NCBI GenBank assembly: GCA_963728205.1
Contig: CAVSIV010000006.1
Span: 1,152,001 to 1,216,000, forward strand
Source: an uncultured Chloroflexia bacterium
GTDB taxonomy: Bacteria; Chloroflexota; Dehalococcoidia; UBA2979
Length of the DNA stretch: 64,000 bases
Direction of reading: 5' to 3'
Shown: positions 1-64,000 of the stretch, piece after piece
Position numbering within the stretch: the first letter of the stretch is position 1
How the letters are laid out: the number at the start of each line of letters is the position of its first letter
Translations under genes and position numbers: made by a program
Notes under the pieces: generated by a model
What the model was told of the DNA's origin: nothing
Seen by the model: only the letters and a program-made list of their open reading frames with translations
Database searches by the model: none

Positions 1-1842
1 CTGCAGGCCGAGCGACTCGAGCTTCGCGCGGCTCGGCGCGCTCGTCTCCTGGTCCCAGCCGGCCTCGTCGTACCACTCGCGCTTCATCGTCTCGAGATCG
101 ATCGTGAAGCCCTCGTGCGGGCCCGCGGCGAGCGCCGGCTGACCGAGGATGCGCCCGGGGACCTTGCGCTTCGCGGGGTTGTTGCCGTGCTTCACCGCGA
201 AGGCAAGGCGCAGGTTGGCGATGCGCTCGCCCACCTGGTCCAGTTCCTCGTGCGTGGTGTCCCAGCCGGTCACGAGGTTGATCCACTCGGGGATCCGGCT
301 GGTCGGCGCCATCGTGTAGATGAAGTAGCACATGCCGGCCGAGTTCATGATGTGCGCCTGCTCGTGCGCCGCCTTGTGGATCTTGCCGCGGCCGGCGAAC
401 TGCTTCTTGTCCTCGGGCGGCTTCGGCATCGTCGGGAACTTCGACGACTTGCCCGGCGACCACAGCGTGTGGCGCGCCGGCGTCGGGTCGAGCGCGTAGG
501 ACGCCGCGAAGCCGATGTCGAGCTTCGGGTCGTGCATCGGCGGCTCCTCGCCGTCGATCGACGTGACGTACTGCTCGGCCTGCGCGCCGATCTTCTCGGC
601 GGCAACCCGCGAGCCGTCCGCGAGCAGGTCGCCGAGCCGGCCCTCGCGCCGGCCGATCTTGTGCAACGCCTGCATCATCGCCGTGGCGTTGCCCCAGCGC
701 AGGTCGATGCCGTCGGTGTCCTCCTTGGTGAGGACGCCGTTCTCGAAGCACTCGATCGCGAAGCCGATGGTCGCGCCGGTCGAGATCGTGTCGAGCCCGT
801 ACTGGTTGGCCCAGTGGTTCGCCGCGATCATCGCGTTGACGTCGTTGATGCCGTTGGACGCGCCCAGCGAGCCCATGGACTCGTACTCGGGGCGATGCGT
901 GTGCAGCGGGAACGAGAACTCGCCACGGTCGCTGCCGTCGACCGACTCGGCGCCGCATGCCACCGGGCAGTGCCAGCAGGCGTACTTCTTCTCCATGTCC
1001 TGGTTGACGTTCGGGCCCGTCATGTTCGACGTGTCCTGGTCGCCGACCAGGTCGACCACGCCGACGCCGCCCCAGTTCTTCACCGGCATATCGCCGTTGA
1101 TCGCCGAGTTCGCGGTGATGCCCGTGGTGCCGAACGTCGTGAAGAACTGCTTCGTGCCCTTGTTGAAGCCCTCGAGGCTGCTCTTCACGGTGAGCAGCAC
1201 GTCCTTGTTCTGAGCCATGATCTTCGCGGTCGGCTTGCAGACGACGGCCTTGAGCTTCTTCGAGCCCATCACGGCACCGACACCGGAGCGGGCGGCGAGG
1301 CGCCCGCGCTCGTTCGCGATGCCCGCCATCAGGTTCAGGTTCTCACCGGCCGGGCCGATCAGCGCGACGCTGATCTTCTTGCCCAGCTCCTCCTTCATCT
1401 GGTCCTCGACGTCGATCGCGAGCCCACCCCAGTACTGCGAGGCGTCGCGCAGCTCCACGGTGTCGTCGTCGATGTAGAGGTAGACGGGGTGGTCGGACTG
1501 GCCGGAGAAGAGGATGCCGTCGTAGCCGACGAACTTGAGCGCCGGGCCGAAGTCGCCGCCGCAGTTGGCGTCGCCCCAGCCGTTGTTCTTCGGCGACTTG
1601 CAGACGACCTGGAAGCGCTGGCCGAACAGCGGCGTGCCGGTAAGCAGGCCGGGGAAGATGCCGAGGATGTTGTCGGGGCCGAGCGGGTCGGCGCCGGCAG
1701 GGATGCGGTCGAACAACAGCCGCGAGCCGAGGCCGTACCCACCGAGGAGCGAGCGATACATCTGCTCCGGGATGTCCTCGGGCTCGATCTCGCCCGTGGT
1801 TAGATTCACGTTCAGGATGCGGCCGTTGATCGCCTCTGCCAC
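1..1842 (-). CDS. Aldehyde:ferredoxin oxidoreductase family (W/Mo-pterin), 3' end runs off the window
   Basis: Absent from the ORF track (no stop in window). Manual translation from GTG 1842: MAEAINGRILNVNLTTG...DPLGPDN...KSP...DANCGG...GRLAARSGVGAVMGSKKLKAV, ending GWDQETSAPSRAKLESLGL. These are AOR family hallmarks. AAGGGG RBS upstream. Confidence 0.9.
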   Translation of the reverse strand, partial: MAEAINGRILNVNLTTGEIEPEDIPEQMYRSLLGGYGLGSRLLFDRIPAGADPLGPDNILGIFPGLLTGTPLFGQRFQVVCKSPKNNGWGDANCGGDFGPALKFVGYDGILFSGQSDHPVYLYIDDDTVELRDASQYWGGLAIDVEDQMKEELGKKISVALIGPAGENLNLMAGIANERGRLAARSGVGAVMGSKKLKAVVCKPTAKIMAQNKDVLLTVKSSLEGFNKGTKQFFTTFGTTGITANSAINGDMPVKNWGGVGVVDLVGDQDTSNMTGPNVNQDMEKKYACWHCPVACGAESVDGSDRGEFSFPLHTHRPEYESMGSLGASNGINDVNAMIAANHWANQYGLDTISTGATIGFAIECFENGVLTKEDTDGIDLRWGNATAMMQALHKIGRREGRLGDLLADGSRVAAEKIGAQAEQYVTSIDGEEPPMHDPKLDIGFAASYALDPTPARHTLWSPGKSSKFPTMPKPPEDKKQFAGRGKIHKAAHEQAHIMNSAGMCYFIYTMAPTSRIPEWINLVTGWDTTHEELDQVGERIANLRLAFAVKHGNNPAKRKVPGRILGQPALAAGPHEGFTIDLETMKREWYDEAGWDQETSAPSRAKLESLGLQ

Positions 1843-2041
1843 GCTCGTCCCCTTACTGCTGTCGCTGTCGTGCGGTGGGCCTTCCGCCGCGCCGCGCCCG
1901 GTCCGTGGACAGGACCGCGCGGCACACCGGCCCCGTGTTGCCGGGCCATACGCGCCCACCTAGGCTGATGGACCGCCGGGCCCGCCCACGCGCGTAAGCG
2001 TACAGCGTGTACGCATCGCGCGTGATCAGATTGGACCGCTG

Positions 2042-3319
2042 GTGTCGAACGATTTGGAAATTACCACACTCGATAATGGGCTGCGTGTGCTCACGACGCC
2101 CCTCCCCACCGCTCAGTCGGCGGCGGTGGCGCTCTTCGTCGGCGTCGGGTCGCGAGACGAGACGCCGCGCACCAACGGCCTTTCGCACTACATCGAGCAC
2201 ATGCTGTTCAAGGGCACCGAGCGGCGCCCCGACGCCGCGCTGATCTCCCAGGCCATCGAGGGCGCGGGCGGTGGACTCAACGCCTACACGACGAAGGAGC
2301 TCACCTGCTACTGGGCAAACCTGCCCTACGAGCGGTGCGAGACCGGCATCGATGTGCTCGCCGACATGCTGCAGCACAGCCTGCTGCAGCCCGAGGAGAT
2401 CGAGCGCGAGCGGACCGTCGTCCAGCAGGAGATCCGGCGCGCGCATGACAGCCCGGGCGCGTACGTGGGCGAGCTGCTCGGAACGGCGATCTACGGCGAT
2501 CAGCCGATCGGCTGGCCGGTCGCCGGGTCGCTCGAGACCGTCGCCGCGGTGCAGCGCGACGACATCGTGCAGCACCTGGCGGCGTTCTACCGCGCGTCGG
2601 ACTGCGTGCTCTCGGTCGCCGGGAACGTGACACACGAGGCCGTGGTGGAGGCGGCGGCGCGCCACCTCGCGGACTTCAGCGCCGGGACGCCGCCACAGCC
2701 GCCGGCGTCGCGCTGGGGGCGTCCCGCGGACTACATCCACATCGCCGAGCGCGATCTCGAGCAGACGAACGTCGCGCTCTCGATGCAGGCGCTCGCGCGG
2801 CGCGACCCCGACCGCTACGCGCTCGACATCATGAACACCGCGCTTGGTCGCGGGATGTCGTCACGCCTCTTCAAGGAGGTGCGCGAGCGTCGCGGGCTCG
2901 CCTACTCGGTGTCCTCGGGCGCGACGCGCTACCAGGACATCGGCACGCTGACGGTGAGCGCCGGCGTCACGCGGCAGCACCAGGAGGAGGCGCTGCGCGT
3001 GATCCTCGCCGAGCTGCACCGACTGGTGAGCGAGCCGATGCCGGAGGACGAGCTCCAGCGCACGAAGGACTTCGCCGTCGGGAGCTTCCGGCTGTCGCTC
3101 GAGACGCCGATGGCGCTCGGTCAGCGGCGCGGGAACCAGCTGCTGCAGGACGGCGAGATCGAGCCCGCCGACGTGACCGTCGAGCGCCTGCGCGCGGTGA
3201 CCGCGGACGACGTGCGCCGCGTCGCGGAGCGCGTGATCGGGCCCGCGCAGTTCGCGCTTGCGGTCGTCGGACCGTCGGCGTCCAGCGACACGCTGGACGC
3301 GATCCTCGCAGGCGCGTGA
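2042..3319 (+). CDS. M16 (pitrilysin-family) zinc peptidase
   Basis: Inverted zinc motif HYIEHMLFKGT, NAYT, and GMSSRLFKEVRERRGLAYSV. Confidence 0.92.
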   Translation: MSNDLEITTLDNGLRVLTTPLPTAQSAAVALFVGVGSRDETPRTNGLSHYIEHMLFKGTERRPDAALISQAIEGAGGGLNAYTTKELTCYWANLPYERCETGIDVLADMLQHSLLQPEEIERERTVVQQEIRRAHDSPGAYVGELLGTAIYGDQPIGWPVAGSLETVAAVQRDDIVQHLAAFYRASDCVLSVAGNVTHEAVVEAAARHLADFSAGTPPQPPASRWGRPADYIHIAERDLEQTNVALSMQALARRDPDRYALDIMNTALGRGMSSRLFKEVRERRGLAYSVSSGATRYQDIGTLTVSAGVTRQHQEEALRVILAELHRLVSEPMPEDELQRTKDFAVGSFRLSLETPMALGQRRGNQLLQDGEIEPADVTVERLRAVTADDVRRVAERVIGPAQFALAVVGPSASSDTLDAILAGA

Positions 3320-3335
3320 TCGCGCGGCCCCTTCG

Positions 3336-4334
3336 GTGACGGACGAGCGCGCGGTCGACGCGGCCGACGTCGTCGCGATCGTGCGAGCGTCGGGGCTCGC
3401 GGTCACGGGCGCCGTCACCGCGCTCGACGCCGGCGTCAGCGTCGAGGCGTGGCGCGCGGAGAGCGACGGCGGGCCGCTCGTGGTGCTCGTCGAGCGCGCG
3501 GGCCTCGCGGGCGGCGAGCGCCGGCAGCGCGCCGCTTTCGAGGCGCGCCACGCGCTGCTCGCGCAGCTGCACCCTCGCGACCCGCGCTGCCCGCGCCCGC
3601 TCGCGACGCAGGCGGACGCCGGCGCGGCCGACCCGCTCAGCGGCGCGCGCTCCTGGGCCGTCGCGACGTTCGTCGCGGGCACGCCGCTCGATCCCGATCG
3701 CCACGCGGACGCTGCCCGCGAGCTCGGCGTGCTGCTGCGCGCGCTGCACGACCTCCCCGCCGCCGGCCACGGCATGCTCGCCGACGAGCGCGGCGCGCTG
3801 CGCGGGCTCGCCGACGACCCCACGGCGGGCCTGCTGCTGCGCTGGCCGTGGCTGTGGCCCTTCGACGGCCGCCCGCTCGTCGCGCACCCGGTCGTGCGCG
3901 CGGCGCCCGCCCTCGTCGGCGGGCTCGCCGCGCTGCGCGCGCCACTGCTGCGCTGGGCCGACCCCGCCATCCCCACCGCCGTCTGCCACGGCGACCTCAA
4001 GCCCAACCACGCGCGCATCGACGCCGACGGGCGCCTCGCCGGCCTGATCGACTTCGGGGACGCCATGGTCGCGCCGCGCGCGTGGGACCTCGCGACGTTC
4101 GCGTGGCACGCCGGGTGGCCGGCGGTCGACGCGCTGCTCGAGGGCTACGAACCGAAGCGGCTCCTGCGCGAGTCGCTGCGAGCCGAGGCGGAGCACCTCG
4201 TCGTGCCGCTGGTGCTCGGGTACTTCGAGCGCGACGTCCGGCGGGGCGCACCGGCCGGCGAGACGGGGGAAGCGCCCCGGACGCTGGCGTTCCTGGCGGA
4301 CGCCGTGCCCCGGGCACTGCGCCACGCTCGCTGA
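3336..4334 (+). CDS. Aminoglycoside phosphotransferase (APH)/choline kinase-like protein
   Basis: CHGDLKPNH and LIDFGD kinase motifs; start placed at GTG 3336 after the M16 stop. Confidence 0.75.
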   Translation: MTDERAVDAADVVAIVRASGLAVTGAVTALDAGVSVEAWRAESDGGPLVVLVERAGLAGGERRQRAAFEARHALLAQLHPRDPRCPRPLATQADAGAADPLSGARSWAVATFVAGTPLDPDRHADAARELGVLLRALHDLPAAGHGMLADERGALRGLADDPTAGLLLRWPWLWPFDGRPLVAHPVVRAAPALVGGLAALRAPLLRWADPAIPTAVCHGDLKPNHARIDADGRLAGLIDFGDAMVAPRAWDLATFAWHAGWPAVDALLEGYEPKRLLRESLRAEAEHLVVPLVLGYFERDVRRGAPAGETGEAPRTLAFLADAVPRALRHAR

Positions 4335-4421
4335 CGGCGCCGCGGCGCGCACGGAAGAGCCCCCGGCGGGGGGAGCCGGGGGCTCGGGGCACACGACGTC
4401 GTGCGCAGCAGACCGGGCGCG

Positions 4422-5036
4422 CTAGCCGCCGGCAGGCGACCCCGCCGCGCCCGTTCTCGACGGGGGACTCGCGGCGATCAACCCCGGGTCCCACGGCGTA
4501 CCGAGCATCGGCAGCACCCAGCGGTCCATACCGATGCGGCCCGCGACCTTCCAGGCCAGGAGGATCAGGATCCCCAGCAGGAAGAGGACCGGGTTCGTGC
4601 TCGCGCTCCCGGCGAGCATGAAGTTGAAGTTCATCGTGATGCCGCCCAGCGCCGCGAAGCCGGTGAGCAGCCCGATGATCAGGCCGATGCCCACGAAGAA
4701 CTCACCGAAAGCGATGATCCAGGCGAACCAGTGGTACCAGCCGTGGTCGAGCATGAACTGGATGAACGCGCGATACCAGTCGTAGCGAATCGGCGCCGAC
4801 CCGGTCGCCGGGACGGCCACGATGCGCTTCCAGAAGCCTTCGAGCCCGACGCCGCCGTTCGTGATCCAGTTTCCGCCGTGGATCTTCTCCCAGCCGGCGT
4901 TCAGCCACTGCCAGCCGACGTACGTACGGACGATCAGCCACAGCGGCGCCATCATCGTGTTCGCGAAGAGCATGCGGTACCACGCCGGGTCCCGCAGCTC
5001 GTGACTGCGCGAGAGCTCGGTCAGCCGGAAGCTCAT
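4422..5036 (-). CDS. DoxX/DoxD-family (thiosulfate:quinone oxidoreductase small subunit-like) membrane protein
   Basis: RTYVGWQWLNAGWEK, GEFFVGIGLIIG, MNFNFMLAGSASTNP, AGRIGMDRW; ATGA overlap with upstream gene. Confidence 0.85.
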   Translation of the reverse strand: MSFRLTELSRSHELRDPAWYRMLFANTMMAPLWLIVRTYVGWQWLNAGWEKIHGGNWITNGGVGLEGFWKRIVAVPATGSAPIRYDWYRAFIQFMLDHGWYHWFAWIIAFGEFFVGIGLIIGLLTGFAALGGITMNFNFMLAGSASTNPVLFLLGILILLAWKVAGRIGMDRWVLPMLGTPWDPGLIAASPPSRTGAAGSPAGG

Positions 5037-5230
5037 GACGCCCTCCTCCCGCTCTCGTCCGGATGCACCACCCACTCGCCGATCGCCCACGCGACGATCA
5101 CCGCCGCGAGGACGGGGAAGAAGCTCCAGAGCTTGTTCTCGAAGCTGGCCGCCATGATGACCGCGAACACCGCCACCGCGGCCCAGGTGGCCAACCCGAG
5201 GATGAGTTTGCCGATTTCGCTTTCCGACAT
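5033..5230 (-). CDS. Small two-TM membrane protein (65 aa), coupled to the DoxX gene
   Basis: GGAGGAG RBS, two hydrophobic stretches, stop overlaps DoxX ATG. Confidence 0.7.
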   Translation of the reverse strand: MSESEIGKLILGLATWAAVAVFAVIMAASFENKLWSFFPVLAAVIVAWAIGEWVVHPDESGRRAS

Positions 5231-5482
5231 GTTCCGCTCTACTCCTCCAACCAGTGTCCCTGTGAGCATCTCACTGACGCTCACCCGGGACCTCCGCGTG
5301 GACTCCCCCTGCCCACGTCATCGACCATCCTAATTTCGCTTGTGCTCTCGCAGAAGGACGACCGCCTACCGTCGCTGGTGACGAAAGTCCCCTGTGTGCC
5401 TGCGGAACGAATGGCAGCAAAGCCTCCCGCTGGCTCGTCGCCGCGCGACGGGTAGGATCGCGCGGGACGGGGAGGGTGGCCC

Positions 5483-6205
5483 ATGCCGCACGTCGAGACG
5501 CCGCACGGTATTCGGATTCGCTACGACGATCGCGGGCGGCGCGACGGCCGTCCCATCGTCCTCGCCCACGGGTTCGGCGTGGGGCTCGAGATGTGGTTCC
5601 CGCAGCTGCGCGACCTCTCGCAGGCGCATCGCCTGATCACGTGGGACGCGCGCGGCCACGGCGGCAGCAGCGCGCCGGACGACCGCGCGACCTACACGAT
5701 GCCGGCACTCGCGCGGGACCTCCGGGCGCTGCTCGAGGCGCTCGACGCAGTGGATGGAGCGGTGATCGGCGGGATGTCGTTCGGCGGAATGATCGCGTTG
5801 CAGTACGCGGTCGACCACGCCGCGGACGTCCACGCGCTGATTCTGTCCGACACGACGACCCGCGGATCGGACGAGGGCCGCGGGCGCGAAGCATCGCCGC
5901 CGGAGTGGGCCGGCGACCCCGGCCTCGAGGGAGCGATGCACGCGATGGCAACCCGGCCCGACCTCACGCCGCGATTGCACGTGCTCGAGGTGCCGACGCT
6001 GGTGCTGGTGGGCACCGAGGACGACCGCATCCTGCGCGGCCTGGACCGCCTGATCGACGGGCTGCCGCACCGGCGGGTGGTGCGTCTCGTGGACTGCGAG
6101 CACGGCACGTCGGGCCAGCGGCCCGGTGCGTGGAACACCGCGGTGCTCGACTTCCTCGCGGACGTCGACGCCGGCACGACGCTCGGCGAAGACCGCACCG
6201 TCTGA
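5483..6205 (+). CDS. Alpha/beta-fold hydrolase
   Basis: HGFG, WDARGHGGS, nucleophile elbow GMSFGG, GTED and terminal His. Confidence 0.88.
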   Translation: MPHVETPHGIRIRYDDRGRRDGRPIVLAHGFGVGLEMWFPQLRDLSQAHRLITWDARGHGGSSAPDDRATYTMPALARDLRALLEALDAVDGAVIGGMSFGGMIALQYAVDHAADVHALILSDTTTRGSDEGRGREASPPEWAGDPGLEGAMHAMATRPDLTPRLHVLEVPTLVLVGTEDDRILRGLDRLIDGLPHRRVVRLVDCEHGTSGQRPGAWNTAVLDFLADVDAGTTLGEDRTV

Positions 6206-6297
6206 CCGAGCGGGCCGGCGATGGCCGTGACGCCGGCCGCCGTGCGCCCGTAGCATGCCGCGCGCACGCATCCATCAGGCGGAACACGGGAGGTGCC

Positions 6298-7190
6298 ATG
6301 CTCGCGCTGCGCAGCGTCCTCGTGATCGACGGCGACGACGAGTCGCAGTACGTCGCTGCGGCGACCACCGCGGCGGACGCCGTGCTGTTCGACCTCGCCG
6401 CGCCCGAGCAGCTCGGGGCGCGCGCCGCCGCGCGACGCCTGGTCGAGCGACACGCGCCGGCGGCGGCGAAGGCGCGGCGCACGGTGCTCGTGCGACTCGG
6501 CGACACGCGCTCGGGCGAGCTGGAGGCGGACGTCGATGCAATCGTCGGCGCGGCCGTCTCCGGCGTCGTGCTCGCCGGCGCCGAGGCGCCGCAGGACGCG
6601 CGCGACGCCGACGTCGCCATCCGCAAGCGCGAGATGCGGCGCGGGCTCGAGCCCGGCGCAATCCGGCTCGTCTGCGAGATCGACTCGCCCGCCGGCCTGC
6701 GCGCGCTGCCGGGAATCCTCGACGCCGTCGACCGTCACGGCGCGGTCGCGCTCGACGTCGCCTCGCTGCTGACGCAGCTGGGTGCGGCGCGGCGGGCCTC
6801 GCCGGGCGGAACCGGCGCGGTCGGTGTGCTCGCGGAGCACGCGATGGCGGACGTCGCGCTCGCGGCCGGCGCGCTGCACCTGCCGTGGATCGTCACCGGC
6901 CGCGATGCCGGCGCGATGGCGCCCCGCGCGCACGACCTGGGCGCGGCCGGGGTCGCGCTGCGCAGCGAGACGGCGGCGCTGGGGACAAACGCGCTCTTCG
7001 CGCCCGACCCCGAAGAGGTCGCCGCCGCGCGCGCCACGCTCGCCGAATGGGGGCGGGTCCGCGATCACGGCCGGTGGGTCGGCGTGGTGGGGGCGCCGGG
7101 CGGTCCGCGGCTCGTCGATCGCCGCACCGCGCGGCTGGCACGCGCGGTGATCGCCCGTGCCGATGCCGTGGCGCGCCGCGAGACCGCGCG

Positions 7191-7194
<4 letters not shown>
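6298..7194 (+). CDS. HpcH/HpaI aldolase / citrate lyase beta (CitE)-like protein, divergent
   Basis: LRSVL..., ADAVLFDL, NALFAPDPEEVAAAR, GPRLVD pattern; GGAGG RBS before ATG 6298. Confidence 0.65.
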
Positions 7195-9415
<2,221 letters not shown>

Positions 9416-9455
9416 CCGGGGCGCGCACGAGCCGGCGCTCGCGAGGGAGGCAACG

Positions 9456-9977
9456 TTGCACACGCTCTCGCTCGTGATCCACGTGACCGCGGCGGCGATC
9501 CTGTTCGGGCCGCAGGTGCTCCTCTTCCTCGCGGTCACGCCGGCGACGTGGCTGATCGACGACGAGGCGCTGCGCCGCGCGGTGACGCGCGTGGTGACGG
9601 CCCGCTACGGGATGATCGCCGGGATCGCGATCGTGCTGCTCGTCGTGACCGGCATCTACCAGTACATGTCGATGGTGCCGGCCGACATCCGCGGGAACCT
9701 CTCGAGCTACCGCTTCGGCACGATCTTCATGCTGAAGATGGCGCTGTTCGCGGCCTTCCTCGCGCTGCTCTTCTACCACGTGTTCTTTGTCGCGCGGCGC
9801 ATCGTCGCGCTGAGCGAGGCGGTGGTGGCGCAGGGCCGGGACGATGACGTCGCCGCGCTCGACGCGGCACGGCGGACGTCGTTCCTGATCTCGTTCTTCA
9901 TGCTGATGACGGTGCTGGCCGTGGTCGTGCTCGGCGTGATGCTCGGCAGCCACGAGTTCTCGTACGTGCACCTGTGA
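9456..9977 (+). CDS. Four-TM membrane protein (CopD/DUF4149-like)
   Basis: Four hydrophobic helices, IHVTAAAI start, MLKMALF; GGAGG RBS before TTG. Confidence 0.6.
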   Translation: MHTLSLVIHVTAAAILFGPQVLLFLAVTPATWLIDDEALRRAVTRVVTARYGMIAGIAIVLLVVTGIYQYMSMVPADIRGNLSSYRFGTIFMLKMALFAAFLALLFYHVFFVARRIVALSEAVVAQGRDDDVAALDAARRTSFLISFFMLMTVLAVVVLGVMLGSHEFSYVHL

Positions 9978-10531
9978 CGCGCACGCTGCCCGACCTGCTG
10001 CGGCCCGGGCTCGACCTCGTGTTCGTCGGGATCAACCCGGGGGAGCGCTCGGCGGCGGTCGGTCACTACTACGGGCACGGGGGCAACGGGTTCTGGCCGG
10101 CGCTCGCGGCGTCGGGGCTGGTCGACGCGCCGGTCACGGCGGCCGACGACCGCGTCTGTCCCGAGCGGTGGGGCATCGGCTTCACCGACGTCGTGAAGCG
10201 CGTGGTCACCGACTCGTCGCTGGTGACGACCGACGAGCTGCGGGGGGCAGCGCCGGCGTTCGGCCGGCGCATCGCCTACGCGGCCCCGCGACACGTGTGC
10301 TTCACCAGCACACGCGGGTTCGACGCCGTGTTCCCCGGCACGCGCCGCGCGCACGGGTGGGGTCGCCAGCCGGTGACGCTCGAGGGCGCACAGGTGTGGC
10401 TGATGCCGTCGACGTCGGGGCGCGCGGTCGCCTTCCGCGCGCAGGTGCACGAGGTGCTGCGCGCGCTCGCCGCGGCGCTCGGCCGCGACGGCGGCGAGGC
10501 GACGCAGGCGCGAACGGAGGATGCCGCGTGA
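9974..10531 (+). CDS. mug: Mismatch-specific DNA glycosylase (UDG family 2)
   Basis: LPDLLRPGLDLVFVGINPG, GHYY, NGFW, MPSTSG. Confidence 0.88.
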   Translation: MTRTLPDLLRPGLDLVFVGINPGERSAAVGHYYGHGGNGFWPALAASGLVDAPVTAADDRVCPERWGIGFTDVVKRVVTDSSLVTTDELRGAAPAFGRRIAYAAPRHVCFTSTRGFDAVFPGTRRAHGWGRQPVTLEGAQVWLMPSTSGRAVAFRAQVHEVLRALAAALGRDGGEATQARTEDAA

Positions 10532-11088
10532 CCAGCAGCGGACGCCGCGCGCGGCGGCGGGCGTCGAACGACGTGCCGCCGGAGGAGCGCTACCGCCCGG
10601 ACGATGGCTGCCCGCTCTTCAGCACGAGCCTCGAGGATCACCTCGTGGCGGTCAGCCGGGGCGAGGAGCCGAAGCGCGGCCGCTTCTGCGGGAACTGCTA
10701 CACGCCGCTCGCGCGCAACGTCGACGCCTGCGAGCACTGCGGCAACGACGCGACGAGCGGGCGCCGCGCGGCGCTCGTCGTGCCCGAGGAGATCGCGCTC
10801 ATCCTGCGCACCCAGCGCAACGTCGAGTCGACGTGGGTGAACGGCATGGCCTACCTCGGCCTGCTGATCGCGGTGGTCGGCGGCATCGCGCTGGTGCTCG
10901 CCGTGCCGTACCTGCGGGGCCACCTGATCTGGGCGACGATCGTCTACGGCGTGCTGCTGCTGGTGGGCGGGCGCATGCTCGCCGGGTTCCTCGGCGGGTT
11001 CTTCGGAGACCGGTGGGGGTACACGATCGCGCGCCGGCGCACCCGCGCCGGATGGGAGCGCTGGGTGCGCGTGCGGGACCGGGGGTAA
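10528..11088 (+). CDS. Zinc-ribbon membrane protein
   Basis: FCGNC...CEHCG plus two C-terminal TM helices; GTGA overlap with mug stop. Confidence 0.65.
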   Translation: MTSSGRRARRRASNDVPPEERYRPDDGCPLFSTSLEDHLVAVSRGEEPKRGRFCGNCYTPLARNVDACEHCGNDATSGRRAALVVPEEIALILRTQRNVESTWVNGMAYLGLLIAVVGGIALVLAVPYLRGHLIWATIVYGVLLLVGGRMLAGFLGGFFGDRWGYTIARRRTRAGWERWVRVRDRG

Positions 11089-11141
11089 AGCGTTCGTCGG
11101 CCGACTCCGGTAGCGTGCGTGGACGCGGAGGCGAAACGTCC

Positions 11142-11819
11142 ATGACGTCGACGGTCAACGTGGAGGCACTCCCGAGTTCCGCCCACCTTGCGGGGCTCCG
11201 CTCACGCCTGATTACGAGACTCACGGGCCTCTCGCCGCATCAAGTCCGCTACTGGCATGAGTCTGGTCTGCTCGAGGCATCACTTCGCCCGGGGCACCGG
11301 GGTGTTCCCCGCCTCTACAGTTGGGTCGACTATCTGCGCCTGCAAGTCGCGGCAGAACTTGAACGGGCACAGGTGCCCACGACTCGAACCCGACGTGCGA
11401 TTGCTTTCCTGGACGAGCATCTGCCCGACTGGTACTTGCTCCCGACGCGCGTCCGTAGCGATTCGATGGGCCATGTCCGCGTCCGTACTGCGGGAGCGCC
11501 AACCTTCGTGGCCGACGCGGGTGGACAATTCACGCTCGATGTCACTGGTTCGATGCCCCCCGACGTTCCTGAAGCCGGTGTCGCATTGTCACTCATCTCG
11601 AAGCGCGGCCCGCTGTGCCTCCTGAGCACGTTCGACGACGCCGTGTTCATGGATCCCACCGTCAATCTTGCGCAGCCGAGTGTGGTCGAAACAGCTCTCG
11701 AAACGCGCTTCGTGGCCGGCATCGCCAGTGAGATTGGCGTTGCAGAGACGGCGGTCCTCTACCGTCTCGACCTGGCTCGCTTGCGCCGGGTCATCGAGTT
11801 CGAGGGGGCCGTTGCATAG
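11142..11819 (+). CDS. MerR-HTH/DUF433-type putative antitoxin
   Basis: LTGLSPHQVRYW...RLYSW.D.L.L HTH; C-terminal MDPTVNLAQPSV resembles DUF433; GGAGG RBS. Confidence 0.7.
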   Translation: MTSTVNVEALPSSAHLAGLRSRLITRLTGLSPHQVRYWHESGLLEASLRPGHRGVPRLYSWVDYLRLQVAAELERAQVPTTRTRRAIAFLDEHLPDWYLLPTRVRSDSMGHVRVRTAGAPTFVADAGGQFTLDVTGSMPPDVPEAGVALSLISKRGPLCLLSTFDDAVFMDPTVNLAQPSVVETALETRFVAGIASEIGVAETAVLYRLDLARLRRVIEFEGAVA

Positions 11820-12358
11820 CCAGGTTGCTCCTCGACGAGCACGTACCTCCTGAACTCGGCCTCGTGCTTCGCAGCCTCGGGCACGAAACGTTGCACGTCA
11901 CCGAGACGCCGCTGAGAGGAAGCGACGACGCGGGGCTCTTACGATCACTTCCCGAAGTGGACTGCGAGTGGCTCCTCACGCTCGACATGCACCTACAGCC
12001 GGAGGTGTGGCCGAACGTCTACACCGTGCTAGCAGAGGGCGTGGGGCGGCTTATCCGCGTTCGCCCGCTTCGCTCGCCTCCCATCGAAACGCGTGCGGAC
12101 CTCGTCGCGAAACTCACGCAGTATTTGGTGACGGACTATCCAAGTTGGGCTCGCTGGTTGCCCGATAGGTCCGTGCGTCTAATCGATCTGGGCCGCGGGT
12201 CAACCAGTCGATCGCGCGGACGCATGGGGCGTGGACCATCGGCGCACTCCGCGTTCACCGCGAAGGAGGTTGCCGGGTTGATGCAGCAGCACCTCGGGTA
12301 CGGGGGCGGCCCTCGGCTCAATCGCGCTCAGAGAACGCGGCGGGGGCGATCCTCATAG
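11816..12358 (+). CDS. DUF5615 PIN-like putative toxin (start uncertain: ATA 11816 or TTG 11825)
   Basis: LLLDEHVP...LRSLGH...HV...GSDD...LLTLD PIN-like pattern directly after the antitoxin. Confidence 0.7.
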   Translation: MARLLLDEHVPPELGLVLRSLGHETLHVTETPLRGSDDAGLLRSLPEVDCEWLLTLDMHLQPEVWPNVYTVLAEGVGRLIRVRPLRSPPIETRADLVAKLTQYLVTDYPSWARWLPDRSVRLIDLGRGSTSRSRGRMGRGPSAHSAFTAKEVAGLMQQHLGYGGGPRLNRAQRTRRGRSS

Positions 12359-12368
12359 GAGTGAAGGT

Positions 12369-13274
12369 CTACGCCCGCGCCGGCGCCTTGATGTCGATCG
12401 TGTGCGACCCAAGCTGCGCGCGGATCACCGCCTGCGCGGCCTCGGTCGCCGGCAGCAGCGGGAGGCGCGGCGGACCGGCGTGGACGCCGACCGCGTCGAG
12501 CGCGAACTTCAGCGGGATCGGGTTGCTCTCCACGAACAGCGCATCCACCAGCGGGCGCAGCTCCGCGTCAATCGCCGTCGCGCGGTCGGCGTCGCCCGCG
12601 ACGTGCGCGTCGATCATCGCGCGGATCTGCAGGCCGACGAGGTGCGCCGCGACCGACACCACCCCGTAGCCGCCGAGTCGCAGCACGCCGAGCGTGTCGC
12701 TGTCGTTGCCCGACCACACCGAGAACCCGTCGGGCGCGCCGGCGATGATCGCGCGGATCTGCGCCAGGTCCGCGCTCGCCTCCTTGATGCCGACGACGTT
12801 CGGCACGGCGGCGAGCGCCAGTGTCGTCGCGGCGGTCATGTTCAGCGACGTGCGCGAGGGCACGTTGTAGAGCATGCACGGCAACCGCGTGGCGTCGGCG
12901 ATCGCGGTGAAGTGCGCGACGAGCCCGGCCTGCGTCGGCTTGTTGTACGCCGGCACCGTGAGCAGCACGCCGTCGAGCCCGAGGCGCTGCGCTTCCTTTG
13001 TCAGCTCAATCGAGTGGCGCGTGTTGTTGTCGGTCGCGCCAGCGATCACCGGCACGCCGGCGCCGACCGCGTCCTTGATCGTCTCCCAGACCTGGAGGCG
13101 CTCGCGATCACTCAGCGTCGCGGCCTCGCCGGTGCTACCGGTGGCGACGAGCGCCTCCGTGCCAGACGCGACGAGCGCCTTTGCGAGGTCGGCGGTTGCC
13201 TCCAGGTCGACGTCGCCACCGGCCGTCATCGGCGTGACCATCGCGGTGATCAGCCGTCCGAAGGGGACTGCCAT
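12369..13274 (-). CDS. dapA: 4-hydroxy-tetrahydrodipicolinate synthase
   Basis: ITAMVTP, GSTGEA, LYNVPSRT, GIKEAS, ESNPIP. Confidence 0.96.
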   Translation of the reverse strand: MAVPFGRLITAMVTPMTAGGDVDLEATADLAKALVASGTEALVATGSTGEAATLSDRERLQVWETIKDAVGAGVPVIAGATDNNTRHSIELTKEAQRLGLDGVLLTVPAYNKPTQAGLVAHFTAIADATRLPCMLYNVPSRTSLNMTAATTLALAAVPNVVGIKEASADLAQIRAIIAGAPDGFSVWSGNDSDTLGVLRLGGYGVVSVAAHLVGLQIRAMIDAHVAGDADRATAIDAELRPLVDALFVESNPIPLKFALDAVGVHAGPPRLPLLPATEAAQAVIRAQLGSHTIDIKAPARA

Positions 13275-13320
13275 CTCGACTACCTCCGCCATGCGCGGCC
13301 GCTGTCCGGGGACCCGAGGC

Positions 13321-14334
13321 CTACAGTTTGCCCCGGCGGATCAACTCCTCGGCGATCTGGATGGCGTTCGTGGCGGCGCCCTTGCGCAGGTTGTCCGCGA
13401 CCACCCAGAAGACCACGCCGTGCTCGACCGACGGATCGACCCGCAGTCGCCCGACAAACGCGCGGTCGTCGCCGGCGGTGTTGAGCGGCATCGGGTAGAC
13501 GCCGTGCGCCGGGTCGTCCATCAGCTGCACGCCCGGCATCGCGCGGAGAGCCTCGCGCAGGTCGCCGATCGACGCGGCGGAGGCGAACTCCGCGTGCACC
13601 GCCTCGGCGTGGCCGATGATCGTTGGGACGCGCACACAGGTCGCGGCGAAGCGCAGATCCGGCTCGTGCAGGATCTTGCGCGTCTCGTTCTTCATCTTGG
13701 TCTCTTCCTTCGTGAAGCCATCTTCCTCGAAGGAGTCGACCTGCGGCAGGACGTTCATTGCGATCTGGTGCGGGTAGACCTGCGGACCGGGGATCGGCTC
13801 GCCACGGCCGAAGGCCGCGAGCTGCGACTTCAGCTCTTCGACGGCGGCCGTGCCGGTACCCGACACCGCCTGGTACGTCGCGGCGGTAACGCGAGCAAGC
13901 GGCGCGACGCGGCGCATCGCCTCGAGCGCCATCGCGAGCGGCGTCGTCGTGCAGTTCGGGATCGAGACGATGCCCCGGTGCCAGTCGAGGTCGTCCCCGT
14001 TGACCTCCGGGATGACGAGCGGCACGTCCGGGTCCATGCGGTACGCGGAGCCGTCGTCGATCATGACGTGCCCGGCGGCGCGCACGACGGGACCCCACTG
14101 CCGCGATGCCTCGCTGGTCGCGGAGCAGAACACGAGGTCGGCGTCGGCGACGGCGTCCTCGGTCGTCTCCTCGACCACGAGCGACTTGCCGCGGAACGTC
14201 AGGCGCTTGCCGGCGGAGCGCTTCGTCGCCAGCAGCCGCAGCTGCGAGACGGGGAAGTTACGCTCCTCGGCGACGCGGAGGAACACGTCCCCCACTGCGC
14301 CGGTCGCGCCGATGACGGCGACCCTGGGTTCCAC
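13321..14334 (-). CDS. asd: Aspartate-semialdehyde dehydrogenase
   Basis: GATGAVG, PNCTT, YQAVSGTG, TCVRVP, DNLRKGAA. Confidence 0.97.
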   Translation of the reverse strand: MEPRVAVIGATGAVGDVFLRVAEERNFPVSQLRLLATKRSAGKRLTFRGKSLVVEETTEDAVADADLVFCSATSEASRQWGPVVRAAGHVMIDDGSAYRMDPDVPLVIPEVNGDDLDWHRGIVSIPNCTTTPLAMALEAMRRVAPLARVTAATYQAVSGTGTAAVEELKSQLAAFGRGEPIPGPQVYPHQIAMNVLPQVDSFEEDGFTKEETKMKNETRKILHEPDLRFAATCVRVPTIIGHAEAVHAEFASAASIGDLREALRAMPGVQLMDDPAHGVYPMPLNTAGDDRAFVGRLRVDPSVEHGVVFWVVADNLRKGAATNAIQIAEELIRRGKL

Positions 14335-14446
14335 GGCAAACGCTCCTGTACGTGGGCTCGGACGGCACGCGCCGCGTTTCCGCGGCGCATCCCGATGATA
14401 GAGGGACGGGCGGAGTGAGCGCGAGGGCGCCGGAGCGACGTGGCAG

Positions 14447-15235
14447 CTAGCGGAGGCCCATGAGCGCGTCGAGGCCCTCGACGAGCCCCTCGCGCTCCAT
14501 GACCGCGCGCACCGCGAGCAGCACCCCCGGCATGAACGACTCGCGACCGTACGAGTCGTGCCGCAGCGAGAGCGTCTGCGCGGTGCCGCCGAAGATCACC
14601 TCCTGGTGCGCGACCAGCCCCGGCAGCCGCACGGAGTGGATCGCGATGCCCCCCTCGGCGCCGCCGCGGGTGTGGTCGAGCGGCGTCAGGCTCGGCACGT
14701 TGTGCCCGAAGTCGCGGGCGCGCGCCTCGCGCATCAGGCGCGCCGTGGTCAGCGCGGTGCCGCTCGGCGCATCTACCTTGCGGTCGTGGTGGAGCTCGAT
14801 GATCTCGGCGGAGTCGAAGTAGCGCGCGGCGATCTGCGCGAGGTGCATCAGCAGCACGGCGCCGAGCGCGAAGTTGGCCGCCACCACTCCGCCGACGCGG
14901 CGGTCGGCCAGCCCGCTTCGCAGGAGCGCGACGGTTTCGGCGTCGACGCCGGATGTGCCGATGACCGGCCGTATGCCGGCGGCGACGGCCGCCGCCGCGA
15001 GAGTCGGCGTGAAGGTGGCGTTCGTAAAGTCGACGACGACGTCGGGCGCCACCGCCGCGAAGAGCGCGGCGGGGTCGGGGCGCATCGGCAGGGTCGCACC
15101 GCCCGGCGAGACGTGATCGCCGGCAGGCTGCTGCGGCTCGACAACCCCGACCAGCTCGAGGTCCGCCTCGGCCTCGACGGCGCTCATCACCATGCGGCCC
15201 ATCTGGCCCAATCCGCTGACGGCTACCCGGATCAT
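14447..15235 (-). CDS. dapB: 4-hydroxy-tetrahydrodipicolinate reductase
   Basis: GLGQMG, VDFT, EIIELHHDRKVDAPSGTA, HSVRLPG. Confidence 0.95.
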   Translation of the reverse strand: MIRVAVSGLGQMGRMVMSAVEAEADLELVGVVEPQQPAGDHVSPGGATLPMRPDPAALFAAVAPDVVVDFTNATFTPTLAAAAVAAGIRPVIGTSGVDAETVALLRSGLADRRVGGVVAANFALGAVLLMHLAQIAARYFDSAEIIELHHDRKVDAPSGTALTTARLMREARARDFGHNVPSLTPLDHTRGGAEGGIAIHSVRLPGLVAHQEVIFGGTAQTLSLRHDSYGRESFMPGVLLAVRAVMEREGLVEGLDALMGLR

Positions 15236-15237
15236 CT

Positions 15238-15936
15238 TCAGCCTCCCCGCTCCGCGCGGTCGATCTCGGCCTTCACCTGCCAGCACTCGCGCACCATCTC
15301 GCCGAGCCGGCCGGCGGCCGTCCGGGCATCGAAGCGTACGCCGCGTGTGTGATCGACGAACGCGCGCCACGCGGCGTCGAACTCGTCACGCGTGAGGCGG
15401 CCGCGGACGTACTGCTTCGCATCCTTGAGGAAGTAGACGAAGTGGCCGTGGTGGTCCCACTCGGCGTCGCCGACGGCAATCATTCGCGGGGCGGCGGGCA
15501 GCCGACCGACGGCCACGGCGGATCCTCGCCACACCTCGCGCGCGGTGATCGGCTCGCCCTCCTTCACGCCCTCGACGCGCACGCGCTCGTACTCCTCGAG
15601 CGGGTAGAAGCTCACGTCGACCTGGTGGAAGGGCGACTCGCCGTCGAACCAGTAGCGTCCGGACGGCTGCGCGACGCCGGTGAACCTGCGGTAGTAGCGC
15701 ACCGGCTTCGCCAGGCGGAGCGCGTCGGCGCAGGTCCACGCGGTGCCGGCCGCGCCGTCGTGGCCGACGATCATGTCGACGTCCGAGAAGCCGTCGTGGG
15801 AGCCTGCGGCGAGCGAGCCGAACAGCGCGATCGCGCGCGCGCCCGGCACCGCGGCGACCGCGTTGACGATCTCATCGGCGATGCGCGGGGGCGTGGTGAC
15901 GTACGGGTTGAGCAGCCCGTCGATGTCTTCGAGCAT
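15238..15936 (-). CDS. Pol-beta-superfamily nucleotidyltransferase domain protein
   Basis: LFGSLAAGSHDGFSDVD motif (GS...DxD). Confidence 0.72.
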   Translation of the reverse strand: MLEDIDGLLNPYVTTPPRIADEIVNAVAAVPGARAIALFGSLAAGSHDGFSDVDMIVGHDGAAGTAWTCADALRLAKPVRYYRRFTGVAQPSGRYWFDGESPFHQVDVSFYPLEEYERVRVEGVKEGEPITAREVWRGSAVAVGRLPAAPRMIAVGDAEWDHHGHFVYFLKDAKQYVRGRLTRDEFDAAWRAFVDHTRGVRFDARTAAGRLGEMVRECWQVKAEIDRAERGG

Positions 15937-15996
15937 GGCGGAAAACGTAGCGAACCCGCGGCCGTGCGGCGAGCACGCCGTTGCGGCGGGCAGGCA

Positions 15997-16022
15997 AACG
16001 GCCCGGCGTGTGCCGGGCCGTT
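15997..16022 (-). terminator. GC-rich hairpin downstream of pnp (probable terminator or stabiliser)
   Basis: AACGGCCCGGC-gtgt-GCCGGGCCGTT, perfect 11-bp stem about 30 nt after the pnp stop; only a short U-run. Confidence 0.5.
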
Positions 16023-16054
16023 GTGCCTTCTGTTGTCGGGGCGACGCGAAGCGC

Positions 16055-18547
16055 CTACCAGCGACGCCCGCCGGTGCCGCCGCCGCGCGCCGGCCGGTCG
16101 CCGCCGCCCTCGCTGCGGCCGGCTCCACCCGCGCTGGTGCTACCGCCATCGCCGCCGCTGCGCTCACCGCCGCCGGTGCCGCCGGTGCCGCCGGAGCCGC
16201 CGGAGCCACCGGAGCCACCGGAGCCGTAGCCCCCGCCGCTGCCGAAGCGCTGGCCGCCACCACCGCCGCGCTGGCCGCCGCCACCGCCACCGCGACCGCC
16301 GCGGTCGCCGCCACGCCCGCCGCCGCGTGGACCGCGGTCACCGCCGCCGCTGCGCGGACCGCGGTCGCGCTGCGGCGTTTCCTCGCGGTCATCGCCCAGC
16401 TCCGCGTCGCTCAGGCCGACGCCGCCGTCGCCCTCGTGCAGCAGCGCGCGGCGCGAGAGGTTGATGCGCCCGAGGTTGTCGATCTCGACGACCTTCACCT
16501 TGACGCGGTCGCCCACGTTCACGACGTCCTCGACGCGGTCGACGCGCTCGTCGGCCAGCTCCGAGATGTGCACGAGGCCGTCCTTGCCGGGCAGGATTTC
16601 GACGAACGCGCCGAAGGCCATGATCCGCGAGACGGGGCCCTCGTAGACGTCGCCGACCTTGACCTCCTTGGTGAGGCCCTCGATCTCTCCGATCGCGCGG
16701 CTCACGCCGTCGTGGTCCGAGCCCGACACGAAGATCGTGCCATCCGGCTGCACATCGATCTGCGCGCCGGTGCGCCCGATGATCGCGTTGATCACGCGGC
16801 CGCCCGGGCCGATCACCGCGCCGATCTTCTCGGGATCGATCTTCACCGTCTCGATCTTCGGCGCGGTCGGCGCTACCTCGTCACGCGGCTGCGCCAGCGC
16901 CGACAGCATCGTCTCGAGGATCTGCATGCGCGCCTCACGCGCCCGACGGAAGACCTCGGTCATGAAGTCGTTCGGCAGCCGCTTCAGCTTGATGTCGAGC
17001 TGCACGGCGGTGACGCCGCGCTCGGTACCGGCGACCTTGAAGTCCATGTCGCCGAACGCGTCCTCGATGCCGGCGATGTCGGTGAGGATCCGGTAGTCGC
17101 TCGCGTCGGGGTTCGTCATCAAGCCCATCGCGATGCCCGCGACGGGCGCGTCGATCGGCACGCCGGCGTCCATCAGCGCGAGCGTGCCCGCGCAGATCGA
17201 GGCCTGCGACGTCGAGCCGTTCGAGGCCAGCACGTCGGAGACGATGCGGATCGTGTACGGGAACGCCTCGAACTCGGGCAGGACGGCCGAGAGCGCCTTC
17301 TCACCGAGCATGCCGTGGCCGATCTCGCGCCGGCCCGGGCCGCGCAGGAAGCGCGCCTCGCCGACGGAGAACGGCGGGAAGTTGTAGTGCAGCATGAAGC
17401 GCTTGAACGGCTCGGGGTCGATCTGGTCGAGCTTCTGGCGGTCGCCGATCGGGCCGAGCGTCGCGACCGAGAGCACCTGCGTCTCGCCGCGCTGGAAGAG
17501 CCCGGAGCCGTGGACGCGCGGCAGCACGCCGACCTGTGCGCTCAGCGGGCGGATCTGCTCGGGCGGCCGGTCGTCGGCGCGCAGGCCCTGGCCCAGCACG
17601 CGCTCACGAACGAACGACTTGAGGATCGACTCGGTGACGCTGCGCACCTCGCCTGGGGAGAGCGCCGCGGCCTCCTCGGCCGGCATCGACGCCTGCAGCT
17701 CGGCGAGCACCTTCGCGCCCATCTGGTCGATGCCGCGGAAGCCCTCGGACTTCACGGAGTCGAGCATCTCGGCGTCGCGCCCGGCGAGCAGCCCCTTGAT
17801 GCGGTCCTTCAGCGCCGTGTTCTCGGGCGCCGGCTCGAACGGCATCTTCGCCTGGCCGAGCTCGGCGATGATCTTCGCCTGCAGGTCGTTCAGCTGATGG
17901 CAGATGCCCTCGGCATACGCGATGGCCTCGATCAGATCGGCCTCGGGGACCTGCAGCGCGCCGGCTTCGATCATCACGATCGAGTCGTTCGTGGCGGCCA
18001 CGGTCAGCTCGAGGTCGGACGCGTCGAGCTCCTCGTAAGTCGGGAAGGCCTTCAGCTGGCCGTCGACGCGGCCGACCTTCACCGACGACACCGGGCCCTC
18101 GAACGGCAGGTGCGAGAGGTTGACGACGGTCGAGGCGCCGGTCGTGGCGAGCGCGTCGGCCGGGTTCTCGCGGTCGGACGCGAGCAGCGTGCAGACGATC
18201 TGCACCTCGCGCTTGAAGCCCTTGGGGAAGAGCGGGCGGATCGGGCGGTCGGTCATGCGGGCGGCCAGCGTGGCGTCCGTGCCCGGCCGGCCCTCGCGGC
18301 GGAAGAACGAGCCCGGCACTTTGCCGATGGCGTACATGCGCTCTTCGAAGTCGACCGTCAGCGGGAAGAAGTCGATGCCGGGCCGCGGGTCGCCGTCGCA
18401 GACGGTGACGAGCAGCACGGTGTCGCCGAGCCGCACGGTGCAGGCGGCGAGGGCGTTCGGCGCGAGCAGCCCGGTGGCAATCTCGAGCGTGCGGCCCTCG
18501 ATCTCGGTGGTGAAGCGCCGCTGTCCGGTCGTGGTCTCTGTGGTCAT
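16055..18547 (-). CDS. pnp: Polyribonucleotide nucleotidyltransferase (PNPase) with Gly/Arg-rich tail
   Basis: DFFPLTVDFEER, RREIGHG, SNGSTS, GDMDFKVAGT, KH and S1 domains. Confidence 0.98.
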   Translation of the reverse strand: MTTETTTGQRRFTTEIEGRTLEIATGLLAPNALAACTVRLGDTVLLVTVCDGDPRPGIDFFPLTVDFEERMYAIGKVPGSFFRREGRPGTDATLAARMTDRPIRPLFPKGFKREVQIVCTLLASDRENPADALATTGASTVVNLSHLPFEGPVSSVKVGRVDGQLKAFPTYEELDASDLELTVAATNDSIVMIEAGALQVPEADLIEAIAYAEGICHQLNDLQAKIIAELGQAKMPFEPAPENTALKDRIKGLLAGRDAEMLDSVKSEGFRGIDQMGAKVLAELQASMPAEEAAALSPGEVRSVTESILKSFVRERVLGQGLRADDRPPEQIRPLSAQVGVLPRVHGSGLFQRGETQVLSVATLGPIGDRQKLDQIDPEPFKRFMLHYNFPPFSVGEARFLRGPGRREIGHGMLGEKALSAVLPEFEAFPYTIRIVSDVLASNGSTSQASICAGTLALMDAGVPIDAPVAGIAMGLMTNPDASDYRILTDIAGIEDAFGDMDFKVAGTERGVTAVQLDIKLKRLPNDFMTEVFRRAREARMQILETMLSALAQPRDEVAPTAPKIETVKIDPEKIGAVIGPGGRVINAIIGRTGAQIDVQPDGTIFVSGSDHDGVSRAIGEIEGLTKEVKVGDVYEGPVSRIMAFGAFVEILPGKDGLVHISELADERVDRVEDVVNVGDRVKVKVVEIDNLGRINLSRRALLHEGDGGVGLSDAELGDDREETPQRDRGPRSGGGDRGPRGGGRGGDRGGRGGGGGGQRGGGGGQRFGSGGGYGSGGSGGSGGSGGTGGTGGGERSGGDGGSTSAGGAGRSEGGGDRPARGGGTGGRRW

Positions 18548-18950
18548 GTCTCTGGGTCTACCTATTCCTGCTACACATCTCTGTCTCGATGGATCGGGTG
18601 TGGGGTGCGCGCACGTCGTGCGCCGCTGCCGGTGCAGCGTGGCGGGGAAGTCGTGCGGCGATCAGCGGGGAGGCGGGGGCTTTCGTCCGGGGGTCCCGGG
18701 GGGAGATGGCCGGCGGCTGGCCGGTGCATCGCCTGTGCTGCGGGAATCGGATGTGGGGCCGGGGTCGGGGCTGCGCCTCAGCACTTGCGCTGGTGCGCGG
18801 GGCCTCGAACTCCGCTTGCGCGGACGCTGTGTCCGCTGTTGCCGTGTCGCTTCGGTTCCTGTCTCTGTCTCTCTCGCCTGCTTCTACCACTGCCGACCGG
18901 CCGCCCTCACCCGCAGAGCCCGCCGGCCGCGCATACGAACAAGGGCTGCG

Positions 18951-19217
18951 CTATCGGCGCAGCCCCAGTGCCTGGATCACCTCGTGGTACCGGTCGACGT
19001 TGGTGCGACTCAGGTAGCGCAGCTCGCGACGTCGGCGGCCGACGAGCTTGAGCAGCCCGCGGCGCGTCGAGAAGTCATGCTTGTGCATGCGCAGGTGGTC
19101 GGTGAGGTGGTTGATCCGGTCCGTGAGCAGCGCAATCTGAACCTCGGACGAGCCGGTGTCGCCATCGTGCTGCTTGAATTGGTCGATGATCTCGGTCTTC
19201 AGTTCAGCCGTCTGCAT
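18951..19217 (-). CDS. rpsO: 30S ribosomal protein S15
   Basis: [13 protein letters not shown]...HKHD...RRGLLKLVG...LGLRR. Confidence 0.98.
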
Positions 19218-19401
19218 CTCGTCGCGTTCGCGCTCTCAGGGTGCGGGTGATGGTGGGAAACGACCGCGCGGAACGGCGGACGTTGGGGACACGCTAGCAT
19301 AGGGTCCGACCTCGGGCAACGCGCGCTCCACGAGCGTACACCCGGCCCGGCGCCCCCATCACCGCGCACGACCGCCGTCCCGCCCACCGGAGAGGATGCC
19401 C

Positions 19402-20220
19402 ATGTCCCGCACCGCGATCGTGATCGACGCGGACGCCTGCGTGCCCGCGCCACTGTGCGCCGAGCTCGGCATCGTCGTCGCGCCGGCGGATGCGCCCCTG
19501 CTGCTCGAAGCCGAGACCGTCTCACGCCTCAGCCTCGAAGCCGCGGCGCCCGACGCCGAGCCCGTGGCCGCGGCGTGTGCGAACGCCGCCGAGGACGCCG
19601 ACGCCGTGCTCTATATCGCGTGTGGCGACGGCTACGGCGCCGCGGTCGACGCCGCTCCCCTGGCGCGGGCGGCCGTGGAGGCGCGCTCGCCGGGCACGCG
19701 CTTCGTCGCCTTCGACAGCGAGGCGGCGGTGATGGGCGCCGGCTGGCAGGCCGTCGCCGCGGCGCGCGCAGTCGCCGCCGGGGGCGACTTGGATGCCGCG
19801 ATCGCGGCCGCGGCGGCGGTGCGCGAGTCGGTGACCGTCCTCGCCGCGCTCGACCACCCGGAGCTCTCGGGCGCCGGACGGCTCGCGCCGGACGGCCGGC
19901 TGCGGCTGCGCGCGGTCGCGGAGCTGAGCGCGGCGAACATCGAGGTGATCGCGGCGCCGAGCCGGCGCGACGCCGCGCTCGTGCAGCTACGCGACCAGTT
20001 CCACGCGCTCGCGACACCCCCGCACGGCGCGCCCGCCGGCCGGCTGCACGTGGCCGTGCAGCACGCGGCCGCCGGCGCCGGCGGCGACGCGCTCGCCACG
20101 TGGATCGCGCGCACCCTCGCGCCTGACGAGCTCTTCGTGGCCCCGCTCACGCGCCATGCCGCCACGCGCCTCGGGCCGCGCATGATCGGCGTCGCCTGGT
20201 ACCGCGAGCCGCCGCCGTAA
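19402..20220 (+). CDS. DegV-like (fatty-acid-binding fold) protein, divergent
   Basis: TAIVIDADA, FDSEAAVMGAG, HAATRLGPRMIGVAW resemble DegV blocks. Confidence 0.55.
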   Translation: MSRTAIVIDADACVPAPLCAELGIVVAPADAPLLLEAETVSRLSLEAAAPDAEPVAAACANAAEDADAVLYIACGDGYGAAVDAAPLARAAVEARSPGTRFVAFDSEAAVMGAGWQAVAAARAVAAGGDLDAAIAAAAAVRESVTVLAALDHPELSGAGRLAPDGRLRLRAVAELSAANIEVIAAPSRRDAALVQLRDQFHALATPPHGAPAGRLHVAVQHAAAGAGGDALATWIARTLAPDELFVAPLTRHAATRLGPRMIGVAWYREPPP

Positions 20221-20261
20221 CGCGTCCCCAACACGTGCGCGCATCGCGTATCATGCGCGCG

Positions 20262-20912
20262 ATGTCCGTCACCACGAACAACGGGAACGCAGCCGGTGCC
20301 TTCCGCACCGCCGCCACCGGCGGCGATGGCTCGGCGCTCGACGCGGGCACCGACCTCGAGCGCCTGCGCTCGACGCTGGGCGCGCTGCCGGCCGCGCGCG
20401 AGCATCCGGCGCTGGTGGTGCTCGTCGGCCCGCCGGGCACCGGGAAGACGACGATCGCGCGCGCCGTCCACGAGCGCACGCCGGTCGTCGTGCTCGATGG
20501 CGAAGAGATCCGGCACGAGCTGTTCGACGTGCCCGACTATTCGTTCCGGGAGTCGCAGCGCGTCGACCGCGCAGTCCGCACGCTGATCGGCGAGTTGCTC
20601 GCCCAGCGCCAGGCCGTGATCCTCGACGACTCGAATCTCACGGAGTGGGAGCGGCAGCCGCTCTACACGCTGGCCGCGCGTCACCACGCGCGCCTCGTGC
20701 TCGTCGAGGTGACGACGCCGACGCGCGTCGTGATCGACCGCATCCGCCACCTCGCCGTGCGCTCGCCTCAGGACACCGAGCAGCTCGAGAGCGTCTACTC
20801 GCGCATGGCCGGCCGGCAGGAGCCAATCGCGCGGCCGCACCTGCGCGTCGACACGTCGCACGACGTGCGCCCCGTGGTCGAGGAGATCGTTCGCGAGATC
20901 GAGGTCGGCTAG
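20262..20912 (+). CDS. P-loop kinase/AAA_33 family protein
   Basis: Walker A GPPGTGKT, VILDDSN. Confidence 0.8.
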   Translation: MSVTTNNGNAAGAFRTAATGGDGSALDAGTDLERLRSTLGALPAAREHPALVVLVGPPGTGKTTIARAVHERTPVVVLDGEEIRHELFDVPDYSFRESQRVDRAVRTLIGELLAQRQAVILDDSNLTEWERQPLYTLAARHHARLVLVEVTTPTRVVIDRIRHLAVRSPQDTEQLESVYSRMAGRQEPIARPHLRVDTSHDVRPVVEEIVREIEVG

Positions 20913-21739
20913 CCGGGTCGCGACGCCCCGCCGCCGCCGCTGGTCTCCGCGAGGTTCGCGCGACGCCCGAACCATTGCCGCAGCCCCGGATAGCCGCGCC
21001 GCTGCAGCCACGCCGCCGCCGCCAGCGCGATGAGCGAGACGACCATTCCCATCACGCCGTCGAAGATGAAGTGGTTCGCCGTCGCGACCACCGACAGCGC
21101 CTGCAGCGCGAGCACCGAGAACGCCGCGAGCCGCAGCCACCAGTTCCGCGTGGCATCGAACACCACGACCGCGAGCAGCAGCGACCAGCCGACGTGCAGC
21201 GACGGCACCGCCGCGAACGGGTTCACGAACGGCTTCGTCGACTGGGTCTGGTAGGCGAGGTGCGAGAACCGCGCCAGCGTGTCGATGAAGCCCCACTCCT
21301 TGAGGTAACGCGGCGGCGCCACCGGGAACGTCCAGTACACGATCAGCGCGAGCCCGCCCGAGATCAGCAGCGCGTCGCGCAGCAGCGTGTAGCTCGTGCG
21401 CCGGCGCCAGAAGAGCAGCAGCCCGACGGCGACGATCAGCGGGAAGTCGAACCAGAAATAGACGAAGTCGACCAGCCGCAGGATCGGCGTATGGGTCACG
21501 ACCCAGCGATTGACGATCGGCTCCACGAAGAAGCCGAGGTGCGTCTGCAGATTCACGATCCAGCGTGCATGCTCGAGCGCGTCGTGCGTGCGGTCGATCA
21601 CCGCGCCGCGTACGACGAAGTAGAGGAGGAAGCCGAAGGCGACCAGGCCGATCTCGATAAAGTCGAACCAGTCGACGCCCGCGCGATCGGGTGCGGTGAC
21701 CCGATGCAGGTAGCGGTAGATGTGCGTCTTCATGCCCAT
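20909..21739 (-). CDS. PAP2_3 (Aur1-like) membrane phosphoesterase/transferase
   Basis: FPVAPPR, NPFAAVPSLHVGW, TANHFIFD. Confidence 0.85.
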   Translation of the reverse strand: MGMKTHIYRYLHRVTAPDRAGVDWFDFIEIGLVAFGFLLYFVVRGAVIDRTHDALEHARWIVNLQTHLGFFVEPIVNRWVVTHTPILRLVDFVYFWFDFPLIVAVGLLLFWRRRTSYTLLRDALLISGGLALIVYWTFPVAPPRYLKEWGFIDTLARFSHLAYQTQSTKPFVNPFAAVPSLHVGWSLLLAVVVFDATRNWWLRLAAFSVLALQALSVVATANHFIFDGVMGMVVSLIALAAAAWLQRRGYPGLRQWFGRRANLAETSGGGGASRPG

Positions 21740-21948
21740 GCTCGGCCCGCGCCGCCCGTCCCGCCTCGCTCGCCCGACCGCGATGTCCCCGCGCTGCGTG
21801 GAAGGCGCTGGCGAGTCATTGTATCCGCTTTGCCGGTTGCGTCCGCCCGCAAACGCACGTGTCTGCGCGGTTGCCCCGTTTCTCGGGCCGCTCCTATGCT
21901 CCGCGCGCCGCCCCGGTCGGGGCCGGCGCACCGGGTGAGGAGCGCGCG

Positions 21949-23451
21949 ATGCAGATCCAGGTCACGGGCGGCCACGTCGCCGACCAGGTCGCCGATACCT
22001 ATGTCGTGACGATCGCGGAGGGCGCGCGGCGGCTCACCGGCGAGGCGGCGGCGCTCGACGACGCGATGCGCGGCGCGATCACCGGACAGCTCACGGCCGG
22101 GCTGGCGAAGGGGCGCGACGGCGAGGTCACCGTGCTGCCGGCGCCGGCGCGCATGCGAGCGCAGCGCGTCGTCGTGGTCGGCACGGGACGCCGCAACCAG
22201 GAGGAGACGGCGCAGCGCCTGCGCAACCGTGTGGCCGCGGTCGCCCGCCGGCTGCGCTCGCTCGATGCCGGCCGCGTCGCGTTCGCCTGCGGCGACGTGT
22301 CGAGCGCGCTCGCGCCCGCCGACGCCGGCCGCGCGATCGCCGAGGGCTTCGTCCTCGGCCTCTACCGCTTCGATAAGCACCACACGCGCGCCGAGGACCG
22401 CGCGTCCGGATCGATCGGCGACGTCACGCTCGTGGAGCCGGTCGCGCGCAAGCTTGCCGCGGTGCGCACCGGCGCGGAACTCGGTTCCGTCGTGGCCGAG
22501 GCACAGAACCTCGCGCGCGACCTGGGCAACGAGCCGGCGAACCTCATGACGCCGACGCACATGGCCGCCGAGGCGCAGCGCGTCGCGTCGGAGGCCGGGC
22601 TCGAGTGCAAGATCATCGAGCGCGCCGAGGCCGAGCGGCTGAAGATGGGCTCCTACCTCTCGGTCGCCGCCGGGTCCGTGCAGCCGCCGAAGTTCATCGT
22701 GCTCACCTACCGCGGCAGCCGCGGCAACCGCTTCATCGGGCTCCTCGGCAAGGGCATCACCTTCGATACCGGCGGCACCTCGCTCAAGCCGGCGGCCGGC
22801 ATGGAGTCGATGAAGGGCGACATGACCGGCGCGGCGTCCGTGATCGGCGCGATGCAGGCCATCGCGCGCCTGCGCCCGAACGTGAACGTCATGGGCATCG
22901 CGCCGTGCACCGAGAACATGCCGGGCGGCTCGGCGACGAAGCCGGGAGACGTCGTCTACGCGATGGACGGCCAGTCGATCGAGGTGATCAACACCGACGC
23001 CGAGGGGCGCCTCGTGCTCGCCGACGCCCTCTGCTACGCACGGTCGCAGGGCTGCAACGTGCTCGTCGACGTCGCGACGCTGACCGGCGCCATGTCGGTC
23101 GCGCTCGGCGACGTGCGCTTCGGCGTCTTCGCCAACGACGACCGCGTGTGGGGCGAGATCGAGAAGGCGTCGAACGTCACGGGCGAGCGCGCCTGGCGCA
23201 TGCCGCTCGACCGCGACTACGCCGAGCAGATCAAGTCGGACGTCGCCGACGTGAAGAACACGGGCGGCCGCAACGCCGGTTCGATCACGGCCGCGAAGTT
23301 CCTCGAGCGCTTCGCCGGGAACACGCCGTGGGCGCACCTCGACATCGCGGGGGTGATGGCGTCGTCGAAGGACAGCGGCGTGCTCGTGAAGGGCAACAGC
23401 GGCATCCCGGTGCGCACGCTCGTGCAGTTCGTGCTCGGCCGCGCGCGTTAG
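21949..23451 (+). CDS. pepA: Leucyl aminopeptidase (M17)
   Basis: GKGITFDTGG, MKGDM, NTDAEGRL, WAHLDIAG; GAGGAG RBS. Confidence 0.96.
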   Translation: MQIQVTGGHVADQVADTYVVTIAEGARRLTGEAAALDDAMRGAITGQLTAGLAKGRDGEVTVLPAPARMRAQRVVVVGTGRRNQEETAQRLRNRVAAVARRLRSLDAGRVAFACGDVSSALAPADAGRAIAEGFVLGLYRFDKHHTRAEDRASGSIGDVTLVEPVARKLAAVRTGAELGSVVAEAQNLARDLGNEPANLMTPTHMAAEAQRVASEAGLECKIIERAEAERLKMGSYLSVAAGSVQPPKFIVLTYRGSRGNRFIGLLGKGITFDTGGTSLKPAAGMESMKGDMTGAASVIGAMQAIARLRPNVNVMGIAPCTENMPGGSATKPGDVVYAMDGQSIEVINTDAEGRLVLADALCYARSQGCNVLVDVATLTGAMSVALGDVRFGVFANDDRVWGEIEKASNVTGERAWRMPLDRDYAEQIKSDVADVKNTGGRNAGSITAAKFLERFAGNTPWAHLDIAGVMASSKDSGVLVKGNSGIPVRTLVQFVLGRAR

Positions 23452-23513
23452 CTGCGAGCGGACACGCGGCCGCTGCGCCAGCGCCGGCCGGCCCGAGACG
23501 ATATCCTGACGGG

Positions 23514-23903
23514 GTGAGCGACGACGCCCCCGACATCACGGGCCTCGCCGGCGTGCTCGTCTGGACCGAGGCCGCGCGCTTTCCCGCCATGCGACGCTTC
23601 TACGTCGAGACACTCGGGCTGCGCCCGCGCTCGGATCGCGACGGGTTCGTGAACTTCGCGTGGGATGACCAGCGGCTCACGGTCGCCGTGCACGCCGGCG
23701 TCGCCGGCGCGGCCCGCGACCCCCTGCGGCTCATGCTGAACCTGCGGGTCGTCGACATCGACGCCGCATACCGCCGGCTCGCCGCCGCCGGCGTCGCATT
23801 CACGCGGCCACCGGAGATGGAGCCCTGGGGCGGCCGCGTGGCGACGTTCGGCGACCCGGACGGGAACACGCTGCAGCTGATGCAGCTGCCGGCAAGCGGC
23901 TAG
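23514..23903 (+). CDS. VOC/glyoxalase family protein
   Basis: FYVETLGL, EPWGGRVATFGDPDGNTLQL. Confidence 0.85.
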   Translation: MSDDAPDITGLAGVLVWTEAARFPAMRRFYVETLGLRPRSDRDGFVNFAWDDQRLTVAVHAGVAGAARDPLRLMLNLRVVDIDAAYRRLAAAGVAFTRPPEMEPWGGRVATFGDPDGNTLQLMQLPASG

Positions 23904-23913
23904 GGGGGCGCGC

Positions 23914-24495
23914 GTGCGCATCGGTCTCGATTTCGACGGCACGATCGCGGCGTGGGGCGGCGCGATGGAGCGGTGGATGGCGCTGAACGGCGACGCGCCG
24001 TTCGACCCCGATCGCAACATCACCGAGCAGCTCTCGCGCGACGAGCTGCGCGCGATGGTCCACGAGATCCTGGCGACCTCGCTCACGCTGGAGATGCGGC
24101 CGTCCGATGACGCGATCGAGGTGATGCGCCGCCTCGCCGCGGACCACGAGCTGTACGTCGTCACGGCGCGCGACGACGCCGAGGCCGCCTGGGCCTCGCG
24201 CTGGATCGCGCGCTACGGCGCGCCGGTGACGGACCTGGTGTTCACCTCGCGCGAGTCCAAGGCACAGTCGTGCGGCCGCCTGCGGCTCGATGTGCTGCTC
24301 GACGACACGCCCGAGGTGCTGACCGAGCTCATCGCGGCACCGGAGCTGGCGACCGTGCCGGTGCTGTTCGAAAGCCGCTTTCGCAGCGGCGACCCGCGTC
24401 CGCCGGCGCTGCGCACTGTCGACCACTGGCACGCGTTCGAACGCGTGTGCGGGGAGCTCGCCGGGGCGACGCGCGCCGCCGGGGAGCGGCGCTGA
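23914..24495 (+). CDS. HAD-superfamily NT5C-like nucleotidase, copy 1
   Basis: MRIGLDFDGT, VVTAR, K, LLDD HAD motifs I-IV. Confidence 0.8.
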   Translation: MRIGLDFDGTIAAWGGAMERWMALNGDAPFDPDRNITEQLSRDELRAMVHEILATSLTLEMRPSDDAIEVMRRLAADHELYVVTARDDAEAAWASRWIARYGAPVTDLVFTSRESKAQSCGRLRLDVLLDDTPEVLTELIAAPELATVPVLFESRFRSGDPRPPALRTVDHWHAFERVCGELAGATRAAGERR

Positions 24496-25088
24496 TGCGC
24501 ATCGGGCTCGACTTCGATGGCACCATCGCCGACGCGTCGGGCGGAAAGATGCGCTATGCCGCCGAGCGGTGGGGCGTGACGCTGACGCGTGCGCAGACGA
24601 TGCGCCCTGGCGCGATCCCGCTCCTCGGCCGTGAGCGGTACGAGCAGATGATCGGCGATCTCTTCGGGAGCGCGCTCACGGAGGAGATGGAACCGATGCC
24701 CGGCGCGCTCGACGCGCTGCGGCGGCTCGGTGCCGAGCACGACCTCTACGTCGTCACCGCGCGCCTCGACCACGAGGTGGCGTTTGCGACGCAGTGGCTG
24801 GAGACGCACGGCGTCGGCATCCGCGAGTTGCGCAACAGCGCGCGCGGGCGCAAGGCGGCGCCGTGCGCGGCGCTGCAGCTCGCCGTGATGCTCGAGGACT
24901 CGCCGGCCGAGCTCGCCGCGCTGCCGGTCGCCGCGCCCGCGGCGGTGCTGCTCGCGACGCCCTACAACGCCGAGGACGCGCGCGCCGACCACTGGCACGA
25001 GGTGCCGGACTGGGCGGCCTTCGAGACGCTGTGCCGGCGCCTCGCGTCGGACGGCGGGCGTCCCGCGCTCAGCGCGGCTCCAGGTTGA
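24495..25088 (+). CDS. HAD-superfamily NT5C-like nucleotidase, copy 2
   Basis: MRIGLDFDGT, PMPGA, VVTAR, MLEDS, PYN; TGATG overlap with copy 1. Confidence 0.8.
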   Translation: MRIGLDFDGTIADASGGKMRYAAERWGVTLTRAQTMRPGAIPLLGRERYEQMIGDLFGSALTEEMEPMPGALDALRRLGAEHDLYVVTARLDHEVAFATQWLETHGVGIRELRNSARGRKAAPCAALQLAVMLEDSPAELAALPVAAPAAVLLATPYNAEDARADHWHEVPDWAAFETLCRRLASDGGRPALSAAPG

Positions 25089-25329
25089 ACTGCCCGCCGC
25101 CGTCGACCGCGCCTACCTCGTAGTTCGCAATCTCGACGGCCGAGCCCAGCTCGGCGGGCTCGACCTCGGCGACGATCGACTCCACCGCCGCGCGCACGGC
25201 GATCTCGTCCTCCAGGTCAACGTCTGAGGGCAGCTCCATGCTGTACTCGCCGCGCAGGAACAGCCGCACGATCGGGCGCCGGCCGCGCAGGCGCTCGCCG
25301 CGCAGGTCACGGTCCATCGGGTTCGTCAT
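25069..25329 (-). CDS. Small hypothetical protein (86 aa)
   Basis: AAGGGGAG RBS before ATG, GC3-rich codons, basic N-half and acidic C-half. Confidence 0.55.
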   Translation of the reverse strand: MTNPMDRDLRGERLRGRRPIVRLFLRGEYSMELPSDVDLEDEIAVRAAVESIVAEVEPAELGSAVEIANYEVGAVDGGGQFNLEPR

Positions 25330-25445
25330 CGCTCGTCTCCCCTTCGTCTCGCGTCGTCGGATGACCCGGCGTCGGTCGAACGGGCAGACCACCACGATCC
25401 ACGTTACGGGCGCGAACAACGCCGGTCTCGGGTGAAGAGCGGCGC

Positions 25446-26693
25446 CTAGCGGGCGTCGCGGAGCAGCGCGGCGACGCGATCGAGCACGCGCATGCCGACG
25501 TCGTACTTCGACATCAGGGGCAAGTCCTCGCGGCCGCCGTGGTCGTCGAGGATCGAGACGCGGTTGTTGTCGACGGCGAAGCCCGCGTCGGTCGCGCTCA
25601 CGTCGTTCGCCACCATCAGCTGCGCGCGCTTCTTCTGGAGCTTGCGCTCCGCGTTCGCGAGCAGCTCCTCGGTCTCGGCCGCGAACGCGACTTTCACCAT
25701 CCCGGGCTCGTCGATGGACGCGATGATGTCGACGTTCTCAACGAGTTCGATCGTGAGCTCGTGAGCCTTCTCGCGCTTGATCTTCTGCTCGGCCGGACGC
25801 GCCGGGCGGTAGTCGGCGACGGCGGCCGCCATGATCAGCGCGTCGGTGCCGCGGCAGGCCTGCTCGAGCGCGGCGTACATGTCGGCATGCGACGAGACGG
25901 GCACCACGCGGATTGCGGCCGGTGCGGGCAGCGCGGCCGACGAGATCAGCGTGACGTCGGCGCCGCGGTCGCGCGCCGCGCGGGCGATCGCGTAACCCTG
26001 CTTGCCGCTGGAGTGGTTGCCGACGAAGCGCACCGGGTCCAGGGGCTCGCGAGTGCCGCCCGCGGTGACGACGAGGCGGCGACCTGCGAGGTCGCCGTGC
26101 TCTCGGCCGAGTCGTGCCTGCAGCACCTCGACAATCTCCGCCGGCTCGACCAGCCGCCCGGCGCCTGTGCGCCCCGAGGCCAGCCGGCCGGCGGCCGGCC
26201 CGATGAACTGAACGGCGCGCTCGACGAGCAGCGCGCGGTTCGCCTGCGTCGCGGGGTGCTCCCACATCTGGGCGTCCATCGCCGGCGCCACGAGCAGCGG
26301 CGCAGTCGTCGCGAGCGCGGTCAGCGCGACGAAGTCGTCGGCGAGACCGTGCGCGAGTCGCGCGAGTGTGGAGGCGGTAGCGGGCGCGATCAGCATCGCG
26401 TCGGCGCGGCGCGCCAGCTCGACGTGCGCTTCGCCGTCGGCGCCGTGCGGCGTGAACATGTCGACGTACGGCTGGCGCGCCGTCAGCGAGCGGAACGCGA
26501 GTGGCGTCACGAACTCCGTCGCGGCGCGCGTCAGCGCGACGTCGACGACCGCGCCGGCCTGCACGAGCCGGCTCGCGATTTCGAGCGCCTTGTAGCAGGC
26601 GATCGAGCCGGTGACGCCGAGCACGACGTGGCGACCGGTCAGGGGGAGCGTTTCCCCGGGCGGCGTGCGGTCGAGAGGCGGCTGCGCGGTCAC
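25446..26693 (-). CDS. coaBC: Bifunctional phosphopantothenoylcysteine decarboxylase/ligase
   Basis: GVTGSIACYKA, APAMD, TAGGTREPLDPVRF..NHSSGKQG, AAAVADY, FAAET. Confidence 0.96.
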   Translation of the reverse strand: MTAQPPLDRTPPGETLPLTGRHVVLGVTGSIACYKALEIASRLVQAGAVVDVALTRAATEFVTPLAFRSLTARQPYVDMFTPHGADGEAHVELARRADAMLIAPATASTLARLAHGLADDFVALTALATTAPLLVAPAMDAQMWEHPATQANRALLVERAVQFIGPAAGRLASGRTGAGRLVEPAEIVEVLQARLGREHGDLAGRRLVVTAGGTREPLDPVRFVGNHSSGKQGYAIARAARDRGADVTLISSAALPAPAAIRVVPVSSHADMYAALEQACRGTDALIMAAAVADYRPARPAEQKIKREKAHELTIELVENVDIIASIDEPGMVKVAFAAETEELLANAERKLQKKRAQLMVANDVSATDAGFAVDNNRVSILDDHGGREDLPLMSKYDVGMRVLDRVAALLRDAR

Positions 26694-27469
26694 TGGTTCG
26701 CCTCGTACACGATGCGCAGGCCCTCCAGGTTGAGGTTGTCCTCGATCGCATCGAAGCAGGCGGCCTCGTCCGCGATGACGCGCGCGTAGCCGCCGGTGGC
26801 GACCACCGTCGCGCCGTCGCCGACTTCCTCCTTGAAGCGTCGCACCATGCCTCTCACCATCTCGGACCACCCGAAGACGATCCCGGCCTGCAGCGCGTGC
26901 GCGGTGTTGCGCCCGATCGCCTTGGGCGGTCGCTCGAGGCTGACGCGGTAGAGCATGGCGGCGCGCGCGAACAGCGCCTGCGAGGCGATGGCGATCCCCG
27001 GCGCGATCGCGCCGCCGATGTAGTCGCCGTCGCGCGAGACGGCATCGAACACGGTCGCGGTCCCGACGTCGACGATCACGAGCGGCGGCGGATAGTGCTG
27101 CAGGGCCGCGACGGCGTGGAGAATGCGGTCGGGACCGACCTCGCGCGGGTTGTCGTAGAGCACGCGGATGCCGGTCTTCACGCCGGGACCGACGATCAGC
27201 GCTTCGACGTTGAAGTAGTCGCGGCAGACCTGGCGGAACGTGTTGAGCAGCGGCGGGACGGTCGACGACATCACCGCCGCGCACACGCGCTCGGGCTCGA
27301 TCGAGCGGCTGCGCAGCAGGCCGAGCACGAGCATCGCGTACTCATCCGGGAGGTTCTCCTGGTCGGTGGCGATGCGGAAGGTGGCGGCGAGCCGCTCGCC
27401 CTCATAGAGGCCGATGGCGACGCTGGTGTTACCGATGTCGATTGCGAGCAGGAGTCCGGTGGGAGTCAC
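26690..27469 (-). CDS. coaX: Type III pantothenate kinase
   Basis: LAIDIGNT, EVGPDR, VDVGTATVFD, GGAIAPG, ATGG. Confidence 0.95.
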   Translation of the reverse strand: MTPTGLLLAIDIGNTSVAIGLYEGERLAATFRIATDQENLPDEYAMLVLGLLRSRSIEPERVCAAVMSSTVPPLLNTFRQVCRDYFNVEALIVGPGVKTGIRVLYDNPREVGPDRILHAVAALQHYPPPLVIVDVGTATVFDAVSRDGDYIGGAIAPGIAIASQALFARAAMLYRVSLERPPKAIGRNTAHALQAGIVFGWSEMVRGMVRRFKEEVGDGATVVATGGYARVIADEAACFDAIEDNLNLEGLRIVYEANQ

Positions 27470-27851
27470 GCCGTTGCCCCCGGGGGTGTGTGCCAGATGG
27501 TCGGACGGGGGCCGGGCCCCTCTCCGCTTCGCCGCAAACCCGCCGACGGGCCGCCGCGCGGCGGCCGCAGTATACCGTCGCGCCCGTGCGACCGTCGGAT
27601 CGCGAATAGGGACCGCGCACCCGCTCGATGCGGCTTTGGCGGGACACGCGCCGCGGAGCGCGCCCATCGCGCCGCGACAGACGTTTTTCCCGGACACTCC
27701 ACATAAGTGCCTTGATCGGGCTGATCGGCCGGTGCTACAGTCCGCCCCGTTCGCTTTCCCCCGTTACATGCGGCACGCGGGAGAACGATCAGGCCGGGCT
27801 TTCGGCGCGCAATCGCTAGAGGAACCAAGCTCCACCGGTTCATTTGCAGGG

Positions 27852-27882
27852 TTATCCACAGGTGTCGAACATCTGGGGATAA
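27852..27882. promoter_or_regulatory. Two DnaA boxes upstream of dnaA
   Basis: Perfect TTATCCACA at 27852-27860 and inverted TGGGGATAA (= TTATCCCCA) at 27874-27882. Confidence 0.8.
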
Positions 27883-27916
27883 GTCGCGTGCTGCTCGGCG
27901 CGGGCGGGGGTGAGTC

Positions 27917-29305
27917 TTGTCAGATCCAGCCGATCCCGGCGTGGCGGAGTCGCTGCAGAGCGACGCTTACGCGCTGTGGACGTCCGCGCTGCGAGACCTC
28001 GCGCACCAGGTCACCCGCACGAACTACGACACGTGGCTCGAGGGTACCGAGGGCATGCGCATCGACGCCGACACGCTGGTTGTCGGCACCCGCTCCGAGT
28101 TCGTCACCGAGTGGCTGCAGAAGCGGCTGCGCCCCGCGATCCTGCGTTCGTTGACCGAGCTGTCCGGGCGCCAGATCGATGTGCGATTCGAGCCGCTGCG
28201 CGCGGACGATGACCGGTCGCCCGCGCTGCGCACCCCGGCCGACGACGCCGGCGGCTCGCGCGGCGGCGCACCGCGGCCGCGACTGCGCGAGCGGTACACG
28301 TTCGAGAGCTTCGTCGTCGGGCCGAGCAACCGGCTGGCGTTCGCCGCGGCAGAGGGCGTCGCCAACGCGCCCGGCCGCCTCTACAATCCGCTCTTCCTCT
28401 ACGGCGCCGCCGGCCTGGGCAAGACGCACCTGCTGCAGGCGATCGGGCACCGGCTGCTCGAGGAGAGCCTGCACGTCGTCTACATCAGCGCCGAGGCCTT
28501 CACGAACCAGCTGATCACGGCGATCCAGCAACGGACGATGCAGGAGTTCCGCGGGCGCTACCGCCAGACGGACGCGCTGCTGATCGACGACATCCAGTTC
28601 ATCGCCGGCAAGGAGCAGACGCAGGAGGAGTTCTTCTACACCTTCAACGAGCTGCACGAGGCCGGGCACCAGATCATCATCACGTCCGACAAGAGCCCGC
28701 CGCACATCCAGCACCTCGAGGAGCGCCTGCGCACCCGCTTCGAGTGGGGCATGATCGCCGACCTCCAGGCGCCGGACATGGAGACGCGCGTCGCCATCCT
28801 GCGCCGCAAGGCCGCGGAGCAGCGCACGTCCGTGCCCGACGAAGTGCTGCAGGTGATCGCCGCGCGCTACAAGAACAACATCCGCGAACTCGAGGGCTCG
28901 CTGACGCGCGTGCTCGCCTACTCGCGGCTGACCAGCGAGCCGCTCTCCGTGAACCTCGTGCGCTCCGCCCTGGCATCGCTCGAGCCGACCGAGCCCCGAC
29001 TCCCGCCGTCGCCCGACCTGATCATGGAGATGGTCTGCCGCTACTTCGAACTCGACACGCCCGCGCTGCTGTCCAAGAGCCGCGAGAAGCGTGTCGCCTA
29101 CCCGCGCCAGATCGCCATGTACCTGATGCGCGAACTGGGCAATCGTTCGCTCGTCGAGATCGGCGACGCACTCGGCGGCCGCGATCACTCCACCGTGCAC
29201 CACGGCTGGCGCAAGATGGAGCGCGCCCTCTCGGTCGACCCGGAGACGAAACGGGACATCGCCAGCCTGCGCGACATGATTGAGCAGTCCCGCCGCATCG
29301 CCTGA
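27917..29305 (+). CDS. dnaA: Chromosomal replication initiator
   Basis: YNPLFLYGAAGLGKTHL, LLIDDIQF, QEEFF, NIRELEG, GGRDHSTV; start may be GTG 27941. Confidence 0.98.
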   Translation: MSDPADPGVAESLQSDAYALWTSALRDLAHQVTRTNYDTWLEGTEGMRIDADTLVVGTRSEFVTEWLQKRLRPAILRSLTELSGRQIDVRFEPLRADDDRSPALRTPADDAGGSRGGAPRPRLRERYTFESFVVGPSNRLAFAAAEGVANAPGRLYNPLFLYGAAGLGKTHLLQAIGHRLLEESLHVVYISAEAFTNQLITAIQQRTMQEFRGRYRQTDALLIDDIQFIAGKEQTQEEFFYTFNELHEAGHQIIITSDKSPPHIQHLEERLRTRFEWGMIADLQAPDMETRVAILRRKAAEQRTSVPDEVLQVIAARYKNNIRELEGSLTRVLAYSRLTSEPLSVNLVRSALASLEPTEPRLPPSPDLIMEMVCRYFELDTPALLSKSREKRVAYPRQIAMYLMRELGNRSLVEIGDALGGRDHSTVHHGWRKMERALSVDPETKRDIASLRDMIEQSRRIA

Positions 29306-29688
29306 GCGCGTCCGCACCCTCTCCAGTCCGGCTTATCCACCGAACGCCGCCCTTCGGCGCCTTGGCGCATTGGCCTATTCATGTGTTCACTTCTCGTACC
29401 GGTTTCGTTGAGAACCCCGGCCAATCCGTTGGATAGAACGATCGGGTTGTTCGTCATTACAAGCGGCATCGGCGTTCGGGCGGGCGCCATGGCCAATTCA
29501 TCCCCGCAATCCGGCTACTTGCCCACAGCCGTCCGCAGTGCCGCCCCAGCCGCTCCACGTCCCCCGCGCTCTGGGCTCAGATACGGCGTCCACACCGTCC
29601 ACAGCCCCTACTACTACTACGAGTCCCCTTCCTCTCCACATCCCTTCTGCCCTGTGCTCGATGCCCCAACGACCGTTCCCTGTGCACA
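29306..29688. other. Replication origin oriC with basal unwinding module
   Basis: Intergenic region after dnaA. TTATCCACC at 29333, TTGCCCACA at 29519, tandem GCGTCCACA/CCGTCCACA at 29586-29603, GCCCC, then TACTACTACTAC DnaA-trios at 29609-29620. Confidence 0.85.
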
Positions 29689-29697
29689 ATGGCCAGC

Positions 29698-30987
29698 ATG
29701 ATCGACCACGTTGAGCTCGAGGTGACCGGTGGACGCGGTGGGGACGGCTCGGCGTCGTTTCGACGCGAGAAGTTCGTGCCGCGCGGCGGACCGGACGGCG
29801 GCGACGGCGGGCGCGGCGGCGATGTCGTGCTGGTGGCGGAGCGCCGCGTGAGCACGCTCGCGGCCTTTCACTCGCGGCAGCGGTTGCGCGCGGAGGACGG
29901 GGAGCCCGGGGGGGCGAACCAGCGGCGAGGCGGCTCGGCGTCGCCGCTGCGCGTCCCCGTTCCGGTCGGCACGGTCGTCTGGGAGACGGCGACGGGGCCG
30001 GCTGGGGATCAGGCCCCCGCCGCGCCGCTCGCCGACCTCTCGGCCGAAGGGATGTCCGTTGTCGTCGCGCGCGGCGGCCGCGGCGGGTTCGGGAACAAGC
30101 GCTTCACCACGCCGACGCGGCAGGCGCCGCGCTTCGCGCAGCACGGAGCCGCCGGCCAGCACCGCACGATTCGGCTCGAATTGAAGCTGCTCGCCGACGT
30201 CGGCCTGGTCGGCCTGCCCAACGCCGGCAAATCGACGCTGCTGCGCGCCTGGAGCCGCGCGATGCCGAAGATTGGGGCGTACCCCTTCACGACGCTCGAC
30301 CCCGAGCTGGGCGTCGTCGAGGTCGGCTACGACTCGTTCGTCGCCGCCGACATGCCGGGGCTGATCGAGGGCGCGAGCGCCGGGGTGGGCCTCGGCCACG
30401 AGTTTCTGCGGCACATCGAGCGCACCCGCGTGCTCGTGCACGTGGTGGACATGACGTCGGAGGACCCGGTCGGCGAGATCGCGATGATCGACGCCGAGCT
30501 CGCGGCATTCGGGCACGGGCTCGCTGAGAAGCCGCAGCTGCTCGCGCTGAACAAGATCGACGACGAGGACGCGCGGGCGCGCGTGGAGCTGCTGACGCCT
30601 CGCCTGGCGGCGCTGGGACGGCCCTGGCTCGCGATCTCCGCGGCGACCCGCGAGGGCACGGCGGACCTGGCGCGGCGCGCGCTGGCGCTGGTCCGCGAGA
30701 TCGACGCCGGGATCGAGCGCGCGCAGGCCGAGGAGCTGCCCGTGCTGCACCCCGAGCCGCGGCGCAGCCGCTTCGAGGTCGCGCTCGGTGAGGACGACGT
30801 CCCGGTGATCACGGGTGCGACGCCGGAGTGGCTCGCGTCCACGCTGCCGCTCGAGAACCGCGAGGCGCGCCTCGAGCTCTTCGGCCGGTTGCGCCGGCTG
30901 GGCGTGGCGCGTGCGCTCGACCGCCTCGGCGTGGAGGTTGGCGACGAGGTGCGCATCGGCGACGTCACGGTGCGCTGGGAGCTGTGA
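29698..30987 (+). CDS. obgE: GTPase Obg/CgtA with C-terminal domain
   Basis: FRREKFVPRGGPDGGDGG, GLPNAGKST, YPFTT, DMPG, NKID. Confidence 0.97.
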   Translation: MIDHVELEVTGGRGGDGSASFRREKFVPRGGPDGGDGGRGGDVVLVAERRVSTLAAFHSRQRLRAEDGEPGGANQRRGGSASPLRVPVPVGTVVWETATGPAGDQAPAAPLADLSAEGMSVVVARGGRGGFGNKRFTTPTRQAPRFAQHGAAGQHRTIRLELKLLADVGLVGLPNAGKSTLLRAWSRAMPKIGAYPFTTLDPELGVVEVGYDSFVAADMPGLIEGASAGVGLGHEFLRHIERTRVLVHVVDMTSEDPVGEIAMIDAELAAFGHGLAEKPQLLALNKIDDEDARARVELLTPRLAALGRPWLAISAATREGTADLARRALALVREIDAGIERAQAEELPVLHPEPRRSRFEVALGEDDVPVITGATPEWLASTLPLENREARLELFGRLRRLGVARALDRLGVEVGDEVRIGDVTVRWEL

Positions 30988-30988
30988 G

Positions 30989-31616
30989 GTGAGCGCCGAG
31001 CAGCCGGCGCATCGCACCGGGGTGCTCGGCGGCACGTTCGAATCCGCCGCACCTCGCTCACCTCGCGTTCGCGGCCGCGGCGAAGCACCGCCTCCACCTC
31101 GACCGCGTCGTGTTCTTGCCCGCGGGCGATCCGTGGCTCAAGCGCGACCGGGCGAACCTCACCCCCGCCGAGACCCGCCTGCGGCTCGTGCGCGCGGCGG
31201 TGTCCGACCTCGCGTGGGCGGAGGTCGATGACCGCGAGTTGCGGCGCGCGGGGCCCTCGTACACGTCGGTCACGGTCGAGGAGCTGACCGGCGACGACGG
31301 CGCGTGGTGGTTTCTGATCGGCCAGGACGCGCTCGACAGCATGCCACGCTGGCACGAGCCGGCACGCATCGTGCGCCACGCGCGACTCGCGGTTGCGCGG
31401 CGGCCGGACGCCGGCGATGTGCTCGTAGAGGATGCGGTGCGCGCCGCCGTGCCCGGCATCGACGCGGCGATCGACGTGGTGCCGATGCCGCCGCTCATGC
31501 TCTCGTCGACGGAGGTGCGCCGGCGCGTGCGCGACGGCCGCTCGCTGGACGTGCTCGTGCCCGAGGGGGTGCGTGTGCTGATCGCGGAACGGCGCCTGTA
31601 CCGCGACGCGGTCTAG
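30989..31616 (+). CDS. nadD: Nicotinate-nucleotide adenylyltransferase with one frameshift at ~31041 (probable sequence error)
   Basis: GVLGGTF|DPPHLAH is restored by removing one A from TTCGAATCCG; then PSYT, IGQD, LSSTEVR. Confidence 0.85.
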
Positions 31617-31619
31617 CCG

Positions 31620-32366
31620 CTAGCCGAGCGGGCCGGTCCAACCCTCGGGCGGCCGCCCGACGAGGATCGATGCCCGCGGGATCGGCGGCGCCAGGAACGG
31701 TCGCAGGTTCGCCTCGCGGTTGAATGTGAAGCCCGCGGCGGCCGCGCGGTGGCGCAGCGTCGATGCCGCGCGCAGGTGAGGGGCCGCGCTCGTGATCGCA
31801 ACGATGCGCGCGTTCCAGGCGTCGAGCCGCGGGTTCCCGCTCGGACCGAAGTCCCAGATCACGGCGAGGCCGCCCGGCGCGAGCACGCGGTGGATCTCCA
31901 CGAGCAGCGCGTCGACCTCGTCGTTTTCGAGGTGGCGCACGACGTAGCCGCACGTGACGAGCGTGAACGCCCCGTCGCGGAACGGGAGCGCGACGGGACC
32001 CGCCTGCGCGAGGCGCGTGCGCCCGCCACCGCGTCGCTCGTCGCGCCGGGCGAGCCGCAGCAGCGACGGCGAAACGTCGATCCCGACCGGCGGCGTGTCG
32101 AGGCTCACCTGCCCATCGAGCGTGCGCGCCAGCGCGCCGCGCGCACAGCCGATATCGAGCAGGCGCTCATGCGGCTTCAGCTTGAGGTTGATGGGCAGGC
32201 GCAGCGCGGGGCCATTCGTGAGGAGCTGGCCCTGCTCGCCGAACGCGAGGCGGTGCGCGATGGCACGCGGGTCGGCGCTCGTCAGCCATCGCTCGTGCGC
32301 GAGCAGGCGCCGGGCCTGCGCGTGGGCGTACGTGGTGCCGGGTGACGACGCGGACCGTGGTGGCAT
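31620..32366 (-). CDS. Class I SAM-dependent methyltransferase
   Basis: LLDIGCARG, GIDVS, LPFRDGAF, EIHRVLAPGG. Confidence 0.82.
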   Translation of the reverse strand: MPPRSASSPGTTYAHAQARRLLAHERWLTSADPRAIAHRLAFGEQGQLLTNGPALRLPINLKLKPHERLLDIGCARGALARTLDGQVSLDTPPVGIDVSPSLLRLARRDERRGGGRTRLAQAGPVALPFRDGAFTLVTCGYVVRHLENDEVDALLVEIHRVLAPGGLAVIWDFGPSGNPRLDAWNARIVAITSAAPHLRAASTLRHRAAAAGFTFNREANLRPFLAPPIPRASILVGRPPEGWTGPLG

Positions 32367-32414
32367 CGCTGCGATGGTCGCATCGCGGCGGCGGTGGCTC
32401 AACGGCAGCCCGGC

Positions 32415-32921
32415 TCAGCCCCCGAACGGGCCGCCGGCCGATGGCGGGCGCGGCGCATGTGGCGCGTGGTCGGTGAGATCGAACGTCATTCGGACGCGCG
32501 CGTCGCGGGCCGCGCCCCAGTCGCACATCGCCGCGAGCTCGCGCAGGCGCGGCGCCAGGTGCTCGTAGCCGGCGACCAGCGGCGCGAGCGTCGAGTCCGG
32601 CTGCTCCCACGCCTCCGCGACGGCGCGCGCGCAGGCGGCGAGCTCCACGGCAGGCTGCCATGACCGCTCGAGCTCGAGCTGGTCGGCGCGGCTCTCGACG
32701 TGTCGGTCCGCGTAGCGCAGCAGCGGCTTCGGGTCGACGCCGAGCTTCGTGCGCAGGTAGGTCGCGGCCTGCGACAGCTCGTGTTGGCCGCCGTACTGCG
32801 CGCTGAACGCCCACGACGCGAAGAAGAGCACGACCGTCGGATCGTCCTGGAACGCGAACGGGCACGGCTCGTCGGTCTCGAACTCGACGAAGAAGCGCTG
32901 GCCGGGCGCCGGCGACGTCAT
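32415..32921 (-). CDS. Hypothetical protein, translationally coupled to the LLM gene
   Basis: Protein-like composition; ATGA overlap at 32918-32921. Confidence 0.65.
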   Translation of the reverse strand: MTSPAPGQRFFVEFETDEPCPFAFQDDPTVVLFFASWAFSAQYGGQHELSQAATYLRTKLGVDPKPLLRYADRHVESRADQLELERSWQPAVELAACARAVAEAWEQPDSTLAPLVAGYEHLAPRLRELAAMCDWGAARDARVRMTFDLTDHAPHAPRPPSAGGPFGG

Positions 32922-33793
32922 CGCGCGGCGGGCGCGCCGAGTGCTTCAGCGAAGCGGACAATCGCGTCGAGGTGCTGGCGCGGCGAGGTGTAGCCGACGT
33001 TCGACGTGAAGAGTGCGACGTGCGTCGCGCCGGCGGCCTCGTGCTGGCGCGCGACCTCGACGTCGCGCGCCACCTCGCCGGTGCTGCGCACGGAGCACTG
33101 CAGGCCGAGCGCGGCGGGGTCGCGGCCGGCCGCCTCGGCGGCGGCGCGGACGTCGCGCATCAGCGGTGCGACGTCGCCGGGCTCGACGCCGAGCGGGAAC
33201 CACCCGTCGCCGAGCCGGCCGACGCGCCGCAGTGCGCGCGGGTCGCGGCCGCCCATCCAGATCGGAACGTCGCGTCGCGGCGGCAGCGGGTTGATGCCGG
33301 CGCGGTCGACGTGCTCCCAGCGGCCGTCGAACGTCACAACCGGCTTGGCCCACAGCGCGCGCAGCAGCGCGATCTGCTCGTCCATGCGTCGGCCGCGATC
33401 GTGGAAGTCCTTGCCGAGCGCGTCGTACTCGACGGGGTTCCAGCCGGTGCCGACGCCGAGCACGAGCCGCCCGGCGCACAGCACGTCGAGTTGCGCGGCC
33501 TGCTTCGCGACGAGCACCGTCTGCCGCTGCGGGAGGATGAGGATGCCGGTCATCAGCTCAATCCGCTCGGTCACGGCGGCCAGGTAGCCGAAGGTGGGGA
33601 AGGGCTCGGGCCATTCGTGCTCGTGCGTGTACGGGCCCTGCCAGCCGCCGGGCCGGTCCGGGTCCGCTCCGAGGACGTGCTCGCCCATCGCGAGCCGAGC
33701 GTAGCCCGCGCCCTCAGCCGTCTGCGCGTACTCGCGCAGCACGGCGGGATCGGAGCCCAGCTCGTAGGAGGGGTAGAAGGCGGTCAGCTGCAT
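32918..33793 (-). CDS. LLM-class (probably F420-dependent) oxidoreductase
   Basis: GEHVLG, PQRQTVLVAKQAA.LD, GRL.LGVG.GW, PIWMGG, GDGW. Confidence 0.88.
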   Translation of the reverse strand: MQLTAFYPSYELGSDPAVLREYAQTAEGAGYARLAMGEHVLGADPDRPGGWQGPYTHEHEWPEPFPTFGYLAAVTERIELMTGILILPQRQTVLVAKQAAQLDVLCAGRLVLGVGTGWNPVEYDALGKDFHDRGRRMDEQIALLRALWAKPVVTFDGRWEHVDRAGINPLPPRRDVPIWMGGRDPRALRRVGRLGDGWFPLGVEPGDVAPLMRDVRAAAEAAGRDPAALGLQCSVRSTGEVARDVEVARQHEAAGATHVALFTSNVGYTSPRQHLDAIVRFAEALGAPAAR

Positions 33794-33811
33794 GGCGATC
33801 TCCGGGAGGCT

Positions 33812-33894
33812 CGTGGTTCGACTGCGCTCACCACGAACGGTGGCGTGAGGAGGCCGCGCGCGTCTCCGTTCGTGGTGAGCGTAGTCGAACCACG
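33812..33894. repeat. 29-bp inverted repeat (REP-like palindromic unit)
   Basis: CGTGGTTCGACTGCGCTCACCACGAACGG (33812-33840) and CCGTTCGTGGTGAGCGTAGTCGAACCACG (33866-33894) are 28/29 complementary, with a 25-nt loop. Confidence 0.85.
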
Positions 33895-33909
33895 GACAGG
33901 CACGGCGCG

Positions 33910-35863
<1,954 letters not shown>

Positions 35864-36324
35864 GCGGCCTCACTCACGTACGTGCCCGTGTCGTTTCCGA
35901 GTGTCGCCCGCGCGCGACGCTCGCGCCATGCCCCGGACGGGCGTTCGCGACGGCCGAAGCCGCGTGCGGACGACCCCACCCGCTCGGCCCGGTGCGGGGA
36001 AGTGTTCGGTGCCTCGATCGGGGAGATCCAGGTTCGCGGTCGGGCGAAACGCCGGGCGACGCATGCGCTGCGCGACTCGTCCGAACACGTTCACATGATA
36101 CCACAGGAGCCGGGCCCAGGCACGAATTTCGCGGAAGGCACGGCGCGATGATCATCGCTCTGGGGCGACGACTGACAGGTGATGGCCCGGAGCGTGGGGT
36201 CGCGACGGACGCATCGCTCGAATACTCGCGGTTTCGCCAGCATGCTCTTGTTATTGGCTCGGCGAGTTCGCGCGCGGCGGCGCGCGGCCGCGCGGCGGGG
36301 GGCTCGTGCCTAGAATGGCGCCCC

Positions 36325-36777
36325 ATGGGTGAGCCTCCCTCCGCGATCACGATGGTGCCGATCGGCACGGTCGCCGGCGCCGGCGACGACGTCGCGCGCG
36401 TCGACTGGTCTCGCGCGCGCAGCGAGGTGCGGCTGCGCGACGGCCTCGGCGCGGCCCTGCTGGGCCTGGCCGACTACTCGCACGTGATCGTGATCGGATG
36501 GCTCGACCGCATCCCGGAGGAGCTGCGCGAGCGCACCCGCGCCTACCCCGGCGGCGACGACCGCTATCCGCTCCAGGGCGCCCTCGCGCTGCGCGGCGGC
36601 GCGCGGCCGAATCCCGTCTCGGTGACCGTCTGCCGGCTGCTCGGCATCGACGGCGACACGCTGCGGCTCGAGGGGCTCGACCTCATCGACGGCACGCCCG
36701 TGCTCGACGTGAAGCCGTACATCGCGCACTACGACGCCGCGCCGAAGGCGACGCTGCCGAAGTGGGCGCGCGGGTGA
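36325..36777 (+). CDS. TrmO/TsaA (YaeB)-family tRNA methyltransferase-like protein
   Basis: GLADYSHVIVI, RPNPV, GLDLIDGTPVLDVKPY. Confidence 0.82.
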   Translation: MGEPPSAITMVPIGTVAGAGDDVARVDWSRARSEVRLRDGLGAALLGLADYSHVIVIGWLDRIPEELRERTRAYPGGDDRYPLQGALALRGGARPNPVSVTVCRLLGIDGDTLRLEGLDLIDGTPVLDVKPYIAHYDAAPKATLPKWARG

Positions 36778-37604
36778 GTCCGCGCCGCGAGCCCGGCGGG
36801 CGTCTCCAGCCGGGACCGACCGGTCGCGAGGACCGCGCACCGTCGCCGGCGCGCCGCCCGCCGACGCGCGCGCAGCTCGACGCCGTCTACCGTGCGCTGC
36901 TGTCGGCGTACGGCGAGCAGCAGTGGTGGCCCACCGCGAGCGACGACGACGAGACGCAGCGGCTGGAGATCTGCCTCGGCGCGATCCTCACGCAAAACAC
37001 CTCGTGGCGCGGCGCTGCCGCCGCGCTCGAGCGGCTGCACGCTGCGAACGCCGTCTCCTGCGGCGCGCTGCTCGACCTGCCGCCCGACGTGCTCGGCGAC
37101 CTGGTGCGCCCGTCCGGTCACTTCCGCGTGAAGGCACGCAAGCTCCAGGAGTTCTCGCGCGTCGTGGTCGAGGAGCACGGCGGCTCCGTGGACGCGCTGC
37201 TCGACGCCGGCCCCGACGGCGACGTGGACGCCGTCCGCGCGCGTTTGCTCGACATCTGGGGCGTGGGACCGGAGACCGCCGACGCGATCACGCTCTACGC
37301 CGCGCGCCTGCCGACGTTCGTCGTCGATGCGTATTCGTACCGCCTCTTCGAGCGGCTCGACCTCGCGCCGGGTGAACGCAGGTACGACGTCTACCGCGAG
37401 TTCCTGCTCGACCGCATCGGGCCGGACGTGTGGCGGCTCAACGAGTGGCACGCGCTGATCGTCCGGCACGGCCAGCACACCTGTCGACGGTCGGAGCCGC
37501 GCTGCGACGAGTGCGTGCTGCTCGCGCGCTGCCCGTTCGGCCGGCGTGAGACCGGGCTGCCGGCGCGCGGCGCGCGAGCGGCCGCCGGTGGGCGCCCGGC
37601 ATGA
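36774..37604 (+). CDS. Endonuclease III-like HhH-GPD DNA glycosylase
   Basis: WWP, GAILTQNTSW, GVGPETAD, FVVDAY, C-x6-C-x2-C-x5-C Fe-S motif. Confidence 0.88.
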   Translation: MSPRREPGGRLQPGPTGREDRAPSPARRPPTRAQLDAVYRALLSAYGEQQWWPTASDDDETQRLEICLGAILTQNTSWRGAAAALERLHAANAVSCGALLDLPPDVLGDLVRPSGHFRVKARKLQEFSRVVVEEHGGSVDALLDAGPDGDVDAVRARLLDIWGVGPETADAITLYAARLPTFVVDAYSYRLFERLDLAPGERRYDVYREFLLDRIGPDVWRLNEWHALIVRHGQHTCRRSEPRCDECVLLARCPFGRRETGLPARGARAAAGGRPA

Positions 37605-37806
37605 ACCCTCGCTCCGCGCTCCGCGCTCCGCGCTCGGCTTCTGGCCGGCGGCCGGCGTGGGATGCGGGACGGGGCTGCTGCGGCCGTAGATGGGGGCGGC
37701 GGATTCGTCGTCGGCGCGCGCCTCGGGTGGGCCGTCGACGTGGCGCTGCGCTGGGGCCGGGGCAGCGGGGGGAGCGGGGGCGACGACGACGAGTGAGGAG
37801 GCGAGC

Positions 37807-38205
37807 GTGGCGACCACGACCACCGAGCAGCTGCAGGCGGGCATGCCGTTTGCGCGCGTGCTGGGCATTGAGCTCATCGCAGCGACGGCGGACGAGGTGC
37901 GCGGCCGGATGCCGTGGACGGCCGACCACTGCACGGCCGGCGGCGTGCTGCACGGCGGCGCGCTGGTCGCCTTCGCCGACAGCGTCGGCGCGGTGTGCGC
38001 GGGGCTGAACGCCGCGGGTGGGATGAGCGGCACGGTCGAGCTCAAGGTGAACTATTTGCGACCGATTGCCGCCGGCTGGGTGGCGTCGGTGACGCGCCCC
38101 GTGCACGTCGGCGGGTCGACGGTCGTCGTGCAGACGGAGCTGTTCGACGAGAGTGGACGCCGCGCCGCGCTCGTCACGCAGACACACATGCGCACCGGGC
38201 GGTGA
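37807..38205 (+). CDS. PaaI-family hotdog thioesterase
   Basis: PFARVLGI, VLHGG...FAD, TVELKVNYLRP; GAGGAGG RBS. Confidence 0.88.
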   Translation: MATTTTEQLQAGMPFARVLGIELIAATADEVRGRMPWTADHCTAGGVLHGGALVAFADSVGAVCAGLNAAGGMSGTVELKVNYLRPIAAGWVASVTRPVHVGGSTVVVQTELFDESGRRAALVTQTHMRTGR

Positions 38206-38260
38206 CGGCACCCGTTCGAAACTTGCCGCCGCCACCGGCCGACCCGACACTGGCGGTCTC

Positions 38261-39352
38261 ATGGAACTCGGCATCATCGGCCTCGCGCGCAGCGGCAAGA
38301 CCTCCCTGTTCAACGCGGTGACGCGCGGGCAGGCGCAGGTCGGCGCCTATTCGTCGCGGAACGAGCCCAACGTCGGCGTGGTGCACGTGCCCGACGAGCG
38401 CGTCGACGCCCTTGCGCGCCTCTACCAGCCGAAGAAGACCACCTACGCCGAGATCCGCTGGGTCGACTTCCCCGTCGCGGGCTTCGGCCCCGAAGGCCCC
38501 GGTGCGGCGTTCATCGCGGACCTGGGCAAGCTGGACGCGCTCGTCCACGTCGTGCGCGCGTTCGAGGACGAGTCGGTGCCGCACGAGGAGGGCAGCGTCG
38601 ACCCGGATCGCGACCTCGAGGCGCTGGAGCTGGAGCTGACGTTCGCGGACCTCGCGCTGATCGAGCGGCGGCTCGGGCGGCTCGAGGCGGAGATGCGGTC
38701 GGTGAAGGCCAGCGAGCGCGGCGCGCTGGAGCGCCAGCGCGAGCTCATGCAGCGGCTGCAGGCGCACCTCGAGAGCGGGCAGGGGCTGCGCTCGCTCGCG
38801 CTCGACGAGAACGACGAGAAGGAGATCCGCAACTACGCCTTCGTGACGCGGCGGCCGGAGCTGATCGTCGTGAACATCGGCGAGGGCGAGCTGGCGCGCG
38901 CGGCGGAGATCGCGGCGGCGTTCGCGGAGCGACATGGCGGCCCCCAGGTCGTCGTCACCGCGCTGTGCGCGAAGCTCGAGGCGGAGCTCGCGCAGATGGA
39001 GCCGGCCGAGGCCGTCGAGTTCCGCGCGGACCTGGGGCTGCCGCCGGAGTCGCCGCTCGACCGCGCGATCCAGGCGGCGTACGAGCTGCTCGGCGTGCAC
39101 TCGTTCCTCACGGCCGGCGAGGACGAGTGCCGCGCGTGGACCGTCCGCCAGGGCGCGACCGCGCCCGAGGCCGCGGGCAAGATCCACAGCGACCTGGAGC
39201 GCGGGTTCATCCGCGCCGAGGTGGTGCCGTGGTCCGACCTCGTGGCGGCCGGATCGCTCGCCGAGGTGAAGCGGCGCGGCCAGCTGCGCACCGAGGGCAA
39301 GGGCTACGTCGTCCAGGACGGCGACGTCCTGAACATCCTCTTCAACGTTTGA
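38261..39352 (+). CDS. ychF: YchF/Obg-family ATPase
   Basis: GIIGL..SGKT, VPDERV, HVVRAF, AAGKIHSDLERGFIRAEV, EGKGYVVQDGD. Confidence 0.9.
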   Translation: MELGIIGLARSGKTSLFNAVTRGQAQVGAYSSRNEPNVGVVHVPDERVDALARLYQPKKTTYAEIRWVDFPVAGFGPEGPGAAFIADLGKLDALVHVVRAFEDESVPHEEGSVDPDRDLEALELELTFADLALIERRLGRLEAEMRSVKASERGALERQRELMQRLQAHLESGQGLRSLALDENDEKEIRNYAFVTRRPELIVVNIGEGELARAAEIAAAFAERHGGPQVVVTALCAKLEAELAQMEPAEAVEFRADLGLPPESPLDRAIQAAYELLGVHSFLTAGEDECRAWTVRQGATAPEAAGKIHSDLERGFIRAEVVPWSDLVAAGSLAEVKRRGQLRTEGKGYVVQDGDVLNILFNV

Positions 39353-39365
39353 CCCGCTCCGAGCG

Positions 39366-39773
39366 ATGACCCCTCGCCTCGTGCTCTCCGTCGCCGGCGC
39401 GATCGTGGTGCTGCTGGCGGCGCTCGCGCTGCTCGCCCTCCTCGCGCGACGCGATCCTGCGGTGCGCGCGCTGATCGGCGACGTGAAGCCGCTGCGGCCG
39501 CGCGAGCAGTGGCGGCTCGGCGTGGCCCTCGCGCGCGATCGTCGCGTGCCGCTCCGCGCACGCCTGCTGCCGGTGGTGCTGGTCGCCTACCTGCTCATGC
39601 CCTTCGACCTGATCCCCGACTTCATCCCGATCCTCGGCCAGCTCGACGACCTTCTCGTCCTGATCCTCACCGCGTGGCTGATCGCGCGGCTGGTGCCGGC
39701 CGCGGTGATCGCCGAGCATCGCGCCGCCATCCTCGCGCGGCGTCCGCCCACGCCCGAAGCGCGAGACCGATAG
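39366..39773 (+). CDS. DUF1232 (YkvA) membrane protein
   Basis: YLLMPFDLIPDFIPILGQLDD signature. Confidence 0.88.
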   Translation: MTPRLVLSVAGAIVVLLAALALLALLARRDPAVRALIGDVKPLRPREQWRLGVALARDRRVPLRARLLPVVLVAYLLMPFDLIPDFIPILGQLDDLLVLILTAWLIARLVPAAVIAEHRAAILARRPPTPEARDR

Positions 39774-39782
39774 AATCGCGAC

Positions 39783-40640
39783 GTGGCAGACACGAACCCG
39801 GTCGCGATCATCCAGGCTATCGAGGACGCGCTCGACGGCGCGGCCGCCGTCGTCGTCGCGACCGTGACGGACGCCGGCACGCTCGCGGGCGCGGTCGCCG
39901 GCGAGAAGCTGCTCGTGCGGGCGGATGGCGACGTGGTCGGCGGATTTGCCAGCGACGCGCTGCGCGACGTCGTCGTCGAGGCCGCGCGCGAGATGTTCGA
40001 CGCGTTCCCGCGCGTCGGCGTCGAGGTGCTGTACTGCGGTCCCGACGGCCAGGCCGTGACGCGCCGGCACCAGGCGCGGCCGGGCGACGCGCGCGTGATG
40101 CTGCAGCTCTTCGAGGCGCCGTCGCGGCTGATCGTCGTCGGCGGCGGGCATGTTGGGCTGGCGGTCGCGGAGCTGGGCGAGACGCTCGGGTTCGGCGTCA
40201 CGGTGGTCGACGACCGCGAAGAGTTTGCGAACGTCGACCGCTTCCCGATGGCCGAGCGCGTGTGCTGCGGGGAGATCGACGTCGAGCTGGACGGCCTGCG
40301 CATCGACCGCAGCACCTATGTCGTGCTGGTGTCGCGCGGCCACAGGCAGGACGAGATCGCGCTGCGCCACGTCGTGGGGCGGGGGGCGGCGTACGTCGGC
40401 ATGATCGGGAGCAAGCGGCGCACGGCGACGGTGCTCGAGCACCTGATGAGCGAGGGGTTCGCGCGCGACGACCTCGAGCCCGTGGCGACGCCGATCGGGC
40501 TGGACATCGGTGCGGAGACGCCGGCCGAGATTGCCGTTTCGATCCTCGCGGAGATCACCCTCGTGCGGCGCGGCGGGACCGGGCGGCGGATGTCCGAGAG
40601 CAGACCGACGCTGCGCGACTCGACTGCGCCGCCGGCATAG
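39783..40640 (+). CDS. XdhC-family Moco chaperone, Rossmann-containing part
   Basis: VGGGHVG, VVDDREEF, RGH..D, YVGMIGS, PIGLDIGAETPAEIAVSI. Confidence 0.88.
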   Translation: MADTNPVAIIQAIEDALDGAAAVVVATVTDAGTLAGAVAGEKLLVRADGDVVGGFASDALRDVVVEAAREMFDAFPRVGVEVLYCGPDGQAVTRRHQARPGDARVMLQLFEAPSRLIVVGGGHVGLAVAELGETLGFGVTVVDDREEFANVDRFPMAERVCCGEIDVELDGLRIDRSTYVVLVSRGHRQDEIALRHVVGRGAAYVGMIGSKRRTATVLEHLMSEGFARDDLEPVATPIGLDIGAETPAEIAVSILAEITLVRRGGTGRRMSESRPTLRDSTAPPA

Positions 40641-40755
40641 ACCGGGCGCGCGCGCGGATGTGATACGCTGGGGAAGTCACGCCACGTGAGGGCCGACGCG
40701 GGGCGCTACACCGCGGTCCATGCGACCGCCACCAAAGCAGCCAGTTCCCTCTGGG

Positions 40756-40792
40756 GCATGGGGGCCGACGCGCATCGGCCCTCATGCTTTTT
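40756..40792 (+). terminator. Intrinsic terminator
   Basis: GCATGGGGGCCGA-cgcgca-TCGGCCCTCATGC (13 bp, one G-U) followed by TTTTT. Confidence 0.75.
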
Positions 40793-40965
40793 CTGCCCCT
40801 CGCGCGGCCCGGTGGCGGTCGCGGGTGCTTTTGCCGAGTGATACGTCCGGCGCGCGCCCGCGGATTCATCGATCGCGACCGCGCTCGGCGAAAACTTCAC
40901 GCCTATACTGTCGGCGAACGCAGGCACCGGCCGGCCACGCCCGGCCGCGGGAACCGGATCGGCTC

Positions 40966-41280
40966 ATGGATCGAGAACTCTTCCGAGAAATCCGCGAGGC
41001 CGCCGAGCGCGGCGAGTCGCGGGTGCTCGCGACGATCGCCACCACGCGCGGGTCGACGCCGCGCAAGCCCGGCGCGTCGATGCTGCTGCGGCCCGACGGC
41101 ACGTTCGTCGGCACCATCGGCGGCGGGTGCGGCGAGGCCGAGGTCTGGCAGGAGGCGATGGAGACGATGGCCGACGGCCGGCCGCGCACCGTCGTCGTCG
41201 ATCTCACCGAGCCGACCGACGGCGACGACAAGATCTGTGGCGGGATCATGGAGATCTTCGTCGAGCGCATCAACCGCTGA
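40966..41280 (+). CDS. Stand-alone XdhC/CoxI N-terminal domain protein
   Basis: LATI..TRGSTPRKPGASM, GTIGGGCGE, ICGGIMEIFVE. Confidence 0.88.
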   Translation: MDRELFREIREAAERGESRVLATIATTRGSTPRKPGASMLLRPDGTFVGTIGGGCGEAEVWQEAMETMADGRPRTVVVDLTEPTDGDDKICGGIMEIFVERINR

Positions 41281-41393
41281 TCCTGCCGCGTTCGGCATGA
41301 GCCCGGGTCCTCCGGCCGCGCAGAGCGTGCTACGATGCTGGCTCGGCCGCGCGACGCGTTATGGCGGCGCCTCGGGTCGGGAAGGAAAGACGA

Positions 41394-41597
41394 ATGTTCG
41401 GAAGCCTCGGCTGGGAGGAGCTGCTCATCGTCCTGGTCATCATCGCGCTGCTCTTCGGAGCGTCGCGCGTGGCCGACCTCGGCGGCGCCCTCGGCAAGGG
41501 CATCCGCGAGTTCCGCAAGGAAGCGCGCGGCGACGAGCCGAAGAAGGACGAGACCGTCGTGCATTCCTCGGCGGAGGAGCCCAAGAAGGACGCCTAA
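41394..41597 (+). CDS. tatA: Twin-arginine translocase subunit TatA
   Basis: LGWEELLIVLVIIALLFG...LGKGIREFRK. Confidence 0.93.
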   Translation: MFGSLGWEELLIVLVIIALLFGASRVADLGGALGKGIREFRKEARGDEPKKDETVVHSSAEEPKKDA

Positions 41598-41783
41598 TCC
41601 GCCGCCGCGCCGGCGGCCGGACACAGGACGGACGAACGCCTCTCGCATGCGCGGGAGGCGTTTCTCGTGCCCGTCGCCGCTCGGCCGCGCTGTCGCGACG
41701 GGGGCGCGGCGACCCTCTGGTATAGTCCGCGCGCCTCGAGCCGACCCAGCCCGTTCGCACCGACGTTGCCCGGAGGAGTCCGC

Positions 41784-42932
41784 GTGGAGATCGTTGCCGG
41801 CCTGCACCAGCTGAAGACCCCGATGACCGGTCCGGCGCTCCCGTACATGATGCCGTACGTCTTCGAGGAGGCCGATGGGATCGCGCTGTTCGACGCGGGC
41901 TTCGGAACGCCCGAGGCGACGCGCGCGATGCGGGAGCAGCTGGCGGCACTCGGCTACGAGCCGAAGCACATCCGGCGGCTGATCGTGTCGCACGCGCACC
42001 CGGATCACCTCGGCATGGCGCGCTGGGTAAAGGACCAGTCGCCCGACATGGAGCTGGTGATGCTCGGCCGCGAGTGGCAGTGGATCCAGGATCGCTGGCT
42101 GGACAACGAGCACTGGACGCGCCTCTCCGACCGCTGGCTCGTGCGGCACGGGATCCCGCAGACGGAGATCGACGAGGCGCACGCGCAGGCGGCGCTCTCG
42201 CCGACGTCGCCGCGCGTCGTGCCCGGGGCCGCGCCGGCGGCGCGCGCCGCGGTGCCGGCGCGACCCGCCGGTGCGGGCGACGGCGGGGACGGCGAGGACG
42301 AGCTCACGCTCGCGACCGCGGAGGAGGAGGCCGAGGAGCGCGCCGCCGCTCGGCGGTCGCGGTCGATGCCCGGCTTCGACATCGAACCCGACGTGAAGCT
42401 CGAGGACGGCGAGGTCTACGCCTTTGACCGCTGGCGGCTGCAGGCGGTCTGGACGCCGGGGCACACGCCGGGCCACCTTTGCATGTACGAGCCCGTCCAC
42501 CGGCTCATGTTCACCGGCGATCACGTGCTGCCGCACATCAGCCCCAACGTCTCGCTGCATGCCGATCAGGAGGGGACGAGCCCGCTCAGCGACTTCCGCG
42601 ACTCGCTGCGGAAGGTGGCGGCCTTCGACGTCGACCTGGCGCTCCCGGCGCACGAGTTCACGATCCCGGACCTCGCGGGGCGGTGCGCGGTGCTCCTGCA
42701 CCACCACGACGGGCGGCTCGAAGAGGTGCGCGCCGCCATCGGCGACGCACCCGCGACGGCGCGCGAGATCTCGCAGCGCGTGAAGTGGAACACCGGACCG
42801 TTCGACGACTTCAACATCTTCATGAAGCGCAGCGCGGTCGGCGAGACTCTGTCGCACCTGCGGCTGCTGCAGGACGAGGAGCGCGTGCGCCGCGTCGAGG
42901 ACGGGGACGTCGTGCACTGGGTGCAGGCGTAG
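41784..42932 (+). CDS. Metallo-beta-lactamase-fold hydrolase with C-terminal wHTH-like region
   Basis: SHAHPDH, TPGHTPGH, FTGDH, PAH; GGAGGAG RBS. Confidence 0.88.
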   Translation: MEIVAGLHQLKTPMTGPALPYMMPYVFEEADGIALFDAGFGTPEATRAMREQLAALGYEPKHIRRLIVSHAHPDHLGMARWVKDQSPDMELVMLGREWQWIQDRWLDNEHWTRLSDRWLVRHGIPQTEIDEAHAQAALSPTSPRVVPGAAPAARAAVPARPAGAGDGGDGEDELTLATAEEEAEERAAARRSRSMPGFDIEPDVKLEDGEVYAFDRWRLQAVWTPGHTPGHLCMYEPVHRLMFTGDHVLPHISPNVSLHADQEGTSPLSDFRDSLRKVAAFDVDLALPAHEFTIPDLAGRCAVLLHHHDGRLEEVRAAIGDAPATAREISQRVKWNTGPFDDFNIFMKRSAVGETLSHLRLLQDEERVRRVEDGDVVHWVQA

Positions 42933-43030
42933 CGGCGCTGGCTGGCCGCCGGCGCTCGCCGTCCTGCGCTGCCGACCGCAGCCGGCAGTCGCGTTTCCCC
43001 GCGCCCTGCGGGCACGCGACAATTGGTGCC

Positions 43031-44446
43031 ATGGCATCCCTCTCGATCCGCGAGCGCGGTGCGCTGCTCGCCGGCCGCGCGGCCGGCGCGGCGACGCGCG
43101 CGTTCCACCGCGGCGGTGGGACGGCGCTGCCGGGGCTCGTCGCGGGCCGGCTGGCGCCGCACCTGGTGGAGGCGCTCGCCGACGGGCTCGGGCGCGGCAC
43201 GGTCACGGTCACAGGCACGAACGGCAAGACGACGACCGCGCACCTCCTGGGCGCGATCGCGCACGCCGGCGGGTGGGACGTCGTGGCGAATCGCTCGGGG
43301 TCGAACCTCGAGCGGGGCCTGCTCACGACCTTCGTCGACGCGACGGCGCGCGACCGTCCAGCCGTCGGCGACGACCTGCGGCTCGGGATCTTCGAGGTCG
43401 ACGAAGCAGCACTGCCGCGCCTCTTCCCGCGGCTGCGCCCGCGCGTTGCGGTGTTCCTCAACCTCTTCCGCGACCAGCTCGATCGCTATGGCGAGGTGGA
43501 CTCGGTCGCCGAGGGCTGGCGTGCGATGCTCGATGCGCCGTCGGGGGCGGGGAGCGCCGCGCCGGTGCTCGTGCTCAACGCCGACGACCCGTCGGTCGCC
43601 CTGCTGGCGGAGGGGGCGCGCGGGCCGGTGGTCACGTTCGGCGTCGACGATCCGCGGGTCGCGCTGCCGGGCCGCGAGCACGCGTCCGACGCGCGCTTCT
43701 GCCTCTGCGGTGCACGCTTCGCGTATACGGCAGTGCACATGGGGCACGTCGGCCACTGGCGGTGCCCGGCGTGCGGCCGTGCGCGCCCCGAGCCGGCCGT
43801 GCGCGCGCGTCGCGTCGAGCTGGCGGCGGAGCAGGCCACGGTCGAGCTCGACATCGCCGGCGAGGCCGCGACGCTCGTTCTGCCGCTCTCCGGCCTCTAC
43901 TCCGTCTACAACGCGCTGGCCGCCGCGGCCGCCGGGCACGCGCTCGGGCTCCCGGCCACGACGATCGTCGCCGCGCTCGCCGGAGCCGGCCCGGCGTTCG
44001 GCCGCCAGGAGCGATTCGACGTCGACGGACGCGCGGTCCGGGTCCTGCTCGCGAAGAACCCGACCGGGCTGAACGAGGTCATTCGCGCGCTGCGCGCCGG
44101 CGGCCCGCCGCTGCACCTGCTCGCGCTGCTCAACGACGGCATCCAGGACGGCCGCGACGTCTCGTGGATCTATGACGCCGACGTCGAGCGGCTGGCCGCG
44201 CTCGCGCCCGATCTCGTCTGCGGCGGCGATCGCGCGGCCGACCTCGCCCTGCGCTGCGCGCTCGCCGGCGTCGAGCCGCGCGCGGTGGAGACCGACGTGG
44301 AGCGCGCGCTCGATGTCGCGCTCGCGGGTACGCCGCGCGGCGCGCGGCTCGAGGTGGTGCCCACCTACACCGCGATGCTGCGCGTGCGCGAGGCGCTGGC
44401 GCGCCGCGCCGGCGTGCGACCCTACTGGGAGCAGGAGGCGCGATGA
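43031..44446 (+). CDS. murT: Lipid II isoglutaminyl synthase subunit MurT (Mur ligase + DUF1727)
   Basis: GGTALPG, GTNGKTTT, EVDEA, NLFRDQLDRYGE, Cys finger, KNP.G, DGRDVSWIYD, TYTAML. Confidence 0.88.
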   Translation: MASLSIRERGALLAGRAAGAATRAFHRGGGTALPGLVAGRLAPHLVEALADGLGRGTVTVTGTNGKTTTAHLLGAIAHAGGWDVVANRSGSNLERGLLTTFVDATARDRPAVGDDLRLGIFEVDEAALPRLFPRLRPRVAVFLNLFRDQLDRYGEVDSVAEGWRAMLDAPSGAGSAAPVLVLNADDPSVALLAEGARGPVVTFGVDDPRVALPGREHASDARFCLCGARFAYTAVHMGHVGHWRCPACGRARPEPAVRARRVELAAEQATVELDIAGEAATLVLPLSGLYSVYNALAAAAAGHALGLPATTIVAALAGAGPAFGRQERFDVDGRAVRVLLAKNPTGLNEVIRALRAGGPPLHLLALLNDGIQDGRDVSWIYDADVERLAALAPDLVCGGDRAADLALRCALAGVEPRAVETDVERALDVALAGTPRGARLEVVPTYTAMLRVREALARRAGVRPYWEQEAR

Positions 44447-45228
44447 CAGCGCGACCGTCCATCCGTGTGGTTTCCCTCTACGACGACGTGATGAACGTCT
44501 ACGCCGATCGGGGCAACCTGATCGCGATAAACGCGCGCGGCCGCGAGCACGGCGTGGACGTGGAGGCTCTCGGCGTCAGCCTTGGCGATCCGTTGCCGGC
44601 GGACGCCGACCTCGTGCTGATCGGCGGCGGGCAGGATCGCGAGCAGGGTCGGATCGCCGACGAGCTTGCCGCGCGCGCCGAGCAGCTTCGCCGCTGGGCC
44701 GGTGAGGGCGTCGCGATGCTCGCCGTCTGCGGGGGCTTCCAGCTCTTCGGTCACTGGTATCGCGACACCGCGGGCGTGGTGCTGCCCGGCGCCGGCGTGT
44801 TCGACGTGACGACCGTCGCCCCCGGCCCCGGCTGGCCGCGCTGCATCGGCGACGTCGTTGCACGCGCGCTCGTGGACGGGGTGGGCGAGGTGGTCGGCTT
44901 CGAGAACCACGGCGGACGCACCTACCTCGGCCCGGGTGCGCGCCCGTTCGCGATGGTGGAGTACGGCTTCGGCAATAACGGCGAGGACGGCACCGAGGGG
45001 GCCGTGCGCGATCGCGCGATCGGCACCTACCTGCACGGTTCCCTGCTGCCGAAGAACCCGGCGCTGCTCGACCGACTGCTGGCGGGCGCGCTGAGCCACC
45101 GCTCGGGCCACGACGTCCAGCTCGCGGCGCTTCCCGCGCCCTACGCCGACCGCGCGCACGCAAGCGCGGCGGCGGTGGCCCGCCGCCGATCGCCGCGGTT
45201 CGAGCGCCTCACGCGCCCCGCAGTTTGA
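44443..45228 (+). CDS. gatD: Glutamine amidotransferase subunit GatD (CobB/CobQ-like)
   Basis: MNVYADRGN, GGGQDREQ, VCGGFQL, GFENHGGRT, TYLHGSLLPKNP; ATGA-coupled to murT. Confidence 0.88.
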   Translation: MTARPSIRVVSLYDDVMNVYADRGNLIAINARGREHGVDVEALGVSLGDPLPADADLVLIGGGQDREQGRIADELAARAEQLRRWAGEGVAMLAVCGGFQLFGHWYRDTAGVVLPGAGVFDVTTVAPGPGWPRCIGDVVARALVDGVGEVVGFENHGGRTYLGPGARPFAMVEYGFGNNGEDGTEGAVRDRAIGTYLHGSLLPKNPALLDRLLAGALSHRSGHDVQLAALPAPYADRAHASAAAVARRRSPRFERLTRPAV

Positions 45229-45290
45229 CCGCGCTTCGCGGCGCCGAGATGCTCTCCGCGGTGAGGACATTCCCTCTGGCGAGGCGACGC

Positions 45291-46127
45291 ATGCATGCGA
45301 GGTGGCGGCCGACCGCGCGGTGGGCGCTCGTTCTCGTGATCGGCGCGCTCGTGATCGGCCTCACCGGCTGCTTCGGCGGCAATGCGCCGCCCGTCCGTGT
45401 GATCGCGAACGGCACCGTGGTGACGTTGACGCCCGTCGGCGGATCGCCAGCACCGACCGGCACGTCCGCACCCGCCGGCGTCGCGCCGATTCCTTTCGCG
45501 CCGACCGCGCCCCCGTCGACGCTCGACCCAGCGCACCTGTCCGGCTTCGTGTTTCCGATCGACGGCGCATGTCTGCCGTCGCGCGATGTCGTCATGCCGA
45601 ACGCCCCGCGTGCCTGGCGTCACGGCATCAACGAAGGCGTCGACTTCTACAACGGCGACGTCTGCACACCGATCGATCGCGGCACCGCGGTGCGCGCGAT
45701 GTTCGGCGGGGTGGTGACCCGCGCGGACCTCCAGTACCGGGACCTGACGGCCGCGCAGGTTCAGGCGCTCTCCGCGGCGACGGCGAACGAGACCACGACC
45801 GATGCGCAGGCGCTGAACGCATACGGCGGCCGACAGGTCTGGATCGATCACGGCAACGGCGTCGTGACGCGCTACGAGAACCTGTCCGCGATCACCCGTG
45901 GCATCGACGTCGGCGCGGAAGTGGCGGCCGGCCAGACCATCGGCGCCGTCGGCGAATCGGGCACGCCGGAGTCCGTGACGGCGCCGGGCACGCAGATCCA
46001 CCTGCACGTCGAGGTCTGGACCGGGGACCATTTCCTCGGCCAGGGGCAGCCCGCGGATGCGGTGCGTCAGCTCTACGAACGGCTCTTCAGCGGAGCAGCG
46101 CCGACCCCGGCGACGCCCGCGCACTGA
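45291..46127 (+). CDS. M23-family lipoprotein with degenerate catalytic motifs
   Basis: Lipobox LTGC, GRQVWIDHGNG, GQTIGAVGESG, HLH retained; HxxxD reads NEGVD and YxH reads YEN. Confidence 0.78.
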   Translation: MHARWRPTARWALVLVIGALVIGLTGCFGGNAPPVRVIANGTVVTLTPVGGSPAPTGTSAPAGVAPIPFAPTAPPSTLDPAHLSGFVFPIDGACLPSRDVVMPNAPRAWRHGINEGVDFYNGDVCTPIDRGTAVRAMFGGVVTRADLQYRDLTAAQVQALSAATANETTTDAQALNAYGGRQVWIDHGNGVVTRYENLSAITRGIDVGAEVAAGQTIGAVGESGTPESVTAPGTQIHLHVEVWTGDHFLGQGQPADAVRQLYERLFSGAAPTPATPAH

Positions 46128-46236
46128 CACCGCCGCGAACGTCACGGCGCCTGCGGCGGCGCGCTGTTGTGCCGCCGGCCCCCGGGGTAGCATGGGCCGT
46201 CCCGGCCCCCCGTTCCAGCGGCGCAAAGGCGCGCGG

Positions 46237-47097
46237 ATGCAGCCCCTGCTCACGATCGTGATCCCCTGGAACCCGAACATCACGCACATCGGCGGGTTCC
46301 TCCTCACCTGGCACGGCTTCTTCACCGCCGTGGGCATCCTCGTCGGCGTCCAGCTCGCCCTGCGCATGGCGAACGTCGTCGACTACGACCCCGACGAGGC
46401 GTACACGCTGGCGCTCGTCGGCGTGCCCAGCGGCATCATCGGCGCGCGGGCCATGTTTGTGATCGAGCACTGGGACTTTTACCGGGCGAACCTGGGCCAG
46501 GTCATCGCGCTCACCGAGGGCGGCATCTCGATCTGGGGCGCGATCCTGGGCGGTCTCGCCGGCGCGCTCCTGTTCGCGTCGTGGCGCGGCTACCCGATCC
46601 TGCGCGGGCTCGACATCGGCGCCTTCGGGCTGGTGCTCGGCCAGGCAATCGGCCGAATCGGCGACCTCATCAACGGCGAGCATCTCGGCCGCGCGGCGAA
46701 CTTGCCGTGGGCCGTTGTGTACACGAACCCGCAGTCGCCGGCGTTCGCACACTCGCTCACCGTGGGGCCACAGCACCCGGCGACGACCTACGAGCTCATT
46801 GGCGACCTCGTGATCCTGGGCGTGATGTTCTGGCTGTTCTTTCACGCGTTCCGGCGGCGGCCCGGCATGACGTTCTTCGTCTACTTCGTGGGCTACGCGG
46901 TGATGCGCTTCGTCCTCACGTTCTACCGGGTGGACTCGGCGACCGTCGCCGGCACGGCGCTGCGCGTACCGCAGGTCGTGTCGCTGGTCGCGGTCGTGAT
47001 TGCCGTCCCGGCCGTCTGGCTCACCTGGCGCCGGCCGCCCGAGCCCGCCGCCGCCGACCGCCTCCCCCTCGGGCGTGTGCAGGTCCGGTCGTCGTGA
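46237..47097 (+). CDS. lgt: Prolipoprotein diacylglyceryl transferase
   Basis: IGAR, GGISIWG, GQAIGRIG...NGE, HP...YE. Confidence 0.9.
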   Translation: MQPLLTIVIPWNPNITHIGGFLLTWHGFFTAVGILVGVQLALRMANVVDYDPDEAYTLALVGVPSGIIGARAMFVIEHWDFYRANLGQVIALTEGGISIWGAILGGLAGALLFASWRGYPILRGLDIGAFGLVLGQAIGRIGDLINGEHLGRAANLPWAVVYTNPQSPAFAHSLTVGPQHPATTYELIGDLVILGVMFWLFFHAFRRRPGMTFFVYFVGYAVMRFVLTFYRVDSATVAGTALRVPQVVSLVAVVIAVPAVWLTWRRPPEPAAADRLPLGRVQVRSS

Positions 47098-47357
47098 TGC
47101 CCGGCGCCTCGCGCGTCGTGCTCTACGGACGCCCGGCGTGCCACCTCTGCGACGACGTCGAGCCGGCGATCCGCGCGATGGCGCGCGACGCGGGAGCGCG
47201 CTTCGAGCGGGTCGACATCGACGAGGACGACGATTCCGTGCGCCGCTACGGCCTCGAGATCCCGGTCGTGGCGATCGACGACGTGGACGTCGCTCGCGCG
47301 CCGATCGACCTGCGCGACGTACGCGCGGCGCTCCGCGGCCCCGCCCGCGACGCCTGA
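47097..47357 (+). CDS. Glutaredoxin-like protein (DUF836)
   Basis: LYGRPACHLCD, VDID, YGLEIPV; TGATG overlap with lgt. Confidence 0.85.
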   Translation: MPGASRVVLYGRPACHLCDDVEPAIRAMARDAGARFERVDIDEDDDSVRRYGLEIPVVAIDDVDVARAPIDLRDVRAALRGPARDA

Positions 47358-47391
47358 CCGGGGGCGGGGCGCACGCGATCGTGTCCGCTGA

Positions 47392-47420
47392 TTGACAGCA
47401 ACCGGGGCCGAATCTAGGTT
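47392..47420 (+). promoter_or_regulatory. Sigma70-type promoter of the riboswitch operon
   Basis: TTGACA (47392) - 17 nt - TAGGTT (47415). Confidence 0.75.
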
Positions 47421-47451
47421 CTGATCGACGTCCTTCCTCCGCGGAGGGACG

Positions 47452-47569
47452 GTTCATCAAGAGCGGTGGAGGGCTCGGCCCTGGGAAACCGCGGCAACCG
47501 GTCACCTTTCGCCGGGGTGAACACGGTGCCAACTCCGACCCTTCCCACAGGGGGAAGGGGCAGATGAAC
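47452..47569 (+). ncRNA. SAM-I (S-box) riboswitch
   Basis: P1 GTTCATC/GATGAAC; ATCAAGAG, GGAGGG...GGCCC, GGCAACC, GGTGCCAACTCC conserved blocks in the expected order. Confidence 0.93.
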
Positions 47570-47752
47570 GGAAGGCGCCACGCGCATGCATCGCACCCCT
47601 CCTCCGCTCACACCTCCTGCCACGCCGCGGCACGTGATGGCGATGCGCTAGCCCGAACACCGTCCTTCCCGCGAAGGACGCGTGTCTCGGGCGCCTCCCT
47701 CCGCTCCACCGCCCCGGGGGCCTCTGCCTCGGTCAGTCGAGGAATGACACCA

Positions 47753-49012
47753 ATGGCGTTCGATCGTGCCCTGCGCTGCAGGGAGTGCGGGCGTGAATAC
47801 CCGCTCAACCCCATCTTCTCGTGCGAGTTCTGCTTCGGCCCGCTCGAGGTCGCATACGACTACGACGGCATTCGCGAGTCGAGCACCCGCGACGCCATCG
47901 AGCGCGGCCCGAGCACGCTCTGGCGCTACGCCGACTTCCTCCCGTGCGACCCGAGCTACAAGATCGACATCGGGACCGGCTACACGCCGCTGCTCCGCGC
48001 CGACCGCCTCGCGAAGGCGATCGGGCTCGACACGCTGTGGCTGAAGAACGACACCGTGAACCCCTCGTGGTCGTTCAAGGACCGCGTCGTCAGTGTCGCG
48101 ATCGCGCGGGCGCGCCAGTTCGGCTTCGAGGCCATGGCGTGCGCCAGCACCGGCAATCTCGCGAACTCCGTCGCGGCCCACTCGGCCGCGGCCGGCATGG
48201 ACTGCTTCGTCTTCATCCCCAACGACCTGGAGCAGGGCAAGGTGGTCGGCAGCGCGATCTACCGGCCGACGCTGGTGATGGTCGAGGGCTCGTACGACGA
48301 CGTGAACCGGCTCTGCACCGAGCTGTCGATGCAGTACCCGTGGGCGTTCGTGAACATCAACGTGCGCCCCTACTACGCCGAGGGCTCCCGCACGCTGGGC
48401 TTCGAGGTCGCCGAGCAGCTCGGCTGGCGCACGCCGGATCACGTGGTCGCGCCGATGGCGTCGGGTTCGCTCTACACGAAGATCTGGAAGGGCTTCCAGG
48501 AGTTCCACAAGGTCGGGCTGATCGCCGAGCCGAAGACGCGCATGTCCGGTGCGCAGGCGACCGGCTGCTCGCCGATCGCGACCGCCTACGAGGGCGGCAC
48601 GCTGAACTTCGTCCCGCAGAAGCCGCACACGATCGCGCGCTCGCTGGCCATCGGGAACCCGGCCGACGGCTACTATGCCCTGAAGCAGATGCAGGAGACC
48701 GGCGGCGGTGCCGCGATGGCGACCGACGACGAGATCGTTGACGGCATCAAGCTGCTGGCGGAGACCGAGGGCGTCTTCGCCGAGACCGCGGGCGGCGTGA
48801 CGATCGCCTGCCTGAAGAAGCTCGTCGCGTCCGGCTTCATCCGGCGCGACGAGGAGACGGTCGCGTTCATCACGGGCGCCGGTCTGAAGACGATCGAGGC
48901 GGTGGTCGACCGCGTCGAGGAGCCGCTCCGGGTCCCGGCGAACACCGAGCGCTTCGCGGAGGCGCTCGCCGCCCGCCGCGGCGGCGCGCCCGTGGCCGCG
49001 ACGGCCGGATAG
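47753..49012 (+). CDS. Threonine-synthase-like PLP enzyme (probable O-phosphohomoserine sulfhydrylase)
   Basis: CRECG/CEFC finger, NPSWSFKDR, CASTGNLA, IGNPADG, ETAGG; SAM-I control and adjacent sulfur carrier. Confidence 0.85.
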   Translation: MAFDRALRCRECGREYPLNPIFSCEFCFGPLEVAYDYDGIRESSTRDAIERGPSTLWRYADFLPCDPSYKIDIGTGYTPLLRADRLAKAIGLDTLWLKNDTVNPSWSFKDRVVSVAIARARQFGFEAMACASTGNLANSVAAHSAAAGMDCFVFIPNDLEQGKVVGSAIYRPTLVMVEGSYDDVNRLCTELSMQYPWAFVNINVRPYYAEGSRTLGFEVAEQLGWRTPDHVVAPMASGSLYTKIWKGFQEFHKVGLIAEPKTRMSGAQATGCSPIATAYEGGTLNFVPQKPHTIARSLAIGNPADGYYALKQMQETGGGAAMATDDEIVDGIKLLAETEGVFAETAGGVTIACLKKLVASGFIRRDEETVAFITGAGLKTIEAVVDRVEEPLRVPANTERFAEALAARRGGAPVAATAG

Positions 49013-49022
49013 GAGGCGCGAG

Positions 49023-49268
49023 ATGGCAGCGAAGCACGTCCGGCTCACGTTCAGCCCGGAGCTGATCAAGGAGCCGCTGATCTACCAGGTGGGCCACCAG
49101 TTCGCGGTGGTGACGAACGTCCGCATGGCCGACGTCGACAAGGACGTCGGCTGGGTGGTGCTGGAGCTCGAGGGCGACGACGCCGAGATCGTGCGCGCGC
49201 TCGACTGGTTCCGCTCGAAGGGCGTGCGCATCGACGAGGCGACGCTCGGCGACGTGGTCGAGGGCTGA
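49023..49268 (+). CDS. Stand-alone NIL-domain protein
   Basis: RLTF....IKEPLIY...F.V..NV..A.V....GWVVLELEG pattern of NIL domains. Confidence 0.78.
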   Translation: MAAKHVRLTFSPELIKEPLIYQVGHQFAVVTNVRMADVDKDVGWVVLELEGDDAEIVRALDWFRSKGVRIDEATLGDVVEG

Positions 49269-49317
49269 GCCGCGCGCGGCGCGAAGACGAAGCACGGAAC
49301 GGACAACGGAGCAGACG

Positions 49318-49593
49318 ATGGCCGTCAAGGTAAAGATCCCCACCCCGCTGCGGTCGCTGACCAACAACCAGGACCTGGTCTCGACCGAGGGCTCCACTGT
49401 GAGCGACGTCGTGCAGGCGCTCGAGGGAAGCTTCCCCGGCATGCGCGAGCGCATCCTCGACGACGGCGGGGAGATTCGCCGCTTCGTGAACGTCTACGTG
49501 AACGGCGAGGACGTGCGGTTCCTGCAGGGGCTGCAGACGTCGCTCAACGCCGGCGACGAGATCTCGATCGTCCCGGCGGTCGCGGGAGGCTAA
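49318..49593 (+). CDS. MoaD/CysO-like ubiquitin-fold sulfur carrier 1 (free C-terminal GG)
   Basis: VKIPTPLR, RRFVNVYVNGEDVR, IVPAVAGG-stop. Confidence 0.92.
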   Translation: MAVKVKIPTPLRSLTNNQDLVSTEGSTVSDVVQALEGSFPGMRERILDDGGEIRRFVNVYVNGEDVRFLQGLQTSLNAGDEISIVPAVAGG

Positions 49594-49652
49594 TCTCCGC
49601 GACCGGTGCAGCTCGAACGGCGACCCTCGCCACGAGCCCCGCGCGCCTTGCG

Positions 49653-49680
49653 TGTTACAATCTCGACTAGATTAGTCGTG
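49653..49680 (+). promoter_or_regulatory. Extended -10 promoter with Rrf2-type operator palindrome
   Basis: TGtTACAAT (49653-49661) followed by CGACTA-gat-TAGTCG (49664-49678), resembling the IscR type-1 box core GACT-N5-AGTC. Confidence 0.7.
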
Positions 49681-49697
49681 AATAGGAACCGCACGGG

Positions 49698-50138
49698 ATG
49701 CTGCTCAGCACCAAGGGCGACTACGGCGTTCGCGCGCTGATCGATCTCGCGAAGCACGCGGGCGAGGGCCCCGTGCAGCGGTCGGACATCGCCCGACGCC
49801 GCCAGCTCCCCGAGTCGTACCTCGATCACCTCCTCGCACAGTTGCGCCGCGACGGCTTCATCCGCAGCACCCGCGGTCCCGGCGGCGGCCACGAGCTCGC
49901 GCGCCCGGCCGAGGAGATCACGCTCCTCGAGGTGCTCGAGTGCCTCGAGGGCTCGCTCGCGCCGATGAGCTGCGTCGACGAGGCGAACCGCGGCGGCGAG
50001 TCGCTCTGCGGCCAGTCCTGGGTGTGGGAAGAGATCTACGACGAGATGCGTCGCCGGCTCGCCGCGATCACCCTCGCGGACCTCGTCGAGCATGAGCGGC
50101 AGCACGAGCGCGAAGCGGTCATCAACTACAGCATCTGA
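49698..50138 (+). CDS. Rrf2-family regulator, CymR-like
   Basis: STKGDYGVRALIDLA, YL..L...L...G.I.STRGPGGG, ends INYSI; directly upstream of cysK. Confidence 0.88.
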   Translation: MLLSTKGDYGVRALIDLAKHAGEGPVQRSDIARRRQLPESYLDHLLAQLRRDGFIRSTRGPGGGHELARPAEEITLLEVLECLEGSLAPMSCVDEANRGGESLCGQSWVWEEIYDEMRRRLAAITLADLVEHERQHEREAVINYSI

Positions 50139-50190
50139 GCCGTCGCCGGCGCCCCGCGCCAGCCGACCGGAGAGCGAGACGCGTCCACCG

Positions 50191-51159
50191 ATGACGCCCG
50201 AAGCACAGGTCACCCCCGGGATCACCGGCTCCGCGGCCGCGGCCGCCGGGACCGTCATCGCGGACTCCGTGCTCGAGCTGATCGGGCACACGCCGCTCGT
50301 GCGGCTGCGCCGCGTCGTACCGGACGACGTCGCCGAGGTGCTCGGCAAGTACGAGATCTTCAATCCCGGTGGCTCGGTGAAGGACCGCATCGCGCTGGCG
50401 ATGGTCGAGGCGGCGGAGCGCACCGGCGCGCTCGCCCCCGGCGCCACGATCGTGGAGCCGACGTCCGGGAACACCGGCATCGGCCTCGCGATGGTGTGCG
50501 CGACCAAGGGCTACCACCTGGTGCTCACGATGCCCGAGGACATGAGCGTGGAGCGCCGCCGGCTGCTCGAGCGGCTCGGCGCGCAGCTCGTGCTGACGCC
50601 GGCCATCGAAGGCATGACCGGCGCGGTGCACCAGGCGATGGAGCTCGTGACGCAGCATGGCTACTTCATGCCGCAGCAGTTCGACAACCCGGCCAACCCG
50701 GGGATCCACCGCGCGACCACGGGGCCCGAGATCCTCGAGGCGACGGGCGGCGCGGTCGACGCGTTCGTCGCCGGGGTGGGCACGGGCGGCACGATCACCG
50801 GCGCGGGTGGCGCGCTACGCGCGGCGATCCCGGGCGTGCTGATCGTGGCGGTGGAGCCGGCGCGCGCGCCGGTGCTGCAGGGCGGCCGGGCCGGCCTGCA
50901 CGGCATCCAGGGGATCGGCGCGTCGTTCGTGCCGGGCGTCCTGGACCGCGAGATCTACGACGAGGTGATCGGTGTCCAGGACGAGGACGCGTACGCGATG
51001 ACGAAGCGGCTCGCCCGTGAAGAAGGCATGCTGGCCGGCGTCTCGTCCGGCGCCAACGTGTGGGCGTCCCTCCAGGTCGCCCGCCGGCTCGGCCCCGGCA
51101 AGCGGGTCGTGACCATGTTGCCCGATACCGGGGAGCGCTACCTGAGCGTGGCCCTGTAG
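50191..51159 (+). CDS. cysK: Cysteine synthase A (O-acetylserine sulfhydrylase)
   Basis: NPGGSVKDRIA, EPTSGNTG, QQFDNPANP, GTGGT, HGIQGIG, PDTGERYLS. Confidence 0.93.
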   Translation: MTPEAQVTPGITGSAAAAAGTVIADSVLELIGHTPLVRLRRVVPDDVAEVLGKYEIFNPGGSVKDRIALAMVEAAERTGALAPGATIVEPTSGNTGIGLAMVCATKGYHLVLTMPEDMSVERRRLLERLGAQLVLTPAIEGMTGAVHQAMELVTQHGYFMPQQFDNPANPGIHRATTGPEILEATGGAVDAFVAGVGTGGTITGAGGALRAAIPGVLIVAVEPARAPVLQGGRAGLHGIQGIGASFVPGVLDREIYDEVIGVQDEDAYAMTKRLAREEGMLAGVSSGANVWASLQVARRLGPGKRVVTMLPDTGERYLSVAL

Positions 51160-51279
51160 GCCGCGCGGCCCGCCCCGCGCGCACGCGGGGTCGGCTGCGC
51201 GCAGACTGTACGTACAGATCGTAAGCGCGATCCGCGGGATGCTCGCGGGCCGCGAGGCAAGGAACGAGAGGATCGCCCC

Positions 51280-52428
51280 ATGCCGATCAGCGTCTACATC
51301 CCGTCGCCGTTCCGGCGGCTGACGGCCAACCGCGAGTACGTCTCGGTGGAGGGCCACAGCGTCGCAGAGGTGCTCGACGCGCTCGACACGCAGTACCCGG
51401 GCTTCGCGAACCTCGTCTACGACCGCGAACGCAAGGTGCCGTCGCACATCAACATCTACCTGAACAACCAGGAAATCCACGACCTGCAGGGCACCGACAC
51501 CTCCGTCGCCGACGGGGATCAGATCGCGGTGATCCCCGCCCTCGCCGGCGGCGCGGACGGCGGCGCCTCGGGTCCGACTGCGCCGGCGCCGGCGTCGACC
51601 GCGCTCACGCCGGAGGAGGTGATGCGCTACTCGCGGCACATCATCATGCCGCAGGTCGGCCCGCAGGGTCAGCGCAAGCTGCGCAACGCGAAGGTGCTCG
51701 TCATCGGCGCCGGCGGGCTCGGCGGCCCCGTCGCGCTCTACCTCGCGCTCGCGGGCGTCGGCACGATCGGCATCGTCGAGTTCGACGTCGTCGACCTCTC
51801 CAACCTGCAGCGGCAGATCCTCCACCAGACCGCCGACATCGGCCGCCCGAAGATCCAGTCGGCGAAGGACAAGCTGCAGGCCTACAACCCGCACGTGAAC
51901 GTGATCGAGCACACGATGCCGATCACCTCCGACAACGCGATGGACATCATCCCGAACTACGACATCGTGGTGAACGGCGCCGACAACTTCGCGACGCGCT
52001 ACCTCGTGAACGACGCCGCCTACCTCGCCGGCAAGACGCTCGTCGACGGCGCCATCCTGCTGTTCGACGGGCAGGCGACGGTCTACAAGCCGGGCCAGGG
52101 CTGCTACCGCTGCCTCTACCCGGATCCGCCCCCGCCGGGGCTGGTGCCCTCGTGCGCCGAGGCCGGCGTGCTCGGCGCGATCACCGGCATCGTCGGGTCG
52201 ATCCAGGCGACCGAGGTCTTCAAGCAGATCCTTGGCGTCGGCGAGCCGCTGGTGAATCGGCTCCTTCTGATCGACGCGCTCAGCATGGAGTTCCGCACCA
52301 TGAAGATCCGCCGCGATCCGAAGTGCCCGCTCTGCGGCGACGAGCCGACGGTGACGGAGCTCATCGACTACGACGCGTTCTGCGGCTCGCCTCCGCTAGA
52401 GGTGCCGGTCGCGGCCGCGGAGGCCTGA
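51280..52428 (+). CDS. Fusion of ubiquitin-like carrier (internal GG) and MoeB/ThiF E1-like adenylyltransferase
   Basis: N-terminus IPSPFR...IPALAGG, Ala/Pro linker, then RYSRH, GAGGLG, SNLQRQ, CYRC, PSCAEAGV, CPLC; no rhodanese tail. Confidence 0.9.
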   Translation: MPISVYIPSPFRRLTANREYVSVEGHSVAEVLDALDTQYPGFANLVYDRERKVPSHINIYLNNQEIHDLQGTDTSVADGDQIAVIPALAGGADGGASGPTAPAPASTALTPEEVMRYSRHIIMPQVGPQGQRKLRNAKVLVIGAGGLGGPVALYLALAGVGTIGIVEFDVVDLSNLQRQILHQTADIGRPKIQSAKDKLQAYNPHVNVIEHTMPITSDNAMDIIPNYDIVVNGADNFATRYLVNDAAYLAGKTLVDGAILLFDGQATVYKPGQGCYRCLYPDPPPPGLVPSCAEAGVLGAITGIVGSIQATEVFKQILGVGEPLVNRLLLIDALSMEFRTMKIRRDPKCPLCGDEPTVTELIDYDAFCGSPPLEVPVAAAEA

Positions 52429-52503
52429 TCGCGGAGCCGAAGGGGCGGGGAGCGGCGGGGACGTGCACGGCACACCCGACCGCGTGACGGGAGAGGACGC
52501 TCG

Positions 52504-52785
52504 ATGACGGTGAAGGTGCACGTCACCTCGGTCATTCAGAAGGTGGTCGATGGCCAGCGCGAGTTCGACGGCGACGGCGCGACGGTCGGCGAGCTGATCA
52601 CGAACATCGATCAGCGTTACCCCGGCTTCGCCAAGCAGCTGCTGGATGGCGAGGGCAAGCTGCACCGCTTCGTGAACGTCTACCTCAACGACGAGGACGT
52701 GCGGTACCTGGGTGGCCAGGACACGCCGCTGTCGGACGGCGATCACGTGTCGATCCTGCCCGCGCTCGCGGGCGGGTCGCGCTAG
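52504..52785 (+). CDS. MoaD/CysO-like sulfur carrier 3 with GG-SR C-terminal extension
   Basis: HRFVNVYLNDEDVR, ILPALAGGSR-stop. Confidence 0.9.
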   Translation: MTVKVHVTSVIQKVVDGQREFDGDGATVGELITNIDQRYPGFAKQLLDGEGKLHRFVNVYLNDEDVRYLGGQDTPLSDGDHVSILPALAGGSR

Positions 52786-52802
52786 GAACCGGCGGGCGCC
52801 CC

Positions 52803-53738
52803 ATGCGGTACGCCAGCGTGCTCGAGATGGTCGGGCACACCCCGCTCGTCGAGATCTCGCAGCTCTCGCCGAACCCCAGCGTCCAGATCTTCGCGAAGCT
52901 CGAGGGGCAGAACCCCACCGGCTCGGTCAAGGACCGCATCGCGAAGTTCATGATCGAGGCGGCCGAGGCGCGCGGCGAGCTCAAGCCCGGGCAGGTGATC
53001 TGCGAGCCAACGTCGGGCAACACCGGCATCGGCCTCGCGCTGATCGCGAGCCTGCGCGGCTACCCGATGAAGGTGGTCATGCCCGACGCCGTGAGCGCCG
53101 AGCGCACCGAGCTGCTGCGCGCGTACGGCGCCGAGATCATCTACTCGCCGGGAGACCTCGGCACGAATGGCTCCGTCGCGAAGGCGAAGGAGCTGCGCGC
53201 CGAGCACCCGGACTGGTTCTTCCCGTTCCAGTACGAGAACGCCGAGAACCCGCGCGCGCACTACGAGACCACGGGCCCCGAGATCATCGAGGACCTGCCG
53301 GACGTCACGGCGTTCGTCGCGGGGCTCGGCACCGGCGGGACGCTCACGGGCGTCGGCCGGCGGCTGAAGGAATACAACCCGGCGATCCGCGTGATCGCGG
53401 CGGCGCCCCACCCCGGCGACATGGTGCAGGGGCTGCGCTCGATGGAGGAGGGCTACATCCCGCCCGTCTTCGACGACTCCATTCTCGACGGCCGCATCGT
53501 GGTCGATTCCGCGACATCGTTCGCGATGACCAAGGAGCTCACGCAGCGCACCGGCATCTTCGCCGGCATCTCGAGCGGCGCGGCGGTGCGCGCGGCGCAG
53601 CGCGCCGCCGAGCGGGTGGCGCAGGGCAAGATCGTCTGCCTGCTTGCGGACGGCGGCTGGAAATACCTGTCGACCGGGCTGTGGAGCCGCGACTACCAGG
53701 ACATCACGGAGGACGTGAAAGAGAAGCTGTGGTGGTGA
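52803..53738 (+). CDS. cysM: CysM-type (carrier-dependent) cysteine synthase
   Basis: NPTGSVKDR, EPTSGNTG, ADGGWKYLSTG, C-terminal KLWW like mycobacterial CysM; adjacent CysO-like gene. Confidence 0.82.
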   Translation: MRYASVLEMVGHTPLVEISQLSPNPSVQIFAKLEGQNPTGSVKDRIAKFMIEAAEARGELKPGQVICEPTSGNTGIGLALIASLRGYPMKVVMPDAVSAERTELLRAYGAEIIYSPGDLGTNGSVAKAKELRAEHPDWFFPFQYENAENPRAHYETTGPEIIEDLPDVTAFVAGLGTGGTLTGVGRRLKEYNPAIRVIAAAPHPGDMVQGLRSMEEGYIPPVFDDSILDGRIVVDSATSFAMTKELTQRTGIFAGISSGAAVRAAQRAAERVAQGKIVCLLADGGWKYLSTGLWSRDYQDITEDVKEKLWW

Positions 53739-53757
53739 GCGGCGCGCCCGCGCGCGC

Positions 53758-54045
53758 TCAGGCGACGCCGCGCTGGCGGAGCGTGCCCTCGGACGCGCGG
53801 CGGTCGCCCTCGCGCATCGGAGCGACCTCGCACACCTCGCAGGGGTCCTGCAGCTTGTGGCGCAGGATCGCGGCGATGCGCTCGCCGCAGCGGCGGCACA
53901 TGTACGCGGAGATCACGCCGGCCGGACCGGCGGCGAAGCGGTTGAACTCGCTCGGCCCGCTCACGACGGCGCCCGGCATCAGCGTCAGCTCGAAGCCCTC
54001 GTGTTCGATCGGCTTGCGGCAGGTGTCGCACAGCAACGCGAGCAT
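53758..54045 (-). CDS. Small Cys-rich protein with three CxxC pairs
   Basis: CDTC, CRRC, CEVC in 95 aa; GGAGG RBS before ATG. Confidence 0.7.
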   Translation of the reverse strand: MLALLCDTCRKPIEHEGFELTLMPGAVVSGPSEFNRFAAGPAGVISAYMCRRCGERIAAILRHKLQDPCEVCEVAPMREGDRRASEGTLRQRGVA

Positions 54046-54166
54046 GGGTGCCTCCCGGGGCGAGCACGGCCGATCCGCGCAGCGCTCCCGCTGAGATCAT
54101 CGGCGGGACCCGCGCGTCCCCACAGGCCCGACCGCGTCGCGCAGGGCCCGCGACGAGGAGGAGACG

Positions 54167-55045
54167 ATGGTCGACGCGAGGAGCGATCCGGGCGAGCGCT
54201 CCGCGGTGCCGCGGGTGGTGAGCTGCGACTGGGCGGCGGAGCACCTGGGGGACTCGGGCGTGCGGTTCGTCGAGGTCGACGTCGACACCGAGGCATACGG
54301 CGAGGGACACATCGAGGGTGCGGTCGCCTGGAACTGGACGACGCAGCTGCAGGATCCGCGGCGGCGCGACATCCTCGGCCCCGACGCGTTCGCGGAGTTG
54401 ATGGGGCGCTCCGGCATCACGCGCGACACGCACGTCGTCCTCTACGGCGATAACAACAACTGGTTCGCCGCCTTCGGGCTCTGGCTGCTCGAGCTGTACG
54501 GCCATGAGCGGGCGTCGCTGATGGACGGCGGCCGCGTGAAATGGCTGGGCGACGACCGCCCCACGACGTCGACCGTCCCCGCGGTCGAGGCGGTCGAGTA
54601 CGGCACCCCGACCCTCGACCCGGCGCAGCGTGCACGACGCGACGACGTGCTGGCCGCGCTCACGGCCGGGGGCGCGCAGCTGATCGACGTGCGCAGCCCC
54701 GCGGAGTTCTCGGGCGAGGTGATCGCGCCGCCGGGGATGACTGAGACCGCGCAGCGCGGCGGGCACATTCCCGGCGCGCTCAACGTGCCCTGGGCGCGGG
54801 CCGTGAACGAGGACGGGACGTTCAAGACGCCCGCCGAGCTGCGGCAGCTCTATGGCGCCGCCGGGCTGCGCGACGGCGGCGACGAGACGATCGTGTACTG
54901 CCGGATCGGGGAGCGCTCGGCGCATACGTGGTTCGTGCTGCGGCACCTGCTCGGCCTCCCCCGCGTGAAGAACTACGACGGGTCCTGGACCGAGTACGGG
55001 TCGCTGATCGGCGTGCCGATCGAGCGCGAGCACGAGGAGGGGTGA
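54167..55045 (+). CDS. Tandem-domain rhodanese / thiosulfate sulfurtransferase
   Basis: GHIEGAV, LIDVRSPAEF, GHIPGA, active site YCRIGERS, YDGSWTEY. Confidence 0.93.
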   Translation: MVDARSDPGERSAVPRVVSCDWAAEHLGDSGVRFVEVDVDTEAYGEGHIEGAVAWNWTTQLQDPRRRDILGPDAFAELMGRSGITRDTHVVLYGDNNNWFAAFGLWLLELYGHERASLMDGGRVKWLGDDRPTTSTVPAVEAVEYGTPTLDPAQRARRDDVLAALTAGGAQLIDVRSPAEFSGEVIAPPGMTETAQRGGHIPGALNVPWARAVNEDGTFKTPAELRQLYGAAGLRDGGDETIVYCRIGERSAHTWFVLRHLLGLPRVKNYDGSWTEYGSLIGVPIEREHEEG

Positions 55046-55046
55046 C

Positions 55047-55442
55047 ATGGCGTCGAGCGTCGGCGTCCTCGAGCAGGCCGTTTTGCGGCGCGCGCTGGCG
55101 GCGCGCGACGCGGCCCGGCTGCCGCTGCGCTTCCACGCAGCGGTGGTCGACCGCTACCGCGAGCATGCGAGCGCGCAGCTGCTGCGCACGCGCACCGTCG
55201 GCCGCATCGCGATCCCGGGGCGGTGGACGCTCGACCTCGGCATCGTCGACGGGGACGCCGCGCCGAAGACCGGACCGGAGGTCCACCTCCCGTTCCAGGA
55301 CTTCGTCGACCGCCTGCCCGAGGCAGAGTGGCCGCACTGGATCGAGCACCTGGTGGAGGTGCCGGCGAGCGCGAACTTCCTGCAGATGCGGATGACGCCC
55401 GGCGCCTGCATCGACGACGGCGAGACGCACGACTGGGAGTGA
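55047..55442 (+). CDS. Hypothetical protein inside the sulfur-relay operon
   Basis: GAGGAGG RBS, starts 1 nt after the rhodanese stop; ends GACIDDGETHDWE. Confidence 0.72.
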   Translation: MASSVGVLEQAVLRRALAARDAARLPLRFHAAVVDRYREHASAQLLRTRTVGRIAIPGRWTLDLGIVDGDAAPKTGPEVHLPFQDFVDRLPEAEWPHWIEHLVEVPASANFLQMRMTPGACIDDGETHDWE

Positions 55443-55507
55443 CGCCGCGGCGGGCCGGCGGGCCTCCGCGGATCGAGTGCCCGAGTGTCCGAACGATGGA
55501 GGACCGC

Positions 55508-55945
55508 ATGCCCCGCATTCCGCGCGCGATCGTCGACGCCATGATCGCGCACGCTCGCGAGGACCTGCCCAACGAGGCCTGCGGCATGGTGCACGCCCGC
55601 GACGGCGTGCCCATCGCCGTGCATCGCGTGCAGAACGCGGCGGCGAGCCCGTACCGCTACGAGATGAACCCGCTGCAGATGATGCGGCTGGAGAACCAGC
55701 GCGACGAGACGGGCGAGACGCTGTTTGCGATCTACCACTCGCACGTCGCTTCCGAAGCACGCCCGTCGCCGACCGACGTGCGCATGGCGTTCTTCCCGCC
55801 CGGCGAGACCGACCGGGAGCCGATGTACCCGCAGACCTACTACATCCTCGTGTCGCTCGCCCAGGAGCCGCCCGACGTCCGCGCGTTCTTCATCCGGCAG
55901 GGCGGCGTGATCGACGAGGAGTCGGTGGAGGTCGTGGCGGGCTGA
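55508..55945 (+). CDS. JAMM/Mec+ (M67) metallopeptidase
   Basis: PNEACG, YHSH...ARPSPTD JAMM motif; GGAGG RBS. Confidence 0.92.
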   Translation: MPRIPRAIVDAMIAHAREDLPNEACGMVHARDGVPIAVHRVQNAAASPYRYEMNPLQMMRLENQRDETGETLFAIYHSHVASEARPSPTDVRMAFFPPGETDREPMYPQTYYILVSLAQEPPDVRAFFIRQGGVIDEESVEVVAG

Positions 55946-56001
55946 CCCGCAAGTTTGCGCGGCCGGGTGGGCCCGACGGCAGCGGCTGCTACGCTGCGCG
56001 C

Positions 56002-56886
56002 ATGCCGGCCGCGTCCGCCCCTCACCCCGCCCCGTGTCCTGCGCCGCCCCCGCTGCGCATCGGCTCACGCGACTTCGCGTGGGGCACCCGCACCTTCATC
56101 ATGGGCATCATCAACGCGACGCCCGACTCCTTCTCCGGCGACGGCCTGCTCGACCCCGCCGCGGCGGCGGATCGCGCCCGCGCGATGGTGGAGGCAGGCG
56201 CAGACCTCGTCGACCTGGGTGCCGAGTCGACGCGCCCGGGCTATGCCGGGGTGGACGCCGGCGAGGAGTGGCGGCGGCTTGCGCCGGTGCTCGACGCCGT
56301 GCGCCGCGCGGTCGACGCGCCGCTGAGCATCGACACCACGAAGGTGGAGGTGGCGCGCCGGGCGCTCGACGCGGGCGGCGACCTGCTGAACGACGTCAAC
56401 GGGCTGCGCGGCGACCCGGCGCTGGCGGCGGTGCTCGCGCGCAGCGGCAAGCCCGCCGTGCTGATGCACAACCAGCGCGGACGCGCGTTCGGCGGTGATG
56501 TGATCGCGGACGTGCACGCGGGGCTTGCCGCGGGCGTGGCGATCGCGGAGGGGGCGGGCGTGCCGCGTGCGCGCCTGATCGTCGACCCGGGCTTCGGGTT
56601 CGGCTGGACGCCCCTGCAGAACCTCGAGCTGCTGCGCCGGCTCGGCGAGCTGTGTGCGCTCGGGTGTGCGCTGCTCGTCGGGACGTCGCGCAAGTCCACG
56701 ATCGGGCAGGTGCTGGGACGCGCGGAGGGCGATCGGCGCTGGGGGACGGCGGCCACGGTCGCTCTGGCGATTGCGGCCGGCGCGGACGTCGTGCGCGTGC
56801 ACGATGTCGACGAGATGGCGCAGGTCGCGCGCATGGCGGATGCGGTCGTGCGCTCGGCGCAGCCGGCGCCCGGGCAGGCGCGCTGA
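56002..56886 (+). CDS. folP: Dihydropteroate synthase
   Basis: MGIINATPDSFSGDG, GAESTRPG, SIDT, DPGFGF, GTSRKS, RVHDV. Confidence 0.95.
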   Translation: MPAASAPHPAPCPAPPPLRIGSRDFAWGTRTFIMGIINATPDSFSGDGLLDPAAAADRARAMVEAGADLVDLGAESTRPGYAGVDAGEEWRRLAPVLDAVRRAVDAPLSIDTTKVEVARRALDAGGDLLNDVNGLRGDPALAAVLARSGKPAVLMHNQRGRAFGGDVIADVHAGLAAGVAIAEGAGVPRARLIVDPGFGFGWTPLQNLELLRRLGELCALGCALLVGTSRKSTIGQVLGRAEGDRRWGTAATVALAIAAGADVVRVHDVDEMAQVARMADAVVRSAQPAPGQAR

Positions 56887-56889
56887 CCG

Positions 56890-57459
56890 GTGGCCGGCGT
56901 GCCGGCGGGCGAGCGACGCGTGTACCTCGGGCTGGGGAGCAACCTCGGCGACCGCGTCGCGCATCTCCGCGCCGGGCTCGACGCGCTGCGCGCCGGCGGG
57001 GTGACGCTGGACGCGGTGTCGGCCGTCTACGACACGCCGCCGTGGGGCGTCACCGAGCAGCCGCGCTTCGCGAACATCGCAGTCGCCGCGCGCACCGCGC
57101 TCAGCCCACACGCGCTGCTCGCGCTCGCGAAGCACGTCGAGGCCGACGCCGGCCGCGACTTCGAGGCGGCGCGCTGGAGCGCCCGCCCGCTCGATATCGA
57201 CCTGCTGCTCATCGAGGGCGAGGTGATCGACAGCGCGGAGCTGTCGGTGCCGCACGTGCACATGCACGAGCGCGCGTTCGTGCTCGTGCCGCTCGCCGCG
57301 GTCGCGCCGCGCGCGCGGCACCCCCTGTTCGGCCAGACGGTCCAGGCGCTGCTCGACGAGCTGCCGCCGAGCGAGCGCGTGGGCGTGACGGTGCTGGTGC
57401 CGGCCGGCTGGTACGAGGCGGCCGGAGACGACGGGGGAGGTGAGGCGCCTACTCCGTGA
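56890..57459 (+). CDS. folK: 2-amino-4-hydroxy-6-hydroxymethyldihydropteridine diphosphokinase
   Basis: YLGLGSNLGD, RPLDIDLL, PH...ERAFVLVPL. Confidence 0.93.
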   Translation: MAGVPAGERRVYLGLGSNLGDRVAHLRAGLDALRAGGVTLDAVSAVYDTPPWGVTEQPRFANIAVAARTALSPHALLALAKHVEADAGRDFEAARWSARPLDIDLLLIEGEVIDSAELSVPHVHMHERAFVLVPLAAVAPRARHPLFGQTVQALLDELPPSERVGVTVLVPAGWYEAAGDDGGGEAPTP

Positions 57460-57760
57460 CCGTGTCGGGCGGCGGCGCGCCCTCGATCGCCTCGCTCGTG
57501 TCGGGTGCCTCGTCGAACGTCGTGGGCGCCGGCGGCGGGAACGGCTCGGTCCCGAAGTCTGCCGGGTGATCCCAGTCCGTCGTCGCCATCGTGTAGCCGA
57601 CCCAGAAGCCCAGGCCCGAGAGCGCGCCGAGGCCGATGCCGACGGGGATCGCCAGCGCCAGGTACGAGCGGCGCGTGGCCGCGACCAGGAAGAGCACGAG
57701 CTGGACGACCGACAGCGCCATCAGCGCGCGGCCGATCTGGCGGGTCTGCTCCTGCGTCAT
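57449..57760 (-). CDS. Small two-TM membrane protein
   Basis: Two hydrophobic helices and an acidic Pro-rich tail; ATGA overlap with the Trm112-like gene. Confidence 0.65.
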   Translation of the reverse strand: MTQEQTRQIGRALMALSVVQLVLFLVAATRRSYLALAIPVGIGLGALSGLGFWVGYTMATTDWDHPADFGTEPFPPPAPTTFDEAPDTSEAIEGAPPPDTVTE

Positions 57761-57984
57761 GCGCCCGTCTCCCCGGCGCGAGCGGCCTCCGCCTCCATCT
57801 CGCGACGGAGGTCCGGTGGCAGCAGGTTCGGGATGCCCTCGGAGATCGGGTAGCGCTCATTGCAGGCCGCGCACGTGAGCGCGCCCTCGAGCACCTCGCC
57901 GTCCGGAGATTCGCTCGTGGCCTCGAGGCTCAGCTCGCCCTTGCAGACCGGGCAGGCGAGGATGTCCATCAGGTCGCGGCGCAT
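57757..57984 (-). CDS. Trm112-family (methyltransferase activator-like) protein
   Basis: MRRDLMDILACPVCKG...LTCAACNERYPISEGIPNLLPP; GAGGA RBS. Confidence 0.88.
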   Translation of the reverse strand: MRRDLMDILACPVCKGELSLEATSESPDGEVLEGALTCAACNERYPISEGIPNLLPPDLRREMEAEAARAGETGA

Positions 57985-58098
57985 CGGCGTGTCCTCTGGT
58001 GCATGCGGGACGAGCGAGGCTCGATCATAGGCGGGGCGACCAGACCCGGGCAACGCGGCGGATCGCCCCACCGGGGTCGCGCGCATAGACTCCGAGGC

Positions 58099-58785
58099 GT
58101 GACCAGCGATCACCCCGAGCCCGCCGTCGAGCGCATCGCGCTCCACCGCGCCGTCGCCGTCATCAAGCCCGACAGCATCGCCGTGCGCCCGCCGCGGTCC
58201 GCGTTCATGGGCCCCCTGTTCCAGGCGGCGCTCGCCGCCGGCGCCGTGTGGCTGATCGTCGCGTTCATGAACGTCCTGCCGCTCTGGCTGCTCGGCGTGC
58301 TGCTGGTGTTCGCGATCATCTTCGGACCCACGGCGGTGCTCGGCGTCGTCTACAACGTCGCCGGCACGAGCTTCATCGTGGAGCGCCACAAGCAGTCGGC
58401 CCGCTGGCAGCAGGGGTTTCTCGGCCTCGGGATCGGCACGCACGAGCTCGTGCCGTTCTGGCGGATCAAGCGCATCGAGGTCGTGAGCGACGCCGACGAC
58501 ACGCTGAGCGGCGGCGATGTCCAGGACGTGGTCCGGTGGGAGATCCGGCTCGTGAAGGACAACGATCGCGTGCTGGAGATCGCCAGCGTGCTCGCCGCGC
58601 GCCCGCTGGCGCGACGCGGTGCGCAGCGCGCGAATCGCTTCGCGGAGGCGCTCGGCGCCATGGCCGGCGCGGCCACCGACCTGGCCCCCCTCCCGGAGCC
58701 GCCGTCCGAGCCCGCGTCGCACGCGGAGCAGGCGGCCGGCGCGCCCGCCGAGGCGCCGCGCCGCCGCTATCGCCGCCTCGGCTGA
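58099..58785 (+). CDS. Hypothetical membrane protein
   Basis: Two TM helices followed by a beta-rich soluble domain; TAGACT 7 nt upstream of GTG. Confidence 0.6.
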   Translation: MTSDHPEPAVERIALHRAVAVIKPDSIAVRPPRSAFMGPLFQAALAAGAVWLIVAFMNVLPLWLLGVLLVFAIIFGPTAVLGVVYNVAGTSFIVERHKQSARWQQGFLGLGIGTHELVPFWRIKRIEVVSDADDTLSGGDVQDVVRWEIRLVKDNDRVLEIASVLAARPLARRGAQRANRFAEALGAMAGAATDLAPLPEPPSEPASHAEQAAGAPAEAPRRRYRRLG

Positions 58786-58838
58786 CATACGCTGATCGCG
58801 AGCGCCGACACGGCGTCCGGGGACGACAGGAGGCAGCC

Positions 58839-59243
58839 ATGGACCGCGCGATGGAGCTGATCCGCGACGCAAAGACGATCGCCGTGGTGGGCGTCTCGGC
58901 GAAGCCCGACCGCCCGTCGCACGACGTCGCGCGCTACCTGATCGAGCACGGCTACACCGTCTACCTCGTGAACCCCACGGAGACCGAGGTGCTCGGCCGT
59001 CCGGTGTACGCGAGCGTCGCGGACCTGCCCGAGCCCGTCGACATCGTGGACGTGTTTCGTCGACCCGGCGACGTTCCGCCGGTCGTCGAGGACGCGATCG
59101 CCGCGCGCGCGAAGACGGTGTGGATGCAGCTCGGGATCGTGAACGAAGACGCCGCCGCGCGCGCCCGCGACGCGGGTCTCGAGGTCGTGATGGACCGCTG
59201 CACGAAGATCGAGCACGCTCGCCTCGCCGCGGAAGCCCGGTAG
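58839..59243 (+). CDS. CoA-binding protein (YccU-like)
   Basis: TIAVVGVS.KPDRPS, VNP, DIVDVFR, VWMQLG, VVMDRC. Confidence 0.9.
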   Translation: MDRAMELIRDAKTIAVVGVSAKPDRPSHDVARYLIEHGYTVYLVNPTETEVLGRPVYASVADLPEPVDIVDVFRRPGDVPPVVEDAIAARAKTVWMQLGIVNEDAAARARDAGLEVVMDRCTKIEHARLAAEAR

Positions 59244-59343
59244 TGCCGCGCGCGGACCGGCGCCGGCGCGGCGGTCCGTGGCGCGGAAAAGGCAAGGTGA
59301 TACACTCGCGTTCCAGACGGCAGCGCGCGAGGGAGCGATTCAC

Positions 59344-60801
59344 CTGATCCCGAGCCTGCGCGAGAAGTGTGGCGTATTCGGCGTCTTCGCCCCCGGTGAA
59401 GATGTCGCGCGCATCACCTTCTTTGGACTGCATGCACTGCAGCACCGCGGACAGGAGTCCGCGGGCATCGCCACATCCGACGGCGACCGTCTGCACCTCT
59501 ACGCCGACATGGGCCTCGTCACCCAGATCTTCCAGGAGCGCCGCCTCGCTGCGCTCGTGGGCGACGCCGCCATCGGCCACACCCGCTACTCCACCACCGG
59601 CTCGAGCATCCAGGGCAACGCCCAGCCGCTCCTCGTCCAGAGCGCGGACGGCCCGCTCGCGATCGCGCACAACGGCAACGTCGTGAACGCGGAGTTGCTG
59701 CGCGAGGACCTCGTCGAGCGCGGCGCCGAGTTCCAGACCAGCACCGACACCGAGGTGCTCGCCCAGATGCTCGTCCTCGGGCCCGGCGAGACCCTCGAAG
59801 ACCGCTTCGCCAACCTCATGCGCCGCGCGAACGGCGCGTACAGCCTGACGCTCCTCACGCTCGACGCGGTCTACGCGGTGCGCGACCCGATGGGCATCCG
59901 GCCGCTGTGCATCGGCCGCATCAACGGCCACGGCTGGGTGTTCGCGTCGGAGACCTGCGCGCTCGACCACCTCGGTGCCGAGTTCATCCGCGAGGTGGCC
60001 CCCGGCGAAGTGGTGCGCGCCGACGCCGACGGACTGACGTCGTACTTCCCGCTGGGCGAGGAGCCGGAGCGCGAACGCCTCTGCCTCTTCGAGTTCATCT
60101 ACTTCGCGCGGCCGGACTCCTACCTGAACGGCGAGCGCATCTACCCCGCCCGCATGCGCATGGGGGCGCGCCTCTCGCAGGAGCACCCGGTCGAGGCCGA
60201 CATCGTGATCGGCGTGCCGGACTCCGCCACCGCCGCGGCCATCGGCTACGCGCAGGCGTCGGGCATCCCGTATGCCGAGGGCCTGGTGAAGAACCGCTAC
60301 GTCGGCCGCACGTTCATCCAGCCCGATCAGCGGCTGCGCGAGCAGGGCGTTGCGCTCAAGTTCAACCCGCTGCGCGAGGTGCTCGAGGGCAAGCGCGTGA
60401 TCGTGGTCGACGACTCGATCGTGCGCGGCACGACCACCCCGCGCATCGTCGCGATGCTGCGCAAGGCCGGCGTGACCGAGGTGCACATGCGCATCACGTC
60501 GCCGCCGATCACGCACCCGTGCTTCTACGGCGTCGACATGGCGACGCGCGCGGAGCTGATCGGCGCGCACCGCTCCGTCGAGGACATCCGCGCGCACATC
60601 GGCGCCGACTCGCTGGGCTACCTCTCGCTGGAGGGCACGATCGAAGCGACCGGCGTCGGACAGGGGCGGCAGTGCGCCGCGTGCTTCTCGGGGCAGTACC
60701 CGAGCGATGTGCCGCTCGAGCTCGACAAGCTCGTGCTCGAGGCCAGCCTCACGGGGGAGCGCCGCTCGGGCGCGCCGCGACGCATCCCCGTGCGGGTGTG
60801 A
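59344..60801 (+). CDS. purF: Amidophosphoribosyltransferase (start uncertain: GTG 59278 or non-canonical ~59338-59347)
   Basis: EKCGVFG, LQHRGQESAG, GHTRYST, AHNGN, VDDSIVRGTT, CFYGVD, CAACF. Confidence 0.95.
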   Translation: MIPSLREKCGVFGVFAPGEDVARITFFGLHALQHRGQESAGIATSDGDRLHLYADMGLVTQIFQERRLAALVGDAAIGHTRYSTTGSSIQGNAQPLLVQSADGPLAIAHNGNVVNAELLREDLVERGAEFQTSTDTEVLAQMLVLGPGETLEDRFANLMRRANGAYSLTLLTLDAVYAVRDPMGIRPLCIGRINGHGWVFASETCALDHLGAEFIREVAPGEVVRADADGLTSYFPLGEEPERERLCLFEFIYFARPDSYLNGERIYPARMRMGARLSQEHPVEADIVIGVPDSATAAAIGYAQASGIPYAEGLVKNRYVGRTFIQPDQRLREQGVALKFNPLREVLEGKRVIVVDDSIVRGTTTPRIVAMLRKAGVTEVHMRITSPPITHPCFYGVDMATRAELIGAHRSVEDIRAHIGADSLGYLSLEGTIEATGVGQGRQCAACFSGQYPSDVPLELDKLVLEASLTGERRSGAPRRIPVRV

Positions 60802-60883
60802 GCGCGGCCGGGAGCGCCGTAGCGCCGAAGCACCGACCTCGTTACGTTCCTCGCACTCGCACTCCCCGCGATTCGAGTCACCG

Positions 60884-61955
60884 ATGACCGAGCAGCGCAG
60901 CCGTCCCCTCCGCTACGCCGACGCCGGCGTGGACATCGCCGCAGCCGACGCCACCGTGCGCCGCTACGCGGACGTCGCGCGCCGCAGCTCGCGCCCGGAG
61001 GTGCTCGGTGGCGTCGGCGGCTTCGCGGGACTCTTCCGGCTCGGCGACCGCTTCCGCGACCCCGTGCTGGTCGCGGCGACCGACGGCGTCGGCACGAAGG
61101 TGCTGCTCGCCGCGGCTCTGGGCCGCTTCGAGACTGCGGGCCGCGACGTGGTGAACAACAACGTCAACGACATGCTCACCGTCGGCGCCGAGCCGCTGTT
61201 CTTCCTCGACTACATGGCGACGGCCGACCTGCCGCAGGCGCGCCGCGTCGAGATCGTGGAAGGCATCGGCGCCGCCTGCCGAGAACGGCATGGCGCTGCT
61301 CGGCGGCGAGACGGCCGACATGCCGGACATCTACCGCCCGGGCGACTTCGACCTCGCCGGCTTCGTCGTCGGCGTCGTCGAGCGCGAGGCGGTGATCGAC
61401 GGCTCACGGATGGCGGCCGGCGACGCGCTGCTCGCGCTGCCGTCGGGCGGTCTGCAGACGAACGGGTTCTCGCTGGTGCGGGAGGTCTGGGGGCTGGGTA
61501 AGGGCCTGGGGCTCGACCACGACGCGCGCGTGCTGAACGCGCACTACGAGGAGCTCGGGACGACGCTCGGCGACGCGCTCGTCGCGGAGCACCGCTCCTT
61601 CTGGCCGGCGCTGCGGCCGGTGATGGGGCGGCTGCACGGGCTCGCGCACATCACCGGGGGCGGCATTCCCGGCAACCTGTCGCGACCGTTCCCCGCGGAG
61701 CTCGCCGCGGAGATCGACCGCGCGTCGTGGACGCCGCCGGCGGTCTTCGATCTGATTCAGCGCACGGGCGGCGTCGAGGACGCCGAGATGTTCCGCACGT
61801 TCAACATGGGCGCGGGGATGATCGTCGCGGTCGCGACGGCCGACGCGGCCGACGTGCTGCGCGCGCTCCCCGACGGCGCGTGGCGCATCGGGACGGTCGT
61901 GGAGCGCGGCGACGGGCCCGCGGTCCGCGGGCTGCCGCTCGCCGCGGACGCCTGA
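60884..61955 (+). CDS. purM: Phosphoribosylformylglycinamidine cyclo-ligase with one frameshift at ~61280 (probable sequence error)
   Basis: YADAGVDI, TDGVGTK, EPLFFLDY, then in another frame GGETADMP, HITGGG, TFNMG. Confidence 0.9.
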
Positions 61956-61994
61956 CCCGCGCCCGCCGTTTCGCATCGAGAGAGGAGTCGCCCC

Positions 61995-63566
61995 ATGCGC
62001 GCGATGCTCGCCGCATACGACAAGACCGGCATCGTCGACTTCGCGCGTGGGCTGCACGCGCTGGGCTGGGAGCTGGTCGCGACCGGTGGGACGGCGCGCA
62101 GCGTGGCCGAGGCCGGCGTGCCCGTCACCGAGGTCGCGGCGTATACCGGCAGCCCGGAGATGCTCGGCGGCCGCGTGAAGACCCTCCACCCGAAGGTGCA
62201 CGGCGGCATCCTGTTCCGCCGCGGCCATGCCGAGGACGAGGCCGAGGTGGCGCAGTACCAGGTGCCGTCGATCGACCTCGTTGCGTCCAATCTCTACCCG
62301 TTCATCGACACCGTCGCGCGCGGCGCGACCCTGCCCGAGGCGCTCGAGCAGATCGACATCGGCGGCCCGACGATGATCCGCGCGGCCGCGAAGAACCACC
62401 CGTGGGTGCTGCCGATCGTCGACCCCGCCGACTACGCGACGATCCTCGACGCGCTGCGCGCGGCGCAGGGCGCGCCTGCCGGCGTCGACATGGAGGCGCG
62501 TCGCCGGCTCGCCGCGAAGGCGTTCCAGCACGTCGCGCACTACGACACCGCGATCGCCGAGTACCTGCGCGGCGACGGCGACCTGCTGCCCGATCAGCTC
62601 ACCGTCGGCATGACGCGCCTCACGGAGCTGCGGTACGGCGAGAACCCGCACCAGCGGGGCGCCTTCTACACGCTCGATTCCGTGCGCACGCCGGTGGAGG
62701 GCATCGGCGCGTTCGTGCAGCACCACGGCAAGGCGATGTCCTACGTGAACTTCCTCGACGCAGATGCTGCCTACAACCTGGTGTGCGACTTCGAGCCGCC
62801 GGCGATGGCGATCATCAAGCACACGAACCCGGCGTGCTTTGCCAGCGGCGACGAGCCGATCGCCGCGCTCTACGAACGGGCGCTCCGCGAGGGCGACTAC
62901 GTCTCCGCGTACGGCGGCATCGTCGCGTCGAACCGCGTGGTCGACATGGACTACGCGAAGGCGCTGCGCGAGGTCCTGAGCCCCGGCACGGGCGGCCGCA
63001 TGTTCTATGAGATCGTGATCGCGCCCGGGTACGAGCCGGACGCGCTCGAGCACCTGAAGAAGAAGTCGAAGGACCTGCGCATCCTCGAGGCGCCGATCGG
63101 TGCGCCGCACCGCGAGCGCATGGAGTTCCGCAGCCTGCGCGGCGGCGTGCTCGTCGAGACCGCCGACGTCTCGCAGGACGCGACGTTCGACGTGGTGAGC
63201 GAGCGCCAGCCGACCGCGGCGGAGCTGGCCGATCTGCAGCGGGCCTGGGTCGTGTGCAAGCACGTGAAGTCGAACGCGGTGGCGTTCGTGAAGGACGGCG
63301 TGCTGATCGGGATGGGCGCCGGGCAGCCGAATCGCGTCGGCAGCGCCCGGCTGTGCGCCGAGCAGGCGGGCGAGCGGGCCCGCGGGGCGGTGGCCGCGAC
63401 CGACGCGCTGATCCCATTCCCGGACACGGTCGAGGTGTGCGCCGCCGCCGGCTGCACGGTGGTCGCGCACACGGGCGGTTCGATCCGCGACGACGAGTCG
63501 GTCGCGGCGGCGAACCGGCTGCGGGTGACGCTGATCACGACGGGCGTGCGCCACTTCCGGCACTGA
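61995..63566 (+). CDS. purH: Bifunctional AICAR transformylase/IMP cyclohydrolase
   Basis: DKTG, GRVKTLHP, IDIGGP, RYGENPHQ, KH.NP, KSNA, RHFRH. Confidence 0.96.
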   Translation: MRAMLAAYDKTGIVDFARGLHALGWELVATGGTARSVAEAGVPVTEVAAYTGSPEMLGGRVKTLHPKVHGGILFRRGHAEDEAEVAQYQVPSIDLVASNLYPFIDTVARGATLPEALEQIDIGGPTMIRAAAKNHPWVLPIVDPADYATILDALRAAQGAPAGVDMEARRRLAAKAFQHVAHYDTAIAEYLRGDGDLLPDQLTVGMTRLTELRYGENPHQRGAFYTLDSVRTPVEGIGAFVQHHGKAMSYVNFLDADAAYNLVCDFEPPAMAIIKHTNPACFASGDEPIAALYERALREGDYVSAYGGIVASNRVVDMDYAKALREVLSPGTGGRMFYEIVIAPGYEPDALEHLKKKSKDLRILEAPIGAPHRERMEFRSLRGGVLVETADVSQDATFDVVSERQPTAAELADLQRAWVVCKHVKSNAVAFVKDGVLIGMGAGQPNRVGSARLCAEQAGERARGAVAATDALIPFPDTVEVCAAAGCTVVAHTGGSIRDDESVAAANRLRVTLITTGVRHFRH

Positions 63567-63698
63567 GCGCTGCCGAGCGAGCGGCGGTGCCGGCCCGTCG
63601 CGGCGCGCCGGGCGGCGGCCGTTCCGGCCCCGCTCGCTTCGCGGGTGCCGCGCTCGCTGCGGTGATGTCAGGGCCAAACCTCACTACCATCGTCGTCC

Positions 63699-64000
63699 AT
63701 GGCCACCGTCGACATCGTCATCCCCGTCTACAACGAAGAGCACGTGCTCGAGCGCAGCGTGCACACCGTGCTCGACTTCCTGGACCACCACCCCGAGCAC
63801 GAGTGGCGCATCGTCGTTGCGAACAACGCCTCGTCCGACGGCACGCTCGAGGTCGCACGGCGGCTTGAGGGGCAGTTCCCGGCGCACGTGGCCGCGCTGC
63901 ACGTGCCCGTGAAGGGGCGCGGCATCGCGCTGCGTACCGCGTGGCTCACCTCCGAGGCCGACGTCATGGGGTACATGGACGTCGACCTCTCGACCGACCT
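63699..64000 (+). CDS. Glycosyltransferase family 2 (Dol-P-glucose-synthase-like), runs off the window
   Basis: Manual translation MATVDIVIPVYNEE...NNASSDGT...KGRG...YMDVDLSTDL; absent from the ORF track. Confidence 0.88.
   Translation, partial: MATVDIVIPVYNEEHVLERSVHTVLDFLDHHPEHEWRIVVANNASSDGTLEVARRLEGQFPAHVAALHVPVKGRGIALRTAWLTSEADVMGYMDVDLSTD

Follow-up and report, generated by a model that had tools for sequence, protein, structure and literature searches.

The closest described systems are the Streptomyces-type MetM/MetO and the Mycobacterium-type CysO/CysM thiocarboxylate pathways. GapMind 2026 provides the precedent for MetM, MetO, Mec and MoeZ, and in the Streptomyces account as summarised there the methionine route and the CysO route share MoeZ and Mec. 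MoeZR is described as acting for both MoaD and CysO (PMC3227635), and MoaX as being cut after its GG (PMC4326299). Operons of ThiS, E1, JAB and cysteine synthase genes, Chloroflexus among them, were already catalogued in 2006, as were Ubl-ThiF fusions of the kind described below.

We describe here a locus at positions 47451-55945 of the window (the whole 64,000-nucleotide stretch analysed) in an 89% complete, 4.1-Mb genome of an uncultured Chloroflexota. It is probable, we think, that this is a sulfur-amino-acid supercluster, conserved within a family-level lineage of the Dehalococcoidia, that is built of three units and works by the chemistry proposed below. The methionine half is like the Streptomyces-type MetM/MetO system and the cysteine half like the Mycobacterium-type CysO/CysM system. 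The original prediction knew of no characterisation of this integrated architecture in Chloroflexota, a claim that is weakened by the sharing of MoeZ and Mec in the Streptomyces account.

Gene content and conservation of the locus

Open reading frame, profile and RNA-family checks placed every item of the original prediction on the plus strand of the locus (Table 1), including a single E1, a JAMM protease, a rhodanese and the ThrC-like, CysK and CysM-type synthases by profile matches, and a SAM-I riboswitch scoring above the RF00162 gathering threshold. The prediction had overlooked three genes, encoding an 81-residue NIL-domain protein, a conserved 131-residue product (orf131) and a 95-residue product on the minus strand.

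Table 1. Features of the locus, in window coordinates
Feature	Position	Strand	Evidence
SAM-I riboswitch aptamer	47451..47570	+	RF00162, 80.1 bits (gathering 44.4), E 3e-17
metM-like ThrC-family PLP enzyme	47753..49012	+	PALP 223.9 bits; TIGR00260 271.1 bits (cut-off 167.1)
NIL-domain protein (stand-alone, 81 aa), C-terminus GDVVEG	49023..49268	+	PF09383, 54.6 bits
Carrier A (metO-like), ThiS/MoaD/CysO-like, ends VAGG	49318..49593	+	ThiS 70.2 bits; SAMP1 74.8 (cut-off 60)
TACAAT box and palindromic operator CGACTAGATTAGTCG	49656..49678	+	sequence; upstream of rrf2
Rrf2-family repressor, ends NYSI	49698..50138	+	Rrf2 131.3 bits
cysK, O-acetylserine sulfhydrylase A type	about 50191..51159 (start codon uncertain)	+	TIGR01139 435.8 bits (cut-off 350.95)
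Carrier B::MoeB/ThiF-type E1 fusion	51280..52428	+	ThiS, residues 7-91; ThiF, residues 117-350
Carrier C (cysO-like), ends AGG-SR	52504..52785	+	best solved relative M. tuberculosis CysO, 3dwg_C, 83.9 bits
cysM-type (M. tuberculosis-like) carrier-dependent cysteine synthase, predicted	52803..53738	+	cysKM subfamily 347.6 (cut-off 344.15)
95-aa frame carrying two CxxC pairs, flanked by cysM and rhodanese	53758..54045	-	ORF only
Two-domain rhodanese, CRIGERS active-site loop	54167..55045	+	Rhodanese 112.1 bits, 2 stretches
orf131, 131 aa, lineage-restricted	55047..55442	+	ORF; invariant Cys in ACIDDG motif
JAMM/Prok-JAB metalloprotease (mec-like)	55496..55945	+	Prok-JAB 71.9 bits; 2kks_A 65.3 bits

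A survey of gene neighbourhoods finds the order colinear in 51 of the 55 loci of close relatives, and the conserved content of these loci indicates that the cluster is not a chance assembly. Counting for each gene those of the 55 loci long enough to judge, the NIL protein and carrier A are each present in 49 of 49, Rrf2 and CysK in 47 of 48, E1 and carrier C in 46 of 47, and CysM in 45 of 46. The rhodanese (35/44) and orf131 (34/44) are missing from about one fifth of the close loci, so both may be dispensable. The minus-strand frame yielded no family in a family profile search, and homologues are seen only in relatives L002, L003, L020, L021, L023, L028, L031 and L063.

The rhodanese is predicted to supply persulfide sulfur to the E1-carrier adenylate, and rhodanese and orf131 domains are also found joined in one 385-residue protein. 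Searches of family profiles and solved structures with orf131 returned none; its homologues form 97 clusters, with 79 representatives at E<=0.001 among 1.84 billion proteins, and C121 is invariant. Its structure model has a pLDDT of 83.9, with a best fold match of Z 3.5 and none that is clear. In the JAMM protein, the E...HSHx7SxxD motif is intact.

The three carriers and their E1

Carrier B (51280-51552) ends in ALAGG and is followed by a linker of about 25 residues and an adenylation domain with a CxxC...CxxC arrangement. Among solved structures, the E1 matches E. coli MoeB (1jw9_B, 196.9 bits). It falls below the NCBIfam equivalog cut-offs for both MoeZ and UbaA, and whereas MoeZ has a rhodanese domain the E1 here is without one. 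It is the only ThiF-family E1 detected in the 89% complete genome, and a single strong E1 is likewise seen in 15 of 18 family relatives. Among close relatives, carrier B and E1 are fused in 22, split in 25, and carrier B is missing in two (L008 and L055); in-frame carrier-E1 fusions are widespread in the class, occurring in 58 of the 128 genomes having an E1 match.

The original prediction drew a contrast between carriers with a free GG, a GG buried within the fusion, and GG-SR. These ends are present here, but they are a snapshot rather than carrier-specific features, as the terminal GG is exact in only 20 of 56 relatives for carrier A and 12 of 48 for carrier C, with the others adding one to three residues. 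The GG is invariant across the carriers, including throughout the carrier A alignment, and the residues following it are variable, which calls for a processing protease.

It is conceivable that the three carriers substitute freely for one another as redundant sources of sulfur for MetM, CysM and other acceptors, with their adjacency to particular synthases being historical. Carriers A and C both match M. tuberculosis CysO best among solved structures with similar scores (3dwg_C, 80 bits for carrier A), so that adjacency is what pairs each carrier with a synthase; moreover the three are 35-41% identical pairwise, all have an A-G-G end and one E1 in common, and carrier B is dispensed with in L008 and L055. 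We nonetheless regard this as unlikely, since carriers B and C each make up a distinct group with good support that is retained throughout the lineage (98/99 and 98/95, respectively, although carrier A is not recovered as a single group in the careful version of the tree), each carrier keeps its partner gene as a neighbour in 45-49 close loci, and in other classes of Chloroflexota metM, NIL and carrier A occur as a unit from which carriers B and C are missing.

Carrier B, and perhaps carriers A and C, could instead be chiefly a protein modifier similar to SAMP, TtuB or Urm1, made as an E1-fused precursor, released by JAMM and conjugated to lysines, with sulfur transfer being secondary. Carrier A exceeds the SAMP1 cut-off with B (55.2) and C (54.3) close to it, the E1 and JAMM proteins match the UbaA and desampylase models, and carrier B has no assignable synthase, yet retains its GG in fused and split forms alike. 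However, both enzymes miss the respective cut-offs (326.1 against 450 for UbaA and 62.1 against 130 for desampylase), no E2- or E3-like gene is seen at the locus, and the genomic context is entirely one of sulfur amino-acid metabolism, all of which make this reading quite improbable. The absence of an assignable synthase for the E1-linked carrier also qualifies the earlier proposal of methionine and cysteine branches with a shared E1, although the branches do adjoin, the E1 is the sole one found, and the order is kept.

Synthases and their regulation

In the cysteine branch, CGACTAGATTAGTCG is a perfect palindrome at 49664-49678 directly after the TACAAT box. TACAAT or TATGAT followed by GAC(T/C)nnnnn(T/C)AGTC is present upstream of rrf2 in most relatives, and only two other copies with one mismatch occur in the 4.1-Mb genome. 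The assignment as an Rrf2/CymR-type operator stands at the level of the Rrf2 superfamily with a conserved palindrome and not at that of CymR, as the repressor is below the NCBIfam cut-offs for both CymR (107.2 against 195) and IscR (101 against 207.55). Its C-terminal isoleucine is conserved in 50 of 51 relatives, and Cys92 and Cys104 are invariant (52/52). A C-terminal isoleucine is described as usual in partners of CysK, with which CymR forms a complex (PMC4961446), and the conserved Y-x-I tail fits the CysK-docking type; by analogy, CysK is probably the partner of the repressor. CysK itself more likely works with sulfide in the ordinary way than with a carrier, contrary to its proposed place in the relay, as it scores as an ordinary O-acetylserine sulfhydrylase and is kept in L008 and L055, which have no E1-linked carrier.

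The CysM-type enzyme, although missing the cut-off for the E. coli-type cysM equivalog (304.7 against 394.2), is closest among solved structures to M. tuberculosis CysM (3dwg_A, 295.3 bits), with residues 2-310 aligned and the C-terminal tail included. We note that the M. tuberculosis CysM and CysO proteins, closest to CysM and carrier C here, were solved as a complex.

A check proposed with the original prediction was whether the genome lacks metA, metX, metY and metB; MetA/HTS, MetX and PF01053 proteins (Cys_Met_Meta_PP: MetB/C/Y/Z) were not found, leaving MetM as the sole recognisable route, although with the genome only 89% complete these absences are unproven. Genes for ThrB, for CysE (elsewhere in the genome), for a sulfite reductase (NIR_SIR) and for a protein with a MetH-type domain (S-methyl_trans) are present. 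A genuine PF01053 enzyme occurs in two of 18 same-family and none of three same-genus relatives; in seven of 31 related genomes it co-occurs with a MetM-type gene, the two being adjacent in G027, and the two routes are therefore not mutually exclusive.

A further reading has the synthases using free sulfide in vivo, with the carriers, E1 and JAMM serving Mo/W cofactor synthesis or other thiolation, and clustering reflecting co-regulation. In its favour, the E1, as the only one found, must also act on MoaD-type proteins, the genome has a sulfite reductase, and the score of CysK is that of a standard sulfide enzyme. The genome does have four further ThiS-family genes (a MoaD::MoaE fusion, two beside Mo-hydroxylase genes and one beside an AOR gene), but these Moco-linked genes lie elsewhere and are distinct (22-39% identity). 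The end-to-end similarity of CysM to a carrier-dependent enzyme, the preserved cysO-cysM and metM-(NIL)-metO adjacencies, and the failure to find other homocysteine routes also argue against it, and we find it very hard to credit.

In the methionine branch, an expression platform of about 180 nt separates the aptamer from the metM start; no intrinsic terminator was found in this region, and RF00162 is also present upstream of metM in seven of 15 related loci scanned. The metM-like product has an N-terminal Cys4 zinc-ribbon, and among solved structures it comes closest to threonine synthases (2zsj at 219.8 bits), in an alignment that begins only at residue ~52. We predict that it is a homocysteine synthase using O-phosphohomoserine and a carrier-thiocarboxylate; a metM-type ThrC (>630 bits) is present in 29 of 31 relatives' genomes. 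That it is a second threonine synthase with unrelated small neighbours, as its threonine synthase matches and passing thrC score would allow, deserves almost no weight given control by a SAM riboswitch rather than a threonine signal, linkage to a GG-carrier that is fixed across the phylum, two more ThrC-family genes in the genome (one with a higher score, 312.7 bits, on the thrC model) such that this copy is not required for threonine, and the description in GapMind 2026 of threonine synthase as a frequent misannotation of MetM.

The NIL gene is a conserved third gene of this operon, between metM and metO, and adjoins metM in 23 of the best 29 Chloroflexota loci. Sequence matches of its product to MetN C-terminal domains are weak, and none is stronger. 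It is not needed universally, as one Actinomycetes-titled genome has a MetM-like gene and NIL is absent throughout that genome.

A model for carrier-dependent sulfur relay

We infer the substrates and chemical steps that follow, as we would any role of the NIL protein, orf131 or carrier B, from gene content and family assignments. The single MoeB-type E1 would adenylate the C-terminal glycine of all carriers, including the four Moco-linked MoaD-like proteins. In a third unit common to both branches (rhodanese, orf131 and JAMM), the separate rhodanese would provide persulfide sulfur, standing in for the absent MoeZ rhodanese domain, and JAMM would trim the variable residues past the GG, probably also freeing carrier B from E1 and possibly MoaD from MoaE.

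In the first unit (SAM-I riboswitch, metM, NIL and metO encoding carrier A), low SAM would turn the operon on; ThrB would make O-phosphohomoserine, MetM would exchange its phosphate for the sulfur of the carrier A-thiocarboxylate, and the resulting homocysteine would be methylated by the MetH-type enzyme. In the second unit (operator-controlled promoter, rrf2, cysK, carrier B::E1, cysO encoding carrier C, and cysM), CysM would join a phosphoserine-type substrate to the carrier C-thiocarboxylate, with an S-to-N shift giving carrier-Cys from which JAMM would free cysteine, and CysK would most likely take free sulfide and O-acetylserine. Our preferred reading of the locus is that two known thiocarboxylate pathways adjoin one another here and have an E1 in common.

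Organisation and conservation of the cluster

The cluster lies on the plus strand of the window at 47451-55945, and the features identified by an ORF listing and family scans are collected in the table. It can be divided into a methionine branch (the riboswitch, the ThrC-like gene metM, a gene for a NIL-domain protein and the metO-like carrier A), a cysteine branch (rrf2, cysK, a carrier domain fused to an E1, here called carrier B, the cysO-like carrier C and cysM), and a group of shared services (the rhodanese, the ORF that we refer to as orf131, and the JAMM protease). The original prediction was of a three-carrier sulfur relay in which methionine and cysteine branches share one E1, one rhodanese and one JAMM protein, and every gene and element that it listed is found by these scans, although the NIL gene and orf131 had been overlooked. 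The DUF836 gene upstream of the riboswitch occupies a position that is conserved in relatives. The minus-strand ORF between cysM and the rhodanese gene has homologues in only eight related loci by phmmer, and its placement breaks up the cluster into distinct transcription units in the genome under study (4.1 Mb in six contigs, 89% complete).

Features of the sulfur-carrier cluster and its immediate flanks (window coordinates)
Feature	Position	Strand	Remarks
Glutaredoxin-like (DUF836) gene	47103-47357		CHLC motif; directly upstream of riboswitch
SAM-I riboswitch (RF00162)	starts 47451	+	80.1 bits (gathering threshold 44.4); model positions 1-108 of 108; upstream of metM
ThrC-like PLP enzyme (metM)	47753-49012	+	extra N-terminal Cys4 ribbon
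NIL-domain protein	49023-49268	+	81 aa
Carrier A (ThiS/MoaD family)	49318-49593	+	C-terminus AGG
Rrf2 regulator	49698-50138	+	
CysK	about 50191-51159	+	TIGR01139, 435.8 bits
Carrier B::E1	51280-52428	+	382 aa; ThiS residues 7-91 ending ALAGG; ThiF/MoeB adenylation residues 117-350
Carrier C (second free carrier)	52504-52785	+	C-terminus AGGSR
CysM-type synthase	52803-53738	+	
95-aa ORF	53758-54045	minus	two CxxC pairs; no family; convergent, between cysM and rhodanese
Two-domain rhodanese	54167-55045	+	CRIGERS loop
orf131	55047-55442	+	131 aa; no family
Prok-JAB protease (JAMM)	55496-55945	+	JAMM motif intact
folP and folK			after JAMM gene

Scanning the ThrC-like protein against one genome per species yielded 62 loci, whose six-frame ORFs were searched by phmmer with the window proteins, and presence was counted over the 55 loci in which MetM is close (score >700), using only those long enough to tell. 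The NIL protein and carrier A are both present in 49/49, Rrf2 and CysK each in 47/48, the E1 and carrier C each in 46/47, and CysM in 45/46; the rhodanese and orf131 are found in 35/44 and 34/44 respectively. The genes are colinear in 51 of the 55 close loci, and the four exceptions reflect an extra upstream rhodanese match (two loci) or a double match in the orf131/JAMM overlap (two loci). Conservation of the gene order in relatives, on which the original prediction had staked its claim, is thus what we find.

As judged from these sequences, the locus appears to operate like, and largely to belong to, the MetM/MetO and CysO/CysM systems. What sets it apart from both is the physical union of the two, a MoeB-type E1 that lacks a rhodanese domain and carries a masked third carrier, its separate rhodanese, the NIL and orf131 genes, and the Rrf2-CysK pair with which the cysteine operon begins. 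We found no description of a metM-NIL-metO arrangement or of the combined supercluster in the literature searched, which did not extend to the primary MetM/MetO paper.

The methionine branch and its NIL protein

The methionine branch appears to match the MetM/MetO route of GapMind 2026 (PMC13759103), which comprises the carrier MetO, the MetO-sulfur ligase MoeZ, the hydrolase Mec, which matures the carrier, and MetM, the last described there as 'often misannotated' as threonine synthase. In Streptomyces albulus, MetM, MetO, Mec and MoeZ convert O-phosphohomoserine to homocysteine through a thiocarboxylate (Hasebe et al. 2024, as presented in PMC13759103 and PMC12172450), and metM has a SAM riboswitch upstream (PMC12172450). 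Comparing the two systems by description rather than by sequence identity, the window similarly has a ThrC-like gene adjoining the gene for a small sulfur carrier, with a SAM riboswitch upstream, and both the E1-type sulfur ligase and the carrier-maturing JAMM hydrolase that the route needs. The ThrB that supplies its substrate is encoded in the genome, as is a MetH-type domain. It departs from S. albulus in having a NIL gene between metM and metO, where the GapMind step listing has no NIL component, in an E1 with an N-terminal carrier domain and no rhodanese domain, the rhodanese being a separate cluster gene, and in the physical joining of methionine to cysteine genes in a Chloroflexota host.

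The metM product matches PALP and TIGR00260 and is separate from two further ThrC-family genes in the genome, one of which outscores it on the thrC model. Against a MetM-type profile, 29 of 31 related genomes have a protein above 630 bits, and paralogues reach at most 255 bits; the nearest homologues titled Actinomycetota (loci L059 and L060) are 57-58% identical. We also note that the third ThrC-family paralogue, at G000:C2:484429-485565 (L069:4429-5565), has an N-terminal zinc-ribbon region too; it aligns to profile positions 6-381 with 244 bits and recurs in several relatives. The GG of carrier A is invariant, and the carrier gene lies beside the enzyme gene in 49 of the 49 close loci long enough to tell. 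The SAM riboswitch was detected in seven of 15 related loci scanned, including four of the five long close-relative loci and three of ten short loci of other Chloroflexota, where little upstream DNA is present. A terminator scan gave no intrinsic terminator behind the riboswitch, and its only match in the region, on the minus strand within the E1 gene, represents a count below chance expectation.

The original prediction had called for a check that metA, metX, metY and metB are missing, and in the genome under study, at 89% completeness, we found no MetA/HTS, no MetX (best match 25 bits) and no genuine Cys_Met_Meta_PP (PF01053) enzyme (best match 34 bits, partial). A genuine PF01053 enzyme is likewise absent from 16 of 18 same-family genomes and from all three of the same genus, most of these being at least 90% complete. 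The homocysteine route of Wolinella succinogenes, HcyS/HcyF/HcyD/MetY, reportedly described by Krishnamoorthy and Begley in 2011, would resemble the present system by analogy in making homocysteine on a thiocarboxylated carrier from which a JAMM protein removes an extra C-terminal residue. Unlike the window system, it is said to need a MetY-type PF01053 sulfhydrylase, none of which was found in this 89% complete genome. MetM coexists with genuine PF01053 enzymes in seven of the 31 related genomes, and in one genome of the same class (G027:C1:8493-10923) a MetY/MetB-type PF01053 gene lies directly beside a MetM-type gene, so within the class one homocysteine route does not preclude the other, and the two can be neighbours.

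The NIL protein often, but not always, accompanies MetM and MetO. Its profile matched 91 of 301 sampled Chloroflexota genomes (including one unpublished, G068), and among the best 29 NIL loci outside the window metM is adjacent in 23, in the orders metM-NIL-carrier (17), metM-NIL (2) and metM-carrier-NIL (4). In the phylum to which the L059 genome (titled Actinomycetes) belongs, a NIL protein occurs in 120 of 301 genomes, but none of the best 25 loci (of which G478, G412 and G418, all unpublished, supply three) has metM beside it, and the L059 genome itself has a MetM-like gene and no NIL protein anywhere, which together show that the association is not universal.

The C-terminal domain of MetN is a NIL domain, and by this analogy we favour a reading in which the NIL protein would be a sensor of a methionine-type ligand that acts on MetM or on the carrier; the alternative is a role as a sulfur-relay adaptor. 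A complex prediction with MetM, carrier A and NIL as partner scored 0.00, giving no answer, and is neutral on binding. A thiocarboxylate role for the C-terminal glycine of NIL was set aside, as the ends vary elsewhere (..GDVVSG, ..GDIIAG, ..GDVVH, ..GDVVES). A search for longer NIL proteins returned only P0098, a 327-residue protein on one contig made of a MetM C-terminal part, an Arg-rich linker and NIL; we read it as probably a frameshift or gene-call artefact and not a natural fusion. GapMind 2026 (PMC13759103) lists a NIL/ferredoxin component in the HcyBio (COG1900/DUF39) route by which methanogens and some anaerobes make homocysteine, and an HcyBio and NIL-ferredoxin pair is present in a low-GC Dehalococcoidia genome (L107). 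The two systems thus share a NIL domain linked to homocysteine synthesis, although the window protein stands alone, without a ferredoxin domain, and is paired with MetM and MetO.

Other NIL contexts were encountered. A GFO/IDH/MocA protein with a C-terminal NIL domain lies beside ABC-2 transporter genes in another Chloroflexota family (L102:3334-4602 and L103:3933-5183) and is unrelated to MetM. At two loci in the L059 phylum (L111 and L116), a stand-alone NIL protein ending GDVVEG sits between a CvpA (Colicin V production) membrane protein and a protein of about 275 residues, the latter having a weak PP-loop/NAD-synthase-like match in L111 and no Pfam match in L116; at a third (L113), the NIL gene lies among cysK, E1, Rrf2 and cysK genes.

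The cysteine branch and its Rrf2 regulator

The CysO/CysM/Mec/MoeZ pathway of Mycobacterium tuberculosis, reportedly described by Burns et al. in 2005, is the point of comparison for the cysteine branch, and mycobacteria have both sulfide/O-acetylserine and carrier routes to cysteine. The best solved relative of the window CysM is M. tuberculosis CysM (3dwg_A, 295.3 bits), which scores above every other cysteine synthase and aligns over residues 2-310 against 5-324, reaching the last residues and including the C-terminal tail. Carrier C, encoded 17 nt upstream of cysM, has as its best solved relative M. tuberculosis CysO (83.9 bits), the partner chain in the same entry, so that the two window proteins find their best matches (295 and 84 bits) in the CysM-CysO pair of 3DWG/3DWM. 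CysK passes the OASS-A equivalog (TIGR01139), CysE is encoded elsewhere in the genome, and a sulfite reductase is present; with the CysM/CysO-like pair, these suggest that the organism probably has both the sulfide/O-acetylserine route and the carrier route.

As in M. tuberculosis, cysO adjoins cysM with a JAMM gene close by, and a single E1 is predicted to serve both MoaD-type and CysO-type carriers, as PMC3227635 describes for MoeZR. The differences are that the window E1 has no rhodanese domain (only ThiS and ThiF were found), that its JAMM gene is set apart from cysO-cysM by the rhodanese gene and orf131, and that its operon is headed by an Rrf2-cysK pair.

Upstream of rrf2 is a TACAAT box followed by a perfect palindrome, CGACTAGATTAGTCG, a layout visible in most relatives. 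The regulator passes the Rrf2 superfamily model (128.1 versus 73.3) but scores 107.2 on the CymR equivalog NF047409, below its cut-off of 195, and also misses the IscR cut-off; the Rrf2 half of the predicted Rrf2/CymR-type control is therefore upheld, together with an operator-like palindrome, and the CymR assignment is not. Two more copies of the GACTA-N3-TAGTC core, each with one mismatch, lie in AT-rich, promoter-like DNA at G000:C6:1008716 and G000:C2:181152, and are possible additional Rrf2 targets.

The protein ends in ...NYSI, with the C-terminal isoleucine kept in 50 of 51 relatives as [NS]-Y-x-I, and Cys92 and Cys104 are invariant. The partners of CysK usually have a conserved C-terminal isoleucine, and in Bacillus subtilis CymR and CysK form a DNA-stabilising complex (PMC4961446; Tanous et al. 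2008 as presented there). The window has in common with that system an Rrf2-family regulator linked to CysK and a tail that fits the rule as given in PMC4961446; it differs in that the regulator falls under the NCBIfam CymR cut-off, that rrf2 adjoins cysK, and that two cysteines are invariant. The cysK gene directly follows rrf2 both here and at two loci of other lineages (L087 and L113). The tail suggests a CymR-like Rrf2-CysK complex, and a sensor of this kind is a reasonable inference by analogy, which would account for the presence of cysK in the operon without any need for a carrier.

A single E1, masked carriers and the joint reading

The fused E1 is the sole ThiF-family E1 found in the 89% complete genome, and a single strong E1 is also seen in 15 of 18 family relatives. 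Since the genome encodes seven ThiS-family domains, three in the cluster and four elsewhere (a MoaD::MoaE fusion, two by Mo-hydroxylase genes and one before an aldehyde:ferredoxin oxidoreductase gene), this one E1 must serve cofactor, cysteine and methionine carriers, which extends the dual function of MoeZR in mycobacteria as PMC3227635 presents it. It is MoeB-like, scoring 380.3 bits on the MoeZ model, under the cut-off of 647. Carrier A passes the SAMP1 model (74.8 versus a cut-off of 60), whereas the E1 (326.1; UbaA cut-off 450) and the JAMM protein (62.1; desampylase cut-off 130) fall below theirs.

Identity is 35-41% among carriers A, B and C and 22-39% between these and the Moco-linked proteins. 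A careful tree built from every second locus (81 rows) places carriers B (98/99) and C (98/95) in one supported group each, and carrier A makes up the remainder without a single group. The proposal that each carrier has its own C-terminal state does not extend to the relatives, since GG is the exact terminus of 20 of 56 carrier A sequences and of 12 of 48 carrier C sequences, and one to three extra residues follow it in the others. Close relatives have carrier B joined to the E1 (22), encoded by a gene of its own (25) or missing (two), and the split form always has 2-10 residues past GG; of 151 genomes searched in the class at large, 128 have an E1 match, and 58 of these contain an in-frame carrier::E1 fusion. 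The GG is thus never exposed in carrier B and is frequently covered in A and C, which calls for a protease that cuts behind it, the JAMM gene being the evident candidate.

Outside the window, at G000:C6:1236273-1236983 on the minus strand (L064:5273-5983), is a 237-residue MoaD::MoaE fusion with a buried GG, such that the genome has two different carrier fusions needing cleavage after GG. The M. tuberculosis MoaD-MoaE fusion MoaX works only once it has been cleaved behind GG, by a protease that PMC4326299 describes as unidentified. Both fusions here share the buried GG with MoaX, but the partner of carrier B is an E1 and not MoaE, and a JAMM gene encoding a candidate protease is in the same cluster.

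Fusions of this general kind have been noted before. Iyer, Burroughs and Aravind 2006 (PMC1779556) describe N-terminal Ubl-ThiF fusions that co-occur with stand-alone carriers, as in the window, and an operon type with ThiS/MoaD, E1, JAB and cysteine synthase for which Chloroflexus is among those listed; one of their fusions, from Pelobacter, adjoins a sulfhydrylase and a cysteine synthase. In the sections of that survey concerned, however, the fusions are mostly in thiamine operons, the E1 of type 4c has a rhodanese domain, and ThrC-like and NIL genes are not noted in the neighbourhoods. A thiamine role for carrier B is ruled out, as no genuine ThiG was found in the genome or in most family relatives. 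CysK is probably not the acceptor of carrier B, because it persists where carrier B is missing.

The protein encoded by orf131 belongs to a small family (97 clusters, with 79 representatives in 1.84 billion proteins by profile search) and has an invariant cysteine within an ACIDDG motif. Neither Pfam nor NCBIfam has a family for it, and a sequence comparison gave no relative of solved structure; with a confident model (pLDDT 83.9), Foldseek against the PDB returned nothing at E<=0.001, a wide VIA-align search gave an uninformative best Z of 3.5, and the best ESM Atlas match (0.82, to DUF3386) is below the level worth following. The longer family members are one 385-residue protein, which unites a rhodanese domain with the orf131 domain, and probable chimeras. 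That it relays persulfide is no more than a guess.

These elements can be assembled into one joint reading, which we think improbable, and in which the cluster goes beyond the two known pathways in three respects. Carrier B would be a ubiquitin-style precursor on its own E1, released by the JAMM protein to serve as a protein modifier or as a sulfur donor to a further acceptor, and the same JAMM protein would be the long-sought enzyme that cuts MoaX-type MoaD-MoaE fusions. The NIL protein would be an obligatory third subunit of MetM/MetO that either senses methionine or SAM and throttles MetM, or docks the carrier on MetM. The invariant cysteine of orf131 would be a new persulfide relay from the rhodanese to the E1.

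Because the core chemistry is already known, the value of the locus is in its accessory parts and their integration. It offers natural material for the question of NIL function alongside MetM/MetO, and bears both on the protease that frees fused carriers (carrier::E1 here, MoaD::MoaE here and in mycobacteria) and on whether an Rrf2 protein with a CysK-docking tail generalises CymR-CysK beyond Firmicutes. Alongside these leads on NIL, fusion processing and Rrf2-CysK, it helps in reconstructing the metabolism of uncultured Chloroflexota. Should the reading as MetM/MetO and CysO/CysM branches be right, a widespread, high-GC lineage of uncultured Dehalococcoidia would rely on protein thiocarboxylates for all of its homocysteine and for some of its cysteine, with seven carriers served by one E1, and reconstructions that seek MetA, MetX, MetY or MetB would miscall these organisms methionine auxotrophs.
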